In this document: piece after piece, positions 1 through 64,000 of the stretch
Layout of the letters: the number at the start of each line of letters is the position of its first letter
Numbering within the stretch: the stretch's first letter is position 1
DNA from: a virus
Reading direction: 5' to 3' (one strand)
Virus record (IMG/VR): IMGVR_UViG_3300043425_001673
Coordinates: 30,772-94,771 of that record
Length of the DNA stretch: 64,000 nucleotides
Translations under genes and position numbers: made by a program
Notes under the pieces: generated by a model
Told to the model about the DNA's origin: nothing
The model's input: only the letters and a program-made list of their open reading frames with translations
Database searches by the model: none

Positions 1-1656
1 TCGGTATCCGGGGGAACCATCAAGCGTGATGGTTTGGATTGGAGCGTTCCGCTTGTCACTGTCGGCCAATTTGTTCGGGTTGGCTTTGCCTATAATGCGG
101 CTGAAAACTGGGTTGATACGACTTTCAGTTCGGCATCGGTTACGCTTGGTGCGCTCACCGATCCTGGGGTTCTCCTTGATGCTCTTACCGGAACCAAGAT
201 CGGTTACATTGACCTTGAGAGTGATGGAGTTTCCAGCTTCAAAACGCCGAATTCGGTGTCAGGTTACATCGAAAACGCTGTGTCGGGTGTTCCCTATATC
301 TTCCGCTTTTTGAGCGGCGGTGGAACCGGGACGGGCACCGGGGATGCATCGACAATCAGAACGGCGCTGGAAAACCAGCTGCAGGAATCGACCTATGATC
401 TTTTGACAGCTGTTGATTTTGCCATTGATGAGGATGCCTTTGTTGACTTGGCATCGACAGGGATCTATTCCAATCGCAAGTTTGTTCTTGCCGTCTCAGG
501 CGACACATTTGAATCCATCAATTTGTTTGATGCTTCAGAATATTTGGCTGATCCGACCATTCCATCAAAGATCGACATCACAGCCTTCTGGGATGCGCTG
601 GCGATAGACGCCGATGCCGTTTACGAAGTCAGCCGTGATGGTGGGGTTGATTGGCAGACTGTTTCCGGGATGGAGCGGGTTGGTGTTGCGACGAATGGTT
701 TTGTCGGAACCCATATCTTTGATTACGGGACCGATTCGACCTTCACATCCAACACAGCCGCGCAAACCAGCGGCTATGAGATGAACAGCACAAGCCAGAC
801 CACCTATCAGGACAGTTTCGCTGTTCTTGAGTCGTCGGTAATTCGCCGGGTTCAGCTTTTGAACTTTGTGAAGACGGGAAGTCCGGTTGGAAATCTGTAT
901 GTCGATATTTGTGCTGATAACGGCGGGAATCCTGGCAACGTTCTGGCCACGTCCTCGGGTGTCGCGGTGTCCGGTCTTTCCTCGGGAACGGTGACGATTG
1001 ATGTATCGGAAGCGGCTTTGGTGGATGGAACCTACTGGGTTGTGGTGCGTACCGATGCCGTTTACAAATCCAGCTTCTCGGCAGGTGTTACGAGCGTCAC
1101 GCTTTCCTTGAATGCCAACGGACTCAGAGGCAATTATCAGGGCTATGTGCTTGACCTTCGGCTTCGGATCACTTCAGCAAATCCGAATGTGAACCTGACT
1201 GGCTTCGGTGTCTTTTACATGCAGTCGATCGGAACCGTGCAAGGCGGCTCGATCAAAAAGGATACGAAGATATTTAGAACGACTGAAAACCTCAATGAGT
1301 TCACGCTGAACTTCATCGCTGATCCTGATCTTTTGAAGTGTTATCACATCGAAACCGGACAGGTTTATCACCATCCGGCTTTTGCGCTTTCCGGTTCGGA
1401 TGTGACTTTCCCGGTCAACACCTTTCAATCCATCTCTGATGAGCAGGTCACGCTTCTTTTCCTTCAGGTTGAAGGATCAAGCTTTGACAATAGCGACCTG
1501 AATGCAGCGCTTCTGGCTGCAAACTTCCTTGGATCAACGGATACTCTCGTGGATCGAAGTTCAAGCGGTCGCGGTATTTTCCTGAGAAGACCTGATGGGA
1601 CCTTGAGGGAAATCACAATCGACAATAGCGACAACATAGCTGTCTATAGCGTTTAA
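1..1656 (+). CDS. Virion structural protein (tail fibre/baseplate-associated), 5' partial
   Basis: Frame is open from base 1 (SVSGGTIKRDGLDW...). The protein is G/S/T/V/D-rich and beta-type, and lies upstream of fibre genes. Confidence 0.65.
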   Translation, partial: SVSGGTIKRDGLDWSVPLVTVGQFVRVGFAYNAAENWVDTTFSSASVTLGALTDPGVLLDALTGTKIGYIDLESDGVSSFKTPNSVSGYIENAVSGVPYIFRFLSGGGTGTGTGDASTIRTALENQLQESTYDLLTAVDFAIDEDAFVDLASTGIYSNRKFVLAVSGDTFESINLFDASEYLADPTIPSKIDITAFWDALAIDADAVYEVSRDGGVDWQTVSGMERVGVATNGFVGTHIFDYGTDSTFTSNTAAQTSGYEMNSTSQTTYQDSFAVLESSVIRRVQLLNFVKTGSPVGNLYVDICADNGGNPGNVLATSSGVAVSGLSSGTVTIDVSEAALVDGTYWVVVRTDAVYKSSFSAGVTSVTLSLNANGLRGNYQGYVLDLRLRITSANPNVNLTGFGVFYMQSIGTVQGGSIKKDTKIFRTTENLNEFTLNFIADPDLLKCYHIETGQVYHHPAFALSGSDVTFPVNTFQSISDEQVTLLFLQVEGSSFDNSDLNAALLAANFLGSTDTLVDRSSSGRGIFLRRPDGTLREITIDNSDNIAVYSV

Positions 1657-1671
1657 TAGGAAAGCAAAAAT

Positions 1672-3990
1672 ATGGCAAGAGCACTTGTTGGAAATCTTGG
1701 TGAGACGGTTTCAAAGATCAGTGAATCATTCACTGATCTTCCAAAGATAAATGTTCCACTTACGAATATTGTGAATCGGGGACAAATCACAGACTTTGCG
1801 AATGATGGTCTGCCAAAGTTTGCAATTGAAAGAGTAAATATTCAAACGATCGTTGAAGTTCATAATGAAAGCGGTCCTGCTGGGCAAAAAGTATGGAAAG
1901 CAGTTAATGATATTCATGATCAAATCCGCTTTTATGGACCTTGGACGAATCCTGTTGATGTAAACGGCCAAAGACCACAAGGCGCATCAGGTGCTGTATG
2001 TGAGATCACATTTTATGGAACTGGATTAAATCTTCTTCGTTATAACGACAGTTCAAACAGAACTTTTAGTTATAGTGTTGATGGTGGTGCCTCAAACAAC
2101 GTAACAGGCGCATGGTCTGATGCCATTCTTGCAAGAAGTTACAATCCCAACATAGTATTCAATCTGACTTCAAATCTTACTCTTGGCTGGCATACTGTTA
2201 TACTTACCAGTTCCAGTAATGCTCTTGGTGTTTTTGGATTTGAAGTCATTAATTCAAGTGCAAATATATTTCTTCCGACTACCACAACTTATTCTGCTGG
2301 AAAAAAACTTTCAGCAGCATCAGGAACGACTGCTTATAATTCAGGTTTTGAATCAGGAACACTCGGGACTCGTGGTGGTCATGTTTTAGTTTATCAAAAA
2401 TCTGATGGAACAATTGCCAAAGCGGTAACTCCAACAAACGCAAGTGCGGCTTATCTATCCAGTGCTGACCACACCAATGAGGAAATGATAAGAAGATTAA
2501 ATCCAAGAGAATTTGGCGCTGGAAGATCCGATGATTTTTCGACTGTCACCATGAATGGAAGTGAAGTTCTTGCCTTCACTCTCGATGACGGAACTACAAC
2601 GTTGATGTCATCAGGGGCATATTTTAACAGTTCTCATCAAGGTTATCTGGGTAACAACACGGTCGGGGTGTATTTTACTCTGACATTTGTTGGAACTGGT
2701 CTTGATATAACGCATTTCCCTTTTAATACAACAGGCACTCAGACATGGTCTGTGACAATTGACGGCGTGGCTCAGGGAAGCTATGATGTCACAGCTGATT
2801 CAGGTTTGATTAAGAAATATAAAATTTGTTCCGGCCTTCCCTATGGCACTCATAATGTTCGCATCACAACAACAGCAAATCCTGCAGGCGCTCAACTATT
2901 TACGTATTTCGATATTTATGCTCCAAAAACACCTACACTCCCATCCGGTGCTGTAGCTCTCTGTGATTATTTTATCATGGCGGATTTTGCTGCAAACAGC
3001 ACGGCTGGTGTTGAGCGAATATCATCAGGTGTTTTGAGAAAAGTTTCCACGCGAGAATTCACTTATGTAAATGGCACGGGTGGAACAGTGGATTGGCAAG
3101 TTGGTGGATCACCTTTTACAAGTAATATTGGTGGTCCTCAGCTTGAGACAAACAGACAAAACGCATATTTTGAATATACGTTTTTTGGAACTGGTTTTGA
3201 TTATAGGTTCCCTTCTATTTCCAGTGGCTCAGCAAATATTCAATTATCTTTGCAGAGTCTATCGACAGGTGGATCGCTTCAGAATTTGACCACCGCAAAT
3301 TTCCCGACTATTTCTTCATCAGTTTATGGGACTGGCGCAGCTTTTAATGCAGCAACCGGCGTTATGGATCAGCTGGATGCTTCAAACACTGTTGGTTGTG
3401 GAATCGTAATATCAGGATTACCTTTAGGGTTATACAAAATAAGATTTTTGAATAATACTGCTAGTTCGTATATTGTTCCCAGTGTTCTTGATATTATCAC
3501 GCCTATACATGCTCCGAAGGAAATTGGCCCTTCAAGATTGCAAAACATTTCTTTAATAGGATCTAATGCGATCCGTGATCTTAGAAATTTTTCCTCTTTG
3601 ATAATAGCTAATCAAAGTTCTTTATGTCAGGCCATAGGGATTGTTTCAGCGCCAACTACTACATCTGGTTCTGAAGTTCCTTTAAAAGATTCATGTGTAG
3701 TATTGAAAACCACAGGAAAACCTGTTTTTGTAGTTTTTGATGGGATTTTCACAAATAATTCAGTTGGTCAAACAACTGATGTTCTCCTTTATGTAGACGG
3801 AATTGGTGTTGGAGCTACAAGACGCCAAGCGATGCCAGCAACAAGTGGTTATCGGTCTGTGGTATCTTTTTCATATATGCTTGAATTGTGTGCTGGAACT
3901 CATAAAATTGATGTTTATTGGGCAGTTTCAGGAGGAACGGGTACGGCTATTGGTGGCAATAGAACTTTGATTGCGAGAGAAGTTCAGTAA
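1672..3990 (+). CDS. Tail fibre / receptor-binding-like protein (paralog of 41441..43741)
   Basis: 772 aa with repeated beta-sandwich units (TFxGTGL...VDG...GL..G.H.V); collinear with 41441..43741. Confidence 0.7.
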   Translation: MARALVGNLGETVSKISESFTDLPKINVPLTNIVNRGQITDFANDGLPKFAIERVNIQTIVEVHNESGPAGQKVWKAVNDIHDQIRFYGPWTNPVDVNGQRPQGASGAVCEITFYGTGLNLLRYNDSSNRTFSYSVDGGASNNVTGAWSDAILARSYNPNIVFNLTSNLTLGWHTVILTSSSNALGVFGFEVINSSANIFLPTTTTYSAGKKLSAASGTTAYNSGFESGTLGTRGGHVLVYQKSDGTIAKAVTPTNASAAYLSSADHTNEEMIRRLNPREFGAGRSDDFSTVTMNGSEVLAFTLDDGTTTLMSSGAYFNSSHQGYLGNNTVGVYFTLTFVGTGLDITHFPFNTTGTQTWSVTIDGVAQGSYDVTADSGLIKKYKICSGLPYGTHNVRITTTANPAGAQLFTYFDIYAPKTPTLPSGAVALCDYFIMADFAANSTAGVERISSGVLRKVSTREFTYVNGTGGTVDWQVGGSPFTSNIGGPQLETNRQNAYFEYTFFGTGFDYRFPSISSGSANIQLSLQSLSTGGSLQNLTTANFPTISSSVYGTGAAFNAATGVMDQLDASNTVGCGIVISGLPLGLYKIRFLNNTASSYIVPSVLDIITPIHAPKEIGPSRLQNISLIGSNAIRDLRNFSSLIIANQSSLCQAIGIVSAPTTTSGSEVPLKDSCVVLKTTGKPVFVVFDGIFTNNSVGQTTDVLLYVDGIGVGATRRQAMPATSGYRSVVSFSYMLELCAGTHKIDVYWAVSGGTGTAIGGNRTLIAREVQ

Positions 3991-4017
3991 AAAAATTCCA
4001 TTTTATGGAGCTATGAA

Positions 4018-4821
4018 ATGGGTCAAGTATTAACAGCCGATAATATTCCCGATCTTGTTATTGCATCCACCACGACGATTACCATGGCAACGACATACCT
4101 TGGTAAATCGACACGAATCACGATCGGTGGTCAGCAATACAAATATTCTTCGCTCACGACATTGAATTTTGGGACGACTGGATTCAATGGCCTTGATACA
4201 GGTTCCATTGCATCCAACACTCTCTATTATATCTATGCGGTTCAGTCGGCTGGAACGCCTGGACTTGTGGCCTCGCTTGCAGCACCAACGGTAGGACCGA
4301 CTGGTTTTACAGCATGGAAGGAAGTTGCAAGGTGTAGAACGCTTTACACGGCAGCGACTCTTGCAGCTGTCGCCAATAGGGTTGGTGGTTCATCGCAGGC
4401 GTTAATTTCATCAAAAACATTTTTTACGCCTATTTTAGGTGGGACAAGTGGCAACGGATCAGGTCTTTCTCTTTCTCAGAATGGATCATTTTATACTCGA
4501 AGCGGTGAGTTGGCTGATGTTTGGATAGAATTGGTAATGTCAGCAGTTTCTGTGGCTCCTACAGGATTTTTAACTTTAGGCATACCAAACGCGACTCCAA
4601 ATCTGGTAACAGGTTCCAGTACAGTCCATGTTGGATCAGGTTATTTTCAAGACAATAGCGGTGGGTTGAATTTAGGTGACTGCCCAATATATGGCGACAA
4701 CACGCCTAGAGTTTACATTTCGCAAAACAACAACACAGCCACACCTTCATTGGCGGCGAATGATATTGTTCGGATTTCTTATACAATACCTATTATTGAA
4801 TGGTCTGGTCTTTACACCTAA
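4018..4821 (+). CDS. Tail fibre-associated protein
   Basis: T/G/S-rich; GLDTGSIASNTLYYIYAV and YTRSGELADV segments typical of fibre proteins; tail context. Confidence 0.6.
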   Translation: MGQVLTADNIPDLVIASTTTITMATTYLGKSTRITIGGQQYKYSSLTTLNFGTTGFNGLDTGSIASNTLYYIYAVQSAGTPGLVASLAAPTVGPTGFTAWKEVARCRTLYTAATLAAVANRVGGSSQALISSKTFFTPILGGTSGNGSGLSLSQNGSFYTRSGELADVWIELVMSAVSVAPTGFLTLGIPNATPNLVTGSSTVHVGSGYFQDNSGGLNLGDCPIYGDNTPRVYISQNNNTATPSLAANDIVRISYTIPIIEWSGLYT

Positions 4822-4844
4822 AAAGAATTGGTAGGTTAAAAACT

Positions 4845-6173
4845 ATGTCGATAAACGCAAAATCCGTAAAATCCATTCGTAAAAAGGATTTGAGCACACA
4901 AAAGACTCCTTTTGTTGCATTCAAATCCTTCAGCTTTGCTCATGAAGCAACAGCTGGTCAAACAGTTATCAGTCTTACATCTCTGAGCACACCAAGCAGT
5001 CTTTCATCTCAAGGCTTTTTGCAGCCTTCAGCTTCTGATTTGGCAGCTGCAAATCTTCTCATGTATAAGCGAAATCTCAGACTCCAATCAAGTCTGAGGG
5101 GAACTCTTATCGAGTATGATTCCTATCGTATCGTTGGTAGCAGCACGATTCAGCTGACTTTTGAAGCCGAGTCGGGGGAAATATTTGTTGGCGTTATCTC
5201 TGACATTGCGAAGTCCGGTCTTCAGGTTATTGATGCCAATACGCTTGTTGCCACAGGAACACTCGCAGCAGGTCAGACTGATTTTGTGGTTGGTCAATCC
5301 TTTGCTCTGAATCAATATCCTTTGAAGCAGGTTGGCGATGTCCTGGTCTTTCTGGATGGTGTTCAACAATTCCGCAATGTCGGAAATGCAACAGCATCTG
5401 TGAGTGCTGATGGAAATTATCAGGAAGTTGATGGTGGACAGGGATTAAGCAATACGATCAGGTTCAATATCGTTGATCCTTTAAATGATCGCTCAATTCT
5501 TGTCGTAAGCAACGGAACTTTGGCTGAAAGACCTGAAGGAAGTATGCGGGCTGAGATTGAAAGCCTTGCTGCTCAGGTTGATTCGGTGATTGAAACGCTT
5601 GCCGTTGTCGCAGGAGTGCCTGAGTCTAATTTTCAGAGTGCTCCGAATCAGGTCGATCTTCAGACGTTTGGTCAAAGGGTAATTAATCTTGAATCAAACC
5701 GGGCTCGGATCGACCAAACAAATACCTTTTCTGTTTTTCAGAATATCCCTGGAAGAACTGATGGATTAGCTGTTTCTGCTGGTTTTCCAGGGGAACATAT
5801 AATTGCTGCTGTTACCAACGCAACAACTCCTGGAACAGGTTCTGGTTTTGCTAGTGTGGTATGCAGGACTTTGACTTTGAACAAAGGTGTTTATCTAATT
5901 TTGTCTCAATTCAATCCGTCTGGTTTTGGAGGTAATACTGGATTGACAGTAGTTTCGATTGCTGCTGGTGTTGGAAGTCCAACTTTGCTCGGCTGCACGT
6001 CATCGACAGCTTATAGTCCAGGCGCGGATATTACCAGGGCTTCTCATACAGCATTTTGTATTGTTAATACAGACAACTCAACTGTAACACAATCAGCCAG
6101 CGCATCAACGGGCTCTACTATTTCAGGGACTGTGACTTTGGGTGGTGCTTTGGTAGCTGTCCGAATAGCATGA
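4845..6173 (+). CDS. Virion structural/tail protein
   Basis: AGQTVIS/AGQTDF repeats and VLVFLDGVQQ motif; C-terminal GRTDG..AG..GE fibre-tip motif. Start chosen at ATG 4845. Confidence 0.6.
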   Translation: MSINAKSVKSIRKKDLSTQKTPFVAFKSFSFAHEATAGQTVISLTSLSTPSSLSSQGFLQPSASDLAAANLLMYKRNLRLQSSLRGTLIEYDSYRIVGSSTIQLTFEAESGEIFVGVISDIAKSGLQVIDANTLVATGTLAAGQTDFVVGQSFALNQYPLKQVGDVLVFLDGVQQFRNVGNATASVSADGNYQEVDGGQGLSNTIRFNIVDPLNDRSILVVSNGTLAERPEGSMRAEIESLAAQVDSVIETLAVVAGVPESNFQSAPNQVDLQTFGQRVINLESNRARIDQTNTFSVFQNIPGRTDGLAVSAGFPGEHIIAAVTNATTPGTGSGFASVVCRTLTLNKGVYLILSQFNPSGFGGNTGLTVVSIAAGVGSPTLLGCTSSTAYSPGADITRASHTAFCIVNTDNSTVTQSASASTGSTISGTVTLGGALVAVRIA

Positions 6174-6212
6174 AGAACCTAAAGGCAACATAATAAAAAA
6201 TAAGGAACGAAT

Positions 6213-6812
6213 ATGGGTGAGCTTGTAAGAAAACCAGCTTCATCGACTGCATCGGGTGAACTAACTGCTGGCACGCAGACAATATATGGTGCAAAAAGTT
6301 TTTCAGGAGCCATAACACCATTAGGTGGAATTATTGGCAAGACTGATGGTATTGCTGTTGATAGTCTTAAGGTTGGCGAACAGTTGACCGCCAGCCGCAA
6401 TTCTTTTTATGGTTTGCCTTCTCCTGTTATAAATACTTTGTATGATATTCCTTCTCTATCTATTTCTCTTACTGCTGGTGTTTGGGCTTTATCATTGAAT
6501 GGTGGTGTGATTAGAGGTGCTGGAAGCACCAATAACTTTACTGTCGCTGCTACTATCAGAGACGGCAGCAACAATGTTTTGGCCTGTATTGAATCGACTT
6601 CAAATGCAATTACAACAGCAAACTCTGTTTCTTTGTCGGGTTTAAATACTATCGTGACGACAGCCACAAATTTGACAGTAAAAATTTCAGGCGGGATTTT
6701 TCAGACTGGCGGTTCCCCTCCAACAGGTATCAGTGGTGATTTTGTTCTAAACGCTGGTGGAATTTCTGCAATCATATCTGCAGTTGTGTTTCGAGCTACA
6801 AGACTTATCTGA
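6213..6812 (+). CDS. Short tail fibre-like protein
   Basis: QTIYGAKSF fibre motif; GKTDGIAV..VGE segment shared with the C-terminus of the upstream gene. Confidence 0.55.
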   Translation: MGELVRKPASSTASGELTAGTQTIYGAKSFSGAITPLGGIIGKTDGIAVDSLKVGEQLTASRNSFYGLPSPVINTLYDIPSLSISLTAGVWALSLNGGVIRGAGSTNNFTVAATIRDGSNNVLACIESTSNAITTANSVSLSGLNTIVTTATNLTVKISGGIFQTGGSPPTGISGDFVLNAGGISAIISAVVFRATRLI

Positions 6813-6818
6813 GGGTAT

Positions 6819-7121
6819 ATGGCTTATCTTGAAGGTCCAAGAGATCCGAAAAACATCATGCAGGTCCAGCAATTCGTTGCTGAGCCTGATGTTGATATTT
6901 ATATTGGATTGAATGATGTTATTCTTTTAATGCCTATTTTCAAATGGGATGCAGAGAATCTTCATTACATAGATGCCACAGGTGATTATGATTTATGCAT
7001 GAGCGAGGATGGTTTGAAGTATAAGTTCATCAATCGTCGCAGTGAAACGATTCGCTTTGCCTATCGGTATTTGCCGGGTTATTGGCTTGCAAAACGCATA
7101 AACGTATCAGGAAGGCCATAA
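6819..7121 (+). CDS. Hypothetical protein (possible fibre assembly factor)
   Basis: 100-aa ORF with GAGG RBS, tightly packed in the tail operon. Confidence 0.45.
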   Translation: MAYLEGPRDPKNIMQVQQFVAEPDVDIYIGLNDVILLMPIFKWDAENLHYIDATGDYDLCMSEDGLKYKFINRRSETIRFAYRYLPGYWLAKRINVSGRP

Positions 7122-7124
7122 ATC

Positions 7125-7880
7125 ATGGGTGTGGCTCAATCCCTTGCCAGTGTTCTTGGTATCAGTGACTCAGTGGTTCCCGTTACTGCTGGGATAGCGG
7201 AACTTGATCGTAAATCGCAGCGTGAGGTTCCAGGAAGCATCCAGGCGTTTCAGTATTTTCCTGAAACGATATCGGATACCAAGGCTGCAGATTGGGTGAG
7301 AAAGAATGTTCCCGGTGGTTCGCATCCCATTTTGAGTTTCATAAATGGTGGTGAGCGCACCTTATCTTTTACGGTTGTTTTCACGCAGGAAGAGAATCCC
7401 GAGGAAGTTTCGACAATCGCAAGCCTTTTGACAGGTAAGTTTGAGTTGTTCAAGGAAAGCAATCGTAAGGATACGGAAAAAAATCTTGCGGGAGCTATAG
7501 CATATTTGCGTGGTTTCACATATCCTGATTATGTGCAGGGAGTCAGCAAGTCACCGCCGTTTGCGATCGTTTATCTGCCAAACAGTGGAATAACCTCACA
7601 GCAGGGTTTTGAGGATTCCATTGTCGGTGCCATGGTGCAGTGTGATGTGACTTATGAAAAATTTCATAGGAACGGTGCTCCGAGATATGTTGCCATGCAG
7701 CTAAGCTTTGTTGAAATTGTTCAGACTTCCGAGAACTGGAAGTTTATTGGCAGAAAAGACCTTAAGGCTCAGTATGAAGGCAGGCAATATAAAAGGGCTA
7801 TGGTAGGTTTGAAGGCTGGGACCAGTAATAATCCCGCTCAAAGCGCCTTGGATGCAGTTACAAAGGCATTTTCAAAATGA
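7125..7880 (+). CDS. Contractile tail tube-initiator / CIS tube-like protein
   Basis: FQYFPETISDTK...VPGGSHPILSFINGGERTLSF matches the pattern of CIS-tube / gpU-like baseplate proteins. Confidence 0.65.
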   Translation: MGVAQSLASVLGISDSVVPVTAGIAELDRKSQREVPGSIQAFQYFPETISDTKAADWVRKNVPGGSHPILSFINGGERTLSFTVVFTQEENPEEVSTIASLLTGKFELFKESNRKDTEKNLAGAIAYLRGFTYPDYVQGVSKSPPFAIVYLPNSGITSQQGFEDSIVGAMVQCDVTYEKFHRNGAPRYVAMQLSFVEIVQTSENWKFIGRKDLKAQYEGRQYKRAMVGLKAGTSNNPAQSALDAVTKAFSK

Positions 7881-7921
7881 TCGTGTTCGCGTGAACCAAT
7901 AGATGGAGAAAGGGACAGAAG

Positions 7922-8239
7922 ATGATTTACATCTACGCCGCCTTGTTCTCATTGATTCATGGTTCATTGGCTTTGGCTCAGGAAACAAGTGAAGCTGTTC
8001 AGCAGCAGGTTCAGCAGGTTGGTTTAGGTGAAATTCTGCTTCCTTTCTTGCCAGCTGGCACAGCAGAGACTTTGGCCATTGTGTTTGCGACTGTTGGCGC
8101 TTTGAATGCGACCTCCATTGTCCTTGAAAAGGTAGCAGCCAAAACTGCGACCAAGAAGGATGATAAGGCGGTAGCCAAATTAAAAAGTGGTATCGTCACC
8201 GTTCAAAAAGTTTTAAACTTTTTCATTGCCAAGAGATAA
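7922..8239 (+). CDS. Small membrane protein, holin-like
   Basis: Hydrophobic segments, KTATKKDDK motif and basic C-terminus; last gene before a terminator. Confidence 0.4.
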   Translation: MIYIYAALFSLIHGSLALAQETSEAVQQQVQQVGLGEILLPFLPAGTAETLAIVFATVGALNATSIVLEKVAAKTATKKDDKAVAKLKSGIVTVQKVLNFFIAKR

Positions 8240-8273
8240 GACTTCGTTCTTGAAAAGTGTTAAGGGTGATAGG

Positions 8274-8300
8274 AACCACGTTTGTTAACGTGGTTTTTTT
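8274..8300 (+). terminator. Rho-independent terminator ending the tail operon
   Basis: AACCACGTT-TGTT-AACGTGGTT followed by a T run. Confidence 0.75.
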
Positions 8301-8534
8301 CTTTTCATTATTGAAATTTTAGGCCATAACGTATGCAAGATTTCGATTTCAACCAAAAAGATGGTTTGTTCCTTGTGGGTTTGCCTGATCAGCAGCTGGT
8401 TCTTTTGCAGGCTTTGTCAGAGAAGCTTGGGAGCGATATCCCGACGATTATGGCAAAGAGTTTCATCTTTCTTGCAAAGCATGTTTTGTCTGATCAGGAG
8501 CGACAGGAACTTCAAAAAAAGATGAGGTAACGAA

Positions 8535-8867
8535 ATGGCAATTACAGGAACAGGCAAATGGACCAAAGGTGCAGTCACGACAAGTGTTGATGATCGTGAT
8601 TATTTCAGTGGTATGCTCACCATATCGAACACAACCTATACGACAGCGCAAACCTATGAGTTTGGTTTTTCCGCACCAGAGGTTCATGTTGTGAATACCT
8701 CGGCAACGCAATTGGTCTTTCAATGGCTCTCAAGATCAGGTCAGGCGGTTGACAGTGGTGTGGTTCCTGGCAACGGTTCCCTCATATTGAGAAATGCCAA
8801 CAAGCAGGGAATCCGCCTTCGTGTGGAAGCAGGTTCAGCGACCTGTTACGTCATGGCTTGCGGCTGA
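8535..8867 (+). CDS. Small beta-rich protein, probably structural
   Basis: 110-aa T/G/V-rich ORF. Confidence 0.4.
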   Translation: MAITGTGKWTKGAVTTSVDDRDYFSGMLTISNTTYTTAQTYEFGFSAPEVHVVNTSATQLVFQWLSRSGQAVDSGVVPGNGSLILRNANKQGIRLRVEAGSATCYVMACG

Positions 8868-8870
8868 AAA

Positions 8871-8888
8871 ACTGAACTTGAGTTCACA
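8871..8888. promoter_or_regulatory. 18-bp palindromic site, copy 1 (ACTGAACTTGAGTTCACA)
   Basis: Lies between stop 8867 and ATG 8890; matches six other copies. Confidence 0.8.
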
Positions 8889-8889
8889 C

Positions 8890-9288
8890 ATGATTTTGAT
8901 AGGCCATAGGAAGTCAATTCCTGACGCTGTATGCCTTTCGGTTGAAGAGTATATCCAGCAAAAGCTGTCATATCCTGAGATGATCGCTCGTGGTGAGCCA
9001 TTTATCTTTGGAGTCAATATTCCTTTGATCTATGCTTTCGGACCTAGAACCTATTGGCGCGTCAAGGGTATTGATTTTGCGATTTATGGACAGGCTTGTG
9101 ATCCCGAGGACTATGAGGAAATGGAAGACATCCTGGATATGAGACGCATCGGCAATATCTATGGCCGATGGTATTCGAGATATCAAAAGGATGGTGAAGC
9201 AGGTTATCAAATGTTCAATACAGTTGAACAGATTGGTTATAACGAGTTTGCGAAAGCAATAGACCGATATGAGAAGGGTTATGATTAG
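8890..9288 (+). CDS. Hypothetical protein
   Basis: ORF fills the gap between neighbours; start re-chosen at ATG 8890. Confidence 0.55.
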   Translation: MILIGHRKSIPDAVCLSVEEYIQQKLSYPEMIARGEPFIFGVNIPLIYAFGPRTYWRVKGIDFAIYGQACDPEDYEEMEDILDMRRIGNIYGRWYSRYQKDGEAGYQMFNTVEQIGYNEFAKAIDRYEKGYD

Positions 9289-10258
9289 TCAAGATTATTT
9301 GGCGATGCTTGAACAAAGAGAGTGTCGCGGCGGCTGTGGGCTCAAGTTCAAGGTTCTTCCGCAAAGCAAGCAGCAGTATGCTCGCAGCAATTGCGAGTCC
9401 TATTGCAAGGATTTCAGAAAGAAGGACTATCATCCTGCAGATCCCATACCGAATACGACTCTTGAGCCTCAACTGAAAAAAGAATTAAGAATAGTCACTG
9501 AACAGGTGATTGAAGAAAAAACAGTGGTTAAGCCATTGCCTGATGAACAGCCAATGACTGAAACAAAGCCGCTGATCGAAAAGGAAAAAGTAATGCTTGC
9601 CAGGGAAACTCCAAAAGAAACCAAAGCCATTAAAAAGCCTAAAATTGAAGTCGCTGAGCCTGTGGACCTGGATAGAAAAATGCCGGAAAAAAAACCAATT
9701 TCAGCATCTGTCACGGCTTCAAACAAGAGTGTTGTTTCCAAGGTTACAAAGGCAAGACAGGCCATTTGCAAAATTTGCATTGATGATGCAAAAAAACTTT
9801 CTGCAAATGTTCAATCGCTATCGTCAAAGATGGAACTTGTCTATCTATACAATACCTATCGTGAGTTCAGTGAGGACGAAAAACCATTCCTTGAAGCTGT
9901 ATCTTTAAAGGCTGAAGAGTTCAAGAAATGGCAGCAGGTTTATTCGACGATTTACGAAAGACTCACAGTCAAAGAATGGGTTTTAAAATATCCTGTTGAT
10001 GATCTTTATGGATTGTGTAATCAGATAGATAAGGATCATTCTGAAGAAAAAATCAAAAGCATTGTAGAAGAAAAACTTTTTGGGAATTATAAGCTGGCGA
10101 TTGATCATTCAGACAAGGCACTCAACAATCTTTTGTCCTTCTATGAAAAGGTTTCCTTTGAACTTCTTGATGATCAGTCTCTTGACAGCACATATACTCT
10201 CGTCAAAAGGCTTTACAATCGCTTTAGATCACAGATAGATAAAAAGAGGAAGAAGTAA
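9281..10258 (+). CDS. Hypothetical protein with N-terminal Cys4 (CxGGC...C...C) module
   Basis: N-terminal 33 aa align without gaps to the same module in 56913..57782. Confidence 0.65.
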   Translation: MISQDYLAMLEQRECRGGCGLKFKVLPQSKQQYARSNCESYCKDFRKKDYHPADPIPNTTLEPQLKKELRIVTEQVIEEKTVVKPLPDEQPMTETKPLIEKEKVMLARETPKETKAIKKPKIEVAEPVDLDRKMPEKKPISASVTASNKSVVSKVTKARQAICKICIDDAKKLSANVQSLSSKMELVYLYNTYREFSEDEKPFLEAVSLKAEEFKKWQQVYSTIYERLTVKEWVLKYPVDDLYGLCNQIDKDHSEEKIKSIVEEKLFGNYKLAIDHSDKALNNLLSFYEKVSFELLDDQSLDSTYTLVKRLYNRFRSQIDKKRKK

Positions 10259-10260
10259 AC

Positions 10261-10653
10261 ATGGCAACAGCGGAAAGCACGGCAGAGAGTCCAGTAACAA
10301 AAACAGCGGTAGCACCTCCCGCTCAACAAACCGCACCACTTGTAAAGAAGACGCTTGATGTTTCCGATCCAGAATCGGCCAAATCAAAGATTCTGGACAT
10401 TGTCACATTCGGTGATCCCAATCTTTGGCTGGTCCTGGCAAAGGCAAGCAGTGAGCGGGAAGGCTGGATGAAGTCCACCAAGGTTCTTCCTATTGATGGT
10501 GTGGGCTGTCTTGTTCAGGTATCGACTCAGCAGCGGAATCACGACGGAACAAATACCGTTGCAGAGGCGCTGCAGTTTCTTCCGGGAGTTAAGTTGATTG
10601 AGGAACGCGATTCGTCAGGTAATGTAATCGGGCGTAAATTGCGACATTTGTAA
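10261..10653 (+). CDS. Conserved phage hypothetical protein
   Basis: GWMKSTK...GCLVQVSTQQ segment; GAGG RBS. Confidence 0.55.
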   Translation: MATAESTAESPVTKTAVAPPAQQTAPLVKKTLDVSDPESAKSKILDIVTFGDPNLWLVLAKASSEREGWMKSTKVLPIDGVGCLVQVSTQQRNHDGTNTVAEALQFLPGVKLIEERDSSGNVIGRKLRHL

Positions 10654-10945
10654 TATTGGTTTTTGGAGTAAGAGAAATGAAAGCAGAATTTCGTAATGAT
10701 GGTCTTTTGGTAGTGCCTGAAACAGCTGATGAACTTGCTCATTTTCAAAAGCTTTTTCCTGAGCAGTTTATGCGCAACAGTCGATATCTGAATGTTCGCC
10801 AGTTTGTCGATCCGTTTGGAAACCCGGAACCCAATCGTCCTTATCTTTTGATCAACGGATATGATCCGAGCACTGAGGCGACCGCTGTTCGTCCACGTAA
10901 GAAAAAATTGATCGTTGAGAACGAATCTCAAACCGCTGCAAATCA

Positions 10946-11959
10946 ATGAGAATCGAGACGCCTTATAAGTTATGGACATTGGCTGGCGAACTCAATACAG
11001 CCATAGTAGGCAGCACCATCGAGGAAGTTTATATTCCAAAGTGGAACCTTTCCAGATTTGATAAGGCCGTCAAAGTCAGGGCTGAAATTCATCCATCAGA
11101 ACTTGTTGGATGGTATTTCAGTTCTGTTGAAACTCACGGCAAATCCCTTATTTTAAAGCTTGAAAACTTTGGGATAGGATCAAGATACATTGGCTGTAAT
11201 CTTGGTCAGGGATGCTGGGTTGTTCGTCCTGAGTATTTCAATTCCGCTCCTTGGGATGCGTTCATTTATGTTCTATATCTTTTGAAGCATCCGACTGGTC
11301 AGGTGTTCCAGCTGATGTTTTATGATAAAAAACGTCATGGAAAACTTGAAATCAGAGAGAGGATTCATGAGGTTCAGCTTTTGAATCGCTATGGTCCAGC
11401 GATTGATTCCCCTCAATTCAGTCTTGAGTGGGTTTATTTCGTTTTCAGGTCGCAGCCGAAAAGAAATGAAAAGCAGGAAGGATCAGTTATAAAAAGGATT
11501 CTTCTGGAACAGAAGTATTTTGCTGGTCTTACGAACAAGATGGTCAGCGAAATTTTGTTTCTTGCCAATATTCATCCCATGACCAAGGTTCACAATTTAA
11601 CGGATGAGCAGATAGACAAGATCTATATTTCTGTTCTTATCATCTTTTCAACTTTCGCAAAGAAACGTGGTTATCATGAATACATGATATCGGGACGTGT
11701 GAACTGTCCAGTCTGTGAGACAAGGGTTGAAACCAGCAAATACGCAAATCTGACAACATATTTTTGCCCAAAATGTCAATCCCCTGACTATCGAAAGCCT
11801 CTGCCTGTTAGCCGGGAGTACGTTGAAAACATCCTGAAGATTACAGCGAATATGGAGTATGTCAAAAATGGAATTGAGCGATGGAACGAAAGAACACGAT
11901 CAGTTTCGGGCGAGGGATTTTTACCTGTCGATGTCGAGCAAACCGAAAACATCAAGTAG
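10946..11959 (+). CDS. Fpg/Nei-family DNA glycosylase-like protein (degenerate N-terminus)
   Basis: HGKSL (RGKYL-like), H2TH segment IKRILLEQKYFAGLTN..SEILFLANIHP, and C-terminal CPVC...YFCPKCQ zinc finger. Confidence 0.8.
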   Translation: MRIETPYKLWTLAGELNTAIVGSTIEEVYIPKWNLSRFDKAVKVRAEIHPSELVGWYFSSVETHGKSLILKLENFGIGSRYIGCNLGQGCWVVRPEYFNSAPWDAFIYVLYLLKHPTGQVFQLMFYDKKRHGKLEIRERIHEVQLLNRYGPAIDSPQFSLEWVYFVFRSQPKRNEKQEGSVIKRILLEQKYFAGLTNKMVSEILFLANIHPMTKVHNLTDEQIDKIYISVLIIFSTFAKKRGYHEYMISGRVNCPVCETRVETSKYANLTTYFCPKCQSPDYRKPLPVSREYVENILKITANMEYVKNGIERWNERTRSVSGEGFLPVDVEQTENIK

Positions 11960-12119
11960 AATTCTGTCGCTGTCAATTTTTGACAGCCTGACGAGAAAAC
12001 AGCATCAGATTGACGTTACTCTCAGTCATGTCGATTGCATCAGCAGGCCACGCGAGGAAATCGAAAATATTATTCGTGGGAAATTCGATGATCTTTTGAA
12101 GGCGGTCAACATTTGAGTG

Positions 12120-12135
12120 GGCTCCCGCAGGAGCC
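12120..12135. terminator. GC hairpin between convergent genes
   Basis: GGCTCC-CGCA-GGAGCC between 11859..12116(+) and 12143..12451(-); no clear U-tract. Confidence 0.35.
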
Positions 12136-12142
12136 TGGGCAT

Positions 12143-12451
12143 TCAGTGTTTGGCTTTTTCGTGCAACATGAAGGCGCTGGAAATCAATTCCTTGACCTGC
12201 GAGATTGTAACTTTGTCTTCGCTTTGAATTTGCAGAGATTTTTTTGCGGTTTTTAGTAATTCCGGCAAATGATTCATGACATCCACAATGAACTGCAGCC
12301 TTTCATCCCTGCCTTCCTGGTCCTCAAGAGATGCCTGATACATTACCCATTTTTGGGTGTCGTCCTCCAAACGCTTGTCTATTGTCTTCCACGGAGCCTT
12401 AGCATATTGCTCACAAAGTTCTTCAAGCTGGTTAATTTTTTCAAGATTCAT
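12143..12451 (-). CDS. Hypothetical phage protein
   Basis: AAGGA RBS; ead/Ea22-like pattern LEEL...APW...FIVDVMNHLPELL. Confidence 0.5.
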   Translation of the reverse strand: MNLEKINQLEELCEQYAKAPWKTIDKRLEDDTQKWVMYQASLEDQEGRDERLQFIVDVMNHLPELLKTAKKSLQIQSEDKVTISQVKELISSAFMLHEKAKH

Positions 12452-12911
12452 TTTTTCATCCTTTGAAAAATTGTTGACCTTATTTCCTAAGCATACTAAA
12501 CAAGCGGCTGATTAGGCATTTTTCAAATGCTACTGATTAGGGATAAATTTATGATAGCTATGAGTAGCCGTCTTTTTGCGGTAGGTCCAGAGGATATTGG
12601 CAAGCCCGTTTACGTGCGCTCTGCCAATAGAAGTGGAATTATTGTTTGGTTTACGCCAGAGCGTGTTTGTGTGCTTTCATCTTCTGATAAAAAAGCCCAC
12701 GAATACAAGTACGAAGATTGTATGTATCTCCGCAATTATATCCGGCACTAAACTTTGGACAGCATCAGCTGTCCATTTTTGCATGGCTCTCTTGTAATTT
12801 CCTGCCTTTTGAGACATACTGTCTAAAGCTTTCCTGAAAATTCTGTCCAATTCCCATGGTCTTTTTCGCCTTTGGTATCCTGGTTTTTGAAAAAAATCCG
12901 TGGAGAATCTC

Positions 12912-14618
12912 ATGTTGCTGAAGATCATCGTTCTCTTTTTTCTTATTGCCGGGTGCGCTCCTACCGCACCTAAGCAGCAGACAGAGCCGCCGCAGGTTCT
13001 GCCACAGTTTCCCGATGATAACGATCCCAGCTGTCTTCAGGGCAAGACTGTAGGATTTTCGGGACCTGTTGCGGAACTCCTGCAGGACAAATGTGCATCG
13101 TGTCATCCTTCTTATAATGATTATGAATCGGTGTCCTCTCCTGCCTACGGCAATCAAATTGTCAGTCGTGTATTTTTGCCTAGCAACGATGTACGCAGGA
13201 TGCCAAAGTTTCCTGCAAATGAGTTGAGTTTTGCTGAGAAGAAGCTTTTGCGTGATTGGCAGACTGATGGTTTTCAACTTGAAGGAACCTGTAAAGATCC
13301 TGGCAATCTGAATGATCAGGCATGGCTCGATCTGAATGCTATTGAGCGTTATATCCTGGCCGACCTTGACTCCATCGAGAGTGACAACGGACAGGCGAAC
13401 GCTCGTTATCTTGTCATGACTCATCGCTCTGATGCCAATGTTGCGAAGGAAACTTTTGTAAACTGGGTGAAAGGTCTGAATAAGACTGTTAACACATTGA
13501 GCAGCAATCAAAATCTGGTTAAGGTTACTCCGATTGATCCAAGTGAGACGATCTATCGCTTTGAACTTGCTACTTATGGTCTGACTTCTGCTGACTGGAA
13601 TCTTATTCTCGGCAAAGATGTCTATAAGTTTGAATCAAGAACAAGACGTGGTCTTGAGATTCAACGCAGGACCAGAACACAGTTTCCCTGGCTTCACGCT
13701 GATAACTTCAGCTTCATTTCTCTTGGTGATCCGGCGGTATATAATCAGTTGACAAGGGTTCAATCCACTCTTGCTCAGGAGCAGGCTCGCTTTGGGGTCA
13801 ACCAGTCTCAACAATTTGCCAACTTTGAGGCACGTTTGATTGGCTTTAACGGCAGTCCTATTTCTGAGAACAAAAACCGTCTTCTTCTTAGACTGTCGGC
13901 TGATAACAACGAAAGTTCTTTCTGGCAGACATTTGATCCAAACTCTCAATTCTCGGCTCAAAAGAACCTTTTTGATTTTCCACTGGTGCAGGTCGGTGAA
14001 AGACGATTTGTTTTTGATGCCAGTGAAACGATCGGCTTTCTGGATAATGGCATGATGATTTTTGGTCTTTGGAATTCACAAGGCCAACGTCAAACCGAGG
14101 CTCCGATTGATGTTGTGGTCAACAACAGAAGTCCATTCAGTGCGATTATCAAAAACGGTCTTGATTGTCTTCGCTGTCATAGCTCAGGTCTTTTGAATGC
14201 TGTCGATCAGGTGAAGGCTCAGGTCAACGCAAACGCAAGTGAGTTTGCAAGAAATGATGTTGATCTTGTGAATGCGTTTTACCGCAATGCAGCAACAAAT
14301 TCAGCCTTGTTTATAAATGACAACAAGCGTTATCAGGATGGACTCAGAAAGCTTGGAATAGATCCACTTGGGGAAGATCCGGTCAATCAGTTTCTGGATG
14401 ATTATCGTGCGGATTTGAGCCTTGTAAAGGCTGCAAGCTTTCTTTTCATGACGCCACAGGATTTTTGCGCTGCTTTGCAAGGCTCGGCACAGGGAAAGGC
14501 ACAGATTGGTCAGCTTTGTACGACACCGCCTGGAACTGTGACTTTGGTGCAATGGCAAAATACGTTTCCAATCCTGAAGCGTGATTTCAGACTTGGGCTC
14601 GATCCCTTGGACAATTGA
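12912..14618 (+). CDS. Lipoprotein with two c-type heme motifs
   Basis: GGAG RBS, lipobox-like LIAGC, CASCH followed by a distal RMP, and a second motif CLRCH. Confidence 0.75.
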   Translation: MLLKIIVLFFLIAGCAPTAPKQQTEPPQVLPQFPDDNDPSCLQGKTVGFSGPVAELLQDKCASCHPSYNDYESVSSPAYGNQIVSRVFLPSNDVRRMPKFPANELSFAEKKLLRDWQTDGFQLEGTCKDPGNLNDQAWLDLNAIERYILADLDSIESDNGQANARYLVMTHRSDANVAKETFVNWVKGLNKTVNTLSSNQNLVKVTPIDPSETIYRFELATYGLTSADWNLILGKDVYKFESRTRRGLEIQRRTRTQFPWLHADNFSFISLGDPAVYNQLTRVQSTLAQEQARFGVNQSQQFANFEARLIGFNGSPISENKNRLLLRLSADNNESSFWQTFDPNSQFSAQKNLFDFPLVQVGERRFVFDASETIGFLDNGMMIFGLWNSQGQRQTEAPIDVVVNNRSPFSAIIKNGLDCLRCHSSGLLNAVDQVKAQVNANASEFARNDVDLVNAFYRNAATNSALFINDNKRYQDGLRKLGIDPLGEDPVNQFLDDYRADLSLVKAASFLFMTPQDFCAALQGSAQGKAQIGQLCTTPPGTVTLVQWQNTFPILKRDFRLGLDPLDN

Positions 14619-14665
14619 GTGATGTTTGATAACATCAGGGAAACATTTCTCTTGAGGTTATCGAC

Positions 14666-15058
14666 ATGATCAAGTTTCTTTTGCTTTTCATGATGGTTCT
14701 GTTTGGCCTGTCTTGTGGCAAGGAGAGCGGGGATGGTGGATACTCAAACCCTCCTGCTCCCCAGCCACAGCCTCAGCCGAGTCCCAATCCCAATCCCCAG
14801 CCAAACCCAACCGATCCGACGCAGGAATTTAATACGACTGTTAAACCGTTGCTGCAAAAAAATTGTGGCGGTGGTAATTGTCATACAAGCGGTGGTAGCA
14901 GGGATGCAGCGATACAAAGTGCTAATAATTTTATTAAGGGCACTTCAGGTCAGCGTATTCAATCGGGTAATATGCCGCCTAGTGGAACCGCACAGGCAAA
15001 TAATTTCAGTGCAGCCGATAAGAGCACGCTTCTGGGCTTTATCGCAAAATACAAATGA
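14666..15058 (+). CDS. Small cytochrome c-like lipoprotein
   Basis: Lipobox-like GLSC, P/Q/N linker, VKPLLQKNCGGGNCH (CX4CH variant) and MPP axial-ligand motif. Confidence 0.7.
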   Translation: MIKFLLLFMMVLFGLSCGKESGDGGYSNPPAPQPQPQPSPNPNPQPNPTDPTQEFNTTVKPLLQKNCGGGNCHTSGGSRDAAIQSANNFIKGTSGQRIQSGNMPPSGTAQANNFSAADKSTLLGFIAKYK

Positions 15059-15067
15059 GGACTGGCT

Positions 15068-15295
15068 ATGGTGAGATTGCCTCTGCGTATCATTGTTGTT
15101 TGCACTTTCCTGTCTGGATGTAACACCACGATGGAAATTACATCAAGACAATGGGAGAACTGCCTTAAGCTTTGCGGAGGCAAGCTGGCCAAGGCCGGTA
15201 TGGACTGGATGTCCACTGAAAAAACCTGTCTCTGTGAAAACAGGGTTCGGTTTCGATATGAAGGCAAGCAGACATCAGAAGAAGAAGTTGAATGA
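15068..15295 (+). CDS. Small Cys-rich lipoprotein
   Basis: Lipobox LSGC; GAGG RBS. Confidence 0.5.
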   Translation: MVRLPLRIIVVCTFLSGCNTTMEITSRQWENCLKLCGGKLAKAGMDWMSTEKTCLCENRVRFRYEGKQTSEEEVE

Positions 15296-15945
15296 AAGAT
15301 TTGTTTATAGTTGATATTGAGACTACGGGTTTAAGTTATTCTGATATGACTCTTGAATTCGTGATTTTGCAGGTCATGAGGGAGCGAGGATTTTACAAAC
15401 CCGGTCGATTTTATCGCCGGGTTTTTCATTACTCACATCCACCTGAATCGACATTTGCCAAAGCCAATCATCAAAGTCTCTATGAAGAGGCAAGGCATGC
15501 AGAATCAGTTGCACCTTCGCTTGTCCATGCCGACCTTGATGAATTTTTTGAGTCCTGTGATTCAAAAGATTACAAAAATAGGATTATCGTCGGGAGCAGG
15601 CTTAGTTTGAAGCTTGAGATGCTGGATAGATCCAGACTTTTTTTCAAGCCTCAAACGCTTGAACTGCAAAGCGGAAACAAGCAGGTTGGACATTATTTCG
15701 GAACCATTGATTTATATGGTGTTGAGGGCTTTGTTTCGGAACTTTTTGATGAACATAAATCAAAGGTTCGGGAGAAATTGACTTCCCTGAAGATGCAGCA
15801 CAAAATGCCTCAAGGTCTGCGCAGACACAGAGCGCTTTATGATGCATTTTTGTATTTGAATCGGCTCAATGAATATAGGCTGTTTTTTCTGTCACCATGG
15901 GAATCGGGCAATGAAAAGTTTTTTGAAAAAAATTGCGTCCTTTAA
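15292..15945 (+). CDS. DEDDh 3'-5' exonuclease-like protein
   Basis: VDIETTG (ExoI) and HRALYDA (ExoIII); ExoII is poorly conserved. Confidence 0.7.
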   Translation: MKDLFIVDIETTGLSYSDMTLEFVILQVMRERGFYKPGRFYRRVFHYSHPPESTFAKANHQSLYEEARHAESVAPSLVHADLDEFFESCDSKDYKNRIIVGSRLSLKLEMLDRSRLFFKPQTLELQSGNKQVGHYFGTIDLYGVEGFVSELFDEHKSKVREKLTSLKMQHKMPQGLRRHRALYDAFLYLNRLNEYRLFFLSPWESGNEKFFEKNCVL

Positions 15946-16339
15946 TAGCATCTATCGCCTTCCAGTCAATGACGTTCCGACATTGCCAACAATGGATGAT
16001 TTGAAACGCTTCAGGTCCATTCTTCAGGAGGAACTTGAGGAAGTCGATCAAATCATCAATCAGCTTGAGTTGGGTGTTGCGGATAGGGATCATGAGATAA
16101 AGCTTCTGACTGAATTGGCTGACTGGCATGGGGACATGATTGTTTACTGCCACACCAACGCTCATCGCTATGGACTTCCCATGGATGAGGTTTTGGATGT
16201 GATCATGGAAAGCAATATGTCCAAGCTTGATGCCAATGGCCAGCCGATTTACGACGAACGAGGCAAGGTGATGAAAGGTCCAGGCTATTGGAAGCCTGAA
16301 GATCGGATTTCCGTCATTATCAGGGGGTATTCCGCATGA
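15911..16339 (+). CDS. MazG-like / all-alpha NTP pyrophosphohydrolase
   Basis: LQEELEE, ELAD, SNMSKL and GKVMKGPGY motifs. Confidence 0.85.
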   Translation: MKSFLKKIASFNSIYRLPVNDVPTLPTMDDLKRFRSILQEELEEVDQIINQLELGVADRDHEIKLLTELADWHGDMIVYCHTNAHRYGLPMDEVLDVIMESNMSKLDANGQPIYDERGKVMKGPGYWKPEDRISVIIRGYSA

Positions 16340-17026
16340 AGACAAGAGAGGAAATACAGAGAAACTGGGAAACGTCCTGGTTCACTCCGCTTGCAGATTC
16401 CCAATCCCTCTCTTTTGAACAAAGAGCCAACATCAAAACTGAACTTCGCAAGGAGGTTTTTTGGGTAGCGACCTTGCCGGGTGAAGTCGATTTACAGGAA
16501 GTTTTGAATATACGGCTTACCAAGATTCAGACAATACTCGATGCCAATGACGGGGATGCCAGTGCGTTTGATGTTTATTACCAATATAGACAGCAGTTTT
16601 TTACATGGTGTCTAGCCTGAAATTTCTTTCAACAGAGCCACAGATACCGCACGATGAATACAGCCAATTGCTTGACACAGCGTTTGGTGTTTCAAGATTT
16701 GGAAGACGAATTTTTGCAAAACATGGTTTATCTTCGAGTCTGAAAATTCTGTCCAGTTTTGTCTATCCGGTGCCGACCATTCAGGATTTTTTCTGGTTTT
16801 TAAGGCATACGAAACCAATTGGACTCAGTGACGGATTTGAGGTTATTTGTGTGGCAGAGAAGTTTGTTCTTGACGAATATACCAAATTTGATTGGATACG
16901 AGCGGAGCTAAGTCCTGCCGTGGTTCTGGCTCCCGATGTGATGGATGATTTATTGGGATATGTTGCGCATGTTACTTTTTATAAGTGTCTGCGCTATCAA
17001 TGGGATAAGTTTGATCAGGATATGCC

Positions 17027-17623
17027 ATGAAAACCAAGGTCAAAATACTATGGTCGAAAAAAACCGACCATCAGCCGAAATCAGCCGCAACAGAGTCAAA
17101 CAGAGCCGTGCCAGTCAATCCGAAGGTCGATGATTTTGACGGCACCTTGAAATTGGAAAGTTTGACTTTGTCAGAGATTGACACGCCAAACAAAAGCAAG
17201 CCAAGCAATCACACGGTCGCCTATCTCAGCAGTCTTGGTGCTCCCCCGGAAGGCATGAGCAAGAAGGAATGGGAGGACAAGATATGCTGCGAAAGGCTTG
17301 TGAAGCTTTTTCAGGAACGCATGCTGAACCGCTATGGAGTGAATGTCAGCATCATTACGATTGCTGATCGCAGCTGCTTCAAAAATTTCTATCGTTATAT
17401 GCAGGATCTTCGCCTCACCGAGGAACTGATGTCCTATATCATCGAAGAGTGGTCCGGCATTAAGGCGAGATATCGACTGCCTTACAACACGCCTGTCCCG
17501 AGGACTTTTGCCAACTCTGATTTCATCAAGCAGATTGCGATAGAGTTTCACACCAAAAAGCATGTGATACAACACAATCCAGAATATACGAGGACGTATG
17601 AGTCAGACTGGGAATCCCTTTGA
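17027..17623 (+). CDS. Hypothetical protein, possible replication initiator
   Basis: Position just upstream of the DnaC/DnaB/DnaG block; function inferred from context only. Confidence 0.35.
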   Translation: MKTKVKILWSKKTDHQPKSAATESNRAVPVNPKVDDFDGTLKLESLTLSEIDTPNKSKPSNHTVAYLSSLGAPPEGMSKKEWEDKICCERLVKLFQERMLNRYGVNVSIITIADRSCFKNFYRYMQDLRLTEELMSYIIEEWSGIKARYRLPYNTPVPRTFANSDFIKQIAIEFHTKKHVIQHNPEYTRTYESDWESL

Positions 17624-17898
17624 ACGCAGCATGATGATGATTGAGATTGACAAAAGGGATGTTGAAATAGCGTCACTGAAAGAGCAGCTTGGTTTGTATG
17701 AATCATCGACGATGAGCATGGCAGAGGCTTTGAAAAGCATTTCCGAGCAGCTTTTCAGAGTCAGTAAATATGACGACAGGGATTGGAGTGAACTCAAGTT
17801 CATACTCGATAAATACGGTGTTGTTCTTGATTCTTCAGTCATGACGTATCTTTCACTTGCCATACCTGAATTTGTAAGGTGGAAACTGGGACGCACCG

Positions 17899-18486
17899 AT
17901 GAAAAGCCTGAATGACAAGGATTACGTTCTCATGGGATTGCCGGAAAGATTCCGCAATGCCAACTGGGCTTTCATGCAAAAACATGGACTGGCATCCGAT
18001 TTTGAAAAATATTTGCGAAACTTATCACTTGCCAAGGAGCAGGGAATAGGTTGTTTTATAGGTGGAATTCCATCTTCAGGAAAAAGTTACAGTGCTGCCG
18101 TGATTGCAAAGGCATTTCGGCAGAATTTTTTTTCTGTGCAATGGCTTGATGCAATTGAAGGCTATCAGCTTTTATCGTGGAATCGTGATTTTCCCGATGC
18201 TGAATATGGGACCTGGATGACAAGAGCGCTGGCAGTCGATCTTTTGATTGTGGATAACTTTGGTGCTGAGAAAGCAACGAATAGAACCAAAATCCTGCTT
18301 GATGTTGTGAAGAGAAGAGTTGATTTAAAACTTCCAACTGTCCTCACAACAACACAAACACCAAATCAGCTTTCCGTTACTTATGATGGTGAGTCCATGG
18401 CCTGGATCAAGGATGCAATGAAGGTTGTCGAATTGAAAAAGAGAATCGAAAGTGAAAACAAAAAATTCATAGCGGATAATTTTTAA
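17899..18486 (+). CDS. DnaC/IstB-like helicase loader ATPase
   Basis: LPERFRNA, Walker A GIPSSGKS, LLIVDNFGAE, and R...LPTVLTT. Confidence 0.85.
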   Translation: MKSLNDKDYVLMGLPERFRNANWAFMQKHGLASDFEKYLRNLSLAKEQGIGCFIGGIPSSGKSYSAAVIAKAFRQNFFSVQWLDAIEGYQLLSWNRDFPDAEYGTWMTRALAVDLLIVDNFGAEKATNRTKILLDVVKRRVDLKLPTVLTTTQTPNQLSVTYDGESMAWIKDAMKVVELKKRIESENKKFIADNF

Positions 18487-18487
18487 G

Positions 18488-19780
18488 ATGGATCTTGATC
18501 GCGGACTTCTTGCAGCGGTAATTCGGGAGCAGGATTTTTCGGCTTTTCAGAAGATCAGCCAGGAAATGATTCAGGGTGATTCGATAGCAGCCTATCGTTT
18601 CATTGAAGCCTACTATCTTCAGTATCAAAAAATTCCGAGCTATGACCTGATCCTGAATCAGACCAACATAGATTTGATTCAGGGGATAAATCTCAGGGAA
18701 CCATCGGATTTTTTCGTTGATAAAATCAAGGAAAGGTATTTCTGGTTCAAGGCCAGGGATGGTGCGCAAAGCCTTGTGGCTGCTCTTGAAAGACAGGACA
18801 GCATTCAAAACATCAAGGCCATTCTAACGAGGATGCTTCATCAAGAACTTTATGATGCATCATCATCCGATAGTCTTCCGAGAAGTATTTTCAATAACGG
18901 CGATGAGATTCTGCGTGAGTATGAGAGAGCGAAACTTGAGGGTTTGACAGGTGTTCCAACTCCATGGCCAACAGTCAATCGCATGACCATGGGTTGGCAG
19001 CCTGAAGATTTTACTCTTTTTGTGAGTAGGCCAGGATCGGGTAAAACATTTTTGTTGATAGCCATTTTGCTGCATGCTTGGGAGTGTGGCTATAAAGTTA
19101 TGCTTTTCAGTACGGAAATGAAGATTCTCGCTTTGAAGAGACGTGTCATGGCGCTTCTTACAAAACTTTCATATTCATTGATTAAAGCTGGAAGGCTTTC
19201 GCCAAGTGAATACGAAATATTTAAAGATACTTTGCATAATTTTTCCGCTGATGATCGGTTCCTGGTTGTCGGCAACGACACCACTTTGAAGCGAAGCATC
19301 ATCGAGCAGAACATAGCTATGGGAAAGCCGGATCTTGTCGGCATTGATGGTTATTACATGGTTGAAGATGATATGGAAAAGCATCAAAAGGATGATCGTG
19401 GCGCAATCTGGAAAGTCGGAAAAAAAATTGCTAAAAAATATCAGGTTCCTCTTCTCGTGACGCATCAGTTAAACCGAAAACCTCAACATGAAAAGCCGGG
19501 ACAAAAACCCACTCTTGACAGGCTTGCTCATTCCGATGCTGCGGGCATGTATGCGGACTTTGTCTTTTCCATCTGGCAGACAGAGGAAATGTTCAACGAC
19601 AAAAGACTTGGCTTGAACCCAATGAAGACTCGGGATTCGGAATTGAAGGATGCGATCGAAATAAGATGGGACCTTACCAATGGAAACTTCACGGAAATAG
19701 ATCGCAACGCAGTAACCTCAGAAACCTCGCAGGTGGTGGACTACACGCAGCCTCAAGAAATTTCTGATATTCCTTTTTGA
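18488..19780 (+). CDS. dnaB: Replicative DnaB-like helicase
   Basis: SRPGSGKT, FSTEM, IDGYY, HQLNR; C-terminus ends ISDIPF. Confidence 0.92.
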   Translation: MDLDRGLLAAVIREQDFSAFQKISQEMIQGDSIAAYRFIEAYYLQYQKIPSYDLILNQTNIDLIQGINLREPSDFFVDKIKERYFWFKARDGAQSLVAALERQDSIQNIKAILTRMLHQELYDASSSDSLPRSIFNNGDEILREYERAKLEGLTGVPTPWPTVNRMTMGWQPEDFTLFVSRPGSGKTFLLIAILLHAWECGYKVMLFSTEMKILALKRRVMALLTKLSYSLIKAGRLSPSEYEIFKDTLHNFSADDRFLVVGNDTTLKRSIIEQNIAMGKPDLVGIDGYYMVEDDMEKHQKDDRGAIWKVGKKIAKKYQVPLLVTHQLNRKPQHEKPGQKPTLDRLAHSDAAGMYADFVFSIWQTEEMFNDKRLGLNPMKTRDSELKDAIEIRWDLTNGNFTEIDRNAVTSETSQVVDYTQPQEISDIPF

Positions 19781-19787
19781 GAAAAAA

Positions 19788-20888
19788 ATGGACGCACAAG
19801 GCATCGAGCATATATTGCGTGAACTCGGTTCTGAGAAGATCAGAACCAAAAACAATACGGTTCATGCGACCTGTCCTTATGCGCCTTATGCGCATCAAAA
19901 AGGAAAGGACTCTCATCCGAGTTTCGGTGTTGAAATCAATAGTGCCGGGACATCCAAGTGGGGTTGTTTTGCCTGTGCGAACGGAGCCAACCAAACGTAT
20001 TCGCTGATTTATCGCTTCAGGGATTATACGGGGATATTCAGGCAGGATTTGATCGACTACATCAAGGAGCGCGAGGGGGAAAGCCTGAGCTATAAGCTTT
20101 CAAAAATGGAATGGCGTCCTGCAAAACGGGTTGAGAATCCTCAATACGTATCCTCGCGTGTGCCTGACTATGAGCCAAAATTCGATATCAAGGATTATGC
20201 AGAAGTCCTTTCCTATCTGCCGACCTATGCCATGGAAAGAGGAATCACACCGCAGCTGGCCATGCGCTGGAAACTGGGCTGGCTCAGGGCTGGCATGCAG
20301 CTGGCAGATGGTTATATCGCAAATTACGACAGACTTTTTTTCACGATCATCGACCATGAGCAGAGGATGATAGGCTGGTCGGGACGCCTGATTCAATCCT
20401 TTCCGGCTGATTATGCCTATGCACCACCGAAGTATCATCATGCGCCTGAAATCAAAAAGGAGAAGTATCTTTACGGTGAAAACCTGATCGACACGAAGCT
20501 GAGGATTGGTTTCGTCGTCGAGAGTTTCATGGACGTGTTGAATTTGGCTGGGTTTGGCTGGAAAAATGTCTTGGCGATTATGGGAGCAAATGCTAGCTTT
20601 ACGCAATTATCAAAGCTGGCAAAATGGTTCGATCACGTTTATGTCCTAAGACATGCGGACCAAGCTGGTTTTGAAATGGCTGAAAGACTTAAAGCACAGT
20701 TAAAGACCATTGGTGTTCAATGTGAAGTTATAGAGCCGTTGCCGGAAAGAAAAGATGCTGGCGAGTGGACAAGGCAGGAAGCCGATTGTGTACTTCAAAA
20801 TCTAGGGATTGATTATGGTGTCAACGCACAAGTTGAAGAAAAAAGCAGAGAGGGAGAAGGAAAAGCAGAAACTCATGCGAATGAGTGA
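19788..20888 (+). CDS. dnaG: DNA primase (zinc-binding domain + TOPRIM)
   Basis: CPY..H...D..PSF...CFAC zinc domain, GWSGR, PKY, VESFMDVL, DQAG and KDAGE. Confidence 0.9.
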   Translation: MDAQGIEHILRELGSEKIRTKNNTVHATCPYAPYAHQKGKDSHPSFGVEINSAGTSKWGCFACANGANQTYSLIYRFRDYTGIFRQDLIDYIKEREGESLSYKLSKMEWRPAKRVENPQYVSSRVPDYEPKFDIKDYAEVLSYLPTYAMERGITPQLAMRWKLGWLRAGMQLADGYIANYDRLFFTIIDHEQRMIGWSGRLIQSFPADYAYAPPKYHHAPEIKKEKYLYGENLIDTKLRIGFVVESFMDVLNLAGFGWKNVLAIMGANASFTQLSKLAKWFDHVYVLRHADQAGFEMAERLKAQLKTIGVQCEVIEPLPERKDAGEWTRQEADCVLQNLGIDYGVNAQVEEKSREGEGKAETHANE

Positions 20889-21435
20889 GCAGCGTTTAAA
20901 GCAGGTAAACCCGCCGACTTTCAATTTTAAGGAAAGTGATCTTCTCGTTTTGCAGCAAACTGTCAAGCAGCTTGTTTCTGCAAACAACAATCATCATGAT
21001 ATAATCAAGGAAGTTGAGACATCGCTTAAGGAAAAAGTGATCCAGTCTCATATCATGTGTCAGGTGATTCTCAAAATTCTTGTCGATAAAGGTCTGACGA
21101 CAGTCGAGGAAGTTGATGATCTTACCCGGCAGGCTCAGACCAAGGATTCCGGGTATGTGAAAAAGAAAGGTCCAGCGAAAAGCGGGGACCTTCTTTTAAT
21201 TTCATTCATGCTCTATGATTCGGCAGGTGAACTGGTTGAGGATCGCTCAAAAGAGGTTCTTGCATACAATCTGGGCAGTGGAGGACTTCCATGTGATGCT
21301 CAGCTTGAGGGTATTGTTGAACGTGAAACAAGGCATTTGACGGTGGTGTTTGGTGAAAACTTTACCCACAAACATCTAATTGGTCATGAGTTGATGCTGC
21401 ATCTTACTTGTCATGATGTGCAGGTCAAAGCTTGA
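20809..21435 (+). CDS. Protein with C-terminal trigger-factor-like FKBP domain
   Basis: AKSGDLLLISF...LGSG...QLEG...VVFGENF.HKHLIG follows the pattern of the trigger factor PPIase domain. Confidence 0.6.
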   Translation: MIMVSTHKLKKKAEREKEKQKLMRMSEQRLKQVNPPTFNFKESDLLVLQQTVKQLVSANNNHHDIIKEVETSLKEKVIQSHIMCQVILKILVDKGLTTVEEVDDLTRQAQTKDSGYVKKKGPAKSGDLLLISFMLYDSAGELVEDRSKEVLAYNLGSGGLPCDAQLEGIVERETRHLTVVFGENFTHKHLIGHELMLHLTCHDVQVKA

Positions 21436-21466
21436 CTTTTCCCACTCCAAAAAGGGGAAAAGCCGA

Positions 21467-22027
21467 ATGGGATTGAATGAATGTGCTTTTTTACTGATGT
21501 CGTGCATAAGCCTTGTGAAGCCCTTGAAAAAGGACCTTTCACATCTGGATAACCAGGAAATCAAAAGGTATAACCTCGCTATCAATGAAGCAGCACTGCG
21601 TTACAACATAAGTCCTTATCTTTTGCTGGCCATTTTCAAGGTTGAATCCAACTTTGGACGCAACATGGTTTCGCAGACCAATGATCACGGACCTATGCAA
21701 ATCAATACGTGGTGGTTCAGGCGTCTTGGAATCAGCAAGAAAACGGTCCGCAGTCCAGAGGGAGCGATGGTGGTCGCAGCCAAGATTTTGGATTATGCGC
21801 GTGAAGACCAGGGAAAAAACCGCAGGTGCTGGTGGTCGGCATACCATAGTGTGACGCCTGAGTATCGAAGGATATATGAAGCCAGCATTTTAAAAGCTTT
21901 GCGAGATATGGGATTTCGTGCAAACTGTAGCTCAGAGTTTTTAAACAGTTATTTGTCTGCTCTTGAGGTTACTGCTCAGCTTCGCGTTGACGCAGGCGCA
22001 ATTTTGGCATCACATAATCCCGAGTGA
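21467..22027 (+). CDS. Lytic transglycosylase (SLT domain)
   Basis: AIFKVESNF (catalytic Glu), GPMQIN and AYHS. Confidence 0.9.
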   Translation: MGLNECAFLLMSCISLVKPLKKDLSHLDNQEIKRYNLAINEAALRYNISPYLLLAIFKVESNFGRNMVSQTNDHGPMQINTWWFRRLGISKKTVRSPEGAMVVAAKILDYAREDQGKNRRCWWSAYHSVTPEYRRIYEASILKALRDMGFRANCSSEFLNSYLSALEVTAQLRVDAGAILASHNPE

Positions 22028-22040
22028 ATTTGAGTTCAGT
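22023..22040. promoter_or_regulatory. 18-bp palindromic site, copy 2 (AGTGAATTTGAGTTCAGT)
   Basis: Contains the SLT stop codon and ends 3 nt before ATG 22044. Confidence 0.75.
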
Positions 22041-22043
22041 CAC

Positions 22044-24335
22044 ATGCGTATTTTGTTTTATGCTAAGAGTCCTGATGCGACAGAGGTTTATAGGGTTCAG
22101 ATTCCAGGCAAGTATCTTGCGAGAAAGCCTGGGATCGAAGTCCGCATGACTTACGCTGAAAAGCATCCCAAGTTTCCTGATTCCGGTGTGAAAAATCATG
22201 ACATTCAGTGGGCTGATGCGATCATCTTTCAAAGGCCAGCGACTGAACTTGTTCTGAACGTTCTGAAAATCATCAAAAATAACCATCCTGACAAAATCAT
22301 CCTGCTCGACTACGACGACGACTATTACAGCGTTCCAACCTGGAATCCTGGATATACCTTCATTCGAGTCAATGAGAAGTTCTGGCCACAGTTTCCGGCT
22401 CTCGTCGATGGAGTTATCACATCGACCGAGCCTTTGGCTGATGTCTTCAGACAAAAAACGGACAAGCCGATAACGGTGATTCCGAACGGATTCGATTTTG
22501 AGGAATTTGATCAGATAGAGTCAGCGCCGGATCTTTTCATTGAAAACCCTGGCTACGACAAGAAGGCAAACAAGTCCTATCGAAACTACAGTCTGAACCT
22601 CAATGAGTTTCGAGCGGTCCAGGAAGGCAGGCATCTGATCACCTGGGCTGGTTCAAGATTTCACTTCATGGATCTTGAATACATTGCAGAGGACGTGAAA
22701 AAGATCATCAAGGAACGCAGTGATGTGAACTTCATGTTTGTCAGTTATTTGCAGGCGAACGTGCTGAAGGATGCACCACCAAACAGAATTTACAGCACAG
22801 CCGGAATGAGTCCTGTGTCAAGATTCTATGGCCTTTTGAAGGCGCTTGATTCGGACATCATGCTGGCACCGCTTGATCCTTGTCAGTTTAACCGGAGTAA
22901 GTGTGTTGTTGGGGGAACCAGAGTAGTCACAAGAAATGGCATATTTGAAATTAAAGATTTGGTTCCCCATAGAATTAACGATGCCATTACACCTATTGAA
23001 ACATCAGTATGGGTTGATCAGGATCAAAATTGGAAAGCTGCTAAGGCTTCTTATTTTGCTCTGAATCAAGCAACAATTAAACTTCAGACATCATTTGGAT
23101 ATGAGATAGAAGGTACTGAAGATCATCGCATTCAAAATAAGGACGGTGACTGGGTAAAGCTTTCTGATTTTCGACTAGGTGATGAGATTAAATTATCGCC
23201 ATTTGAATTTCCTGAAGTTCCTTATCAAATGACGCAATGGCCATTTATGACGAGCAGGGTTGAATTGAATTTCCCTGATTTTGAGGCATTGAATTGCGCC
23301 AAGTTGATTATAAACGAAGATTGGGGACGGCTATTAGGTTATATTCTTGGTGATGGTTATATGAATGGAGTCAATCGTGTTCAGATAAGTTGTACGAGTG
23401 ATCATACTGATGTGATTGAAGATGTAGAGAGACTTTTTCATTCAATTGGTTTGCGATCATTTAGATCACAAAAAAAGCCGAAAAAAACAGCCAAAGGCGT
23501 GGATATAGTGGTAACAAGCACTCATCTTATGCGATGGCTCAAACATCATAATTTGATAGGTCCAAAAGGGAAGGTTTTTAGAATTCCAGAATTTATAATG
23601 AAAAGTCCAAAGTCGGTTATCTGTGAGTTTTTGAGGGGATTGTTTGAGTCTGATGGTTATACTGTTGAGCATGATCAGTGTCTTGTTGGTCTGACAAGTA
23701 AAAGTAGAGAACTTTTACAGGATGTGCAATTTTTGTTATTAGGCTTTGGTATCAAATCAAAGATTGTATCCAAGAAGATTAAACTTCAACAATGGTTAGA
23801 GCCAAGGCATTATTGGGAGTTACAACTTCGGTCTAAATCATCTCGAATTTTCCATGAGAAAATAAATTTTATTTCCTGTAAAAAGCGTGAAAAATTAGCT
23901 GTTCGGACTAAGTCAAAGCCAAGCAACAGAACTGATGATTGGGATTGGTCTGACAGTGTTGTATCCATACAAAAATCAGTGGCAGATGTTTTTGACATCA
24001 CTGTTCCTGGTCCTAATTATTATCTTGCAAATGGTTTTGTGAGCCATAACAGCAATTTAAAAATTTTGGAAATGATGGCACTTAAGGCTTTCCCGGTTTG
24101 CAGCCGTTGGGATGCCTATGAGGATGATCTTGATCCAGAACTGAACGACGACACTACGCATGGACTTTTGGTCGGCTATGAGCGTGGTGATTGGTATCGC
24201 GCAATGAATGAAGCCTTGGAGCGATCCAGGGACAAATCCTTCAAGGCAGTCAATGACGCTTATGTGAGAGCAACGCACGATGCGAGTCTGCGTTCAGATT
24301 TATACATCTCATTCATCGAAAGTTTGAAAAAATGA
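22044..24335 (+). CDS. GT-B glycosyltransferase (GT4-like) interrupted by an intein
   Basis: YRV..P, IFQR, DYDDD, VIPNG, WAGS..H..DL and APL...FNRSK|SNLKILE after removal of the intein. Confidence 0.85.
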   Translation: MRILFYAKSPDATEVYRVQIPGKYLARKPGIEVRMTYAEKHPKFPDSGVKNHDIQWADAIIFQRPATELVLNVLKIIKNNHPDKIILLDYDDDYYSVPTWNPGYTFIRVNEKFWPQFPALVDGVITSTEPLADVFRQKTDKPITVIPNGFDFEEFDQIESAPDLFIENPGYDKKANKSYRNYSLNLNEFRAVQEGRHLITWAGSRFHFMDLEYIAEDVKKIIKERSDVNFMFVSYLQANVLKDAPPNRIYSTAGMSPVSRFYGLLKALDSDIMLAPLDPCQFNRSKCVVGGTRVVTRNGIFEIKDLVPHRINDAITPIETSVWVDQDQNWKAAKASYFALNQATIKLQTSFGYEIEGTEDHRIQNKDGDWVKLSDFRLGDEIKLSPFEFPEVPYQMTQWPFMTSRVELNFPDFEALNCAKLIINEDWGRLLGYILGDGYMNGVNRVQISCTSDHTDVIEDVERLFHSIGLRSFRSQKKPKKTAKGVDIVVTSTHLMRWLKHHNLIGPKGKVFRIPEFIMKSPKSVICEFLRGLFESDGYTVEHDQCLVGLTSKSRELLQDVQFLLLGFGIKSKIVSKKIKLQQWLEPRHYWELQLRSKSSRIFHEKINFISCKKREKLAVRTKSKPSNRTDDWDWSDSVVSIQKSVADVFDITVPGPNYYLANGFVSHNSNLKILEMMALKAFPVCSRWDAYEDDLDPELNDDTTHGLLVGYERGDWYRAMNEALERSRDKSFKAVNDAYVRATHDASLRSDLYISFIESLKK
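22902..24050 (+). mobile_element. Intein (383 aa) with LAGLIDADG homing endonuclease
   Basis: Starts CVVGGTRV; block B GTEDHRI; LLGYILGDG and FLRGLFESDG; ends ANGFVSHN followed by Ser. Confidence 0.95.
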
Positions 24336-26632
24336 AATACTCGCTCATTATTCCGACTGTAAAGCAGACAGAACTTGTGCGGTCCTGTATCGAGAAGATT
24401 AAAAAATTTGAAGTGAAGGACACCTATGAAATCATAGTTGTCGATGATGGTAGTGATTACAACACTCAGATTTGGCTGCGTGGTTATTGTCAAAAGCATG
24501 AAGTGAAATTCATTGCAAAAGAGGATAACCGTGGTTTTGCGCACACGGTCAACACCGGGCTGCGTGAGGCCAAGGGTGAGTATCTGATTCTGGTCAATAA
24601 CGACATCGAATGGCTGAAGCCGATTCTTTGGAAGTTTGATCAGATATTCCAGGCCAATTCCGCTATCGGTGTCATTGGTGCGAAGCTGATGTTTCCCCCT
24701 GGTGAAATCGTTCAGCATGCCGGGGTTTGTCGTGTTGGCAAGACCGCACATTTCGTTCATATCAACAAGCAAAGTCCGCGCAATCATCCAAGTGTCAATG
24801 TCAGTCGATACTTTGAAAGCGTGACTGGTGCGCTCTACGGCATCAGGCGTGAGGCTTTTGAGAAAATCGGTTACTGGAACGAGAACTATTTTTTAAGCTG
24901 CGAGGATACGGAATACTCCCTGAGAGCATGGCAGGCTGGTTATCGGGTGTTCTATTCCCATGAGATTGAAGCCATTCATCATGAGGGATACACCAGGGGT
25001 AATACCGATCACACCAAAAAGGTGAAAGGTCTTGTCTGGTTTCAAAAGGAGCGTGAAACGCTTCCAAAGTTTTATGAGGATGTGAAGCGCTATAACCTGG
25101 ACGCGATTTCCTCAACCGTTCATAGGCTGAACTCCGACACCAAAGCTGCAGCTGAAAATGTTCCGATTCAGCAGCCGCCACGAAAACCCAAAAAGCTGGA
25201 AGTCGGCTGTGGCAATTTCCCGCAGCCCGGTTACATTCATCTTGATGTGCGGAAATTTGATCACATTGATGTTGTCTGTGACTTTTCCAAGGAAAAGCTG
25301 CCGTTCCCTGATAATGACCTGGATGAAATTCTATCGAATCATTCCATCGAGCATATCAGCTGGCGACTGCTTCCCCATGTTATCGGTGAATGGTTCAGAA
25401 CGCTGCGTCCAGGCGGTCGCGTATTTTTCAGAACGCCGGATCTTGAGTTCATTTGCCGAACCTATCTTCAAAGCAAGACCACGCCAGAGCATCCCAACGA
25501 TGAAGGCTGGGTGAGGGACCATTACGGTGCGGTGAGTCCTGCATGGTGGGCCAACATCAAGCTGTTTGCTGGTCAGGACTATCCCAGCAATTTTCATTTC
25601 CTGGCTTTTGATTTTGAAATGGCCAAGCTGGTTTTGGAAAAGCATGGCTTTGTGCGGGTGAAAAGACTTCAGATTGAGCCTGTCTTTAGTCCTGGGGAAC
25701 TTCAGATTGAAGCCTATAAGCCTGACGGCTCTCTCGCTGTTCCTGAAATCAGCATCAATCGCATTCTGGTCAAAAGACGTGCTGCCATGGGTGATGTCGT
25801 TCTCACAACTCCGATCGTAAGACGCCTAAGGGAAATTCACGGACCTGATGCGATCATAGATGTGGCAAGCGACTGTGGCTCAGTCTATGTCGGCAATCCT
25901 TATGTCAATGGGGTTTACGGCAACAATCATTCGCCGAATGGATACAGTCAGGTGATCGACCTGAACTTTGCCTACGAGAAAAAACCTGAGCAGCATGTCA
26001 TAGAGAGTTATACGGAAGTCGCATTTCCGAATGGAGTCGATGGAACCTATGACAAACGTACTGAGATTTTTCCGACCGACCAGGACAGGGATATCATCCT
26101 TGAAAAGCTGAAGGCGAACGGACTTAATCCTGAACGCTGCATTGTGATGCATCCTGCTGTGAGTTGGAAAAATCGAACATGGCCAAAGGATCGCTGGCAG
26201 AAGACCGCTGAACTTCTGGCCAAGGAGGATTACAAGATCATAGTCCTTGGAGCCGGTGCTGATCATAAATGGCAGGCACCAGGAGTCTTTGATTTAAGCG
26301 GTAAACTGACGATACAGCAGATTGCATATCTGATCGGCATGTCGGCTTGTTTCGTGGGGAGCGATTCAGGTCTGCTTCATGTTGCGGGCACAACCAAAAC
26401 GCCAATCGTCGGGATTTTCACCAGCGCAAAAGGTGAATGGCGGGTTCCTTTCAGAAATGGCGAATATGGGGGGGATTGCAGCATAGTCAAACCCTCCATT
26501 GAGTGCTATGGTTGTCTCGCAAAAGAGAACCGGCCAGCGGTCTTCTGTGATTGCAGGCGCGGTGATTACGCTTGTTTGGCTCAGATTACTCCCGAGATGG
26601 TTGTGAAAGCCGTTAAGGAGTTTTTGGTATGA
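24332..26632 (+). CDS. Three-domain GT2 + SAM methyltransferase + GT9 (heptosyltransferase-like) protein
   Basis: GT2: IIVVDDGS, NRGFA, LVNND, EDTEY. MTase: LEVGCG, HLDV, LRPGG. GT9: AMGDVVLTTP, W, DSGLLHVA. Confidence 0.9.
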   Translation: MKYSLIIPTVKQTELVRSCIEKIKKFEVKDTYEIIVVDDGSDYNTQIWLRGYCQKHEVKFIAKEDNRGFAHTVNTGLREAKGEYLILVNNDIEWLKPILWKFDQIFQANSAIGVIGAKLMFPPGEIVQHAGVCRVGKTAHFVHINKQSPRNHPSVNVSRYFESVTGALYGIRREAFEKIGYWNENYFLSCEDTEYSLRAWQAGYRVFYSHEIEAIHHEGYTRGNTDHTKKVKGLVWFQKERETLPKFYEDVKRYNLDAISSTVHRLNSDTKAAAENVPIQQPPRKPKKLEVGCGNFPQPGYIHLDVRKFDHIDVVCDFSKEKLPFPDNDLDEILSNHSIEHISWRLLPHVIGEWFRTLRPGGRVFFRTPDLEFICRTYLQSKTTPEHPNDEGWVRDHYGAVSPAWWANIKLFAGQDYPSNFHFLAFDFEMAKLVLEKHGFVRVKRLQIEPVFSPGELQIEAYKPDGSLAVPEISINRILVKRRAAMGDVVLTTPIVRRLREIHGPDAIIDVASDCGSVYVGNPYVNGVYGNNHSPNGYSQVIDLNFAYEKKPEQHVIESYTEVAFPNGVDGTYDKRTEIFPTDQDRDIILEKLKANGLNPERCIVMHPAVSWKNRTWPKDRWQKTAELLAKEDYKIIVLGAGADHKWQAPGVFDLSGKLTIQQIAYLIGMSACFVGSDSGLLHVAGTTKTPIVGIFTSAKGEWRVPFRNGEYGGDCSIVKPSIECYGCLAKENRPAVFCDCRRGDYACLAQITPEMVVKAVKEFLV

Positions 26633-26831
26633 TGAACACTGAAGCGATGTATTATTTGCTTCTGGTTTTGGTTTTTTTTATAGGATTTATTCTTGGTGCG
26701 ATTGTGGTGCTTTGGAATTTTGCAAAGGACAAAAGCATTGCCCGTATTGGTGAAGATGATGTCATTGTAAAAAAATCAGAGTTGGAGCATTTTAAAAGAC
26801 GTTACGTTGAACATGATTGAAAGGATTTGTA

Positions 26832-27800
26832 ATGTTTATCACTGGTTATGATAGTTTGCAGACTCAGGTTGATCGAAAACAAAAAGAATATGAAAGACGA
26901 AACAAGCCTTTTCGTTTCTATTTGCAAAGGCCGGGTGATCAGGCCGAAGTCACCTTTCTTGATGAACCGAAGCAGGCTGTTCATGAGCATAAGGTTTTCC
27001 AGGTGGGACAGCCTATGCAGATTTTCACCTGTCCCAAGTTGAATTTCAATCAGCCCTGTCCCTTTTGTGCTGCAGGGCTTCTGACAAGCTTTTCATTTTT
27101 CTTCACCGTGATTGATCATCGTCCCTATGAGGGCAAGGATCAGAAACGTCTTTTGATTGCCAATGAGGATTTGACGAAAAGCCTCATGATGATCAGTCAG
27201 CAGAACGGTGGACTTTTGAACAAGCGTCTTTTGATTATGCGTGGCCAGCAGCAAAAATCCAGCACATCTGGAAACAGCGCTCAGCTTGCCATGCGTGACA
27301 TGAGGCCGCTTCAAACGGATTTCCAGATGTATCTGCGTCAACCGTATCCGCAGGATTTCCTGAAGCCATTTGACTATGTAAAAGTTTTTGATGTTGAAGA
27401 TTTTGAGACGCTGGATTACTGGGCTAAGATTGGTGTTCAGGCGCGTGATGCAGCGAAAAAGCAAAAGCGCGGACAAATACACGGACAAGGACAATCGTCC
27501 TATCAAGGTCAGGGCGGTTATTCGCAGCCGAGTTATCCTGTCCACAACGGACAGCCTTCAGGCCAGGGATTTGTTGTCCAGCCGAATGCTCATCAACCGC
27601 CGCCACAGATACAGCCTCAATATCCTCCACAGGGATATCAGCAGCCGCCTCAACAGCCGTACTATCCACCGCAGCAGCAGCCGGTTCAGCCGCCTTATCC
27701 CCAATATGCTCAATCACCTGCTTTTGCCCAAGGTCCGGTTACTGGCGTTCCGCTTCACGGTCAACAGAATGAAGAAAATTTGCCTGACATTCCATTCTAG
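26832..27800 (+). CDS. Phage single-stranded DNA-binding protein (gp32-like) with Q/P-rich tail
   Basis: H...CP...CPFC zinc motif, TVIDHR, long Q/P/G/Y tail and terminal LPDIPF. Confidence 0.7.
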   Translation: MFITGYDSLQTQVDRKQKEYERRNKPFRFYLQRPGDQAEVTFLDEPKQAVHEHKVFQVGQPMQIFTCPKLNFNQPCPFCAAGLLTSFSFFFTVIDHRPYEGKDQKRLLIANEDLTKSLMMISQQNGGLLNKRLLIMRGQQQKSSTSGNSAQLAMRDMRPLQTDFQMYLRQPYPQDFLKPFDYVKVFDVEDFETLDYWAKIGVQARDAAKKQKRGQIHGQGQSSYQGQGGYSQPSYPVHNGQPSGQGFVVQPNAHQPPPQIQPQYPPQGYQQPPQQPYYPPQQQPVQPPYPQYAQSPAFAQGPVTGVPLHGQQNEENLPDIPF

Positions 27801-27831
27801 GCAAGTGGTTTACGAGTTATTATAATTTGGT

Positions 27832-27871
27832 GTGTTGCCCGGCTCGGGCAACACCTTCCTTCCATTTTTTT
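27832..27871 (+). terminator. 10-bp-stem hairpin (ssb terminator or IS left-end hairpin)
   Basis: GTGTTGCCCG-GCT-CGGGCAACAC followed by a pyrimidine/T run. Confidence 0.55.
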
Positions 27872-27888
27872 AGTTATGATTAAATCTT

Positions 27889-28935
27889 GTGGCAATAAAG
27901 ACGATCAAAATTCGCATCAAAGATTCAACGAGCGCTAGACACCTAAAAAAAATGGCGAATTCGGTGAATTGTGTATGGAATTTTTGTAATGAAACGTCGC
28001 TTTATGCAATTCGCTATAACAATGAATGGCTATCTGGTTTTGATCTTCAAAAGCTAACAAAAGGAGTTAGCAAAGACCTTGGCATCAATTCCACTACAGT
28101 CCAGGAAGTCTGTTCAGAATATGCCTTACGCAGAAAGATTGCAAAAAAGCGAAAGCTGCGTTGGCGTGGTCAAAAATCTCTTGGATGGATTCCATTTAAG
28201 AATACCGGCATATCATTTAAATATGGGAACGTTTACTATGCAGGGCATGAACTAAAGTTGTTTCAGCCTGAACGTTTGCCTTTGAATGGTGAGTATGGAT
28301 CAGGCGAATTCTGTGAGGATTCGCGTGGCCGTTGGTATCTTTGTATCTCAATCCAATATGAAGTCAAAACACCAGAAGTTTATGCTGCAGTTGGTATAGA
28401 CCTTGGCTTTAAATCAACAGCTACACTTTCAAATGGTCAAAAAGTCTCTAATGGTCGCTACTATCGCATGATGGAGCGAAAGTTGGTTAAGGCTCAGCAG
28501 GGCAATAAAAAGCGTCAAGTCAAAGGCATTCACGCCAAGATCAAAAACAAGCGAATGGATGATTTGCATAAGGCGTCAACCAAGATTGTTGAAGAGAACA
28601 AGGTCATAGTTGTAGGTGATCTGCCAGCAAAAAATCTAGCAAAAACGAAAATGGCAAAATCGGTCAATGATGCTGCTACGACTATGTTTAAAACAATGCT
28701 GAAATATAAAGCGAGTGCGCATCAGCGTTGGTATGTGGAAGTCAATGAGGCTAACACAACGAGAACCTGTTCTGTCTGTCTAGCAATACCAGACAGCGCT
28801 CCGAAAGGAATGAAGGGACTCTCGATAAGAGAATGGGTGTGCTGCGATTGTGGAACTATTCATGATAGAGACATCAATGCAGCACTGAACATTCTCCGTA
28901 TCGGGTGCGATACGCTAGCGTCTGAAGTGCGCTAG
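27889..28935 (+). CDS. tnpB: IS200/IS605-family RNA-guided endonuclease TnpB
   Basis: VWNF N-terminus, GRWY, VGIDLG, LHKAST, CSVC...CCDCG zinc ribbon and HDRDINAALNI. Confidence 0.95.
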   Translation: MAIKTIKIRIKDSTSARHLKKMANSVNCVWNFCNETSLYAIRYNNEWLSGFDLQKLTKGVSKDLGINSTTVQEVCSEYALRRKIAKKRKLRWRGQKSLGWIPFKNTGISFKYGNVYYAGHELKLFQPERLPLNGEYGSGEFCEDSRGRWYLCISIQYEVKTPEVYAAVGIDLGFKSTATLSNGQKVSNGRYYRMMERKLVKAQQGNKKRQVKGIHAKIKNKRMDDLHKASTKIVEENKVIVVGDLPAKNLAKTKMAKSVNDAATTMFKTMLKYKASAHQRWYVEVNEANTTRTCSVCLAIPDSAPKGMKGLSIREWVCCDCGTIHDRDINAALNILRIGCDTLASEVR

Positions 28936-28969
28936 GAATCTCCTGGCTTGAGCCATGGGAGGGCATCAA
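28935..28969 (+). mobile_element. IS200/IS605 right end (3' part of the omegaRNA scaffold)
   Basis: GGAATCTCCTGGCTTGAGCCATGGGAGGGCATCAA: subterminal hairpin ending in TCAA. No tnpA in the window. Confidence 0.8.
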
Positions 28970-29028
28970 GAGTTTTTTTCTTGAGATTATTGTCCCTAAA
29001 AAGGCAATTTGATTATGGATGAACAGCA

Positions 29029-30531
29029 ATGATGAAGCCGAAGGTCAAGAAAAAAGTTGTAATCAGTAACATGGCATGGATCGACAAATCCACGATAAGT
29101 CCTGTCGAGATTTTTCAGTTCAAAAAAATCCTCAGCATCATTCCAAAAGTCATGAGTGACGAAGGTTCCCAGTCGATAGAGATGTTTCGTGAGACTCCTG
29201 AATGGTTTGGAATTCCCAGAAATTACTTCAGGCAGTTCGTTGAATCGAGCGGCTACAACATCAGCTATGACATTTGCCTTGGACGGAGTATTCCACCGCC
29301 AAAGGAAAGTCGAATCGAACTCAGAAAAGAGGATCAGGAGCCTTTTGTAAGGCAAATGCTTGCTTCGCTGACGTGCGGTAACTGGGGTTGTGGTATCGGT
29401 GAGGCATACACTGGTTTTGGAAAAAGTGTCATTGGCGTGAAAATCGCTCAGGAACTTGGCGTCAATGCCTTGATACTTGTTCATAACGAAGAGATACGCG
29501 ATGTCTGGATCAATGCGTTGAAAAAATTTTACCCGGAAGCCAGCGTTGGGATCATTCAGGGTGATGAATGCGATTATCAAAAGGACTTCGTCGTTGGTAT
29601 GTGTCAGTCGCTGATGAATGATAATGGCAAATACCCGAAGGAAATTTATCGGACATTCGGTCTTGTGTTCGTGGATGAAGTGCATCGCTTTGGTTCCAGA
29701 GCATTTGGGAGTGTTGCGCCGAAATTTAACAGCCGATATGTGTTTGGCCTGAGTGGAACTGTCAGGCGACAGGACAACTGTGAGGATGTTTTTCATTGGA
29801 CGATTGGCAACATTGTTGCCTGGGCTGAGCCTTTGAATCGAGTGATGCCTATTGTATGGTTCAGAAAAACAGATGTTGAGATTCCGGTGAAGTATGAGAG
29901 CTATACCGATCTACTGGGACAGAAACGAACAAGACAGGTTGTGGATAATAGCGTTCGGTGGACAAGGCCGCATCTTTTGAGGTTTCTCGGCAAGAGTAAA
30001 AAGCGTCACAGACAGATTGCAAGGGATGTTGTGGCGACTCTTAAGAAGAACAGAAATCCACTTTTGGTCAGTGAGAGGAAGGAACCGCTCTATGAAATTT
30101 CCGAGGAAATAAAAAGAATCATCGAGTCGGATGATTTTTTCAAGGACAAGGAAATCACTCATGGTTTTTATTTTGGTGGAACCGATGATAAGGAATCATC
30201 AAGAGCAAGGCTTGATGCTGCTGCCCGATGTTCAATAGTGTATGCAACACTTCAAAAGGCGAAAGAAGGTGTGGATATCGTAAGACTTGATACACTTTTT
30301 CTTGTCACTCCGAACACGGATACCGAACAGGTTTGCGGAAGGGTTTGCAGACCAATCGTGAAAAAAGTTGACGGTCAAATGGTGAATCAGGCCAGAATGC
30401 AGCCTATCGTCTTTGATTACGTTGACACTGTTTTTTCAGCCTGTAAAAGTTCATTTCATCATCGTCTTGAACTTTATGGAAGGCTTGGCTGGAAAATACT
30501 TGATCTTCATAAAATTGATTTCGGAGATTGA
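29029..30531 (+). CDS. SF2 DExH helicase (UvsW/Rad25-like)
   Basis: TGFGKS, DEVH, LSGT, EGVDI and QVCGRVCR. Confidence 0.92.
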   Translation: MMKPKVKKKVVISNMAWIDKSTISPVEIFQFKKILSIIPKVMSDEGSQSIEMFRETPEWFGIPRNYFRQFVESSGYNISYDICLGRSIPPPKESRIELRKEDQEPFVRQMLASLTCGNWGCGIGEAYTGFGKSVIGVKIAQELGVNALILVHNEEIRDVWINALKKFYPEASVGIIQGDECDYQKDFVVGMCQSLMNDNGKYPKEIYRTFGLVFVDEVHRFGSRAFGSVAPKFNSRYVFGLSGTVRRQDNCEDVFHWTIGNIVAWAEPLNRVMPIVWFRKTDVEIPVKYESYTDLLGQKRTRQVVDNSVRWTRPHLLRFLGKSKKRHRQIARDVVATLKKNRNPLLVSERKEPLYEISEEIKRIIESDDFFKDKEITHGFYFGGTDDKESSRARLDAAARCSIVYATLQKAKEGVDIVRLDTLFLVTPNTDTEQVCGRVCRPIVKKVDGQMVNQARMQPIVFDYVDTVFSACKSSFHHRLELYGRLGWKILDLHKIDFGD

Positions 30532-30783
30532 CAATGGATAACGAGCAAATAGAATCAAACCATATCGTAACCAAACAAACCGACGAAACGGATTCGAGGG
30601 TAAGCATCTCACTCAGCATGCAGCGGAACCTTGGAAACTATGAGCATTGTCATTTCTCCATTCGTTACGAGCAGGCGTGCAGGTCTGATGATAGAGCCAT
30701 GATAACTGAAATTTTGGACAAGGAGGCTTCGCAATGGATTGCGAGGAGAAGCCATAAAATAGATCAATTCTTAAGGAAGAGAG

Positions 30784-32058
30784 ATGAAGACAAAGGTCAA
30801 GGTCAAAACAACCAAGGAACCTAAAAAACTCGAAAAAACAAGCAGCGCGGATATTGTGAAAAATAGATCCGAGCGGGAAAAAATCCTGATCGGTGATATT
30901 GAAAAGAAGTTTGGCCAGGGTTTGATCGGTCGGGCGGGCGATATTGGATATCGCTCCATACCAAGACTATCGACAGGTGTTTTTGCTTTGGATGTTGCGC
31001 TTGGCGGCGGCTGGGCAAAAGGTCGAGTGAACCTTGTCTGGGGACCGCAATCAAGCTGTAAAACCTACCTTATGCTTAAGATGATTGCCTCTGCACAGCA
31101 GCACGATTTTTATACCAACCTCCCGCTCAGTCATGTTGAGGATGGAAAGCCATACAAGATCGCCTATATAGATGTTGAAGGCGCACTGGATTTTGACTGG
31201 GCACAAAAGCTTGGTGTTGACCTGTCAGAACTTTATTATGTCCGACCTGAACACGCAGAGCAGGCGGCTGATATTGTGGAAAGCCTTATGGCCAGCGGCG
31301 TCTTTGATATCATTGTTTTGGATTCACTTGCAGCCATGACGCCTGAAAAGGAAATGGAAGGGGACATGGGGGATCAGACTGTTGGAACCCATGCAAGAAT
31401 CAACAACAAGATGTTCCGCAAAATCCAAAGCGTGATGAACAAGATCAGCAACGAGGATGGACATCTCACTCCGAGCCTTTTTGTTATCAATCAGGAGCGT
31501 GAAAAAATCGGCGTCATGTTTGGCAGCAACAAGATCAAGCCGGGTGGAAGAGGCCAGGACTTTTATACGACGATGGAAGTCCATACTCATTCACACAAGA
31601 TGGAATATTTCGATACCGAAAAAACGCTTCCCAAACATGCGCACTTCAGCTTCAAGGTTGAAAAGAACAAGGCTGCTCCACCAAAGATTGAAGGTCAATT
31701 CATATTGGCCGTTGCTGATGATCCAGAAGGAACATTTGAAGCGGGTGATGTGATGGAGGACGTGACGATTCACAACTACTCGGAGCGGCTTGGTCTTTTC
31801 AAAAAGATCGACAGTACAACCTGGGAAATGTGTGGAAAGATCTATAAAAGAAAAGGTGATCTTCTCGCTGAGTGGTATCAGGATCATGGCAATCGTGATC
31901 GTTTGAAAAGACAGATGCTTCAAATCCTTTTTCCAAAGGTCTTTGCGCATGTTCAAGAAAAAAGAGCCGAAGGAAGATCCGTTGAAGGCGTGGAGAACAA
32001 GGCCGAGGAACAACCAGCCGCCACAGAAATCGGATCACAAGACAGTCAGTCAGCATGA
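30784..32058 (+). CDS. recA: RecA-family recombinase
   Basis: STGVFALDVALGGG, GPQSSCKT, IDVEGALD, LDSLAAM, INQ.REKIGVMFG and KNKAAPP. Confidence 0.95.
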   Translation: MKTKVKVKTTKEPKKLEKTSSADIVKNRSEREKILIGDIEKKFGQGLIGRAGDIGYRSIPRLSTGVFALDVALGGGWAKGRVNLVWGPQSSCKTYLMLKMIASAQQHDFYTNLPLSHVEDGKPYKIAYIDVEGALDFDWAQKLGVDLSELYYVRPEHAEQAADIVESLMASGVFDIIVLDSLAAMTPEKEMEGDMGDQTVGTHARINNKMFRKIQSVMNKISNEDGHLTPSLFVINQEREKIGVMFGSNKIKPGGRGQDFYTTMEVHTHSHKMEYFDTEKTLPKHAHFSFKVEKNKAAPPKIEGQFILAVADDPEGTFEAGDVMEDVTIHNYSERLGLFKKIDSTTWEMCGKIYKRKGDLLAEWYQDHGNRDRLKRQMLQILFPKVFAHVQEKRAEGRSVEGVENKAEEQPAATEIGSQDSQSA

Positions 32059-32353
32059 ATCGCAAATATCGAGAGCGCTCGGTGGACAGGAGCACATAGG
32101 TTCGGGACGACTCACCGGATGGAAATCCGATGGAAGCAGTGAGTGGTATCAGATTGAGTGCAAACAAACTGAGAAGGCGTCGATCGGTATAAAGGTGGAA
32201 TGGCTTGATAAGATAACAGAAGAAGCCATGCCTTGCGGAAAAATTGGTATTGTAGCCATACGCTTTTTAAATGTTGAGAATCAGTTGACGCCACAGGATT
32301 GGATCTTGTGTCCTGCTTCAGAATTTTTTAGATTGCAGGCACTTCAGACTTGA
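31943..32353 (+). CDS. PD-(D/E)xK nuclease, Holliday-junction resolvase-like
   Basis: HE...A...GG...GSG...KSD...IECKQT pattern; follows recA. Confidence 0.7.
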   Translation: MRMFKKKEPKEDPLKAWRTRPRNNQPPQKSDHKTVSQHESQISRALGGQEHIGSGRLTGWKSDGSSEWYQIECKQTEKASIGIKVEWLDKITEEAMPCGKIGIVAIRFLNVENQLTPQDWILCPASEFFRLQALQT

Positions 32354-32446
32354 CCGCCGAAGTGAAGTCGTGATTCCATCCCATTCATGGAATCCATATT
32401 GATAAACAAATCGTGTGTTGCCAGGGATTGGTGACAAGGGTTTTTT

Positions 32447-32989
32447 GTGGCTGTTTCAGTTGGTTTGGATCTATCGCTTCGCCAGACTGGTGTTGCTGTT
32501 ATCACCGATACTGCCAAGGCTGAATACTTCAGTTTCGGTCGTGCCTTGTCGCAGGATGCAGGCAATTACGATAAGATCAAGCGATACATAGATTTGACAC
32601 AGGGAATTTTAAAGGTGCTGAAAAACTATCCAGACGCCTTTATCTCGATGGAGAACTATGGTTTTGGCGGTCCTGGGCTTGCTGTGCAGTGTGAGTTTGG
32701 TGGAATCGTAAAATCCCAGATATGGCTTGCCTATAAAAAGGTTCCGGTGACGCTTCCTTCCACCGTCATACGAAAGCTGCTTCTGGGAACGGATAAGACA
32801 GCGGGCACAATCAAGGAGCGTGTTGCCGACCGACTGAAGCTTCTGGGTTATCCGAAAGCCAAAAATTATGATGAAACGGATGCACTGGCTGTGGCGCATG
32901 TCGTCAGACAGCTTTTCACCGAAGCCAAAACGCCTTACGAAAATGAAATCCTTGGACGACTGATGCAGCAAATGAGTCGAGGGAGCTAA
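32447..32989 (+). CDS. RuvC-like resolvase
   Basis: GLDLSLRQTG, ME.Y, E..GIVK and DETDALAVA. Confidence 0.85.
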   Translation: MAVSVGLDLSLRQTGVAVITDTAKAEYFSFGRALSQDAGNYDKIKRYIDLTQGILKVLKNYPDAFISMENYGFGGPGLAVQCEFGGIVKSQIWLAYKKVPVTLPSTVIRKLLLGTDKTAGTIKERVADRLKLLGYPKAKNYDETDALAVAHVVRQLFTEAKTPYENEILGRLMQQMSRGS

Positions 32990-32993
32990 GCCG

Positions 32994-33329
32994 GTGCAAG
33001 AAGTCAACTTAACGTTGCTATCTGGAAATGTAAGCAAAATTGACTATAGCAAAACCATAAAAGTGCAGGATGAAGTCGCGTCATTCACGTTATGTGTTGA
33101 CCGTGACGGCCAAAATACTACACTGGTCAGAGTCAATGCGTATGGTTCTCTTGTGCCGCGACTCAGGGATTTCGCCGTGCAGCCGGGGGATTTTCTCATC
33201 GTGCAGGGTGAACTGATGAATCGTTATCTGCAGTCGAAACAGGCCAAGACGCTTGAATTGAAGTTACTGGACTTTAAAAAGGTCCCAATCCAAAAAGGTG
33301 ATCGCTATGCAGAATCAACAGGGAGTTGA
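32994..33329 (+). CDS. OB-fold SSB/PriB-like protein without acidic tail
   Basis: NLTLLSGNV, ASFTL, VNAYG and GD..IVQGEL. Confidence 0.7.
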   Translation: MQEVNLTLLSGNVSKIDYSKTIKVQDEVASFTLCVDRDGQNTTLVRVNAYGSLVPRLRDFAVQPGDFLIVQGELMNRYLQSKQAKTLELKLLDFKKVPIQKGDRYAESTGS

Positions 33330-34323
33330 GTTGGTCGAAGACATGCCTTTCGTTACCGATGAACCAGCCGATGATCCACAAATGCTTGTGACGATCGACG
33401 CTGACTCGGGTGAAATTGAAGAAGAAGAAATGCCCGAGGATACTCCCGAGAATCGAGCGATCCTTGATCGTGTAAAGAATGCGAAGCACAATCTCACCAA
33501 TCAATGGCTGCAGCTTGCTGCTGATCTATATGAAGTTCAGGAAAAAAAGCTTCATCGCCTTGCAGGCTTTGAAAAGCTGGATCAATATTTCAGTCATGTT
33601 ATCGACAACACACCACGCTATGGTTTTGAACTCACCGCACTTCATAAATATTTTCACATCGAACTCAAAGGCATGCTTGTGGACCGTCCAGAGGTTCATC
33701 AGTCTGTTGTTGAGAAGATCAAAAACATTGGCGTTACCAAGACCAAGGAAATCGCCAAGGGCAAAATTAAAGATCCAGATGTCCTTGTCCAACTCATCGA
33801 CGAAATCAGCCAGCCGCAGGAAAACGGTTACATGGCCACGGTTGAGCAGGTCAAGGAGAAGATCAACAACTATAAGCTTGCCCTCAAGGAAACGGTCGGC
33901 AGTGTTGAACTCGATGAGAAGGAAAGAAAGCGCAAGGAGCGCCAGGAGCAGAACAAGAAGGAAATTTTCAAATTTAAAATTCCTTATGGACAGGCTGAAA
34001 AAGTAAAGGAAGCGCTTTCGCGTGTCATTACAAAGCACGGGATGGACGACAATGAAAAGTCCAAGTCGCTGGCCTTCTTTCGTATCTGTGAGGAATGGCA
34101 AATTGAAAATCAGGCGGCGGTTGATGGAACCCGTCCTGGCCTTGAGTCTGAACTGAAACGTCTTGAGGATATCTATTCCTGTAAGCTTGTCGCCTTCCCG
34201 GCTGATGCATCGGGCAATCTCAGAGTGGATGCCGAGGGCATGTCCATCATGTTTGGTGAGGAAACCTTTGCCGAAATCGTTGCAGAGGATGATGAGCCAG
34301 CCGAAGAAAAAACTGTCAGCTAA
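33298..34323 (+). CDS. Hypothetical helical protein
   Basis: 341-aa acidic/helical ORF; no confident family. Confidence 0.6.
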   Translation: MIAMQNQQGVELVEDMPFVTDEPADDPQMLVTIDADSGEIEEEEMPEDTPENRAILDRVKNAKHNLTNQWLQLAADLYEVQEKKLHRLAGFEKLDQYFSHVIDNTPRYGFELTALHKYFHIELKGMLVDRPEVHQSVVEKIKNIGVTKTKEIAKGKIKDPDVLVQLIDEISQPQENGYMATVEQVKEKINNYKLALKETVGSVELDEKERKRKERQEQNKKEIFKFKIPYGQAEKVKEALSRVITKHGMDDNEKSKSLAFFRICEEWQIENQAAVDGTRPGLESELKRLEDIYSCKLVAFPADASGNLRVDAEGMSIMFGEETFAEIVAEDDEPAEEKTVS

Positions 34324-34373
34324 GCAAAACCCTGGTCTTTTGCGGTATAATCACAAGGGACCAGGAAAACCCA

Positions 34374-34391
34374 AGTGAACTTGAGTTCACT
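34374..34391. promoter_or_regulatory. 18-bp palindromic site, copy 3 (AGTGAACTTGAGTTCACT)
   Basis: Intergenic, about 22 nt downstream of a TATAAT at 34346. Confidence 0.8.
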
Positions 34392-34486
34392 TTTTGAAAT
34401 TTTCCTGGTTTGGGGGAATTTCGATGTCTTGCACTACCGAAGTCTATTTTAGAAAAATTTTAAATATAGAGGCAGTAGTCAATCGC

Positions 34487-34846
34487 ATGGGTTGTAACCA
34501 GACCATATACTTGGTCCAGTGTGATACCGGACCAAAACTGTCGTTCACCATTCTCGATTGTGATTCCCAATCAGTTCTTACTGGTGTCAGTGGAGTCAAG
34601 CTTTTCCTGAACAGGATCAGCAGCTGTGGTGTATCCGAGTGCAATATCACCAACGAAGGTCATGAGAGTCTTTCCGGTGTCGATCCCGTCAACGGAAAGT
34701 GGACCTATGTGCTTCAGCCGGGTGATGTGTCGGGAGCGGGGACCTATTTTGCTGATTTGACCGTCTACTATGATGATGGTCTTTGTGAAACCAACTTTCA
34801 GCCGATTCGCATTTTTGTAAGAGAAAGCTGCAAACCATGTTGTTAA
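34487..34846 (+). CDS. BppU-like baseplate/Ig-like structural protein
   Basis: VQ.DTGP.L.FTI.D...LTG...G...Y....GD...AGTYFADLTV pattern; Cys-rich. Confidence 0.55.
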   Translation: MGCNQTIYLVQCDTGPKLSFTILDCDSQSVLTGVSGVKLFLNRISSCGVSECNITNEGHESLSGVDPVNGKWTYVLQPGDVSGAGTYFADLTVYYDDGLCETNFQPIRIFVRESCKPCC

Positions 34847-36532
34847 ACGAAAATGGCATTCGCTTCGATCAAATGGGAAAGGTTCTCTGGCATGATGAAA
34901 AGCAGGGACTGACCATCTATGCCGGAAATATTTTTGAGGGAAGAACCGTCAAGGGCAACACCAATCTCGTTGTTGCCATGAGGGTTCTGCAAGGCCAGAT
35001 GTATTACATGCACGGTGACAAAGCCAAAAAGGTTCCAGTGGAAACCTTTGTCCGTGCGGTTTTGAATGGTGATCTTATTCCCCGGAATGTAAAAGAGGTT
35101 GACGCTGAACGCCTGAGCATGTGCGCAATAGGACTTGATAGCATTGCCAATCGGCGCACAGCCGAGGAAACAATCAAATTCTATGGCGATCAGGCTGAGG
35201 AACGTTTTAACGCATCCTGACAAAATGGTCTTACGGTTACAGGGTGATTTGAATGAAAACTGAAATTGCGATGAAGTTCAAGCTGCCGAAGGAATCTTAT
35301 GAATATGAGATATACAGTCAGGCAGAGGATATGCACCGGGTATTGAACGATATGCAAAAGTTCCTGTTTTCGGGCAATCAGGATTTGAATCTTGAGGACA
35401 TCCAGGGATACTGGCGGGATGTCACTTCCGGTTTGAAGCTATGAACAAAAAGCGCATTTCAAAGCGAATACCAATCAGTGACAAGCTTGCAACGGATCAG
35501 GTTGGCATTCAAAGGCTTGAGGAACTGAAAAGCCTTTTTGAAAGGCATCGACTGACAAAAACGCAGAGATATCTGGCCACGATCAATGTGCTGAAGTCTT
35601 TGCAGCTTGATAAACGTCTTTGGCGCATCCAGGATGGAAGCCTAGTTGAATAGGGATTGATATGGAAATCAGACTTAAGGAAGGCGCAAGCCTTCGCTGT
35701 GAGATTACGGGAACAGAGGAAAAGGCGCTGGTGAAACTTCAAACCGATTCGGGCGAAACTCCCTGGATGGGAATTGAAGCTTTAAGAAAGGCTTATCGGA
35801 TTCTGGCTCCAATTGCACAGGAGCCACAGGAACTTGAGCCGATCGTTCAAAAAAAAAGAGAACCTGACATTCATCTTTTGACCGATCCTCCCCAGCTGCA
35901 GGTTCAGCCCGCTCCCCAGCCGCAGGCAAAAAGGCAGCTGTCGCAGTCCGATATACAGAACCTCAGTGAGTTTCAAAACCAGCTGGTTGACCTGATCAAT
36001 GATCCCCCGCCGATGAACGATCGTGGTGGTGCTGATGGACTCTCGGAAGCGCACATAAGGGGGCTGATCCGTGATCACCAGGGACGATTTCAAGACCCGA
36101 GTGCGCTTTATCCAATTCTTCAAAGGCACCTTGGCATGGCTAGGGATCGCTTCGAGAAAATAATTGAGATGAACCAGAAGAATAGAGCCTAAGATGGAAA
36201 CTGAAGTCACGATAATCGAAGGTCCAACGTATCAATATGTCCCATCGCTCGATGGTTCATACTATGTGAAGGTTGAACTTGTCAAAGGCGTGACAAGGGT
36301 TGATAACTATTCGGACCGGGAAATGATCTATCACAGGACTTCGTATGCTTCATCCGTTAGCGGCGAATATGAGACGCTGTGGCTGAGGCCGTTTGGATAT
36401 GAAAGTGTCTCAGGAACCGATTACAGATCTTGATGAGTTTGCAAAAGAGGAACACAGAAAGGCCATGGACGGCTGCAGTGGAATGTTCTTTTCACTTTTC
36501 TCCATGGCCATTCTTTGGATTCTCCTGGGGGT

Positions 36533-36757
36533 ATGGCTTTGGATGCGGAATTGAAACGGACCAAGTGTGTTGTGGCTCGAAAGTTTGGTGAGTCGGTCTA
36601 TGTTGGTGAAAGCAAAATAACCATCCAAAAAAAGAAGAGAAGTCAAAACACTTTTCTTCTTGTCATCGAGGCTCCCCCGGACATCGTCATTCTCCGGGAG
36701 GAAATCAGTGAAAAATATAGTGGGCAAAATGAGCCAAGCGCAGTTGATCCATGTTAA
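36533..36757 (+). CDS. csrA: CsrA/RsmA-like RNA-binding translational regulator
   Basis: VVARKFGESVYVG...ITI...LVIEAPPDIVILREEI parallels CsrA LILTRRVGETLMIG...IGVNAPKEVSVHREEI. Confidence 0.75.
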   Translation: MALDAELKRTKCVVARKFGESVYVGESKITIQKKKRSQNTFLLVIEAPPDIVILREEISEKYSGQNEPSAVDPC

Positions 36758-37878
36758 TGTTATGTAAAAGACATTGACGTGGAGCGCCTCATGATTGACG
36801 CTTACAAGGGTTTGCGAAGCAGCTATGACTTCGGCATGCTTCAGATACAAACGCCAAGTTTCGCTGTCACCTTCAGCAGCCGTGATCGAACAGTCGTTGT
36901 TTTTTTCAAGCTTGGATTTTTGGATATGAGGCCGGTTTTCTATTTCGATGTGAAGGACTATCTCGTTCTCAATCGAAATAACAGGCCAAAGCCTGAGATA
37001 GATGAAAATGCGTTGAAGGAAGCTGTGATAAAAAAGGCTTCGCAGCACTTTGATACGTTTTATATCAGAACTGATGAAAGAGAGGATTTTATTGTCACAA
37101 GTCCTCTTGAAACTATGGGAGTAAAAGAGGAACACAGGCTTGTTTGTCTTGCCCTTGAGCGAAAAATAATCCCGTTTGAGGAATACTTTGAATCAGAGGG
37201 CATCGGTTGATTTCCACCATTGCTGGGCATTTTTTGTGATGTCAAGAAATTCTTCCAGACTGATCCTCAAAAGTTTTTCGTCAACTATGAGCCAAAAATG
37301 TTGTGTCAGAGTTTTCACAGCGGCTATACTCATGGAACTGTCCCAGAGAAAAATAGGCTGTTTTTCGTTCCAGGTTTTGCCGATGGATTTTCCAAACAGC
37401 AAAAGATCCTCAGTTGACGTGGCATGATCCAGGTCCTGAAGGTGGATCATAAAAAAGCTTCTCATGGTGTGTGCCTCATGAAAATTTTGTTTTTGTCTGA
37501 TAAGAGCGTAAACTATTCACAGGAAAACCTCGAAAAGATTTTCAAGACAGCCGTTCTCCCATCGCTTCACTCCATCGAGGAAATTGCAATCGTCACAGCA
37601 TCAGAGCCTGAACTTTTTGCCATTCGCTGGGCAAGAAAGCTTCGCATTCCCTATCTTGGCTTTCTTTATAATGTTCAGGCCGCTTTGGATTATGCTGATC
37701 ATGTGATTTTGATCGGTGAAAGCTGTGAAGATGTTTTGCCTGAAATTGAAAAAAGGGGTAAAACATATCTTCGATGTTTTATGAGCGAAGGGCTTTCCTC
37801 GTTTGAAGGACTTCAACCAGTGAAAGCCTGATTTTATGAACCCAATACTTTTTATTGTGGCCAATGGAATTTTGATTT

Positions 37879-38394
37879 TTGCGATATCGTATTTGTGCGG
37901 TGCTCTTATCGCGCTATACGGTAACAAAGATGACAAAAGGCATGATGATGAATGATGTTTCACAGATTTTTTTGATTTTGCTGATGTTTGAATTCAAGAA
38001 GCTTCTTTGTGATTATCCGATTCATCCGACATTCATTTTGAAAAAGTTCCAATCAGAAAACTACAAGGCGTTTGCCTTTCATTCCTTTGTCCATTCGTTC
38101 TTCACCTTTCTCATTATCAGCATCATGACCGATGCAGACATGGGACTGTCTCTCACGCTTTCATTCTTTGAATATATCGTTCACTTCGCTCTATCGCTTT
38201 GGAAGAGTCGCAGTCAGCTTATGGCAAGGTTTCGTCCCCTTGACCTTGATGAATTTTTGGTCGCTGACAAAAAATCAAAATTCCATCACCGCATGTATTG
38301 GGGTATCTTTGCTGTCGATCGCATGATTCATCAGGGACTTTATCTTTTGATCCTTTATGTTCTTTGCAGTCGTGGCCTTGTCTATATCATGTAA
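37879..38394 (+). CDS. Membrane protein, DUF3307-like
   Basis: DYP, HSFVH, HF and DRMIH motifs with hydrophobic helices. Confidence 0.6.
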   Translation: MRYRICAVLLSRYTVTKMTKGMMMNDVSQIFLILLMFEFKKLLCDYPIHPTFILKKFQSENYKAFAFHSFVHSFFTFLIISIMTDADMGLSLTLSFFEYIVHFALSLWKSRSQLMARFRPLDLDEFLVADKKSKFHHRMYWGIFAVDRMIHQGLYLLILYVLCSRGLVYIM

Positions 38395-38404
38395 GGATGA
38401 AGCG

Positions 38405-38806
38405 ATGAGATTTGGTATTTTGGTTTTTGTGTCTTTGGTTTTTTGTTCATGCACCAATAAGGAAAAGGTTTCCTTTGAGACAGCTGAGGAAGCGAGAAAA
38501 GTCGCAAGGGAGAATTCGGGAGTGCTTGCCCGTCAATTCCGAGCCGAAATGAAGATGGATGATTATGACCTGATGCTGCGTGGTGATTCGACGATTACAG
38601 TTGATTGCCCGCAAGGTGATGGTTGGGCTTCGATTGACATGCTGAACAAAAAAACAGGTGAAACCGTTAAACTCAAGTGCTCCACGGTATCAGCAGGCAT
38701 AGGCTGCATTCTTGATTCAGACTTCAAGCAGCGTGCCCAGTATGCAAACAAGGAAGGTAACTGTGACAAGGACGTTCCTCATCCACTTCCAAAGATCATG
38801 AACTGA
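38405..38806 (+). CDS. Cys-rich lipoprotein
   Basis: Signal peptide ending FCSC; several further Cys. Confidence 0.55.
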   Translation: MRFGILVFVSLVFCSCTNKEKVSFETAEEARKVARENSGVLARQFRAEMKMDDYDLMLRGDSTITVDCPQGDGWASIDMLNKKTGETVKLKCSTVSAGIGCILDSDFKQRAQYANKEGNCDKDVPHPLPKIMN

Positions 38807-39044
38807 TGATTGCTGTTACGCTATATCAGCCTGAACTTCACACGTTCAAAAGCATCAAGCCCTACTACACTCATCGAAAGGAAGTGCGGGGGTTTTATCT
38901 TCCCGCTCCTTTTGAAGCCGCTGATGAGTCCTGGTATCGTTATCTCTTAAGGGAATTTATCCATATTGATGGAGTGCGGTATCTGGCAAACTCGGTATCG
39001 CTGGTGGATAGGGACACGATTCTTGTGATGGTATCGAGCCTGTG

Positions 39045-39077
39045 AAAAAAGGCAGGAAATCAATGATTCCCTGCCTT
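39045..39077 (-). terminator. Terminator between convergent genes
   Basis: AAGGCAGG...CCTGCCTT stem preceded by an A run (U-tract on the minus strand). Confidence 0.65.
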
Positions 39078-39434
39078 CGTATGGATAGACGACGTTGTTG
39101 CTCCGCTTCACATCCTACCGTTTTTTTTCTTCGACATCCATTTTCTGAATACGCTGGAAATCCATTTCACTGACACCATAAGACTTCCAGTCACCATCAA
39201 GCCGATCATAACCATAGATATCAGGATCAGTGTTGTCATGATTGCAAACTCCCTCGCAATGGTTCGCATGACTCCGTTCCCCTGTGATCGCCTTATCCTT
39301 GGGCGAAAGGAAAAGGCGCGAGTAGGTAATGCTGAAGACAAGAATGAAAATGGAAATGAGGATGAATAGGTATTTTCTCATGTCCCCGCCTTTCATGATA
39401 GTCTAAAAGGAACAGAGACATAATAGCACAGTGC

Positions 39435-39791
39435 TTATTTTTTAGGTAGGGTGTCGTCAAAACATTTGTGCTGCGGACCATCGAGTTGAACATCGGAAAG
39501 ATCGTACTTGGTCATGAGCAGCCTGAGCATGATGTTGTTGCCCGGTCCCAGCTGATTCATGAGCCAGCCAATGCAATGCGCCTCATCGCCAACGGGTGAC
39601 TCATGGCAGGCCATAACCCGAATCGTAGGCTCAAGCCTATGGCGGGATACATCATTGGCTATGGTTCCCCTCAGATGCTCATGCTTTTTTTCGTCATAGC
39701 CGTTTGGAATATCGCGGGGATTGGTTGATTTCTTCCAAGGGCATTTTGCGCATTGTCTGGTTCTTTTTAGCTGTTGTTTTTCATGGCTCAT
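39435..39791 (-). CDS. Cys/His metal-binding hypothetical protein (DUF6283-like)
   Basis: CAKCPW...MACHES...HCIGWL. Confidence 0.6.
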   Translation of the reverse strand: MSHEKQQLKRTRQCAKCPWKKSTNPRDIPNGYDEKKHEHLRGTIANDVSRHRLEPTIRVMACHESPVGDEAHCIGWLMNQLGPGNNIMLRLLMTKYDLSDVQLDGPQHKCFDDTLPKK

Positions 39792-39829
39792 TCCGGCAAT
39801 CCTTATTTCTGATTCAGCGGAGTCATATC

Positions 39830-40363
39830 ATGAAAAAAACAGCATTGAAAATTGAAGATGCCTTTTTCTTTGATCGTATCAGGCCAGAGGACAGGCGCGG
39901 TTTCTTTACAACGGTTTACCAAAGTGACTGGCATGAACTCGGTCCCGAGGTTCAGTTTAACGTGAGCCAAAGCCGCAAGGGTGTCTTTCGCGGACTTCAT
40001 TATAGCCAGGGCACTCAGCCGGAAGCCAAGTTTGTATCGGTCCTGAAGGGTGAGATACTGGACTTCATCTTTGATGTAAGGCCAGGGAGCAAAACCTATG
40101 GCATCATCCAGGCTGTGAAAATTTCATCCTATCCCCCGCGCACGATTTATATCCCGCCTGGGTGTGCGCATGGCTTTGTGGCTCTCGATGATTCGCTTGT
40201 TGCTTATGCAGCAACGAAGCTTTGGAATCCCGAGGATGAGCGTGGATACAATTGGCAAAGCGATGCGACTGGTTTTTTTATCAAGACCAACATGGAATAT
40301 GAATACATAGATCCATCAAAGATCATCATCAGTGACAAGGATCAAGTTCTGCCATTTTTTTGA
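39830..40363 (+). CDS. rmlC: dTDP-4-dehydrorhamnose 3,5-epimerase
   Basis: DRRGFF, QFNVSQSRKGVFRGLHY, DVRPGSKTYG, IPPGCAHGF and ISDKD. Confidence 0.92.
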   Translation: MKKTALKIEDAFFFDRIRPEDRRGFFTTVYQSDWHELGPEVQFNVSQSRKGVFRGLHYSQGTQPEAKFVSVLKGEILDFIFDVRPGSKTYGIIQAVKISSYPPRTIYIPPGCAHGFVALDDSLVAYAATKLWNPEDERGYNWQSDATGFFIKTNMEYEYIDPSKIIISDKDQVLPFF

Positions 40364-40375
40364 GGTTTTAGACTT

Positions 40376-41107
40376 ATGGAAACATTGCCTTCGGATCAGG
40401 TGTCTTATGTAGCCTTTGTGGACTTTGAAACAACCGGACTTGATACCCAAAAGGATTTTGCTGTTGAGTTTGCGGCTGTCGTTTATGAACCTTTAACTCG
40501 CAGGTATATCAAAAGTTTTGAAGAGATAGTAGGAACCACGATTGATGCTTGGCATCTTAAAACTCTTTCCGAAATCAGCCGCATTGAGGCAAGAGATCTT
40601 TCACTTTTTTATAACCCTTCGCTTGAGCAGTTCCGCTATTTTTATCATCTCTGCAGGGAGCGCTTCATCACAACCATCGTTGCTCATAACGCTGAGTTTG
40701 ATCGTTCGTTCTTTGATCGACTCTGTCAGTCGCATAATCTTCCGCTTCTTGAGGTGCGGTGGATGTGCAGCTTCAAGGATTTCAGTTATAGGGATGGTAT
40801 CAAAGCCAAATCTCTTAGTTATCTCTGTGCCGATCATGGGGTATTGAACCCGATTCCTCACCGTGGATTGGCCGACTGTTTTGGGCTTTTTTTCATCGCA
40901 AGACAGTATGACTGGAATGAACTGACAATAAATGCCAACTATCCATCCATCCAGCTTCAGGCCATGGTTTCTTATCATGATCGGCAAAAGGCAAAGGACG
41001 CCGGGTTCAGATGGGACGGATCGCGGTGGATCATGGACGCAAAAGAGACGCCTGATTTTCAGAAGGTCATTGAGACATTTCCCTTCCGGGTTGAGAAGGT
41101 GAAGTAA
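40376..41107 (+). CDS. DnaQ-like DEDDh 3'-5' exonuclease
   Basis: DFETTG, AHNAEFD and HRGLADC, plus a C-terminal AKDAGFRWD module. Confidence 0.9.
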   Translation: METLPSDQVSYVAFVDFETTGLDTQKDFAVEFAAVVYEPLTRRYIKSFEEIVGTTIDAWHLKTLSEISRIEARDLSLFYNPSLEQFRYFYHLCRERFITTIVAHNAEFDRSFFDRLCQSHNLPLLEVRWMCSFKDFSYRDGIKAKSLSYLCADHGVLNPIPHRGLADCFGLFFIARQYDWNELTINANYPSIQLQAMVSYHDRQKAKDAGFRWDGSRWIMDAKETPDFQKVIETFPFRVEKVK

Positions 41108-41136
41108 TCGACAAGCTTTCCTCAAATGGCTATAAT
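41108..41136 (+). promoter_or_regulatory. Sigma70-like promoter
   Basis: TCGACA-17 nt-TATAAT, upstream of 41163 and the second fibre cassette. Confidence 0.65.
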
Positions 41137-41400
41137 TTGAGATACAGTGCGGACCAGAGGAATTGATGCTGCTCAGTGAACTCATAAATTCTTTGATGCA
41201 AATGAGAGCCCAGCTGCCAGCGGACTCCGACAATCCAAGAATCATGATCCTTCGTGACGGCGAACTGCGACCTGACATAGGTTTTGGTGTGATCAGTGTT
41301 GAGGAATTCGGGGAAAATTTCCTGATGTTTTGCAGCCAGGATGACATCGAGGAAGGTCCAGATTTTCCCGGTCCGCATTTAAGGCTTATTAAAGATTCCG

Positions 41401-41418
41401 ACTGAACTTGAATTCAGT
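41401..41418. promoter_or_regulatory. 18-bp palindromic site, copy 4 (ACTGAACTTGAATTCAGT)
   Basis: Contains the stop of 41163..41405; lies upstream of the fibre gene RBS. Confidence 0.8.
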
Positions 41419-41440
41419 TGACTTATAAAGGCAAGGAAAA

Positions 41441-43741
41441 ATGGTCAAGACCGCGACTCAGCTTCAGGACATTGATACAAGCCTCGAAACAAGACTTCCC
41501 GCGATTGTCCAGCTATCCAAAGTCGCGGCTCCCTTTACCACTGTTCAAAACCGTGCTCAGGTCACAAATTTCGCAGCCGATCTTCTGCCTCGCTTTGGTA
41601 TTGAGCGCTTCGCCGTTCAGGCTATTCAGGAAATCCAGGGCGAATATGGTCCGAACGGTGAGAGGGTATTTAAGCCGGTCAACGACATTCATGATGCCGT
41701 GCGGTTGGTAGGAACCTGGGTTCAAAACGCCAATATTTCAGGTCAATATATTGGTACAGGTGGAGCAGTTAACAATTCAGATTATATTGAAATTACCTTT
41801 TATGGGACAGGATTAAACCTGATTACCATTACTGGTAATACCAACCTCAGAACAGTTGCTGTATCTGTTGATGGTGGTTCTTCCTCTACAGTTCAGTGGG
41901 ATATCGCTACAAATTCTGCTATTAAAACCAACAGAAATTATAATGCGAATGATATTGTGTCGATGGTTCAAGGTCTTTCTGTTGGTTTGCACACCGTAAA
42001 AATCCAGCAAAACAACAACACAAACTTTTTTGTTGTAGGTTATGAAGTCGTAAATGCAAACTCCACACTTCAGCAGCTTCCTGGTTCTTCCTACGCTGGC
42101 GGCCAACGCCTCTATGCTTCAGCCCTAACAACATCAAGTCCGACATCAGGCTTCACGAATACCTATGGCACTCCCGGAACTCGCGGCGGTCATGTGCTTG
42201 TGTATCAGAAGTCAGATGGAACGATTGCCAAAGACATTCGATATACAGAAACGGCTGCAGCTTATCTGGCAAGTGCCAATCATGCGAATGAAGAAGTGAT
42301 CAGGATTCATCATTGGCGAGAGTTTGGTGCGGGAAGGACTGATGATTTTAGTAGTCTATTGAGCGGCGGTGCAAGCAAAGCATTTACTCTCGATGATGGA
42401 ACAACGACCTTGACCGGGGATACTGTCAGCACTCCTACAAACGAAGGTTTAGCCTGCGCAGGTTCAGGCAAATTCTGGACTTTGACTTTTGTTGGAACTG
42501 GACTCGATTTTATAAGAAGTGACACCAACACAATTGCTGTAGATCAGCATACGGTTTTTGTTGATGGTAGTTCTGTCGGAACGCTTACAGGTACAGGAGT
42601 AACGACTCAGCGAGTGCAAAAAATTTGCTCAGGTCTTCCCTACGGAACGCATACTGTGCGTTTAAACAGGGATGCTTTTGTTAATGCTGGTATTCTGGCT
42701 CATCAATTGATCATCTATGGTCCCAGGATTCCAGCCCTGCCGACAGGCGCTGTAGCCCTTGCTGATTATTTTGTTATGGCTGATTTTGCAGCAAATGTCA
42801 CAGCTGGTTTGGATAACCTTGCGACGGGAGTTTTAAGAAAAAATGCGACCAGGGAAATGATTTATGCGACTCCCAGTGGTTCTTATGCGGTAGGATTAGA
42901 TCCGACTTTATATGTCAGTGGGCAGCAAGTAACGATTGCAATTTCTGGCGCATCATTAAAATATACTTTTTTTGGAACTGGTTTTGAATTGCGAGGGAGA
43001 GCCAATACGGTTTTCACTGGAAACGCTACCTTAAGCATTGATGGTAATGCAAATTGGTCAAGTTTCAGTTCAAGTGCTTATGGTGGTTTTTCGATAGTAA
43101 ATTCAACAACAGGCCAGATAAGTCAAGCTGCATCCAATACTTTGGGATCGGGAATTCGTATATCTGGTCTGACATTAGGTCTTCACACGATTACCCTAAC
43201 CAACAATGCAGCATCATCTTATGTTATTGAAGCATTGGACGTTATCACTCCCATCCACGCTCCCAAGTTGAATGGTCCCTTTGTTGTCCAGAACACCTTG
43301 GCGATTGGATCATGTGCGGTAAGGGATTTGCGGAGTTTTGGTGAAAACCAGATCGTTCAACAGAAATCCTGTTCGCAGGCTATCGGTGTGACATCCGGGG
43401 TTAGTTCTGCATCAACAAGTTATGTGCCTATACCAGATTTATCCGTTTCTGTTGTCGTTCCAAAGTCAGCACTATATTTATTATCTTACAGTTACACGGC
43501 AACACCAACTGGCGCTAGTTCGAGTCAGACTAGCAAAATGTTTCTTAATGGTGCAGAAGTTGGTGTTGAAAAGAGATCCGATGCAGGAACTGCCACTAGT
43601 CCGCAGATTAGTACAGCCGACCAGTTTGTAGCCTTTTTGACTGCTGGCGTTCATAAGGTCGATGTTTATTGGAGAACGAACGGAACCGGAACAGCAACAT
43701 CCAATGGATTGGCAAGAAATTTGACTGTCCGTGAGTTGTGA
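41441..43741 (+). CDS. Tail fibre / receptor-binding-like protein (paralog of 1672..3990)
   Basis: Shared blocks GTRGGHVLVYQKSDGTIAK, REFGAGR.DDFS, FTLDDGTTTL, KICSGLPYGTH, DYF.MADFAAN and ITPIHAPK. Confidence 0.7.
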   Translation: MVKTATQLQDIDTSLETRLPAIVQLSKVAAPFTTVQNRAQVTNFAADLLPRFGIERFAVQAIQEIQGEYGPNGERVFKPVNDIHDAVRLVGTWVQNANISGQYIGTGGAVNNSDYIEITFYGTGLNLITITGNTNLRTVAVSVDGGSSSTVQWDIATNSAIKTNRNYNANDIVSMVQGLSVGLHTVKIQQNNNTNFFVVGYEVVNANSTLQQLPGSSYAGGQRLYASALTTSSPTSGFTNTYGTPGTRGGHVLVYQKSDGTIAKDIRYTETAAAYLASANHANEEVIRIHHWREFGAGRTDDFSSLLSGGASKAFTLDDGTTTLTGDTVSTPTNEGLACAGSGKFWTLTFVGTGLDFIRSDTNTIAVDQHTVFVDGSSVGTLTGTGVTTQRVQKICSGLPYGTHTVRLNRDAFVNAGILAHQLIIYGPRIPALPTGAVALADYFVMADFAANVTAGLDNLATGVLRKNATREMIYATPSGSYAVGLDPTLYVSGQQVTIAISGASLKYTFFGTGFELRGRANTVFTGNATLSIDGNANWSSFSSSAYGGFSIVNSTTGQISQAASNTLGSGIRISGLTLGLHTITLTNNAASSYVIEALDVITPIHAPKLNGPFVVQNTLAIGSCAVRDLRSFGENQIVQQKSCSQAIGVTSGVSSASTSYVPIPDLSVSVVVPKSALYLLSYSYTATPTGASSSQTSKMFLNGAEVGVEKRSDAGTATSPQISTADQFVAFLTAGVHKVDVYWRTNGTGTATSNGLARNLTVREL

Positions 43742-43746
43742 TATTG

Positions 43747-43764
43747 ACTGAATTCAAGTTCACT
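43747..43764. promoter_or_regulatory. 18-bp palindromic site, copy 5 (ACTGAATTCAAGTTCACT, reverse orientation)
   Basis: 5 nt after the stop of 41441..43741. Confidence 0.8.
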
Positions 43765-43788
43765 TTTTAAACCGGCAGGGAAGAAAAT

Positions 43789-44889
43789 ATGGCTTTGGCT
43801 CCACGAATAGACTCGATTCAGGCTGGCCAGAATTTGGCGATAAACGGGAACTTTGATTTCTTTCAGCGTGGTGTGGGACCAATCACAACAAATAACAATG
43901 TTTTGACTTTTTTGGCTGACAGGTTCAGAGTTCAAAATACACTGACAAGCAATGTGCAAATAGAGCGGTCAACAGATGTCCCTACCTTGGCCCAGTCTGG
44001 ATTTCAGTCACAATATAGTTTGAAATTAACCAACAGCGCCTCACCGAGTAGCCCAACCACAGGATATGTGAATGTGCGGTATGTTGTTGAGGGTTATGAT
44101 TATCAGCAATTGCATGGCAAACCTTTTCGAGTCCAGGTGTGGGTAAAGTCAAGTTTGGTTGGTACTTATAGTTTGTGTTTTAAAAACAATGCTGGCACTA
44201 GAAGTTATGTTTCAACTTGCACAATTTTTGCGGCTAACACCTGGGAAAAAAAGGTGGTCGATCTTACGGGTGATACAGCAGGAACTTGGTTATTTGATAA
44301 TAGCGCTGGTCTTCGTGTGCTTCTAAATCTTCAGACTCCATCATCAGCTGAAACATCATCACTCAATACTTGGCTTGAAGATGCTGGCAATGCCATTTTC
44401 GCATCCAGCACTCAGACTGATTGGGCTGCGACTGCCAGTGCAACATTCTTTATAGCGCAGGTTTCGATTATCCCTGGTTCATTTTCTTCTGATACTGATA
44501 TTCCATTCAAGAGAGCAGGCCGAACCATCTCTGATGAGTTGGCGATGTGTCAGCGGTATTATGAGAAGAGTTATGATATCGACACGGTTCCCGGCACTTC
44601 AACCGGGGTTGGTATATCTATGTTTAGATCTTCAACTGATGCTGGTGCTAACGGCGGTGGAACAATTTATTATAAAGCTATAAAGCGAAACATAGCGAAC
44701 GCGCCAATCTTTTATCGTCAAACAGGTGAGTTGGGTAATTGGAACTATGCGCAAAATGGTTCGAGTGGTTTTGCAACAATGTCAGCACAATTACAGGGAC
44801 AAACTTCAGTTTCTGTTTTTGGTGCTGGTGTAACAAATTGGGCACCCCTAACCATTTATGGCCATTGGACTGTTGATGCCGAACTTTAA
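43789..44889 (+). CDS. Tail fibre carbohydrate-binding-like protein
   Basis: NLAINGNFDFFQRG...DRF...ANTWEKK...ELAMCQRYYEKSY, a common phage fibre domain. Confidence 0.7.
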   Translation: MALAPRIDSIQAGQNLAINGNFDFFQRGVGPITTNNNVLTFLADRFRVQNTLTSNVQIERSTDVPTLAQSGFQSQYSLKLTNSASPSSPTTGYVNVRYVVEGYDYQQLHGKPFRVQVWVKSSLVGTYSLCFKNNAGTRSYVSTCTIFAANTWEKKVVDLTGDTAGTWLFDNSAGLRVLLNLQTPSSAETSSLNTWLEDAGNAIFASSTQTDWAATASATFFIAQVSIIPGSFSSDTDIPFKRAGRTISDELAMCQRYYEKSYDIDTVPGTSTGVGISMFRSSTDAGANGGGTIYYKAIKRNIANAPIFYRQTGELGNWNYAQNGSSGFATMSAQLQGQTSVSVFGAGVTNWAPLTIYGHWTVDAEL

Positions 44890-45440
44890 CCAACCAGCCT
44901 GAGCAGTGGTCTTTGCTTGATAAAAATTCTCAAGACAAACTGCTGCTCATCCTGAGTGACGAAGAGATATTGGATATAGATGTGTGAAGTTGTTTGATCG
45001 TGGACCATAATCCCTTGAACGATTTCAGTTTTATGCAGAGCCAGAATGAAAGCAAACTGGTCCATTTGAAAGTCTTCAAGGTTTATCTGATAGACCGTCT
45101 TGGAGCCTGAGAGATAAGGGACTATTTTGCCCTCGGCAATGGCTGAATCAAAATTGAATATTTGACGTTGAATCGGTGCGGTCTGGACCGGCTCATCTTC
45201 TTTTGGTTTGATGGTGTTGATGATGCGGTAAGCCAATCCAAAGAAAAGTCCCATGGCTGAAAGAATCAACATCATTCCAAGCATATCATCAATAGTGGTG
45301 AGGCACTGACTCATGCCAAAAAACACGGTGCCAGTTACCGCTATGACATATTGTTCAAAGACATTCATTTCATCAAGCCACATGGCATATACTCCTTGTT
45401 TTTTGTCCTACCAAACTCACCACACATAATACTTTTCGAC

Positions 45441-45477
45441 AAAAAAAGGGGAACCCTTAGTGCTAAAGGATTCCCCT
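45441..45477 (-). terminator. Rho-independent terminator (minus strand)
   Basis: A7 then GGGGAACCCTTAG-TG-CTAAAGGATTCCCC, downstream of 45516..46247(-). Confidence 0.65.
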
Positions 45478-46513
45478 GGAATATGCAGGAGATAGCGCGA
45501 TTTTTACCTCGCGTATCAAAAGGCCATGAATGCCAGTCTCATCTGTGTTTCGGCTACTTTCTTACGAAAATCTGTTATCTCTTGAAGAGTTACTTTCTGT
45601 ATGCCTCTGCCTGTGGTTGAAGCCAAATATTGCAGGCAGTCATTTTCGTTAATGGTGTCCGGCTTGATGTCCATGAACTGAATCATCAGATGTTCATAAC
45701 CAGTTGATAGCCAGTCTATGATGTCCTGTCTTTGAATCCCTGTAAAAGTTTTGAGAAGCCAATTTCTCTCTTCCTCATCACTCATCATTTGAATTCCCAT
45801 TTCATCAATCTGTGCAGCAAAGTTTGGGTTGGTCTTATACATGACCTTAAGGCTCAGTGATTCCAGGAGCAGCCTTTGCTTTTCCTCTTCCTCATTCCAT
45901 TCAAAGCATGGATTGGAAAGCGGGGAGTCCGGTTCCCTTTTGATTGAATGTGGCTGTTTTTCGATTCTGTCGATAGCCCTTGCTAGGATTTTGGTTTTCT
46001 CCCGCCAGGGAAGTTCGTTGCCCGAGAATTTGAAAAACATTGATCCATCGGGAAGGAGTTCTATCATCTTTTCAACTGGAACTTCTGAGTAACTGCGATA
46101 CCCATCAAAGACCGTTACAAGCGTTCCTCGCGGCTGATTCTCTGCAAACCTTTGGTAGGCTGCTTCCAGCATTTCGATTTGTTCGTTATTGCCATTCATC
46201 GCGGCTCTAAAGCCTTCAAAAAATCCCATAATCTCATCCTTAATCATGTCGTTTTGAAAAAGTATTCACATTCTTTTTCAAACCGTATCAACATAAAAAC
46301 AATATCATCTTCACAGTTTTTTCCTGAATATTCCGTTGTGACTTCCATCGCTGTTCTGAACCCGGCATAAAAGGCTTTCTTCATTTCCATTGCTTGGATA
46401 GGGTGACAGCCCTTTGGCAAAATGATTTTTGCAAACTCCTGCCATATCTTTCCAAGCGTTATCTCATCAATGGGAACTGTCTCTGCCAGCTTTTCAATAT
46501 TCATTGCTTTCCC

Positions 46514-47296
46514 TTACCAATAATGAGCGATTGGTTTTAACTCATCAGAGCATGCAAGCGCATTCAAAAAGAGTGCATTGGCGAATATTCCGATGAATCT
46601 CACATTCTTCACTCCCAGGTTTTCAACATCACATAGTTCCGGGCTTTCTATGGATCTATGATTACGGCAGGCCAGCGGTCTTACCGGGTATATCGAGCAG
46701 AGGTTGTCAGGCTGAAGAAAGGGACAGGCTTTCTCGGAATAGACAGAATGATCCCATGCGCTTCCCTTGTCATTTTTTTGCCATGACTTATGAAGCTTCA
46801 TGCGTTCCATATTCAGATAGGTGTCGGGGTTTTTCCGAAGGTATTCCTTGATAAGGAGCGCTTCCCCATTGGTCATAAGCACCTGCTGATAGCAGCAGAA
46901 TGCACATGCTTTTCTGCAGGTTGATTTTTCCCTTGAGTCCTCGGTTAGATCGTATTGCAGATTGTGATAGTCAACGACAAGACTTGCTATGAACTTTGTG
47001 ACCTTAACCTTTGGCTTGCCTTTAACCCAGTTCGTGATCTTTTGCAAAAGGACAAGAAGTCTCATTTGCTCCCAGTGCGGTATAGGCAGAATGAAAGAGC
47101 CAAAGTTCTCAGAGACGAAAATTTCAGGATCTTCACTCAGAACCTTGGCCGCCATGGTTTTTAATTCCTGCTCTGTAACTTCCTTTGTGAGGATATTATT
47201 TATTTCATTTTTCCATTGTTTTATGACGTTGATGTCAAGCATCAGCGATTCGTCGATATCGAATCCGAACAGGGCTTCAGTCATCACTTCAGTCAT
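46514..47296 (-). CDS. YkgJ/CxxCxxCC family Zn/Fe-S cluster protein
   Basis: CRKACAFCC, CPFL and CSIYPVRPLACR. Confidence 0.85.
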   Translation of the reverse strand: MTEVMTEALFGFDIDESLMLDINVIKQWKNEINNILTKEVTEQELKTMAAKVLSEDPEIFVSENFGSFILPIPHWEQMRLLVLLQKITNWVKGKPKVKVTKFIASLVVDYHNLQYDLTEDSREKSTCRKACAFCCYQQVLMTNGEALLIKEYLRKNPDTYLNMERMKLHKSWQKNDKGSAWDHSVYSEKACPFLQPDNLCSIYPVRPLACRNHRSIESPELCDVENLGVKNVRFIGIFANALFLNALACSDELKPIAHYW

Positions 47297-49834
47297 TGCT
47301 CAGACCTCTTCATTGAATACACCGTTCTTGACCAGTTTGCTTTGCCCGAGAACCTTAAGGATTTCTTCCATGGTGCATATCACTTCCAGTTTTTCACCAT
47401 CCTTGAAAACCAGCATCATGCTGTTTTTGGTTTTTTGAAGGAAGTATTTTATCTCAGACAACGGAACGCAGATTCGTCCCATCCCGGCATCATTCCCTTC
47501 CTTGATTTTCCTGCCTATTGTGTCAATGTTCTGTGCGGTAACTTGAATTTCCAGGTGCGTGTGACTCAGCTGAAAAACGATATAGACGTTATCAATCGGC
47601 GCTGGGGGGAAGAACATCTGTCTGATCCTTTGTCATGGTTGGGAGTGTTACGTTTTGAGGTTCGGCTGGACTCTTGTTGCCGTTGTTGTCATACAGGCTA
47701 TATTGGGAAAGGTCTGGTTTAGGCCAAATGGTTTTTGTCTCAGCCCTATAGCCCTGCCTTACTCTCACGTCCCTTTCATCAATCCAAAGAACCGTCTTCC
47801 ATGGAAAGCGAAAGATCAGATCATCTATTCCTGCAATCCTACTGGCCTCGGTGAGCAAAGGGCATGGATCGTAGTCGGTAGCAACGATTACCATTCTTTG
47901 TTTTTTGCTTTCCTCGGCAATCAAAGTTTTGAGCGTTGCTTTGAATATTCCCAGCTGTTCGGCAGTCAGTCTTGGAACTTTCTGGCTTGCATCATTGGCC
48001 ATAATCGTTCCATAGCCTGCTGGATCACCGCTATCGTGTACGACAGGCGCGGTGATAACATTCGTCCACCATTCGGCTGCAGCTTCGATTGCTTCGGCTG
48101 GTAATTCTCTATCCATGTTTTTCATACGGCTTCCTTTGGAGGCAAAAGTTTTTTGAGTTCGGTCACGACTTCAATCCAGTCGATATCCTTATCCTGGATT
48201 TGCTTCAGCAGCGGGTGTCCTTTGGATTCAATGCGTTCGTTCTTCCATAGGGCTTTAAGGTTCCCAATGGCTTCCTTCATCGGATCTTCGGCAATCTTTA
48301 AGGCATAGCCTTCAAGATCGGGTTCACTGCAGATATAGACAAAGCATCGCCTTGTCGCTACCGATCGCCAGACTTTTTTAAGTTCCACTTTCTTCCTTCC
48401 TCTGCTCTTTAATTGTCACTTCAACTTCAACGAGTGGATCATCAAACTTCGCTTTCATCGAAAGCCAGTCCGAATTGATATTTTCCTGTCGCAAATATCG
48501 CAGGCGCTTCCAGGAGCCGTGAGAGATTCTTTTCGAGGATGTATTCTTCAGACAGTCTTAGCTCTGTCTCAGGAATGATGGATTCATTCTGCCGGGTGTA
48601 GAAATGAAGAAATCCATTGTCCCAGCTTTGCAGTGTGCTGTGGATGGTCTTGAGTGTATTTCTGTCCTGACTAAACTCCTGCCATTCCGCACTTGCTGGC
48701 TTACCATTTATGAAATGAATGAAGATTTGGCATTTATCGACAAGACATGGGGATGATGGTTTTCTGAGAGCGATGCAAAGCTTTTGGATGTCGTTGATAA
48801 ATCCTTTAGGTTCATCCTCTGACCAGTGACATTTTCCACAGAATCTTCCCTTGCAATATTGACCGCATCCCTCACAGTGACTCTGCATATCTTCCAAGGC
48901 CGCTTCTTTATAGTGGAGTTCGCCAAGCATGCAGAACTGAAGGACGGTCGGATCAATTATTTTTCCAGAAGGATCAACCAGCCATGCATGAGGGTATTGT
49001 TTTGGAAAGTCCGGGTGAGCGTTGTCAGGGTTCTGAAAGCTGAACACATAGCCTTTTTTGAGTGTAAGTTCGGGAAAGTCTCTTTTCATGGCAGTTACGA
49101 ACTCGACACACTTATTCCATTGGCTGTGCGCGTCCTGGGGGAATATGATTTGCATATATCTGATGTAGTGCTCGGTAATCACAATTCATCCTCTTATTTT
49201 TTGATCGTTATGGAACTTCAAGATTTTGTAGTGCGGTTTGACCGGCAAGCCATGCTTTTTCAGATAGGGGATGATTGATAATCATTTCCAGTGCCTCTAT
49301 TGCATCAAGGAACTTTGAGAGTGTTTCGCTTTGAACCTCATGTATTGAGACTGTGACTCCCTGATTTCTGTCTATCATTTTTCTAATGGCTTCACCTGAT
49401 ACCAGTTCCTTGCGGTATAGCTCATGGAGTTTCATGGGTTTGAACCTGTCAAACTTGGGTTTGATTTTTGATAAAGCAGGGGTTTTTATCATGGGGGTAT
49501 GGTATTATCAATCAAGAGAAAGTGGGGAATTGTAATAGGTGCGGTTTGGTTTAGGTGCTATTCTGATTGAGAGTCAAAAGATCCAACCAAGTCAACCATT
49601 CAATATAACCTCACGATATCATTAAAGAATAAAGCGCTATGGATGATGATTCACTCATGCCATAGTGATCGTTTTTTCTCTAATGTAAAAGAATTCTGCA
49701 CATTTTCCCTGAAATTCCCAGCCATTATCATTCTCAACTCAGCCGCTCCCGCAGCCAATGAATCGTTAGATTTATGCTCTTGCCAGAAAATTTTTCTTGC
49801 CTGATAACGGTCCTTCATTAAGAGGACAGTTCAA

Positions 49835-50383
49835 ATGGGCTTTACCGCACGTCAATTGGAAATGGTTGAGATATTGAAATCTGGCGTGGCTTTTTTGGAG
49901 TCACAGCCGAAAAAGGAAAAATACATCCTTCGGGATATCCTTGCTGCGGCTGGCGATGATTTTTCGCCGAATGCCATTTATGCGCTGATCAAACAGTTGA
50001 ATAAGAAAAAAGCAAAAATCGAACTGACAGAGTTGAAGTCGATATTTGATCGGCTTGGTGTTCACGTTGGACCTTTGGATGAGGCTATCGAGCGGCTTGA
50101 AGCTGAGAGAGCCGCGCCTGTGATAAAGATTGATCCAGGCGCACCGGAAGGCGATTGGACAGTGGAAGAGGAAGTTTTGATCCTTGATACCGAACCGATG
50201 AAGGTGGAAGTTCAAAGTGAGAAGCGAACGCTTCCAGAGCCAAGTCCGGCACCTTCAGCGCCAACATTTGAAAGTGAGATAGAGAGTCTGTCTGCTGTTC
50301 TGAGGACTCTTGCACCATTGACACGGACAATGCGTATGAACGTTCTTGCGGCTGCAGAAAGTTTTTATGGCATCGGTCATTGA
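49835..50383 (+). CDS. Putative DNA-binding protein with LexA-like N-terminal domain
   Basis: FTARQLE...SPNA...L.KK..IE resembles LexA LTARQQE...SPNA...L.RKG.IE; GAGG RBS; first gene after the divergent intergenic region. Confidence 0.4.
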   Translation: MGFTARQLEMVEILKSGVAFLESQPKKEKYILRDILAAAGDDFSPNAIYALIKQLNKKKAKIELTELKSIFDRLGVHVGPLDEAIERLEAERAAPVIKIDPGAPEGDWTVEEEVLILDTEPMKVEVQSEKRTLPEPSPAPSAPTFESEIESLSAVLRTLAPLTRTMRMNVLAAAESFYGIGH

Positions 50384-50866
50384 AATTTTATAGTCTCAGC
50401 CTTGTCAAAGACTTCATAAACTTAACTGGCCGGTTCACGCAAGGGTGTTGGCCAACATCCAGTGTGTCATGCAATAGGGAATGGGACGAAAGTCTGATTC
50501 ACATATTCTTGAAGAGTGAAGTCTTTGGCACAAAATTCACTACAAAAAAATCCCCCTACAATATGGACCGAGTATGAAAACTGAGATTATGCAGTTTGAT
50601 GAGTATTACATGCGCGTGTTGCTTAACTGTGCTTTGGGCATGATCAATGATGTGAGTTTCGGTGATATGTTTCTTGCTGTTGAAACGAACAGCGAGTTTA
50701 TTCAAAGCCAGGAATTTGAAGTCTCTGCTGAGCAGATAGCGGCTGTTGTTTATGTGCTTGTTGAACAGCTTGTTCAGGGTGACAGGTCTGGCATCAAGGA
50801 AGTCCTCGATACCTTGCAGCGAATCAGGACCATGGAATTGAAAAAAGAGATTACGGGAGTCAGGTT

Positions 50867-51142
50867 TTGAGTCAAACCATTTGCTGGCAGTGCGGTGTTA
50901 AAAAGCCTGATCCGTCGATGAAGTATTGCAGTCCTGTGTGTGATGAGTTGGCTTCGGGCAAGGATATCTGGCGTCATTACAAAGGCCAGTTCTATCGGGT
51001 AATCACTGTTGCAAGGCTTGAGTCTGATCCTAATGTCCAGATGGTTGTTTATTGCAGCTTCAATAGAACCAGCACATGGGTTAGACCACTGAATGAGTTT
51101 ATGAAAAAGTTCACAGCTGAATATTCGAGAAGAAGCGTATGA
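50867..51142 (+). CDS. DUF1653-family protein with N-terminal zinc ribbon
   Basis: CWQC...CSPVC; WRHYKG..Y.VI, MVVY and WVRPL.EF. Confidence 0.8.
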   Translation: MSQTICWQCGVKKPDPSMKYCSPVCDELASGKDIWRHYKGQFYRVITVARLESDPNVQMVVYCSFNRTSTWVRPLNEFMKKFTAEYSRRSV

Positions 51143-52658
51143 GCATGGTTTTGATGTATGTGAGAGTTGGCCAGGGAAATCCAGGTGCCTTGACTGTATT
51201 GAGAAAGCTAAGTGAAAACCATAGTGATGATTGGATGCGAAAGCTTTGCAGTGCAATGATAGAGACAGTCAGCAGTGGTTATTGTCTGTGGCTGATCTTC
51301 AAGGATGAATGCGACTACGACATCCACAAAACGCATGCGATGCTTGAAAAGTGGATGAATGAGGGGAAGTACGGTCTTAACGAATGGATCAAGACCAATT
51401 GCCCAGATTCAGCAAAATATGTCATTGATTGAAGAAATCAATGCAGAACTGGCCGTCATGATTCCTTATCAGGCAAGGCATCGAAAAATACAGCCTGTAT
51501 CAGCATTCACCAAAAGTGAAGATTGGTATTCGTATCTAATAAATGATTGGATAGTGAATGAATCTGATTCAGAGGTGCTGATGAATCTTTTGATTAAGAT
51601 CCACTTTGATCCAAAGCTTTTTGTGGGTTTTGTTGTGCATGGTTTTGATTTTTGGGAGCGAAATTTTCGATGAAACTCAATTTCACTGAGTTGAATGGCA
51701 AGACCAATGTCAATGCTCCCATCAGGATCAAGGAATTTGATGCGCCTGAGCGTGAAGTTTTTACTGTGTTGACTGATGGTTTTGAACTTTATACCGAAGG
51801 TGAATTGACTGGCAGGCATCGCTTTGTTCTCTGCATAGGGACCTGGACCGCCTATGAGGTTCACACTCAGGATGGACAGAAAAATGTGATCGTTGAAAAG
51901 GCTTGGTGAAAACAGATGGATATGCTTGAGCAGATAAAAAATATAAGGGAAGCAATCCAGAAGATGAGTGATGATGAGTTATTGGATCTTATTAGTGAAG
52001 TCAATCCAGAATCAGCCAAAAGGTTTGCAAAGCTTGAGCGATGGATACTAGGCAACAGTGGGGACCTGAAACAGGTTGAGAAAGAGCATTTGCAGGCTGT
52101 GGCTCGTATGGAGCACTCAATTTTTGTTGGATGGGAGGATAAAAAGAAATGAAACCGCAAGTTCGCCTGATTGGCAAGCCTGTTTCTTGTGAATACAAAA
52201 AGGAGTAAATGATGTGTTGCAAAAAACCAATGTGCTGGTGCGGTGATCCTCATCCAGAAGATCAGCATAAAAATCTTATTGAGAAACAAAAGAAGAAAAA
52301 ATGAAGGTTCTTTCCTCACATCTTGCCATGCGCTTCTATCGCAATTGCGGGTGGACAGAGTCCCTGCTTGAGTCATGCCTGATGCCGGACTCAAAGCTTT
52401 TATTTCGTGATGATCATGTTGCTGATTTTGATTTGGCCTATTGGGTTCTAAAGGTTCATTCGCATTTTGATCTTGAGAAGCTTAAACCGCACATTACGGA
52501 AATTCGGGATTACAAAGGTGCGGTGGTTCCTGAGAATGAATGGGATGCTTTTCTGAAGGAATTCAATTGGTAGGCAGAACTTTGTTGGTTGGGGTTCACA
52601 GTGATTAGCTTTTATGGCATAATCAGCTATCATGCAAACAAACAACAAAGGTTCCAAA

Positions 52659-52931
52659 ATGAAAAAGATTTTACTGATTGCGATTTTTTTGACTGGCTCC
52701 ATTCCAGCCATTGAAGCCAATGCGCTTCCTCGCGGTCCTTTGGCTGCTCTTGGTCAAGGCCAAGGTCAAGGTCCATTGGCTCGGGTTCGTCAGCGTCTTC
52801 AGAACATTCGCACACGCATCCAGGAACGCAGGGCTGCACGCGCTGCTGCTGCTCAACAGGCCGCTGCTGCTCAGCAAGCCGCCGCTGCTCAGCAAGCCGC
52901 CGCTGCTCAGCAAGCCGCCGCTGCTCAGTAA
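52659..52931 (+). CDS. Secreted low-complexity peptide with (AAAAQQ)n tail
   Basis: Signal peptide MKKILLIAIFL...ANA, Arg-rich helix and Ala/Gln repeats. Confidence 0.6.
   Translation: MKKILLIAIFLTGSIPAIEANALPRGPLAALGQGQGQGPLARVRQRLQNIRTRIQERRAARAAAAQQAAAAQQAAAAQQAAAAQQAAAAQ
52842..52928 (+). repeat. 18-nt tandem repeat (GCCGCCGCTGCTCAGCAA, about 4.8 copies)
   Basis: Directly visible; units 3 and 4 are identical. Confidence 0.95.
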
Positions 52932-52955
52932 GGAAAATTGAGAAATTAAGGATAT

Positions 52956-53867
52956 TTGGATATGAAGCTTTTCCAAGTTGAATACCTGAAGGCTCCTGCT
53001 TTCAGGTATTTTTTATTGGGTTTTTTTGTTTTTTCCACCAATGCTTCAGCCAAAAGTCTTCAGTTGTCCTGGCGTGAGTCGAGGCTTGATGCAATTTTCA
53101 ATGCAGATGGAGAGCCTGATTTTCTGTTTGAGGATTATGTTCTTTTCAATTGTCCTGCAGCAGGTGAGGCGGGTGTGCTGGCCCGAACCAGAAACAAGGC
53201 TGATTTGTTTTCAGCTTTCTATGGCCTTGATCTAAGTCGCAGGACATCAGTTTTCTTTGGAACAGGTTTTCTTCAAATCAACACAGAGAGTGTGATTGAA
53301 GCTGCTGGTGTTGATCCAGCTGAACTGGAAGCTGATCTTAATGCCATTGGCTGCCGGTCAAAAAATTCGCGTGTCACTCGCGGTCTGACAGATGCTATTG
53401 TTTCCGTTCGCAATGAGCAAAGACTTGGTTCCTTGAGTCTTGAATTAAGCATGGCTTTGAATGTTCCACTGGATCAAAACCCTTTGATCGTGGGTGAGCC
53501 GGGAAGAAGGCTTTCAGTTGATCTGGCTTTGACACCATCATATGGGAAAAAAATCATTGTCAGTTTCCCATTGGAATTCAGGCTAAACTTTCCATCAACG
53601 TCATTTGACCGCACGTTGGGCACAAGAGTTCAGGCCAGTCTTTTTGATGTTTTATTTTCGGTTGGGATTTTGAGAATCGAGCAGTTTGGAGCGGAATCAA
53701 TTTATCAGAACAATGGCAGCTTCAGTTTGAACCATGTGTTTGATGCCTTGATCAGTCTTCCGACTGAGACAGGTGCTTTTTCCTTTGCCTATCAAAAATC
53801 CCTGTCAGGCATAAATGCCCTGGTCATTGATTCATTTGAAGTGTCACTGGTTCTTTTCAAGCTGTGA
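52956..53867 (+). CDS. Exported protein, possible outer-membrane beta-barrel
   Basis: Signal-like FLLGFFVFSTNASA and alternating amphipathic beta-strand pattern. Confidence 0.45.
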   Translation: MDMKLFQVEYLKAPAFRYFLLGFFVFSTNASAKSLQLSWRESRLDAIFNADGEPDFLFEDYVLFNCPAAGEAGVLARTRNKADLFSAFYGLDLSRRTSVFFGTGFLQINTESVIEAAGVDPAELEADLNAIGCRSKNSRVTRGLTDAIVSVRNEQRLGSLSLELSMALNVPLDQNPLIVGEPGRRLSVDLALTPSYGKKIIVSFPLEFRLNFPSTSFDRTLGTRVQASLFDVLFSVGILRIEQFGAESIYQNNGSFSLNHVFDALISLPTETGAFSFAYQKSLSGINALVIDSFEVSLVLFKL

Positions 53868-53870
53868 TCA

Positions 53871-53888
53871 ACTGAATTCAAGTTCACT
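53871..53888. promoter_or_regulatory. 18-bp palindromic site, copy 6 (ACTGAATTCAAGTTCACT, reverse orientation)
   Basis: 3 nt after stop 53867; identical to copy 5. Confidence 0.8.
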
Positions 53889-54515
53889 TCACCTGTCATT
53901 CCATGTAAAATCAGCATACAATGACCTGTCAGCTGCGAGAGGTGTTATCATGTCACTATTCCGCTGGCTATGGCAAATGCTGGATTATGTTCTTTTTCTG
54001 ATGGAAAAATGTAAACAGAATCATGAATCTGGTTGGTAGCTGAACAAGGTCCAGGAGGGTATTGCATTATGCTTGTGGATATCGTGACTGAAGTATCGCA
54101 TTCCTATTATCTCTATCTCTGCTCGTTGTTTCTTGGAGAACTTTCCGAATACAAGTTTCGATTTCAAAGCAAGGCAGAGACGGAAACAAGACTGAAGATC
54201 GGGAATTTTGGTGACTATGTTGTGTTTTTGATGAATAAGGACAACCTTGAGTTTATCAAGCATCTTTCACGGTCGGTCTACGATATGTATCCCGATCGGG
54301 TTTTTGTCTGTTGTCTTGATGATGAATCCTATGATGCCTATGCCTCATGGGAAGGCAAAGGCTGCACATATTGGACGTTGGATCTTGAGCAGACCATGGA
54401 CCTGATCAGACTCAATCCAAAACAAATTGTCCAGTCGTCCTCACTCGAAGTATCATAGTCGAAATATTCAAAAGGAATTCTGAAATGAAAAAGCTTTTAA
54501 AAGAAGTCAAAGGCG

Positions 54516-54773
54516 ATGCAGAACAGCAGGACGAAACCGAAGCCACAGTCAATGTCGGAGATAAAAAGGTTACTATTAAAGTTACAAAGAACCAGGAAGA
54601 GTCAAACCAGGGAAAGCGTCAGCTTCTCTGCGAATGATCCTGTTTGTTCATTTTGTAATCGTGCGGTGAAAAGCGTTCCAATCATTCAGGGAAGCAAAGC
54701 CAACATTTGCAGCAATTGTGTTAACATTTGCCAGAAGCTTTTGGAGAAAAATACAGCTGCAAAGGAACCCTGA
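54516..54773 (+). CDS. Stand-alone ClpX C4-type zinc finger protein
   Basis: CSFCNR...IIQG..ANICSNCVNICQKLL. Confidence 0.8.
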   Translation: MQNSRTKPKPQSMSEIKRLLLKLQRTRKSQTRESVSFSANDPVCSFCNRAVKSVPIIQGSKANICSNCVNICQKLLEKNTAAKEP

Positions 54774-54978
54774 ATGAGAATCGTTTTGTGTTTCACAGCC
54801 TTTGTGCTTGGCTGGATTTTCAGTTATGCTTTTCAGATACGAACCATCAAGGAACTGAACTCCAAAATACTTTCCCTGAACGGGGAAGTGAAAAGCCCTG
54901 ACAAGGTTTTTCCGATTATCGTTTCAAATAGAGTCAGAAATCCTGAAGAGATTGAAAAGCTTGTGAAGCAAAAGATTC

Positions 54979-55275
54979 ATGAGTTTTATGAATATGAGGG
55001 ATGCCATGATTGGAATCAACAGACAAAACATTAGTCGTGCGGTTGGAATCCTTCGTTATGCGGTGAAGAAACCCGTGGTGACAAAGGCCATTCGCATGCA
55101 CGATGATTTTTTTGTTGAGACTGATCATGGCAGAGTTTCCGGCAAAAAGGGTGATTACCTGCTTCAAAGTGTCACAGGTGACTTGAGCGTAATGTCTTCA
55201 GAGGCGTTTGAATCAAACTATGATTTTTTGGAGAATCAAAATGTCGGACCTGAAATCCCTTGTGACTCGACTTGA
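54979..55275 (+). CDS. PGDYG-like phage protein
   Basis: KKPVV..A...VET.HG...GKKGDYLL...G......FE..Y. Confidence 0.6.
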   Translation: MSFMNMRDAMIGINRQNISRAVGILRYAVKKPVVTKAIRMHDDFFVETDHGRVSGKKGDYLLQSVTGDLSVMSSEAFESNYDFLENQNVGPEIPCDST

Positions 55276-56134
55276 CGAAATCATGGAAGCCCGCAGAAAG
55301 ATTTATTCACGGTTCTTCGCTCCGTGGAACCTTGAAAAGATCACCGACCTTTCCGGTTTTGACGATGAGATAAAAGGCATCTGGAAGAGTGCCCAGTATC
55401 TTGTGACAAAAGCACAGGGCGAAGCTGACAATTACAGCCAAAGACTTGACGCAGCCCTCGAAAATGTGATTGGATTCAAGAACAAGCTTGAAATGACTGA
55501 GCGAAGCCTTCAGAAGCTGAACGCTGAATACGAGCAGATGCACCATGCCTATGAACAGCTTTGTCATCAGCTTGAAAGCCAGGATGGACTCAAGATGCAG
55601 ATTGCAGCGCTGAAGGTGGAGTTGGAGACAGCCAAACATGAGTCAGGAAAGAAACGAAAAAAAGGTCAGGCAAAAAGCTGAAACCAAGGATGGTCGGAAG
55701 GTGACAAATCTCGTTAGAAACGAATTCGGATATTTTGGGACAGTGGATAATGTTCGCGTGATGTGGGATATGAACGGAATTTCGGGCAAGGGTGATTCAT
55801 GGACTTTGCAATTCAAGGACTGATCGACAGAGCGTATTTGCGCATCCAGGCTTTGTATGACTTTTATGAAATGACAGCCTCTGACTTTGATCGCTTCAAG
55901 GTCGAGTCCCCAAGACTTTTGGAGACTATTGAAAAAATAGAGGATGTCAATATTTTAAGCTATGAAGAGATGAAGATTGTCTGTCATAAATGGATTGAGA
56001 ACTATCATTTGCTTTTTAAAAGACGGGCATACTTAAGGGGGAGAACCTGACCAACACTCCCCGATTTTTTTATTCCCTCCTTTCCAAAAGCATCTGATTC
56101 AAAAATCCACAAACACCTGAGCGGTTGAAAAACG

Positions 56135-56980
56135 ATGGATAATGTTTCAGGACAGGAAACTGTCAGCGGAACAGGCGGCGATACCCTGTTCAGTTTTGAT
56201 CCCGTCAATGCAATGTCACGTAAAAGACGAAGCAAGAAACTTGAGTCGATGCAATGCTGGCCACAGGTCAAGCACATGCTCGATAACGGTATATCAGTCC
56301 CGGAAATCGTTCACTATATTCAGATAACTCGAAAAGAATATACGAACGTCAAACCTCAAAGCCTCACAACCATCATCTATCAATGGCTTGGCAGTCTCGA
56401 TAACAGAAAGCGTCTCATTGATTATCGGGTTCCGGTCAAGCATCTTAACCTGATCAAAAGCAATTCCGAGCGTGTTGATCCAATTGACGGGATGAACATG
56501 CTGTTTGCCTTGCACATGGATCGTGTGCTTATGGCCTATGAAAAGGAAAAGCAGAAAAAGTCACCAAGCAAAGACAACAACAAGATGATTGAGATTGCCA
56601 TGGACATGCTGAACAGCCTTGCGCAAATGCAGGGTATTGGCGATCCCAAGATGATGTCACTCAAAAACCCGACAAGTTCCGTGACCGAGCAGCGTGTTGA
56701 CGGAACTCTGGCTCAGATGGATCGAATCAAAAAACAGTTTGAGGAACGCTGGGGTTCGACCGCAGCCCAGGTTCTTCTTGATCCTGAGAGCCGCAACAAA
56801 CTCTTCAATGCTGTCAACAAAATCCGCAAGACCGCAGGTCCAACCATGGCTCGGATCATTGAGGAAAACAGCAGAAAGGCAAACGAGGCTTTAACAATAG
56901 ACCAGCAGACAATTGAGGGGATGTATGATAACGAAGATGGAACCACCACAATTGACGCAAGTTTCGAGTCAGGGAATTGA
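56135..56980 (+). CDS. Helical hypothetical protein (terminase small subunit candidate)
   Basis: HTH-like N-terminus and position shortly upstream of terL; role inferred from context. Confidence 0.35.
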   Translation: MDNVSGQETVSGTGGDTLFSFDPVNAMSRKRRSKKLESMQCWPQVKHMLDNGISVPEIVHYIQITRKEYTNVKPQSLTTIIYQWLGSLDNRKRLIDYRVPVKHLNLIKSNSERVDPIDGMNMLFALHMDRVLMAYEKEKQKKSPSKDNNKMIEIAMDMLNSLAQMQGIGDPKMMSLKNPTSSVTEQRVDGTLAQMDRIKKQFEERWGSTAAQVLLDPESRNKLFNAVNKIRKTAGPTMARIIEENSRKANEALTIDQQTIEGMYDNEDGTTTIDASFESGN

Positions 56981-57782
56981 AACTAAAATTGTGACCATCT
57001 TTGGTCATGAACTCACGCTTGAAAAAAGAGTCTGCCTTGGTGGATGCAAAAAGGAGTTCTGGGTTTGCCCGGAAAGTCAGGCTGTCCATGCGAGAAGCGA
57101 TTGCCTGTTTGTCTGCAATGTTCCCATAGATGATATCCCTGAACACATCATGAAGCGCTATGACAAGGATTATGATCGTGATTCATGGGAGCAGGAGAAA
57201 AAGGACTTTTCGCGCAATCTTTTTGCCAAGACCAACAGCAAGACCAAACCGCCAAAGAAGACCGCATTCCTTCCCAAACCAAAACGAAAGCCCAAGGAAA
57301 TAGATACGGGAAAGATTGAGCGTGAGAAAAGACGCTGGAACATTGCTGTTTACCGGGTAAGACGTATCCTGCAAAGGCGTGAAGCCATGCCACGGTTTAG
57401 GGAGTCGGTTGCATGTATAGCCTCTGCTGTTGTGAAAAACAAAAAGAACTTCAGCATCAAATGCTTTTCAAGTCTTGTCGGTCTTGATAGAAAAACGCTT
57501 CAGTGCTGGATTCATGTGAAGTCGGATGTTCTTGATCATTTGACTGTTTACGATGGAAACTTTTTGGCTGCAAAGAAAACAAGGGAAATATTGAAGTCAC
57601 AGCCTGATGGTGGTTTTGATATGAACGAGGTTTTTATTCAGGAGTCCATCAAGTGCATGATGCCACAAAAAAGACAAAGAAAAAAAGAAATGGAAAAATG
57701 CTCGAATGGTTCCTCGATAACCAGCAAATCTGGAAGGATCAAAGCCTATCGGATGAAGATAAAGATAAAATCCGTTTCCTGA
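56913..57782 (+). CDS. Basic hypothetical protein with Cys4 (CxGGC...C...C) module
   Basis: Module paralogous to that in 9281..10258. Confidence 0.6.
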   Translation: MRGCMITKMEPPQLTQVSSQGIETKIVTIFGHELTLEKRVCLGGCKKEFWVCPESQAVHARSDCLFVCNVPIDDIPEHIMKRYDKDYDRDSWEQEKKDFSRNLFAKTNSKTKPPKKTAFLPKPKRKPKEIDTGKIEREKRRWNIAVYRVRRILQRREAMPRFRESVACIASAVVKNKKNFSIKCFSSLVGLDRKTLQCWIHVKSDVLDHLTVYDGNFLAAKKTREILKSQPDGGFDMNEVFIQESIKCMMPQKRQRKKEMEKCSNGSSITSKSGRIKAYRMKIKIKSVS

Positions 57783-57860
57783 TGCACATGAACGGGATCA
57801 ACCATAAGGATACGCTGTTTATGTTTGACGACATGAGAAAGGAAGCCTTGATGATTTTAG

Positions 57861-60800
57861 GTGAAACGCATGATTATAACGGACAAATTTAAATCATATT
57901 CCCTATTCACCGATGAGGAACTTCAAAACAGTATCGCTCAGGATATCGACAATATGAGCGAGGCTGAGCGTGCGGTGTTTTTTGAACTGCTTAACAATCC
58001 TCAGTTTGAAGGGGATTTGACCGCACTGGAACTTGATCGGGATATGGTATCGGTTGAGCAGTGGATTGAAGATGATTACTACATGGGAGCCTTGGGCAAG
58101 AGCATCTATAAGCCATGGAAGGATGATCTTCTTGAACTCTTTGAATCATGTGCCTACGACACGGCTGTCATTCAAGGGGGTATTGGCTGTCAAGCCGAAA
58201 AGACGCAGATTATGACAGACAGTGGATTGATTGCGATGGGGGATCTAACCTCATCACACAAATATCTGTCTTACGACAATGGTAAAGCTAGATTTGTGCA
58301 AGGCACACACGCTTTTGTAAAAGGCAAAGACATGCTTTACAAGGTAAGGCATGCCTCTGGTGAATTTGAAGCTACAGCACATCATAAGGTTTTATGTGCT
58401 GATGGTTATTACAGGCGTGTTGATCAGCTTGCTGATGGTATGCAGATTGTTTCGAGCGATAAATTTCAAGATGATGTTTCATGTGATCTTTCTGTGACGA
58501 AAACACTTCGAGGTTTTCTGGATCATTGTTTCTTGGATTCTCATCTATGTGATGAACTACTTCAGTTGGCAAAAGATATCGGTCAAGTTTCTTTTCCATC
58601 ACAAGTCGATGCTCAGGCATTGTCAGCTTTTTACCGTAAAGTGGATGCTCCTTTGGAACACTCACTTTTACATACTCAGTCCTGGTCTTTCCTCCCGTCC
58701 AAAAAGGGTTTTTGGAACCCTTCGGTGGACCGGCTTTTCTTTGATTCAGACCTTGCCTATGCAAAAATTTTTCAACAGAGTTATGGGATCTTCCAACGGA
58801 TGTTGCAATCTCGGAAAGTGGATGTCCTGCCTCGTATAGCGCAAGCACTTTCTCTTTTTGTTCAGAAGACATTCCCCGAGGATTTGCAACGCCTTTACGT
58901 CCCCCTTCTGAACGCCTTGGTAAATCATTTTTCAAAACATAACGAATCACAATATCAGGTGAAGGACGGCCAATCGCTTTCATTATCTCTTCATAGGATT
59001 TTTGTCCGTCTGATAGCTCATGGATTTGTGCTTTCTCGTTCTCGGTCAAAGGCTTTTGAAAATAGGGCAGGTCAAGCTTGCGAACCCAGGCTCTCACCGT
59101 CTCAGGCGATTTCCCAATTACTGTTGCGATGTCGTCAATCTTTGTTTGGAAAGAGGCCATTTTCTTTATCGTGTCTATCTGCTCTTGGGTTAATTTCAAA
59201 CTCACTTGATTCTGTCTCCTTTGGTTTTTCCAAAGTAATGTCGATAGAAAAAACAGTTACAGATTGGTATTGGGATTTGCAAGTGCCAATGACCAATAAT
59301 TATGTGTCAGGTGGTGCGGTGCATCACAATTCAGGTAAGTCAACTTTTTCACACCTTGCCGTTTTGAGGATGCTCTATGAAGCATCTTGTCTCAAAAATC
59401 CGGCTGTCAGCTATGGCCTTGCTCCCAACTCCATCATTGGTTTTTGTTCACTGGCAAAATCCAAGGAAACCGCACGGCGGGTTGTGTTTGAGCAGATTGC
59501 TGCGAAGATTCAGGAGTCGCCTTATTTCAAATATGAGTTTGCGCCTGTCAAGGATGTGAAGGATGAAATCATATTCCCAAAGGGACTTGCAATCATTTGC
59601 GGTTCATCAACGGACACATCCATCATCGGTATGAACATCTTCGGTGGAATCATCGACGAAGTGAACTTCTGGGGAAAGGTGAAAAAGACCAACCTCAATT
59701 TTGGAAAGCACTGGGGAACGGAAAGCAAGTCAGGTAGGCTCTTTGATAGCGTTCGCCGAAGGATGAAGTCGCGCTATATCAAAAAGGGAAAACTCCCTGG
59801 CATCCTGATGCTTATCTCATCGAAGACAACCAAGGACAGTTTTACTGAGCAGTTCATCAGAAAAGAAAAGGCTCTCGGCAATAACTCCACCTTTGTCCGT
59901 GACCGCTCAATTCTTGACATGAAGCGTGACAGCTTTGGCAGTAACACCTTCAAGGTCCTGATCGGAACCGTGGACTATCCCTCGCGTATCCTCATAGAAG
60001 GTGAGGATATTTCAAATCTGACTGATGCCATGGTCATTGAGATTCCCGATGATTTCCGTGTGGACTTTGAAAACAACCTGGAAGAGTCGCTGCGTGATAT
60101 TGCGGGTGTTTCAACCATTGCCATATCCAACTTCATTTCCAAACTTGAAAAAATCAACGAGATGGTTGACGACAGGTCCCATCCTTTCCAGTGTCCGCTT
60201 CTGCCTGATCCAACCATTTGGGATAGCCGCAAGCCATACAAAATCAACTGGCATGCGCTCTGCACTCAAAAGGACAACGGTGAATGGGTTCCGAAACTCA
60301 ATCCCGATGCACCACGTCATGTCCACTTCGATCCGGCTTATACGGGTGACGCCTTTGGTCTTTGCATTGCGCACATCGGGGGAATGCAGGCCGTTCAGAA
60401 GGAAGGTGAGATAATCGAGTATCAGCCTATCTTCATCGTCGATTTCATTCTGGCCATACAGGGAAGCAAGGAAGAGGAAGTCATTAACCGCAATGTGCGG
60501 GAACTCTGTTATGAGTTTTCCAATCATGGATTTCATTTGGCTGAGTTCTCAATGGATACTTATCAGTCAAGGGAAATGGCTCAAAGCCTTGAGATGCAGG
60601 GCTACAAGGCAGGCATCTACTCGGTCGATACGGGGATTTCAAGCAAGGGTGAGAACGTTGTCAATACAGCGGTCGGCAAGGTTCCAAAAGCGAAACAGGC
60701 TTATTGGTATTTGCGCTCTGCCATATATGAAAATCGTGTCAAATGTTATGATTATCCAAGACTCCTGATGGAACTGAGGAAACTGGAAGACACGCCTGAG

Positions 60801-61145
60801 AAGGTGGATCATCCCGAGGGAGAAAGCAAGGACTTGGCTGATTCACTGTGCGGTGTGGTCTGGACTCTTTTCAGATCGAAAAACCATGCGGAACTGCCTT
60901 TGCCTTCAAAGGGTGTGACAGTGAATCCCGGCTCCGAGGTGGAAACTCTTGCGGACTATGCGGAAAGTCTGAAGCAGGATATGTCAGTTGAAGCGGGTTC
61001 AAGTCAGGTGATCGAAATCAGGCAGACAAAGGTTTATGAGAAAAAGAAGCATCAGACCGTGTCACCGAAGTATCAAAAGGTTTCGACCAATGGCACAGTC
61101 AAGGACCTGACCATAAACACCGAGGACTATCTGGTTCGCGGCTAA
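57861..61145 (+). CDS. terL: Terminase large subunit, intein-containing (about 713 aa after splicing)
   Basis: Walker A GGIG|SGKS restored by intein removal, Walker B GIIDE, coupling motif LISS, nuclease HFDPA...D and KDLADS; adjacent to portal. Confidence 0.93.
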   Translation: MKRMIITDKFKSYSLFTDEELQNSIAQDIDNMSEAERAVFFELLNNPQFEGDLTALELDRDMVSVEQWIEDDYYMGALGKSIYKPWKDDLLELFESCAYDTAVIQGGIGCQAEKTQIMTDSGLIAMGDLTSSHKYLSYDNGKARFVQGTHAFVKGKDMLYKVRHASGEFEATAHHKVLCADGYYRRVDQLADGMQIVSSDKFQDDVSCDLSVTKTLRGFLDHCFLDSHLCDELLQLAKDIGQVSFPSQVDAQALSAFYRKVDAPLEHSLLHTQSWSFLPSKKGFWNPSVDRLFFDSDLAYAKIFQQSYGIFQRMLQSRKVDVLPRIAQALSLFVQKTFPEDLQRLYVPLLNALVNHFSKHNESQYQVKDGQSLSLSLHRIFVRLIAHGFVLSRSRSKAFENRAGQACEPRLSPSQAISQLLLRCRQSLFGKRPFSLSCLSALGLISNSLDSVSFGFSKVMSIEKTVTDWYWDLQVPMTNNYVSGGAVHHNSGKSTFSHLAVLRMLYEASCLKNPAVSYGLAPNSIIGFCSLAKSKETARRVVFEQIAAKIQESPYFKYEFAPVKDVKDEIIFPKGLAIICGSSTDTSIIGMNIFGGIIDEVNFWGKVKKTNLNFGKHWGTESKSGRLFDSVRRRMKSRYIKKGKLPGILMLISSKTTKDSFTEQFIRKEKALGNNSTFVRDRSILDMKRDSFGSNTFKVLIGTVDYPSRILIEGEDISNLTDAMVIEIPDDFRVDFENNLEESLRDIAGVSTIAISNFISKLEKINEMVDDRSHPFQCPLLPDPTIWDSRKPYKINWHALCTQKDNGEWVPKLNPDAPRHVHFDPAYTGDAFGLCIAHIGGMQAVQKEGEIIEYQPIFIVDFILAIQGSKEEEVINRNVRELCYEFSNHGFHLAEFSMDTYQSREMAQSLEMQGYKAGIYSVDTGISSKGENVVNTAVGKVPKAKQAYWYLRSAIYENRVKCYDYPRLLMELRKLEDTPEKVDHPEGESKDLADSLCGVVWTLFRSKNHAELPLPSKGVTVNPGSEVETLADYAESLKQDMSVEAGSSQVIEIRQTKVYEKKKHQTVSPKYQKVSTNGTVKDLTINTEDYLVRG
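58188..59330 (+). mobile_element. Intein (381 aa) in the terminase P-loop
   Basis: Block A CQAEKTQIMTDSG, block B EATAHHKV, blocks F/G WDLQVPMTNNYVSGGAVHHN followed by Ser. Confidence 0.93.
58372..59205 (-). CDS. HNH homing endonuclease with three HTH-like repeats, encoded antisense within the intein
   Basis: EHRLVME...VVHHIDENPRNNDPENL (HNH), KGSKNPFWTGG, three HTH-like repeats; GTG start with AAAGGAG 10 nt upstream. Confidence 0.9.
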   Translation of the reverse strand: MSLKLTQEQIDTIKKMASFQTKIDDIATVIGKSPETVRAWVRKLDLPYFQKPLTENEKAQIHELSDGQKSYEEIMKAIGRPSPDIVIRYVLKNDLPRRSEGGRKGVANPRGMSSEQKEKVLALYEAGHPLSEIATSVGRSHNSVEKFLHRQGLNQRKAGPPKGSKNPFWTGGKTRTEYVKVSVPKEHPLYGKKLTMPEHRLVMEKKLDRYLLPTEVVHHIDENPRNNDPENLEVFSSQKDHMKHHLEIYRSKQSAYHQQADQHACNNHQHIKPYDVL

Positions 61146-61163
61146 AGTGAACTTGAGTTCACT
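61146..61163. promoter_or_regulatory. 18-bp palindromic site, copy 7 (AGTGAACTTGAGTTCACT)
   Basis: Immediately after the terL stop and before the portal RBS; identical to copy 3. Confidence 0.8.
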
Positions 61164-61182
61164 CGAATGGAGAAAAATTGAA

Positions 61183-62868
61183 ATGGGTTCCATAGTCGGA
61201 AATTCACTTGATCTAATTCGCACGGTTTTCAATCGAAACAATGTGCTCCCTTTGCCTTCCACCTATTGGGATGCAGCCGCTCGTGGCAGCTTTTTTATGC
61301 AGGGTTATGGACTCGGACCTGTGACCGGGGGAAACAGTCAGCTTGCGGATAGCGTGCGCCTTGAAGAAGACCTGATGACACGCTATGCGGACTACGATGA
61401 AATGGACCAGTTTCCTGAGTTGGGAGCCGCCATTGATCTTTTCGCTGATGATGCCACGGTCCAGGATGTCCTGACTGGAAAGTCGATGTGGTTTGAATCG
61501 GATGATGAAACGGTTGGTCACATCCTGAATGATATGCTCGATGTCAATCTCAAGGTTGAAAATGAACTTTGGGAAATCGCGCGTTCACTCTGCAAGTATG
61601 GCAATGAGTTCATCGAACCAATCGTTCTGGATCAGGTCGGAGTCGTGAAGCTGAATCACGTTCCTCCCCCATGGATGCGCCGTATCGAGGATATCAACGG
61701 AATCCTTTATGGCTACATGCAAGATCCAGCCATGCAGTTTTCCATTGATACGCGCACCTTCCTTGAACGAGTCAAGAACAAGGGAGCGACCGTCATGGAA
61801 CTCCCGGTGAACATGGGACAGGGCTGGCTTCAGGTTTATGAGCCTTGGGAAATTGTTCACATGCGGCTGCGTTCAAGGGCACGCCGGGACCTTTATGGAT
61901 ATAGCGTTGTGGAAGCTGCACGCTATGCCTGGAAGCGTCTTTCGATGATGGAAGACGCGATGCTCATGTACAAGGTCACTCGCTCACCACAGCGATACGC
62001 CTTCTATGTTGATGTTGGTGATGTTCCTCCCAATCAGGCGCGTGGTTTACTCAATCGCATCAAAAACGATTTCAAAAAATCAAAGTTCATTGATCCGACA
62101 ACGGGCAAGCCTTCCTTCCGTTATTCACCGCTTTCAGCAGAGGATGATTTTTTCATCCCTGTTCGCAAGGAAAGGAAAGGCACTGAAATAGAAGTTCTTG
62201 CCGGTCCTGAAGGGCAATCGGTTGAGGATGTCGAATATTTCCTGAACAAGATCTTTGCTGCTCTCAAGATTCCAAAATCCTATCTCGGTGCTGATGAGAC
62301 GGTTGGTCGCGCCAACCTCAGTCAGCTTGATGTTCGCATGTGTCGCTCCGTTATGCGCATACAGCGTGAAATCAAAAACGGCTTCAGGCAGATAGGCCGT
62401 GTGGATCTTGCAGCGAAGAACATAGATCCAGACCGCACGTCATTTGAATGTCACATGGTTATTCCATCGGGTGTTTTTGAATTGGCTCAAATAGAAGTCG
62501 AGAAGGCCAAGCTGGATTTGGCGTCAGCCTATCGTGATGCCAGTTTCAGTCAATATTGGATTTATTCAAAAGTTTTGGGTTTATCCGATGAAGAAATATT
62601 ACAGATTCAAAAGCAACGGGCAAAGGAAGGTGAAGGTGACTTCACAGCCGAGGATGTTGGTCTTATCCACGATCGACTGCCCAGGATGGTCGAGCGTTTA
62701 TCGACTGATTACGATAAGCGGGCTGACAGACATCAGAAGAAAATATTGGATGAAATCGAGTCGGGTAATACCGCTCTTGGCCGACGACTCAGAGAACTCA
62801 AGCATCTCACTCAGGAAATTAAATCAGGCATTGCTAGACAGACAAGAGTCAATGGACGAAGAAAATGA
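61183..62868 (+). CDS. Portal protein (T4 gp20-like)
   Basis: MEDAMLMYKVTRSPQRYAFYVDVG, EDDFFIP, TEIEVLAG and DVEYF..KIFAALKIPKSYL. Confidence 0.93.
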   Translation: MGSIVGNSLDLIRTVFNRNNVLPLPSTYWDAAARGSFFMQGYGLGPVTGGNSQLADSVRLEEDLMTRYADYDEMDQFPELGAAIDLFADDATVQDVLTGKSMWFESDDETVGHILNDMLDVNLKVENELWEIARSLCKYGNEFIEPIVLDQVGVVKLNHVPPPWMRRIEDINGILYGYMQDPAMQFSIDTRTFLERVKNKGATVMELPVNMGQGWLQVYEPWEIVHMRLRSRARRDLYGYSVVEAARYAWKRLSMMEDAMLMYKVTRSPQRYAFYVDVGDVPPNQARGLLNRIKNDFKKSKFIDPTTGKPSFRYSPLSAEDDFFIPVRKERKGTEIEVLAGPEGQSVEDVEYFLNKIFAALKIPKSYLGADETVGRANLSQLDVRMCRSVMRIQREIKNGFRQIGRVDLAAKNIDPDRTSFECHMVIPSGVFELAQIEVEKAKLDLASAYRDASFSQYWIYSKVLGLSDEEILQIQKQRAKEGEGDFTAEDVGLIHDRLPRMVERLSTDYDKRADRHQKKILDEIESGNTALGRRLRELKHLTQEIKSGIARQTRVNGRRK

Positions 62869-63353
62869 TGAAAATATTTAGTTCGAGTGACATCATTCTT
62901 GATATTAGATTGATTGATTCTCTTATTGAATCAGATGATGATTCCTATCAAAAGCACAAAATCCTTGATGTCTGGCGTGCAATATCCATTGATAAGCCAG
63001 ATGTTGCTTTGAAACTAAAAGCACTCGGAACATTTTGGGCTGACGAAAAAGATAAGGCCACAGTTTATTGGGGACAGAAAAAACCTTATTATGCAGTCTT
63101 TCATGCCCAAGTTAATCAAGATCAGATTGACCATGAAAAAACGATGTATATGCGATCAAATCCAAGATTTGCCGGGGAAGATGAAATAAGGCTCAGGGAT
63201 TTTGAAAAAATATTTGTCAAGGAAGTTGAGATTTTTAAAATACTTTCCCGCTCAGAATACATGGATGCCATAAGCAACGGAACTGCTGGAAAACCAATAA
63301 AGGTTATCAAGATGAATGCATTCCGTTCATCAGGAAAGTCATTAAACGAATAG
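62865..63353 (+). CDS. Hypothetical protein, possible ADP-ribosyltransferase-like fold
   Basis: VWRAI...GTFWA...EDEIRL motif order. Confidence 0.35.
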   Translation: MMKIFSSSDIILDIRLIDSLIESDDDSYQKHKILDVWRAISIDKPDVALKLKALGTFWADEKDKATVYWGQKKPYYAVFHAQVNQDQIDHEKTMYMRSNPRFAGEDEIRLRDFEKIFVKEVEIFKILSRSEYMDAISNGTAGKPIKVIKMNAFRSSGKSLNE

Positions 63354-63370
63354 CAGTGTGGTAAAAACAA

Positions 63371-64000
63371 ATGAAGCTTGGTGGAAGCATCTTTACGCAT
63401 AATACCGACCGTTTTGATTACTGCTTTGAAGAGTCGATTGAATCTCTTTTGGCTCTCTGTGATGAGGTTGTTGTCCTGGACGCCGAGAGCACCGACAGCA
63501 CTGTTCCCAAACTAAGGGAGATGTGTGACAAAAATCCCAAGCTGAAACTTGTTGAAGGTGCTGCATGGAATGTCGGGACCAACTATGATCGGCTTGCCAT
63601 TCTTGCCAACTCAGCCAAAAACCATTTGACGACTCCCTGGCACTTCATGCTTCAGGCTGATGAAGTGCTTCATGAGCGCTGCATTCCGATTATCAGGGAT
63701 ATCGTCAACAATGATGGATACGGCTATGAGAGTTTCGCAGTTCGCCGTTGGAACTTCTTTGCAGACTTCAATCATTATGTCTCGCTTCACTCAAACAAAA
63801 AGCCCTGCAATGATGCACCGATCAGACTTGCAAGGACGCATCATCCAGCCATTGGTGATGCTGAAAGCATTCACGCTTTCAAATGCAATTACAGCTATGT
63901 TCCCCATATCGAGATTTTTCATTATGGCCTTGTGAGAAAATCGCAGGCTTTGATTGAAAAGAGCATCGACATGCAAAGCTGGTTTCATGGTCAAGGCAGT
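63371..64000 (+). CDS. GT2-family glycosyltransferase, 3' partial (absent from the ORF track)
   Basis: Reads MKLGGSIFTHN...ESIESLLALCDEVVVLDAESTDST...LQADE and is open to the window end. Confidence 0.85.
   Translation, partial: MKLGGSIFTHNTDRFDYCFEESIESLLALCDEVVVLDAESTDSTVPKLREMCDKNPKLKLVEGAAWNVGTNYDRLAILANSAKNHLTTPWHFMLQADEVLHERCIPIIRDIVNNDGYGYESFAVRRWNFFADFNHYVSLHSNKKPCNDAPIRLARTHHPAIGDAESIHAFKCNYSYVPHIEIFHYGLVRKSQALIEKSIDMQSWFHGQGS

Follow-up and report, generated by a model that had tools for sequence, protein, structure and literature searches.

A terminase gene interrupted in its Walker A motif

The window, a 64,000-nucleotide stretch of the viral record IMGVR_UViG_3300043425_001673 (positions 30,772 to 94,771), contains a terminase large subunit gene (terL) whose Walker A loop is interrupted, at GGIG|SGKS, by a 381-aa insert with the motifs of a class-1 intein. 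The terL reading frame is open from a GTG at 57861 (ORF 57861..61145, plus strand), and ATG 57870 is the likely start because relatives begin with MII or MIV (MIITDKF/MIVSDRF). The precursor would be approximately 1091 aa long and the predicted mature TerL, after splicing, approximately 710 aa. The plus-strand features are the following:

57870..61145 (+): terL precursor coding sequence (ORF list; PHROG_2 terminase large subunit, E 1.8e-13)
57870..58187 (+): N-extein, ending with the first half of Walker A (..IQGGIG); the empty allele L007 has a continuous GGIG-SGKS
58188..59330 (+): class-1 intein, 381 aa, C1 ... HHN and then S+1 (splicing motifs, family profile)
58188..58457 (+): N-terminal splicing region, intein residues 1-90 (block A C1; block B T63-A-H-H66)
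58458..59222 (+): sense-frame linker, a stop-free read-through of the antisense gene, without conserved protein sequence
59223..59330 (+): C-terminal splicing region (SKVMSIEKTVTDWYWDLQVPMTNNYVSGGAVHHN), a block invariant in alignments A2 and A5
59331..61145 (+): C-extein including the stop codon, beginning with SGKS, the second half of Walker A (ORF, PHROG match)

An initial annotation had described the split P-loop and an intein with C1, TxxH, and HN/S+1 motifs, and each of these statements was verified. The nucleophile C1 directly follows GGIG and is invariant in five aligned family members. The block B TxxH motif is T63-A-H-H66, with H66 invariant in A2 and in the 36-member alignment A5. 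At the C-terminus (HHN|S), H379, H380, and N381 are invariant in A5, and the block DWYWDLQVP..NNY..G..HHN is unchanged among relatives. Removal of the insert restores GGIG+SGKS, and the uninterrupted GGIGSGKS is known in L007.

The sole Pfam match of the sense insert is Intein_splicing, at its ends only (E 2.3e-6). Its 27.9 bits fall below the 35.8-bit gathering cut-off; the assignment to the inteins is based on the motifs, on the family profile, and on the P-loop that is restored when the insert is removed. Intein_splicing is matched by 24 of 36 family sense inserts (E <= 1e-3). A profile of five family inteins, compared with the PDB, matched only solved inteins (best E 3e-4), with matches confined to the N-terminal (6-91) and C-terminal (310-342) parts; the C-terminal splicing region resembles the C-terminal blocks of solved mini-inteins. 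In an AlphaFold model with five input sequences, the N-terminal splicing region is beta-rich (pLDDT 50-77). We infer that the intein splices out of the precursor of TerL, an essential protein whose ATPase P-loop it splits. A split intein was ruled out, as one continuous ORF spans the whole insert, and an in-frame HNH domain was ruled out by the lack of an HNH match in the 36 sense inserts. As a separate observation, AT skew flips across 58250-59450.

An HNH endonuclease gene on the opposite strand

The minus strand of the intein middle encodes a putative homing endonuclease:

58372..59205 (-): antisense homing-endonuclease gene, predicted, 277 aa, GTG start at 59205, TAG stop at 58372-58374 (Pfam, PHROG)
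59216..59222 (-): Shine-Dalgarno-like AAAGGAG, 10 nt upstream of the GTG
58756..59187 (-): three helix-turn-helix (HTH) modules, residues 7-43, 55-92, and 114-150 (model secondary structure, Pfam)
58465..58728 (-): HNH_3 catalytic domain, residues 160-247, EHRLVME...VVHHIDENPRNNDPENL...H241 (Pfam HNH_3)
58375..58457 (-): C-terminal tail of the HNH ORF, not conserved, which crosses the N-terminal splicing region in antisense up to the first stop

These coordinates and the Pfam and PHROG domains agree with the initial description of a 277-aa HTH and HNH protein with a GTG start and an AAAGGAG motif. HTH_38 scores 41.8 bits (27-bit Pfam threshold) and HNH_3 33.7 bits over residues 199-240 (24.8-bit threshold), and the ORF matches PHROG HNH families with a best E of 4.6e-19. 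HTH_38 and HTH_23 fall on residues 110-150, and a weaker HTH_Tnp_1 match covers 8-44. The anticipated division of domains, Intein_splicing at the sense ends (below the Pfam cut-off) and HNH_3 plus HTH on the antisense strand, was thereby recovered.

The AlphaFold model of the HNH protein has a mean pLDDT of 87. R200, H219, N231, L232, and H241 are invariant across 37 nested homologues, H218 and N227 are nearly invariant, and the window protein keeps all catalytic His/Asn residues. By VIA-align, the HTH part resembles the GcrA DNA-binding domain (Z 8.2, rmsd 1.6, 48 aligned) and Tc3 transposase (Z 7.0), and residues 160-247 align modestly with the homing endonuclease I-HmuI (1u3e_M; Z 5.7, rmsd 5.2, 75 aligned, 27% identity). 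A Foldseek search of the PDB with the whole model returned only weak HTH-type matches, and the A3 profile searched against PDB sequences matched the HTH repeats and nothing else.

The antisense gene is accompanied by putative translation signals. Conservation with homologue P0001 includes the N-terminus as set by the GTG, and an SD-like motif precedes the antisense start in all five first relatives and in approximately 31 of 40 clusters. The 10-nt spacing between this motif and the GTG is rather long. When 57600-59800 was scanned, neither strand showed a sigma-70-like promoter, and sites resembling terminators were no more frequent than expected by chance. No second HNH copy was found in the window's own viral record (94,771 bp, ~67% complete).

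At its 3' end the nuclease gene enters the splicing domain. As the initial annotation had stated, the last ~28 HNH codons (58375-58457) lie antisense to the intein N-terminal splicing domain; the TAG stop coincides with the block B Thr codon, and this tail cannot be aligned with homologues.

Selection on the two strands

Across the HNH ORF the terL frame contains 0 stops, and the other two plus-strand frames contain 8 and 15. We compared this count with three null models run 20,000 times each (synonymous-codon permutation, resampling by the codon usage of neighbouring genes, and codon-order shuffle). The mean numbers of sense-frame stops were 10.4, 13.8, and 13.6, respectively, and none of the 20,000 runs per model reached 0. 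Four diverged relatives likewise have 0 sense stops where 11-17 are expected (0 of 5,000 shuffles). These counts indicate that the sense frame of the intein middle is actively held open. The initial annotation had regarded the nuclease gene as tolerated because its reverse frame has no stop and is spliced out; the stop-free shadow frame stands, but its openness is maintained rather than lucky.

The protein read from this frame is not conserved. The sense linker matches no Pfam or PHROG family, and the 36 family sense inserts likewise match nothing beyond Intein_splicing, in line with the initial annotation, which saw neither a stop nor a LAGLIDADG or HNH motif in the middle. Sense-middle identity between family members is 15-29% (48% for the close pair L014/L020), and HNH-frame identity exceeds sense-frame identity in 10 of 10 pairs. 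In a 20-member cluster of close relatives, 74-81% of nucleotide differences fall at HNH third positions, equivalent to second positions of the sense frame. The AlphaFold model of the sense intein has a pLDDT of 44 overall and 23-58 in the middle, which with five input sequences is weak evidence of a disordered sense middle.

These data bear on the idea that the sense middle is itself a functional intein domain, for example a DNA-binding or regulatory module, making the region truly dual coding. The frame is open in every case and the AlphaFold model places long helices, at low confidence, over residues 102-332. We nevertheless consider this reading very improbable, given the low sense-middle identity, the gathering of variation at sense second positions, the lack of a family match in all 36 members, and the mini-inteins of the family, which lack the middle and still keep their splice motifs.

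Selection on the HNH frame appears recent. Between the window and its nearest relative, P0106, 37 of 61 single-nucleotide-explainable differences are HNH-synonymous where 28% are expected (binomial P 1.4e-7; omega ~0.25), in a test that used P0106 as a protein sequence only and applied parsimony over single-nucleotide paths. Changes since the P0106 split are thus biased toward those silent in the nuclease. Both the stop-codon avoidance (0 against 10-14 stops) and the selection per frame that the initial annotation had proposed to look for are accordingly found.

Along the intein, the selected frame shifts from sense to antisense and back to sense. The N-terminal splicing region in related loci varies mainly at sense wobble positions, and relatives with longer HNH tails vary at these positions in the tail as well, which points to selection of the sense frame in the tail zone. 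By these substitution patterns, the HNH frame is the one under selection in the middle of the intein, and the sense frame is the one under selection at its splicing ends.

A family of P-loop inteins with antisense nucleases

Related loci were gathered by DNA patterns and an alignment query; a single HNH protein used as the query for them gave no match. The first DNA pattern, run against metagenome and genome collections, gave nine matches, four of which (L013, L015, L017, and L021) were discarded as chance. A profile of the sense intein identified 193 representatives (E <= 1e-10) among 1.84 billion cluster representatives. Of 101 P-loop inteins selected on the basis of the C-terminal splice motif, approximately 88 have an antisense HNH, and its frame is the same in every case. 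Conversely, 76 of the 80 best IMG/VR relatives of the HNH protein are nested antisense in terminase P-loop inteins, all in frame relation 0, and a single continuous sense ORF runs through the insert in all 76. HNH_3 is matched by 34 of 37 nested antisense ORFs.

The antisense-HNH intein occurs in at least three TerL families, in each of them at the P-loop, and inteins of the window's type occur in Terminase_3 and Terminase_6 genes as well as in more distant terL genes. A megablast of the window's terL against cultured phages gave no match, and of 839 TerL homologues from cultured phages only 8 contain the insert. The antisense HNH is present, unannotated, in eight genomes of cultured Pectobacterium/Dickeya phages, the Pectobacterium phages Taid, Ymer, and Abuela among the carriers. 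TerL itself frequently appears as "hypothetical protein", as it does in Taid, where the P-loop junction is AGFG-TGKS.

This distribution argues against the suspicion, raised with the initial annotation, that an inversion misassembly created the arrangement from an in-frame HNH domain. The window does come from a metagenome-derived viral contig, but more than 40 diverged clusters, derived from different samples, and the eight finished cultured-phage genomes all show the same layout and frame, an accidental inversion would leave approximately 10-14 sense-frame stops, and an in-frame version of the HNH is found in no family member. We regard an assembly artefact as exceedingly improbable.

The shared frame relation and the homologous splicing and HNH parts in every relative indicate that the union of intein and HNH is old and that it moves as one unit. 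Of the initial proposal that an HNH gene was inserted backwards into a mini-intein, the independent antisense gene stands; a recent event at this locus does not, since 76 of 80 relatives are nested in the same way.

The alleles that the initial annotation predicted all exist. L007 is empty at the same terL site, L038 and L104 are mini-inteins, and many loci carry the antisense HNH. A further allele occurs in L002, the closest terL with DNA compared (80% identical C-extein), which has a LAGLIDADG intein at the same site. The family members that lack the HNH are mini-inteins of 127-155 aa (e.g., L038 and L104) with their splice motifs kept.

Evidence for horizontal transfer comes from other clusters of the family rather than from the window's own lineage. 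The L023/L117 exteins show 54% third-position divergence from the rest of their cluster and their HNH only ~10%, indicating that the intein is younger than the extein there. This disagreement between intein and extein histories, like the patchy distribution of the insert, points to mobility.

A proposed two-strand selfish element

We propose, with a probability of roughly 0.78, that a selfish element with parts on both strands occupies the Walker A codons of terL, its Hint ends serving for splicing and its antisense HNH for homing. The class-1 Hint ends would excise the 381-aa insert from the TerL precursor and rejoin GGIG to SGKS, which would leave packaging unharmed. The opposite strand of the middle would function as a separate gene, equipped with a start codon and ribosome-binding site of its own, for a 277-aa I-HmuI-like HNH_3 endonuclease with three HTH DNA-binding modules. 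Each stretch of DNA would have one master frame, sense at the splicing ends and HNH in the middle, and the sense middle, merely kept stop-free, would be translated as a disposable, probably disordered linker. During mixed infection, the nuclease would nick or cut an intein-less terL at or near the P-loop codons, and recombinational repair would then copy the intein and the nuclease gene together. The inserted allele would be immune because the insert splits the target site. Indirect evidence for such cleavage and homing comes from the patchy distribution, the intein-extein incongruence, and the one cluster whose intein is younger than its extein.

Two other accounts of the nuclease gene deserve consideration. 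The HNH protein could be functional without being a homing enzyme, as a packaging-associated or anti-competitor nuclease for which the intein is a safe parking place. Purifying selection on the HNH shows function and not which function, and some phages need terminase-adjacent HNH proteins for cos cleavage, a precedent for such a role. Against this account, within the same terL clade the HNH gene is missing from alleles that are empty or hold a LAGLIDADG intein, indicating that the phage does not need it; it accompanies the intein into three unrelated TerL families, without exception at the P-loop; its HNH_3 and HTH modules form an I-HmuI-type homing architecture; the L023/L117 intein is younger than its extein; and mini-intein derivatives that lost the HNH gene exist. 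We consider a non-homing role unlikely.

Slightly less probable still, in our assessment, is that the element is fixed and no longer homes in the window's phage, so that the HNH ORF is an intact-looking relic decaying toward a mini-intein. We saw no sibling of this exact phage that lacks the intein, and P0106, its nearest relative, also has it; moreover, mini-inteins occur in the family and no promoter was detected between 57600 and 59800. A relic is difficult to reconcile, however, with a full-length ORF whose N-terminus is conserved, which is preceded by an SD, and which keeps every one of the invariant catalytic residues, or with post-P0106 changes that favour HNH-synonymous sites (omega ~0.25, P 1.4e-7). 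The two-strand element proposed here is presumably still homing in the window's phage.

Implications

An intein with an opposite-strand nuclease, a layout regarded as a rare curiosity, proves to be the standard form of a large family, and the motif in which this family resides is the most conserved one of an essential phage gene. Because gene callers are unable to report both strands, the nuclease is missing from annotation. The family also provides a natural experiment on overlapping genes, in which one frame is selected for its protein and the other just for the absence of stops, with the selected frame switching cleanly at domain borders. It favours the "splicing first, nuclease captured later" view of intein evolution and stands midway from contiguous inteins to the fractured genes with split inteins. 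With eight carriers in culture, all phages of Pectobacterium/Dickeya, the mechanism is open to direct testing.

More tentatively, and with the odds in our view against it, the antisense orientation may be an adaptation, combining an obligate pairing of HNH_3 with P-loop inteins, a separate transcript, and a Walker A target, and not a tolerated accident. If so, members of this HNH_3 subfamily would be tied to P-loop inteins as obligate partners, as the nesting of 76 of its 80 closest members hints. A transcript of its own would allow early or terL-independent nuclease production and maybe antisense dampening of terL. The universal Walker A coding sequence would be a target for jumps between unrelated terminases, possibly also into other P-loop ATPases, and the element would be the commonest intein type of phage terminases, invisible to gene callers.

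Comparison with known systems

The initial annotation knew of no described example of this arrangement. The layout itself has already been described, and what appears to be unreported in the literature is an antisense HNH intein endonuclease. A survey (bioRxiv 10.1101/2025.01.02.630785) reports antisense LAGLIDADG and VSR-like intein endonucleases, and recounts antisense LAGLIDADG ORFs in Synechocystis DnaX, a Chloroflexus SpoVR-like protein, and actinobacteriophage inteins (Gorbalenya 1998, Gogarten 2002, both via that preprint). As in the window, the nuclease ORF of the antisense-LAGLIDADG inteins is placed between the splicing blocks and read from the opposite strand, the sense frame is open and spliced out, and the arrangement is read as a free-standing endonuclease gene captured by an intein. 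The present elements differ in their HNH_3 and HTH nuclease, in their TerL Walker A site, and in forming a large family that extends over several TerL families and non-actinobacterial phages.

The same survey, which covers PhagesDB actinophages, resembles our analysis in treating phage terminase inteins with a nuclease in another frame or on another strand. It reports evidence of continued transfer and proposes an origin from a free-standing endonuclease gene invading an intein; it describes HNH solely as an in-frame intein domain and no antisense HNH of the kind found here. Because the window's nuclease is HNH_3, not LAGLIDADG or VSR-like, it falls outside these published antisense-intein sets and would be a new variant.

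Fractured genes (Dassa et al. 2009, PMC2677866) share with the window a free-standing homing-endonuclease gene at the intein's usual endonuclease insertion point, phage-like DNA, and hosts that include a terminase. In those systems, the host gene is in two ORFs that are joined by trans-splicing and the nucleases are GIY-YIG or Vsr-like, whereas the sense ORF here is continuous and stop-free, so that splicing would occur in cis.

The I-HmuI-type HNH_3 nicking enzymes (PDB 1u3e) are similar in their catalytic core with conserved His/Asn, modular DNA-binding part, phage setting, and role in a selfish element, with the modest structural match covering the catalytic domain. They are encoded on the sense strand of phage group I introns, whereas the nuclease described here lies antisense in an intein and carries three HTH modules. 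Finally, the phage ShiLan (2025, PMC11855218) provides another HNH gene hidden in an open host ORF and missed by gene callers. The ShiLan HNH lies on the same strand in another frame and lacks a detectable splicing domain, so that its insert stays in the host protein, whereas the intein described here is predicted to leave TerL by splicing.

A nuclease gene on the antisense strand of the terL intein

The window forms the final 64 kb of a 94,771-bp IMG/VR record (estimated completeness 67%). Its large terminase gene (terL) contains the following features.

57861-61145, plus strand: terL ORF, from the ORF list
58188-59330, plus strand: class-1 intein (Cys1; block B T63-x-x-H66; terminal His-His-Asn, then Ser+1)
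58372-59205, minus strand: antisense HNH ORF, 277 aa (Pfam and PHROG)

The terL ORF is listed from a GTG at 57861, but relatives begin MII or MIV and the sequence MIITDKF starts at a Met three codons on, which makes ATG 57870 the probable start. PHROG_2 (terminase large subunit) matches the C-terminal 604 residues (E 1.8e-13). The Walker A motif, or P-loop, is split by 381 aa (GGIG|SGKS), and the intact splicing blocks described in the initial annotation are present. As that annotation predicted, Hint-type signal is confined to the ends of the insert: Pfam Intein_splicing matches both ends only (E 2.3e-6, under the curated cut-off), and a five-member family profile matches only inteins in the PDB, via positions 6-91 (N-terminal) and 310-342 (C-terminal). 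In an AlphaFold model of the sense-frame intein, pLDDT is 50-77 for the beta-rich ends and 23-58 for the middle; the model is weak evidence because its alignment holds just five sequences. A contrast within the same genome is provided by the window's second intein (22902-24050, plus strand), which is canonical and in-frame and matches LAGLIDADG_3 (E 4.6e-22), Intein_splicing (38.1 bits, over cut-off) and Hom_end.

The antisense ORF exceeds Pfam thresholds for the expected HTH_38 and HNH_3 domains and matches HNH endonuclease families in PHROG (best E 4.6e-19). Its AlphaFold model is confident (mean pLDDT 87; 22-sequence alignment) and comprises three three-helix modules (residues 7-43, 55-92 and 114-150) and a beta-beta-alpha core. 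In VIA-align, the HTH part gave Z 8.2 against the GcrA DNA-binding domain and Z 7.0 against Tc3 transposase. Residues 160-247 align with the HNH homing endonuclease I-HmuI (1u3e_M; Z 5.7, rmsd 5.2, 75 aligned, 27% identity), a modest match that nonetheless appears to fall on the correct domain. The gene has its own GTG start with the previously noted AAAGGAG 10 nt upstream, and the closest homologue (P0001) conserves the N-terminus encoded from that GTG onward. The final ~28 codons do run antisense to the N-terminal splicing region, up to a TAG that shares bases with the codon of the block B Thr, and form an unconserved tail. A search of 57600-59800 on either strand found no sigma-70-like promoter for the antisense gene.

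Constraint on the overlapping frames

One sense codon consists of positions 2 and 3 of an HNH codon plus position 1 of the next, so that a sense stop arises wherever an HNH codon ends TT, CT or TC and the next begins with A. Across the HNH ORF the sense frame has 0 stops; the remaining plus-strand frames have 8 and 15. Three null models (synonymous codons permuted, synonymous codons resampled with neighbouring genes' usage, or codon order shuffled; 20,000 runs each) gave mean counts of 10.4, 13.8 and 13.6 stops, with zero stops in 0/20,000 runs per model. Four diverged relatives likewise have 0 sense stops against 11-17 expected (0/5,000 runs). Chance is ruled out as the cause of the open sense frame, and the stop-codon avoidance proposed for testing is confirmed in both the window and these relatives.

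Between members of the family (P-loop inteins homologous to the window's, mostly with a nested antisense HNH), amino-acid identity across the shared bases is 0.30-0.57 for the HNH frame and 0.15-0.48 for the sense frame, with HNH the higher in every case. Within a close cluster of 20 sequences, HNH third positions take 74% of nucleotide differences (81% inside the core ORF), and each such change alters a sense residue because the HNH third position is the sense second position. The window's exteins are 96-97% identical to those of its nearest relative (P0106), with an intein that is 78% identical and gapless. We compared sense translations within the HNH span, counting only differences that one nucleotide change explains unambiguously: 37 of 61 are HNH-synonymous and 24 are not, where 28% synonymous is expected (binomial P 1.4e-7). 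The per-frame selection check thus finds the HNH frame constrained, with an omega of ~0.25 from this protein comparison.

Along the intein, variation falls mainly on sense wobble positions in the two terminal splicing parts and on HNH wobble positions in the middle, a switch that points to a single master frame per segment. In many family members (L014:199-939, minus; L020:7364-8116, plus; L081, L100, L111, L119; phage Taid) the antisense ORF crosses the entire N-terminal splicing region, running for ~90 codons and coming as close as 7 nt to where the intein begins. The frame switch is seen even there, and the variation pattern indicates that the selected frame of this region is the sense frame rather than the HNH tail. 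The non-master frame is accordingly either held open and no more (the sense frame, in the middle) or a passive tail (the antisense frame, at the N end).

An established intein-HNH family

A profile built from five sense inteins, searched against 1.84 billion cluster representatives, matched 697 at E <= 1e-3, 193 at 1e-10 and 43 at 1e-30, mostly terminases of 700-830 aa with a 280-390 aa insert close to the N-terminus. Searching IMG/VR with a DNA pattern for the C-terminal splice motif (NNY-x6-HHN-[S/C]-x-K) retrieved 111 stretches. Antisense open frames matching the HNH profile occur in ~88 of 101 host ORFs (>=300 aa) from this search, mostly at E 1e-14 to 1e-84 and with one faint remnant at E 3e-4; all have one frame relation and 0 lie in the sense frame. 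These ORFs represent 68 unique sequences in 41 clusters (70% identity), with a Shine-Dalgarno-like motif ahead of the start in ~31 of 40 clusters. An independent Pfam run found HNH_3 in 34 of 37 antisense representatives, and Intein_splicing in 24 of 36 sense inserts, with no other family in any of the 36. HNH-less members are mini-inteins of 127-155 aa with splice motifs and P-loop site unchanged (L038, L063, L104, L022, L088, L035, L066, L061). One of these, L061, retains an 81-aa antisense remnant (weak HNH match, E 3e-4) that may be a decay intermediate. Three host ORFs (the terminase ORFs of L037 and L127, 1175-1183 aa, and that of L162, 1783 aa) exceed their cluster mates by 350-950 aa, which suggests extra inteins or fusions within the gene.

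The initial annotation proposed that a free-standing HNH gene had been inserted backwards into the intein. As a recent event in the window's phage, this is contradicted by relatives of the HNH, which occur in at least 564 IMG/VR stretches: among the best 80, 76 lie antisense within an ORF matching the intein profile, all in frame relation 0. The other four (L141:324-1028, L188:2165-2779, L195:476-1108, L208:2261-2890) are truly free-standing; in three, Cys-rich, zinc-finger-like N-termini replace the HTH modules. Because 76 of these 80 are nested, the subfamily is almost wholly confined to inteins, and its union with the intein is old.

Alleles and movement

Host junctions vary (GGIG|C, GGYG|C, GSVG|C, GGQG|C, AGNR|C, GGNR|C, among others), yet in every host the insert lies directly 5' of Walker A [S/C/T]-G/A/S-K-[S/T]. 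Among the hosts are proteins of the window's TerL type, Terminase_3 proteins (P0109, P0111, P0113) and one Terminase_6N/6C protein. Within the window's terL clade, the same site has three states: no insert in L007, a canonical in-frame LAGLIDADG-type intein in L002, L003, L005 and L006, and an antisense-HNH intein in the window, P0106, the L009 group, L008 and P0108. With the mini-inteins, all of the predicted alleles have therefore been located. A second terL site also varies: the P0106 TerL (1502 aa) has a further intein of ~400 aa at GDAFGM|C...VHN|CIAH, where the window's terL is uninterrupted (60362|60363, GDAFGL|CIAH), an empty allele.

The closest terL to the window's among those with DNA (L002; C-extein 80% identical) holds a LAGLIDADG-type intein whose splicing parts share just 31% (N-terminal) and 45% (C-terminal) identity with those of the window, whereas distant or unrelated terminases with the window's intein type reach 31-48% and 54-82%. 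In another cluster, two exteins diverge from those of their cluster mates at 54% of third positions and their HNH genes at ~10%, so that the host gene there is far older than the element. The allele states, the intein-extein mismatch and this young element argue for horizontal movement as one unit, that is, homing.

Our preferred reading is that the terL insert is a composite homing element, in which the Hint domain would repair the TerL protein by splicing and the antisense gene, presumably transcribed and translated, would supply an I-HmuI-like nuclease that attacks P-loop alleles without the insert. This attack would drive copying of the whole intein and HNH unit, and homing may still be ongoing for the window's own copy.

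Cultured phages and related systems

A tblastn search of GenBank phages with the window's HNH matched seven Pectobacterium phages (Taid, Pappous, Koroua, Amona, Ymer, Abuela, Sabo) and Dickeya phage Setonix; among 839 cultured-phage records that encode a homologous TerL, just these eight match across the insert. The features of Taid (L129, PQ008975.1) are as follows.

1640-3904, minus strand: TerL, 754 aa (Terminase_6; AGFG|C...HIHHN|TGKS)
2983-3708, plus strand: nested antisense frame, 242 aa (HTH and HNH)

This 754-aa "hypothetical protein" adjoins the portal gene, with intein and nuclease both unannotated. Across the eight genomes, the intein-bearing TerL is labelled "hypothetical protein" or unlabelled and the nested HNH is annotated in 0/8.

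The initial annotation knew of no described example. For the layout this does not stand, since antisense LAGLIDADG ORFs in inteins are published (Gorbalenya, 1998; Gogarten, 2002; as cited in bioRxiv 10.1101/2025.01.02.630785), and the preprint also reports antisense VSR-like nucleases in inteins. The HNH version appears to be unreported: our literature search found no antisense HNH in an intein, and in that preprint, a survey of non-canonical inteins in PhagesDB actinophages, HNH is given solely as an in-frame intein domain. Related arrangements are the split-intein "fractured genes", in which a free-standing nuclease gene lies between intein halves (PMC2677866), and the out-of-frame HNH in a methylase of ShiLan (PMC11855218).
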